From the IMG/VR virus record IMGVR_UViG_3300032038_000604, positions 1-25,176 of that record: a stretch of DNA of 25,176 nt; one strand, 5' to 3'. The position numbers and the translations under genes were made by a program. The notes under the pieces are model-generated. The model ran no database searches, had not been told where the DNA came from, and worked only from the letters and a program-made list of their open reading frames with translations. Positions 1 to 25,176 of the stretch are shown here, in pieces (positions within the stretch are counted from its first letter, which is position 1; the number at the start of each line of letters is the position of its first letter). The stretch comes from a virus.

Positions 1-995
1 AAAATGAAATGTTAGGAATATATACAAATATTGATATTAATGGAGCTTGGGATTACGCATTATACCCAATAACAACCACAATAAGTTTATCTGATAGATT
101 TATATATTTAATTAATAATGAATAGACTATTTTACAAAATCATATGTTGAACTATAAATATCCAATATATAGTGCAACTGAACAAAATTATTCCATTGGA
201 TTTTTACCAATATCAACAGAAGATACTATGTATTTTACTATTTATAGTTTTGAACCAAATAAAGATCTTTCAAATGATATTCAAGTGTTTAAATCTTCTT
301 TTCAAAATTATTTATTTAAATTAAATAATTATCCTAATATAAAAGACAATTTAATAAATAGCATTTGGGGAGAGACAGAATTAATTGATTTTTACAAAAA
401 TAATGCTTAGACAATTATTAAATATTTTTATGAAAAATTATTAAATTTTAAAATAGGAAAAATATTAGCCAGCAATGCTAATGTTAAAACCTTTAATAGC
501 AATTTTAATTTTAAAAATAAATTTAATATAAGATATAAAGATTCAAATAACAACGTGATAAAAAAATCCGTACGTTTAGGAAATGATGTTGATGCATTTT
601 AGATGTGTCTTTCTCCAATAGAAGCAAACACTGAATATACTTTTTCTTGTAAAATCCCATAGGGCTATGAAAATTCAAACCCTTCAACTTGGAACATTGG
701 TATAATTTAGGAAGATGGAAATGGCCATGGGACAATAGTTAATAATTTAACTCTTTCAAAAATAGAAAACATATTATTTTGCACTTTTACTACTGCCGCA
801 ACCACTCAAAATATTCAGATAGAAGCAACAATTATACCATCTTCAGATCATATGATAACTTGTACTGATTTTATGTTAAATATAGGAACTTCAATAGAAC
901 CATATGAATTGTTTGCACATCCTGGTAATAATGCTTTTATTGAAATTCCAAATACAGCTTTTATTCCAGCTGGCTTAACAATTAGCGGCATTTAA
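1..995 (+). CDS. C-terminal part of a large virion protein, possibly tail fibre or receptor-binding. It is 5'-partial: the frame is open from base 3, and an in-frame ATG at 9-11 could also be the start. It needs TAG read as sense.
   Basis: I translated frame 0 codon by codon from base 3 to the TAA at 993-995 and found no TAA or TGA. There are five in-frame TAGs, at 123, 408, 600, 660 and 708. The standard-code ORF track shows only the 144..410 fragment. The protein is rich in Asn, Thr and Ser with beta-rich low-complexity stretches, as in fibre or adhesin tips. Confidence 0.45.
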
Positions 996-1049
996 ATTTG
1001 ACTTTCGCTAAAATTTTTGGTATAATAAAACCAAGAAAGAGGCGATAAT

Positions 1050-1538
1050 ATGAAAATATTAACATTAGACTTATCTACTAAACAAAGCGGCTATGCAATA
1101 GGATAGAATGATAAACTGCTTTAGCATGGATGCTTTTCTGCATCAGATAAAAATGCATATAAAAGAATTATTAAAATGCGGGACTCTATAGAAAATTTAC
1201 TAAAAACTAATTAGATTTCTAAAATTATAATGGAAGAAGTCCGCCCTGAATACAACTCTCATACTAATAAGATTTTAATGTATTTGCAAGCTTCTGTGGT
1301 TCTAATGGCATATGAAATTAATCCGAAGATAGAATTTGAATTTTTTGGAGCAAGTTAGTGGAGAGCTAAACTAAAAATGCAGCAAGGGCGAGGTGTAAAA
1401 CGCGAGCAACTCAAACCGCAAGATATAAATTATGTATAGCAAAAATATGGAATAACAGTTAATGATGATTAGGCAGATGCAATTTGTATATTAGATGCCT
1501 ATTGGATAGAAGAAAATAATTAGATAAATTGGGAATAA
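1050..1538 (+). CDS. RuvC-like Holliday junction resolvase, 162 aa, TAG-recoded with 7 in-frame TAGs.
   Basis: An RBS (aagaaagagg) sits 8 nt upstream of ATG 1050. The translation begins MKILTLDLSTKQSGYAIG(TAG)NDKLL(TAG)HGCF and ends ...VNDD(TAG)ADAICILDAYW. These match the N-terminal D-x-S/G...G-Y-A and C-terminal D-x-ADA-x-x-I/A signatures of RuvC/YqgF-fold resolvases. I verified every codon from 1050 to the TAA at 1536-1538 and found no TAA or TGA. Confidence 0.7.
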
Positions 1539-1543
1539 TAAAA

Positions 1544-1581
1544 AGGACAAAATCTTTAAGATTTTGTCCTTTTTCTTTTTT
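1544..1581. terminator. Bidirectional intrinsic terminator between the convergent + strand (RuvC) and - strand operons.
   Basis: Perfect 13-bp inverted repeat: aggacaaaatctt / aagattttgtcct. It is flanked by an A-run on one side and a T-run (ttttcttttttaa) on the other. It lies exactly between the stop codons of two convergent genes. Confidence 0.55.
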
Positions 1582-1591
1582 AATCATCATA

Positions 1592-2089
1592 TTAAATTGT
1601 TGGTTCTTCTTCTATTGGCTAAGGATTTTCTTCATTCGATATTTGATTAGAAATTTTTTCAATCCATTCTCTTAAATTTGTTGAACTTAATGGTAAATTC
1701 ATTAAATTACCTAAAACCTCTTTTAAGGTTTTATAATATATTCCTTGCTGATATATAATATTTTCAGTTAAAAAGGTTTTTCTATCTATTGCATCTTGAA
1801 CCTAAGTTTGAATTTCATTGGGTATTTGATCCAATCTATCTTGAACATTGTTCATTTTACTTATAATGGTTTTTGCGGTAGTAAATTTTTCATTCATTTC
1901 TTCAATTTTTGCGGTATTAGCGACAATTGCCGCATTTAATGTAATTAGCTGATTTTTTATATCATTTAAAGCTTCTTCTACTGTTCCATTATCATAATCA
2001 ACTAAATTTGCAGAAGTTCCTATATCAACCTCTCCTGATAATACATTGTCTTCATATACAGCAATTGTTTTTATTACTTCATTTGACAT
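1592..2089 (-). CDS. Hypothetical protein, 165 aa, with 1 in-frame TAG. It is the last gene of the - strand tail operon.
   Basis: Start ATG (rc of cat at 2087-2089), with RBS aaaggag 8 nt upstream on the - strand. The standard ORF track stops at 1802-1804, which is cta = TAG. By hand translation the frame continues to TAA at 1592-1594 with no other stop. It is acidic and Pro/Glu-rich at the C-terminus. Confidence 0.5.
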
Positions 2090-2105
2090 TATTTATCACT
2101 CCTTT

Positions 2106-2360
2106 TTATACTTTTCCCAAAATAATTTTTTCAATTCCATCATTAGAAGCAGGAATTAATATATATACCATATCTCCAATTTTATATTCATTATTATTCA
2201 AACTTTTTGCGGTTATTGTTGCGCCTTGATAATTACATCTATATTGATTTAAATTATTACTAATAATTTTTGCTTTTATAGTTTTATCAAAATTAGCTTT
2301 TTTTAAAGCTGACTATATCATAATATTCATAGCCTGTAGTAGGGTATCGTTTATATCCAT
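2106..2360 (-). CDS. Hypothetical small protein, 84 aa, with 1 in-frame TAG.
   Basis: ATG (rc of cat at 2358-2360) is preceded by aggagg. The translation starts MDINDTLLQAMNIMI(TAG)SALKKANFDKT... and ends ...IILGKV, with TAA at 2106-2108. That stop abuts the RBS of the next gene. It is not in the standard-code ORF track because of the TAG at 2313-2315. Confidence 0.4.
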
Positions 2361-2375
2361 AAGCTCCTCCTATTC

Positions 2376-2407
2376 TTTAAATAAGAGAGGGAGAAAATCT
2401 CCCTCTT
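2376..2407 (-). terminator. Hairpin between the tape measure stop codon and the next gene. It may be an attenuator or a weak terminator.
   Basis: gagagggag-aaaat-ctccctct stem-loop at 2385-2406. On the - strand transcript it is followed by a moderately U-rich stretch. It lies in the 49-nt gap between the TMP stop (2410) and the start of the downstream gene (2360). Confidence 0.25.
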
Positions 2408-2409
2408 TA

Positions 2410-5400
2410 TTATTTTAATGCTATTTGCATAGCTTTATTAGTTAAATCTTTAAATGCCTATTCTATTTCTTTTTTACTATTAACACTTGGGAAATTAGCA
2501 GTAATAGAAACAGATTGCTCTAACATATCTTGCTGAGATTTAATTTTTTCAATTTGAGAATTTTGTTTCATTAAATCATTTAATTCGTTATTTAAATTTG
2601 CCATTCTAAATTGTAATTCATTTTGTTGCATTTCTCTTACCATTTGAATCATTTCAAGCATATTTGCGGTATCCTATTTATTTAATACAAGTTCTTTCTA
2701 ATGAAGGACTGCTAACTTACCTTGAGTAGAAGACCAATCTCCTGTATATCCACCTGTATCAAATTTAGTATATTTTCCAATCTATGTGCCATATAAATAA
2801 GAATGTTTTTTAAAATTTGTTATAATCTATTTTATTGCCTTATCTGTATAGCGGTCTTGTAATGCTGTTTTTATATTATATTCTATATCTGTTGTCCATT
2901 CTAATCCTTTTTTATTTAATAAATCTGTAATATAAGAAATCCATTCATAAATAGTTTTCTTTGCAGAAAAAGAATCATATTTTTTCCCTTCATTTGAAGA
3001 AGAAGATGTTTTTAAGGTTAATTCTCCTTTATATAATTTTTCTATTTTTTCTTTGTCAAAACCATATCCACCTTGCCCAAAAGTTTCGTCAAAATAATAT
3101 CTATTTTTTGCTTGTTCATCTGTTAAATGAACGCCTCTCTGTGCCCATCTTTGTTTAACGGCCTTTAAAGTTGCTGCGGTAGGACCTTGCTGACCTTCTC
3201 CTGGGCCCCCTCCGCCATTGCCGCCTCCTCCAGCAGCTCTGCCAGTTTGTTGTCTCTGATAAGCTGCAAGTGCTCCTGCAGCCGCATTATAAGCCTCTGC
3301 AACATTATTAACTGCATCTGCGGCAGCTTGGATTGCGGCAGTCTGTTCTTCCGTCCACATCTCTTGAAATTGTTCAACTGCTAATTTAGCTTGATTAGTT
3401 ACTTCTTCATATTTTTTTCTTAACTCCTATCCTCTACCCCTTAAATCTTCCATTGTATCATATTCATCTTTCATTCTATCAAGTAAATCATCATTATTTT
3501 TAATTAATCCACCTTGTCCATCTTCTCCTCCAATTTTAATAGCAATTTCATCATATCCATTTGCAACTGCTGCTAAATCAATTCCTGCAGACTCCTCTAA
3601 CTAATGAATTTTTCCTTGATATTCTTCATTCTTACCTTGTAACTTATCAATCGCTGTTGCCACAATATTTTCTAAACTATCTTCATTAGTAGAAAACTTT
3701 TCTATCATTTCTTGAACACCAGAGTTAAAAGTAGGAACAAATCCTTCCTATTCCATCCATTTTCTTTTTTGTTCTTCTGTCATATCTGCAAAAGCCTGTC
3801 CAACATCTCCTAATGATAATTTATAACTTTCAAATCCTGAATTTATCATATTTTGTTGTTGATACATAGATTCTTGAGATAAATTATTAATATAATCAGT
3901 ATACTCTTTTTGTACCATTTTCATTTGCTACATAATTTCGGCTTGTTTCTCAGGATTTTGATAATTTGCATTAAACTCATCATATAGCTCAGATAATTTA
4001 TTTTGAAATTCTTTTGTAGCATTATACGCCTATTCTAAATTTTTTTCATAATTTTCTTTATCAAAATTATATAAATCATTTTCTGCTTTAGCTAAATTAT
4101 TTTCTGCCTATCCAATATTATCTTGGTCTGCCACATATTGGTAAGAATAATTACCTTGAGAATCACGCTTTAATCTCATTTGAGTTTTATTATTTCTTGC
4201 CTATTCAAGAGCAATTCGAGCTTTCTCAACTTCTAATACTTTTTGTGCTCTATCTACATCATATTGTGTTAATTTATCTTTCTATTTTAAAATAGTTAAT
4301 TGTTCATTCATTACTTTCTTTAATTGTTGTTGACTTCTTAATCCTTTTGTATCATTTAAGGCTTGATTGTATAAATATTCTGTATTTTTAACTGCAAAAG
4401 CAGAATTTACTGTATCCAAATACAAATTAGCTTTTTTCTTCATTAAATCCCATTGAGTATCTAAATATTCAAAACTTTTTCCATTTGTCAGTTCTTTTTC
4501 CATATTATCAAATATTTCTGCAATAGCATTAGAATATTGGTCTTTTAAATTCTGAATAGACTATGTAATTGCAGAATTAATATCAGATACTCCATTCAAA
4601 TAAGCCTCTTTGAAACGTTTTGCGTCCTATGCTGCCTATTTTGTTCTCTCTGCATCTGCTCCATTCTATTTTGCATATTGTTCAGCTCTTTTTTCTGCCT
4701 CTTGCCACTGTCTATAATTTTCGTCATTTGTTTTCTTTAAAAAGTCTAAATTATTAACATTATTTTTATGCATTTTATCATAATATTTATCCATTGCCTT
4801 ATAGTTTTTCTATCCATAAACTAATTTTATTAAATCCAAATCATGAGATAATTGTTCTCCATACTTTTGATATGCCTATTTTTGTTTACTATACATCTAT
4901 TGAATATTATCAATAGTGTCAAGATAAGCTTGGTCGATAGCATCAAGCTATTCAGCTACTCCTTGTAATTCTTTTTGCAACTATTCTGATGCAGTTTTTG
5001 CGTCTTCCATTGCAAGTGTCATATTATCCCCATAAAGCTAATCTTTACCATTTTTACGAATATTTTCTGCGGCGTTCATAGCTCTATATAATTTTTCTGT
5101 ATTAGCACTCATCTCTCCAGATGTGTAGTAAGATTCTGCTTTTGCTAAATGTTGGTTTGTATCTCTTTCAGTTTTAGTGAATACATTTGTATAAAGCACA
5201 CTATCTCTTTCAAGAACATTTCGTTTAAAATCTTCCCATTGTCTTTTTGCCTATCCTAATTCAAGAGTTAATTTAACTTTTAAATTAAATTTTTCAACAT
5301 TAGATTCAACTAAAGCATCTAATTGTTCTTGAATTTGGTCTTCAACTGACCCCATATCTTTTATTAGTTTATCATAATTACTAATACCAGTTTTTAAATC

Positions 5401-8400
5401 ATTTAAATCAGTATTGGCTAAAGATAATGTTTTATTAATTTCGTCCATTTGCTATTTTAAGCTCTCTTTTGTGCTAATATCTGTGGACGCATTATATTGA
5501 TTAGCTAAAGTATTATATTGATTTGTTAAACTATCAACTTTATTTTGTGTGGCAGTCATTACGGACATATAATTAGATATATTTCCATCTGCCCCAAATG
5601 TAACCCCTTTTGATGCTAATTGTTGTTGTTGATATTGTTTATCAGATTTTTGAATAGCTTGTTTTGTTTTTAACGTTTGTATTTCTTGATTTAATAATTT
5701 TTGTTGATTATCTAATCCTTTTATTAAATCTTTTCCATATAATTTCTTTTGTTCTTTTTGAGCATTTTTTAATTTTCTATTTATTTCATCTAACTCTATA
5801 TTAATATCGTGATATAAATCTCTCTGGTCTTGAATTGCCTTTTTTAAGTCAACTTGAGCCTATTGTTGTTTTTTAAGCGCTTTAGCTTGTTTTTCTAATT
5901 CTTGACTACGTTGTTTCCAAAGAAAATCAGTATCTCCAGATTTTGTTGCGGTACCCTTTTGATAAGATATTTTTCCAGTTTCCTCATCTACAGATAATTG
6001 AATACGAATATCCATTCCTTCAAAAATATCTTTAATTTGTTCTGCAGAAGCCCCTGCTTGAACTAACATATCAAAAAATGGTTCGATTAATGCATCACTT
6101 AAAGAATCTCCAATTTGAGAGTTTTTAACAAGATTTCTTAAGGCTTCTGAGGATTCTTGATATGTATTATTATCAATTCCTATCTGAATTAACATATCTT
6201 GTTGAGCTAATTCTTTTAATCTATCAAACGCTTCTTTTGCTTCCTATTCTGTTCCAGTTAAAGCAATATTCATTAAATCTAAATTTTCAGTAGAACGCAA
6301 AAATGTTTCAGACAACGATTCTCCATCTAAATTTAACATATCAGAATAAGCATCTCTAATTGCAGTAACAGAAGTTAATGCTCCACTTTCAAGCTATGTC
6401 TTCCAAGTTGAAATATTTTTCGCAGCATCCATTAAACCATCATTGAATCTTAATATCTATTCTGATAATGCTTTTGCAGTACGAGCATTTGATTTCAACC
6501 CATCATTTAATTCATCTGAAGAGTCTGCTAAATCTTGAATTGTTTGTTGTAAATTATAAATATCAGTTTCTTTTAAATCAGTATCGGTAGGAAATAACGC
6601 ATCATACATTGCATTTCCCGCTTCAATACTTTCCTCTTTTAATTCTTTAATTCTATCTTCTAAGGCATCACTATTAAATTCTTTACTAAAATCAATTTTA
6701 TCATATAATTCTGTTAATTCTTTATCTTGCTCCTATGATAATTTTCCATTTTCTAAAGCTGTTTTTAATTTATTGATATTTGCAGTAGATTCGCCATTAA
6801 GATATTGCTATGAATTCTATAAAATCTATAGCATAGCTTTTTGTTCTTCTTCTTTTGACGGCAATTCTATTTTTTGCATTTCCTATGCAAGTTTATATAA
6901 TAAATCATTTGACTACAAATAATAATTCGTCCAACCCTCAGAACCATGAAAGTCCTATGGATGAGTTTTAAAACCTAATAAAGCATTTTTTAAATCTGAA
7001 TCAATTTCAACATCTGCATATTTTCCGCCTTCTTTAAATTGCTCTGCAAATTTAACTAAAGTTTCTCCATTTGCTCTTGCTGTATCTGCTTGTTGATGAG
7101 AATCAAGTTTATTAAAATATGTAAGATCGGTCTTTCCTGTAAGAGCGTCCTTTCCTGAATAAATAAAATCTCCATAATTTGTAATACTATCTTCTTTAAG
7201 CATACGAGTTTTATCATTCTATTTTTTCTTAATAATATCTTCAACTTGACCATCATTTTTATTAGAATATTCTAATAATTTATTAGCAATTGTTAAATCA
7301 TTTTCATTTTGTTTATTTATCGTACTAAAATCAGAACTCTGTAATCGTTGTCCAAGTTTTTCAAAATCTTTACGATTTCCAATAAAACTATATCCTCCAA
7401 CTCCATGTGCAAACATTTTTTGCATTTCTGGATCTAAAGTTTCAAAAGTTTTACTATCTATTTTTTTACCATTTCTGACTTTCTCTAAAATATCTGCATA
7501 TTTTTGAAATTTATCAGTGGCTGCATCTATATTTGTTTTAGTTAAATTTTCTAAATTAATTTCAGAAGTATCTTTAACATATTGATTTACTTGTTTCCAT
7601 CCATCTATGGTTTCAGGTTTTAATTCAAGAAATTTGTCTAAATGTACCTAATCTAAATTTTCTATCTCTTTTAATGTTTCACTATCAATAGTCTAACCAA
7701 ACTACTCTTCTAATTTATGAATTTTTTCTGCCTGTCTATCGTATAAAGAATAAGACTAAGAAGAATCCTTTCTAATATTTTCTCTAATAGAAGTTCTAAT
7801 ATCTTCATCTGACATAATTGAAGCAAGCTATACATTATTTTCTTTAAAAGATTTAACTGCTTGTTCCAATTTATCATTATAAGAATCTAAATCTGAAACA
7901 TCTGTAAAATCAACAGATAAAGCTGCTATTTTTGAAGCTTGTTCTTTTGCTGCGGCAACTCCTGCATCAATATCTTTCCCACCAGCAGTATTTTGCTCCC
8001 AATGATACCAAGTTTCCATACTACTAATAAGACTATCAGTTTTTCTTATATCTGAATAATTATCTAATTTTTTAATCTATGTCATTATAGTTTTTATTGT
8101 TTCTGCCTATAATGCTGCCCATTCTTTTGATCCATCTGCTTCTTTATAAATAGCATTTCCTGCATCATCAGTTCCTATTTGAACTTTATCTAAAATCCAT
8201 CTTCCGCCCTATTCTCTCAATCCATATTTTTCTGCAATAGCTTTTACATCTTTATTTGTATTATCATAATAACCTTGCCTAAATACAAAATTGTCTCCCT
8301 ATGCGGTTTGAGTGTCTCTTGCTATATTCATTGCAGTTTCTGCTTGTTCATTTGCGTTATTTAAAGCTTGATTTGCTGCCTATAATTGTGCAGCTTTCAT

Positions 8401-11400
8401 TGCCTAAGTTAAATTTCCATATTTATCAGTTAATTTATCTATCTATTCTTGTTCCAACCCATATTGATCACATAATTTCTATATTTCTGATTTTAATTCA
8501 GCTCTGGTAATATTTCCTTCTTGGTATTTATCATTTATAGCAGAAATTGCTTTATATAACTACTGTTGTTTATTTATCTATTCTGCTTCTGCTTTTTGTT
8601 CTTCTAATAAACTTTTATTAGCTTCTATACGTGCCTATTTTTTTGCTTTTTCAGCCTCTCCAATAGCAAAAGTTATGGATGCTATTGCCGTTGCAGCAAG
8701 AACGATAGCTCCAATAGGACCCAATGACGCCCATAAATCTTTTAATGCGGTTGATGCGGCGGTAGCAGCGCCTCGTAATGCTGTTAGTGCAACAGAGTGC
8801 CCAGACTATGCTGCGATTAATTTAATATTCTCTAAAGTAAGAGCTTTTCCTTGGATAGTTAATCCTTTAAAAGCAGCATTTGCTTTTGTAGCTCCAGAAA
8901 CTAACATCGGTAAAGCAGTTGCCATTAAAGTAATTGTTTTTAAAACCTTTTCTCCAGTTGAAGCATTTGAACCCCAAACATTTCCAATACTTTTTAACTG
9001 ATTAAAAGCAGCAACAACAGAAGTAATACCCCCTGCTAAATCTGTAAATCTTTTTACACTAATAGATTGTTTCATAGATTCATCTACAGAACCTTTTTGT
9101 TGTTTAAGCTATTCTAATTTAGCTTTTAATTTTTCAACCTCTTCTGGAGACATATGAAGCAATTTTAAAAATTCCTAAACCTGTTTTGATGATGCTCCAA
9201 ATATACTTTGCAAATTTAAAAATTGTTTCTTTATACTTTCAATAGAAGGGCCGCCTTCCGTTCCTAACTTAGAAAGGTCATTTTTTAATTTTTCAACTGC
9301 CTCTTGCTGTTCTTTATTTAAAACGCCTTCGCCCTTCATATTTTCTAATGACTATATAAATTTATCAACTTTTCCTTTTCCTTGGTCAAGTTGATCTTGA
9401 AGTCCTTTTACCTCTTCTTGTAATTCTTTTATTCTCCCTTTGTTCTTTCTTGCACTTTTTTTAGTTTTTTCTAAATTTGCAATATTCTCATTTAATTCAT
9501 CTATACGTTTTTTTATATTGTCTGCATTTTTTATATCTTCTGGCATTATATTAGCAATTTCGTTTTTCATTTTTTCCATATTGTTTCTAAAATTGCTAAA
9601 TTTCTATTGAATAGATTCTAATTCAGCATCAACCTGCTCTCTAAATTCTCCAGTTGAATCATTTTGGTAATTTTCATATACAGATTTATTTTCATCTTCT
9701 AATAAATCAGTTGCGTTTAAACCTTCTAATCTATTTTCAATACCTTTATCTCGTATCTCATCTATAGCTCGAAGAGTAGCATTAACATCTTTAATTTGGT
9801 TATTTAATTCCTATGCTTTCTCCAATACATCTGAAGGAATTAAATCTTTAAAATCTCTTTTCTTTTCTAAAAGACTTTGTTGATATGCTGCCCAATCTCT
9901 CTCTTCTTGCGGTCTTGATGTATCCTTTTGAGCTTCTTGCAATCCTTTTATTTTTTCAGTTAATTCTATTGCCTAAGCCTTTGCTAATCCCATATTAGAA
10001 ATGGTTACTTGAAGGCTATTTGCAATTTTATTTCCAAATACATTTAAACCAATAGCCCCAAGCATAGATAAAACTCCCACTCCACCACCAAGAGTATCTA
10101 TAAAACCAGCTACTCCATTGGTCAAAGTGGTAAATAAATCTAACAAAGGTTTAATAGAATTAGTATCTATTAAAGAGTCATAAATATTTTCAACTCCAGC
10201 TCTTAGAATTTCTAAATGAGCAGCAGTTGATTCCATATAAATATCTTGTTGCTATTGTAATGTTCCTGCTGCATTTTGAGCTGTTTCTAAGGCACTATTA
10301 TATTTATCAAAATTATCAAATAATGCAAGTAAATTATTATATTGTCTTTGACCTGCCATAGTTTGTGCTAAATAAACTTGTTGTTCACGGGACATATCTC
10401 CCCATTTAGCACCAATTTCTTCCATAACAGTACCCATATCACGAAGATTTCCAGTAGCATCAAGAACATTAATACCCATTTCCGCCATTTTCCCAGAATA
10501 TTGACCAAGAGTAGTTCCATCTTCTTCTACTCCAGCTTTAATATCTGTAATTCTTGCATATACAGTTCTTAATGCAGTACCAACACTTTCAGGAGCTTGT
10601 TTTGTAACAGATATAATAGTTGATAACTGTGCGGCAAGTTGTTCTTCTCCAACCCCCATTGCGGCGGCTGCAGATGCAACTTTACTCATACCAGTTGATA
10701 ATTCTTGTAGATCTGATGCAGTCGTTGCAGCAACAGCAGCTAATCTATCTACATAAACTTCTGCCTATTCTGCATTTACTTTATAACCATTCCAAACTGC
10801 TGTTAATTGCTCAGAAACTTCTTCAGCAGATTGCCCTGTTACATTAGCTGTTTTTAATGTAACCTAAGTTCGTGCTTCAACTTCTTTATCATTTAAACCT
10901 TGTTGTGCATAAATTAATGCTGCTTTTGTATAATCAGTTGTAGACTTTCCAAGTTCTTGTGCAACACTATTCGCTTTTTCAGCAAATCTTGTCATTTCAT
11001 CTGCTGATTTACCAGTTACAATTCTAATATCATTTAATGAAGTGTCTAAAGATTTTGTATATCCCCAAGCCTGTTGAATAGTATTTGAAAATCCATTTAT
11101 AATAGTTGAAGATAATCCCCATTTAATTGAATTTGTTAATGTTGTATACATTTTATCTAAGGTATTATGGGTTTGTTTAACTGTTTGACCCATTTTAAAT
11201 ACCTGAGATTCAATTTGTGAAAAAGTTCGAGTTCCTGTTGGACCAATTTTCTATAATTCTGTTCTTAATCCCTTTAATCCACCAGTATCTTTTAATGCTG
11301 CTTTAAATTTTTCAATATTAACAGTATTCAATTTTGGATTAAAAGCTTGTGCAATAGCTTTTTCTGCCACATTTGCTGCGGCTTTTGCATCTTTTAAAGA

Positions 11401-11556
11401 TTGTTTTAATTTATCTATATCTGTTATTCCTGTCTGAGCAGAAATTTCAGCAAGAGACATTTTTTTTACATCTTGTAAAGATTTTTTAAGCTATTCAATT
11501 TTCTTTTTATTAACATCAAAATCAATACTATATAATATTTTATTTTCCTGTGCCAT
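2410..11556 (-). CDS. Tail tape measure protein, 3048 aa, with 65 in-frame TAG codons and no in-frame TAA or TGA.
   Basis: All 16 standard-code ORF fragments on the - strand between 2458 and 11460 share one frame. I checked every codon of that frame across the interval line by line. The only stop-like codons are cta on the + strand (TAG). The first true stop is TAA at 2410-2412. The start is ATG (rc of cat 11554-11556) with RBS aaaggag. The 10252..10689 fragment (LAAQLSTIISVTKQAPESVGTALRTVYARITD...LDATGNLRDMG) is the conserved TP901/lambda-type tape-measure core. The rest is coiled-coil-rich, plus a Gly-rich segment. Confidence 0.8.
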
Positions 11557-11727
11557 CCTTTTTTCTCCTTTACTATAAATTTTTTTATTATAATATATAT
11601 GATTTCTCCTATACATATAATATAAAAAATTAGATTCTCATTTTATCTATTTTCGACCGTTGCTAAAAATTAAGATTTTTAAACTTCACTCTAATATTAT
11701 TTTTGCCAAAGCCTAAGGCACTTTTAT

Positions 11728-11756
11728 TTGAAAATTTAAAAAATTTAAAGTATAAT
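11728..11756 (+). promoter_or_regulatory. Sigma70-type promoter for the MVP-like gene.
   Basis: ttgaaa (11728-33), 17-nt spacer, tataat (11751-56). It is followed by the conserved tatat-acat/acaat-aaaaaa motif that is also seen at four other promoters in this window. Confidence 0.4.
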
Positions 11757-11799
11757 ATATACATAAAATAAAAAAATAAAAAGAAAGGAATAAATAATT

Positions 11800-25176: not shown

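What the first reader, a model, noticed from the sequence alone, without database searches (positions are those of the whole stretch)
2410..11556. Amber (TAG) stop codon is read as a sense codon: 3048-codon tape measure gene with 65 in-frame TAGs and no TAA or TGA
I checked every codon of one - strand frame from 11556 down to 2410. The standard-code ORF track breaks this region into 16 same-frame fragments. Each fragment ends at a + strand 'cta' (TAG). No in-frame TAA or TGA occurs until TAA at 2410. The same holds for five more genes. The 1..995 gene has 5 TAGs. RuvC has 7. The two small - strand genes have 1 each. The endolysin has 3. The intron homing endonuclease has 3. Across 16 genes, TAG is never a terminator: TAA is used 15 times and TGA once. 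This is the signature of an amber-suppressing phage, genetic code 15-like as known in crAss-like, Lak and other gut phages. Two alignments suggest the amino acid is Gln, but both rest on my recalled reference sequences. First, the third endolysin TAG aligns with a Gln of Cpl-1-type GH25 lysozymes (F-L-TAG-R-I-K-A-A-G-Y versus F-M-Q-M-I-A-D-A-G-Y). Second, RuvC positions fit. A standard-code annotation of this contig would give a shredded tail module.
Basis: partly seen in the sequence, partly recalled or inferred. Interest (0 to 1): 0.85.

Follow-up and report, generated by a model that had tools for sequence, protein, structure and literature searches.

The report
Phage amber codon read as glutamate
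This rumen phage reads the stop codon TAG as an amino acid in its late genes, which is a known trick, but comparison with relatives says the amino acid is glutamate rather than the glutamine assumed for all such phages so far.

Summary
The minus-strand frame 11556 to 2410 is one 3048-codon tape measure gene with 65 in-frame TAG codons, no TGA and one terminal TAA. Six other late, lysis or mobile genes carry 21 more TAGs, and eleven early-type genes carry none. Reading TAG as a sense codon is therefore supported.

The proposed amino acid, Gln (code 15), is not supported. I compared this contig with about 230 related loci held as DNA. Its TAG positions behave like the rare Glu codon GAG. Glu beats Gln by 13 to 16 natural-log likelihood units. 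Window RuvC codon 141 is Glu in 41 of 41 homologues that lack TAG there. In relatives, TAG even replaces the catalytic Glu of RuvC.

The same pipeline returns Gln for a sister subclade and Trp for TGA-recoded relatives, so it can tell these cases apart. A second, independent set of loci gave the same split.

Glu-type relatives carry a tRNA(CUA) with a C1-G72 pair and mostly A73. Gln-type phages carry one with U1 and G73. No suppressor tRNA was found in the window or in the 76.7 kb closest relative. No peptide data exist. I found no report of TAG-to-Glu in phages.

The parts
2410..11556 (-). Tape measure protein gene: 3048 codons, 65 in-frame TAG, terminal TAA.
   Evidence: Frame check. RBS and start. 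PF10145 at residues 196-402, E = 6e-29. Stop counts in the three frames. TAG positions. At TAG sites the majority residue in homologues is most often E (10), then D (8).
1050..1538 (+). RuvC-like Holliday junction resolvase gene with 7 in-frame TAGs at residues 19, 25, 55, 103, 130, 141 and 158.
   Evidence: PF02075. TAG positions. Column table.
1470..1472 (+). TAG at RuvC residue 141, in the motif N-D-D-TAG-A-D-A.
   Evidence: Sequence read directly. All 41 homologues with a sense codon here have GAA or GAG. E147 is invariant in 10 TAG-free homologues.
1521..1523 (+). TAG at RuvC residue 158.
   Evidence: Sequence. The aligned residue is Glu in 31 of 37 homologues.
3..995 (+). 3' part of a 428-residue structural (tail-region) gene, with 5 in-frame TAGs.
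   Evidence: No Pfam match.
1592..2089 (-). Small gene downstream of the tape measure gene on the minus strand, with 2 in-frame TAGs.
2106..2360 (-). Small gene immediately downstream of the tape measure gene, with 1 in-frame TAG.
17969..19564 (+). Endolysin (GH25 plus CHAP plus a C-terminal repeat region) with 3 in-frame TAGs at residues 71, 76 and 123.
   Evidence: PF01183 and PF05257. All three TAGs are conserved in the 92%-identical relative, whose fourth TAG aligns with CAA here. PDB alignments.
22926..23840 (+). GIY-YIG homing endonuclease gene with 3 in-frame TAGs, inside a 1.2 kb insertion that splits the topoisomerase subunit A gene.
   Evidence: PF01541. Insertion boundaries against the uninterrupted gene of L092.
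11800..17978 (+). TAG-free block compatible with the standard code: MVP-like protein, a 117-aa ORF, RNA ligase, a 98-aa ORF, AAA_33 kinase, metallophosphoesterase and r1t-type holin.
19717..22742 (+). TAG-free block: RNase H, GyrB-like topoisomerase subunit, and the first part of the topoisomerase A subunit.
23974..25176 (+). TAG-free second part of the topoisomerase A subunit. It runs off the window, which ends about 14 bases before the contig end.

Best explanation
The window is the last 25 kb of a 39.5 kb metagenome contig. The contig comes from a large, low-GC tailed phage of rumen Clostridia, probably of Ruminococcus.

SHOWN:
- The phage's late genes (tail, tape measure, endolysin), its RuvC and a homing endonuclease contain in-frame TAG codons that must be translated.
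- Its early and DNA-metabolism genes avoid TAG, so they can be read by the unmodified host.
- In this phage and its subclade, TAG positions align with glutamate, including strictly conserved and catalytic glutamates.

INFERRED:
- TAG is decoded mainly as Glu, not Gln.
- A phage tRNA with anticodon CUA does the decoding. It sits in the phage's tRNA array and belongs to a distinct class with a C1-G72 first pair, usually A73, and a D region as long as in tRNA-Glu.
- One possible route: host GluRS loads this tRNA with Glu. The tRNA lacks the U1-A72 pair that bacterial GatCAB requires, so the Glu is not converted to Gln.
- Sister phages whose TAG aligns with Gln carry a different suppressor, with U1, G73 and a shorter D region.
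For: 1. TAG is sense. A 3048-codon frame has 65 TAG and no TAA or TGA, against 160 and 337 in the other two frames. A single PF10145 domain spans fragments. There are 86 TAGs in 7 genes and 0 in 11. Fourteen further genes upstream on the same contig show the same pattern.

2. Glu, tested on this contig.
- Self-calibrated likelihood over 67 TAG sites: Glu is best, with Gln at -15.6 and Lys at -19.7 natural-log units.
- The family-alignment version over 35 sites gives Glu over Gln by 13.3.
- Codon control: TAG partners are 26% Glu. The rare Glu codon GAG gives 28% Glu, and CAG gives 33% Gln.

3. Conserved sites.
- Window RuvC residue 141 aligns with Glu in 41 of 41 homologues that have a sense codon there. 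Residue 158 aligns with Glu in 31 of 37.
- The first E of M-E-E-V-R-P aligns with the residue 66 Glu of the I-E-Q-V-F motif in E. coli RuvC (1hjr).
- That codon is TAG in 5 relatives and Glu in all 39 others. Examples are L015 'KIVM**VRP*Y' and L049 'KIIM*EVRP'.
- Among family columns at least 80% conserved that contain a TAG, 26 are Glu and 6 are Gln.

4. Controls in the same pipeline.
- Sister loci L048, L047, L026, L031 and L035 return Gln by 3.8 to 13.3 units. Their nearest-neighbour partners are Gln in 71 of 76 cases.
- TGA-recoded loci return Trp, by up to 22 units.

5. Independent replicate on 80 metagenome loci from another genome region.
- L182 Glu by 21.4, L184 by 17.5, and L165 (the closest relative) by 13.6.
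- Human-gut contigs L204 and L210 return Gln by 16.0 and 14.7.

6. tRNA.
- Eight Glu-type loci carry a tRNA(CUA). Seven have C1-G72 and one has G1.U72. Seven have A73. The D region is 16-21 nt. Two of them fold as cloverleaves.
- The Gln-type locus L212 has U1, G73 and an encoded CCA. It is the same class as one suppressor of phage phAss-1, which is published as TAG-to-Gln.
- Bacterial GatCAB needs U1-A72 and rejects the extra D-loop base of tRNA-Glu (PMC2811023).
Against: - There are no peptide data. Everything rests on alignments.
- No CUA tRNA is present in the window, in the 34 kb of its contig that I could read, or anywhere in the 76.7 kb closest relative. That relative's array holds only Gln, Ser, Ser, Glu, Lys, Arg, His and Cys.
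- In close pairs, Gln codons are the second commonest partner of TAG, at about 13% in Glu-type loci. For this contig the nearest-partner count is 3 Glu, 2 Gln and 1 Ser. One TAG in the relative's endolysin aligns with CAA here.
- Six conserved-Gln columns contain TAG, some in loci typed as Glu.
- An amino-acid budget test was noisy and, if anything, leaned towards Gln.
- Sequence similarity does not tie the suppressor tRNAs to tRNA-Glu. Their best identity to any isotype is 0.61-0.76.
- Which synthetase charges the suppressor is unknown.
- The host assignment rests only on co-binning of related contigs.
Confidence: 0.7

Rival explanations
1. Classical code 15. TAG is read as glutamine, as in crAss-like, Lak and Phassvirus phages. 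The Glu alignments would then reflect frequent, tolerated Glu-to-Gln replacements.
For: - All published phage cases are TAG-to-Gln.
- Gln codons are the second most frequent partner of TAG in close pairs.
- One endolysin TAG aligns with CAA.
- Two of the four PDB homologues have Gln at the second endolysin TAG.
- The amino-acid budget test leaned towards Gln.
Against: - Gln loses by 13 to 21 natural-log units in this contig and its relatives. The same method finds Gln in the sister subclade.
- TAG sits at invariant Glu positions, including the RuvC catalytic Glu. From my own knowledge, E66Q abolishes cleavage in E. coli RuvC.
- True Gln codons (CAG) show 33% Gln partners, while TAG shows 5%.
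- C-to-T transitions from CAG can explain the excess of Gln partners even if TAG means Glu.
Confidence: 0.12
2. Ambiguous decoding. TAG is read as a mixture of Glu and Gln, and perhaps Lys. This could arise from more than one suppressor tRNA, or from one tRNA that is glutamylated and only partly amidated.
For: - The partner spectrum of TAG in Glu-type loci is less pure than that of a normal codon. It is about 60% Glu and 13% Gln, against 52-79% synonymous partners for GAG.
- Some loci typed as Glu have TAG in conserved-Gln columns, for example L009 and L017.
- phAss-1 carries three different CUA tRNAs.
Against: - TAG at a catalytic Glu in several relatives argues that Glu is inserted most of the time.
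- Each Glu-type locus shows one CUA tRNA in its array.
- Alignment noise in the long, low-complexity tape measure family accounts for several of the odd columns.
Confidence: 0.13
3. TAG is a real stop. The fragments would then be separate genes, pseudogenes or assembly errors.
For: Under the standard code the region splits into 16 same-frame ORFs. No suppressor tRNA was found on this contig.
Against: - There are 65 TAGs but no TAA or TGA in 3048 codons of a 30% GC genome.
- One Pfam domain spans fragments.
- TAG positions are conserved in relatives: 3 of 3 in the endolysin.
- Hundreds of related contigs from independent samples show the same pattern.
Confidence: 0.01

Closest known systems
Amber-recoded gut phages using genetic code 15 (crAss-like, Lak and the Garnet and Topaz clades of Borges et al.).
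   Same: - In-frame TAG in structural and lysis genes and none in early genes.
- TAA-dominated termination.
- A phage tRNA(CUA) in relatives.
- A host that uses the standard code.
   Different: In those phages TAG aligns with Gln, and Gln was confirmed by metaproteomics in crAss-like phages (PMC9523058). Borges et al. state that they observed only TAG-to-Gln and TGA-to-Trp. Here TAG aligns with Glu.
Phassvirus group (phAss-1 OQ749652, BK046881, BK025033; Babkin et al. 2023, PMC10607447).
   Same: - Tape measure protein of 3149-3209 aa.
- TAG recoding of about 40 ORFs.
- tRNA arrays that include tRNA-Sup-CTA.
- The same distant cultured relatives (Enterococcus phage EF1, Enterocloster phage PMBT24) appear in my searches.
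   Different: - Only 25-37% protein identity to the window's genes, and 44.5% GC against 30%.
- Different gene order.
- Its authors assign Gln.
- One of its suppressors belongs to the U1/G73 class that I find in a Gln-type relative, not the C1-G72/A73 class.
Ciliate nuclear codes with UAG (or UAR) read as Glu, in peritrichs and one uncultured ciliate.
   Same: The same codon-to-amino-acid change (PMC11687900).
   Different: - Those are eukaryotic nuclear genomes in which the whole genome is recoded and eRF1 is altered.
- Here a virus recodes only its late genes inside a standard-code bacterium.
TGA-to-Trp (code 4) recoded phages.
   Same: Members of the same phage family use this code. Their RuvC TGA codons align with TGG (113 of about 200 partners), and the likelihood method returns Trp.
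   Different: A different stop codon and a different amino acid. The window itself has no in-frame TGA.

Membership tests
Stop-codon-recoded phage (TAG read as sense) | Long conserved genes are interrupted only by in-frame TAG, never by TAA or TGA. | tested here: met
Stop-codon-recoded phage (TAG read as sense) | Recoding is concentrated in late or lytic genes, and early genes remain compatible with the standard code. | tested here: met
   86 TAGs in tail, tape measure, RuvC, endolysin and endonuclease genes. None in 11 replication, RNA-repair or holin ORFs.
Stop-codon-recoded phage (TAG read as sense) | The phage genome encodes a suppressor tRNA with anticodon CUA. | tested here: inconclusive
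   Absent from the window, from 34 kb of its contig, and from the 76.7 kb closest relative. Present in eight more distant relatives of the same Glu-type subclade. The window's genome is incomplete.
Genetic code 15 (TAG = Gln) | TAG positions align with glutamine in homologues. | tested here: not met
   Glu is best and Gln trails by 13 to 16 natural-log units. Gln makes up 5% of aligned residues, against 33% at true Gln codons. The method returns Gln for the sister subclade.
Genetic code 15 (TAG = Gln) | The suppressor tRNA has tRNA-Gln-like identity features (U1-A72 or a weak 1-72 pair, and G73). | tested here: not met
   Suppressors of Glu-type relatives have C1-G72 and mostly A73. The U1/G73 class occurs in the Gln-type locus L212 and in phAss-1. 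The window's own suppressor is unknown.
Genetic code 15 (TAG = Gln) | Peptides show Gln at TAG positions. | not testable with these tools
   Needs metaproteomics.
Phage tape measure protein | TMP core domain (PF10145), very long helical protein, located in the tail module. | tested here: met
   PF10145 at E = 6e-29. 3048 aa. Flanked by tail-region genes. Homologous to the phAss-1 TMP region.
Phassvirus genus (Babkin 2023) | At least about 80% nucleotide identity and shared gene order with phAss-1. | tested here: not met
   No megablast match to any phage record. 25-37% protein identity and a different gene order. It is a distant relative within the wider group only.
RuvC resolvase | An acidic catalytic tetrad that includes the Glu equivalent to E. 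coli E66. | tested here: met
   PF02075. A profile alignment to 1hjr places the first E of MEEVRP on E66. The window has GAA there. Five relatives have TAG there.

The most novel reading that the evidence does not exclude
A clade of rumen Clostridia phages has reassigned TAG to glutamate. This would be a stop-codon meaning not reported for any virus or bacterium. The clade uses a distinct class of suppressor tRNA (C1-G72, A73). Its closest sister clades use TAG = Gln, TGA = Trp or the standard code. One phage family would then hold four genetic codes, and the switch between Glu and Gln would be set by tRNA identity elements.
Probability: 0.65. Interest if true: 0.85.

Novelty: new variant of a known kind. 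Interest (0 to 1): 0.75.

Why it matters
Current gene callers and databases translate every amber-recoded phage with table 15. The public protein collection already stores this phage's proteins with Gln at all TAG positions, including at catalytic glutamates. If TAG means Glu here, thousands of deposited protein sequences carry a systematic error of about 2% of residues.

It would also show that phage code change is not limited to the two cases thought to be intrinsically easy, Gln and Trp.

The family offers a natural experiment. Related phages differ in TAG meaning and in suppressor tRNA acceptor features. That makes it directly testable how tRNA identity sets the outcome, whether through GluRS and GatCAB or through GlnRS. 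It may also supply new orthogonal tRNAs for code engineering.

Tried and rejected
- Megablast of the window against 50,697 phage records found nothing.
- ARAGORN (default, intron mode, lowered threshold) and Rfam found no tRNA in the window or in about 2.3 Mb of loci around RuvC, the MVP-like gene, topoisomerase A, a 181-aa protein and a 445-aa protein. The tRNA arrays appeared only after I walked to the left end of the closest relative.
- An amino-acid budget test compared Glu or Gln deficits in TAG-containing homologues with TAG-free ones. It was dominated by composition differences between clades and is inconclusive.
- PDB alignments of the endolysin TAGs give mixed residues and settle nothing. 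A single-sequence PDB search with RuvC found no RuvC, so a profile was needed.
- Nearest-neighbour identity between suppressor tRNAs and other phage tRNAs does not assign an isotype.
- Rfam finds no group I intron in the insertion that splits the topoisomerase gene.
- The pooled tally of TAG partners looked mixed at first: Gln led above 90% identity and Glu below. Splitting by locus resolved this into two subclades.
- I considered Lys and Asp as the TAG meaning. They trail Glu by about 20 and 27 natural-log units.
It worked through the database's own protein id.

Full report
**Observation**

The minus-strand frame from 11556 down to 2410 starts with ATG behind a strong ribosome-binding site (aaaggagaaaaaagg). 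It runs for 3048 codons with 65 TAG, no TGA and one TAA at the very end. The other two frames of that strand contain 160 and 337 TAA+TGA codons over the same stretch. By my arithmetic, a chance run without either stop has a probability near 1e-70.

Read through, the protein carries the tape-measure core domain PF10145 at residues 196-402 (E = 6e-29).

In-frame TAGs also occur in these genes:
- 3..995: 5
- RuvC, 1050..1538: 7
- 1592..2089: 2
- 2106..2360: 1
- GH25+CHAP endolysin, 17969..19564: 3
- GIY-YIG endonuclease, 22926..23840: 3

Eleven ORFs have none. They are an MVP-like protein, RNA ligase, AAA_33 kinase, metallophosphoesterase, r1t holin, RNase H, GyrB-like and GyrA-like topoisomerase subunits, and two small ORFs. 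No ORF ends in TAG.

**Source and relatives**

The window is the last 25.2 kb of ENA contig ERZ27256903:k141_2707871, which is 39,503 nt long. That collection's gene caller had already produced a 3048-residue product. The 9 kb upstream of the window holds eleven more genes, nine of them with in-frame TAGs.

RuvC has 345 database homologues on contigs of up to 146 kb.

The closest relative I could read is IMG/VR contig 3300031853_000023, which is the same record as Ga0326514_10000037 (76,719 nt). Its MVP-like gene is 95% identical in DNA, its endolysin is 92% identical, and its tape measure protein is only 40% identical.

Contigs with a 91%-identical endolysin C-terminus are binned with rumen Ruminococcus MAGs. 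Weaker matches are binned with Clostridia and Acutalibacteraceae MAGs. This is a hint about the host, not proof.

The wider group is the one described around phage phAss-1, which has a 3149-aa tape measure protein, 41 TAG-interrupted ORFs and three tRNA-Sup-CTA genes (PMC10607447). phAss-1 is only 25-37% identical in protein and has 44.5% GC.

**Which amino acid**

I collected about 230 related loci as DNA, so that TAG codons can be seen directly rather than through someone's translation.

RuvC homologues fall into three classes: in-frame TAG, in-frame TGA, or neither.
- TGA columns align with TGG, as expected for code 4.
- TAG columns align overwhelmingly with GAA or GAG: 369 Glu against 36 Gln among about 1010 aligned residues.
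- Window RuvC residue 141 (N-D-D-TAG-A-D-A, 1470..1472) is Glu in all 41 homologues that have a sense codon there. Residue 158 is Glu in 31 of 37.
- A profile of TAG-free homologues aligns the first E of M-E-E-V-R-P with the residue 66 Glu of the I-E-Q-V-F motif in E. coli RuvC (1hjr).
- In five relatives that codon is TAG, for example L015 'KIVM**VRP*Y' and L049 'KIIM*EVRP'. All 39 others have Glu.
- From established knowledge, E66 is one of the four catalytic acidic residues of RuvC, and E66Q is inactive.

For the window's contig as a whole I used a self-calibrated likelihood. The residues aligned to each TAG site are scored against the profile seen at the contig's own sense codons.
- Over 67 sites, Glu is best. 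Gln trails by 15.6, Lys by 19.7 and Asp by 26.8 natural-log units.
- As a codon-level control, TAG behaves like the rare Glu codon GAG. TAG has 26% Glu partners and GAG 28%. CAG gives 33% Gln, AAG 38% Lys and TAC 58% Tyr.
- A second implementation on 59 aligned gene families gives Glu over Gln by 13.3 for this contig. It gives 9 to 17 for relatives L017, L021, L020, L016, L008 and L009.
- Among columns at least 80% conserved that contain a TAG, 26 are Glu and 6 are Gln.

**Controls**

The same pipeline returns Gln for a sister subclade (L048, L047, L026, L031, L035) by 3.8 to 13.3 units. The nearest non-TAG partner of their TAGs is Gln in 71 of 76 cases. It returns Trp for TGA in the TGA-recoded loci, by up to 22 units. 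The method therefore separates Glu from Gln and is not biased towards Glu.

An independent replicate used metagenome contigs anchored on a different gene and mostly different proteins. It gave the same split:
- Glu for L182 (21.4 units over 76 sites), L184 (17.5), L170, L177 and the closest relative L165 (13.6).
- Gln for human-gut contigs L204 (16.0), L210 (14.7), L212 and others.

**Evidence that cuts the other way**

- In close pairs, Gln codons are the second commonest partner of TAG. In this contig's own nearest-partner comparison the count is 3 Glu, 2 Gln and 1 Ser.
- One TAG in the relative's endolysin aligns with CAA here.
- A single C-to-T transition turns CAG into TAG, which can explain part of this. 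Mixed decoding cannot be excluded.
- The amino-acid budget test was uninformative.

**Mechanism**

No tRNA is present in the window, in the readable 34 kb of its contig, or in most related loci.

The closest relative has a small tRNA array at 3977-5651: Gln(UUG), Ser, Ser, Glu(UUC), Lys, Arg, His and Cys. It has no CUA anticodon anywhere in its 76.7 kb. That contig is open at one end.

More distant Glu-type relatives have arrays of 9 to 24 tRNAs, each with one tRNA(CUA). The eight suppressors share these features:
- a C1-G72 first pair (G1.U72 in one of them);
- A73 in seven of the eight;
- a D region of 16-21 nt;
- a variable loop of 4-5 nt;
- no encoded CCA;
- a cloverleaf fold in the two that I folded.

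The Gln-type locus L212 has a different suppressor, with a U1 mismatch pair, G73 and an encoded CCA. It is the same class as one of phAss-1's suppressors. In these phages tRNA-Gln has U1-A72 or A1-U72 and a 15-nt D region. tRNA-Glu has a D region of 16-18 nt.

Bacterial GatCAB converts Glu-tRNA to Gln-tRNA only with a U1-A72 pair. It rejects the extra D-loop base of tRNA-Glu (PMC2811023).

My inference is that a CUA tRNA lacking U1-A72 would stay as Glu-tRNA if GluRS glutamylates it. Which enzyme charges it, and whether the host has GlnRS, are untested. Sequence similarity does not assign the suppressors to any isotype.

**Comparison with what is known**

Late-gene TAG recoding with a phage suppressor tRNA is well described (Ivanova 2014, Borges 2021/22, Peters 2022, Babkin 2023). 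Up to that point the finding is a new member of a known kind.

All those papers assign Gln. Borges et al. state that they observed only TAG-to-Gln and TGA-to-Trp. The Lak study noted occasional alignment with Glu but concluded Gln. Six full-text searches found no claim of TAG-to-Glu in a phage or bacterium. UAG-to-Glu is known in some ciliate nuclear codes.

I therefore rate this as a new variant of a known kind. It rests on comparative evidence only.

**Verdict**

- The sense-codon reading is essentially certain.
- Glu rather than Gln is likely (about 0.7).
- The tRNA-based mechanism is a reasoned hypothesis.

Noticed in passing
window 11800-14295 (+): An 831-aa, TAG-free protein with a major vault protein shoulder domain (PF11978, E = 3e-20) and a vault repeat. 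It diverges from the tape measure gene. Its only matches among deposited phages are 38%-identical regions in huge phages LR756500 to LR756503 (462-735 kb).
   Followed up: partly
window 14945-17677 (+): RNA ligase (PF09414 plus the PHA02142 OB fold), an AAA_33 kinase and a metallophosphoesterase lie close together, separated only by a small 98-aa ORF. The set looks like an RNA or tRNA repair module. All three are TAG-free.
   Followed up: no
window 22739-23973: The GyrA/ParC-like topoisomerase gene is split by a 1.2 kb insertion that carries the GIY-YIG endonuclease. Pfam profile positions 1-144 lie before it and 152-431 after it. The gene is uninterrupted in relative L092. Rfam finds no group I intron, and the 3' boundary does not obviously end in G. 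Whether this is an intron or a split gene is unresolved.
   Followed up: partly
RuvC loci L008-L087 and family alignments: One phage family contains members with in-frame TAG read as Glu, TAG read as Gln and TGA read as Trp, and members with no recoding.
   Followed up: yes
related loci, gene families 1, 15, 32, 51 and 85: In-frame TGA aligns with strictly conserved Cys columns in several families. This includes loci that otherwise use TAG recoding or the standard code. Possible explanations are selenocysteine, read-through or sequencing and alignment artefacts. I did not examine this.
   Followed up: no
window 10239: The window has A where the ENA record of the same contig has G. This is the only difference in 11.5 kb of overlap. 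It changes a tape measure codon from CAT (His) to TAT (Tyr).
   Followed up: no
L166 3977-4050 (same as L165 958-1031): A tRNA-Gln(UUG) with an aberrant T loop (GGCAGCA) and an encoded CCA. Rfam finds it at 45 bits and ARAGORN misses it. It heads the reduced tRNA array of the closest relative.
   Followed up: partly
L165 220-270, 820-870 and 1450-1500: A nearly identical promoter-like sequence (TTGA(A/T)TTTTTAAAAAATTTTTGTTATAATATATAT) recurs in front of successive units of the tRNA array and its small ORFs.
   Followed up: no
L096 1285-2817 and 5510-6412; L092 14728-15630: ORFs with very high TAG density downstream of the topoisomerase genes. One has 20 TAGs in 510 codons, with a methyltransferase-like S/CPPF motif. 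Another has 12 TAGs in 300 codons, with a membrane anchor plus coiled coil plus GIY-YIG domain. Recoding in this clade is therefore not limited to structural genes.
   Followed up: no
L165 2662-4176 and its homologues L166-L245: A conserved 505-aa protein sits immediately after the tRNA array in more than 500 metagenome contigs. I did not test it against Pfam.
   Followed up: no
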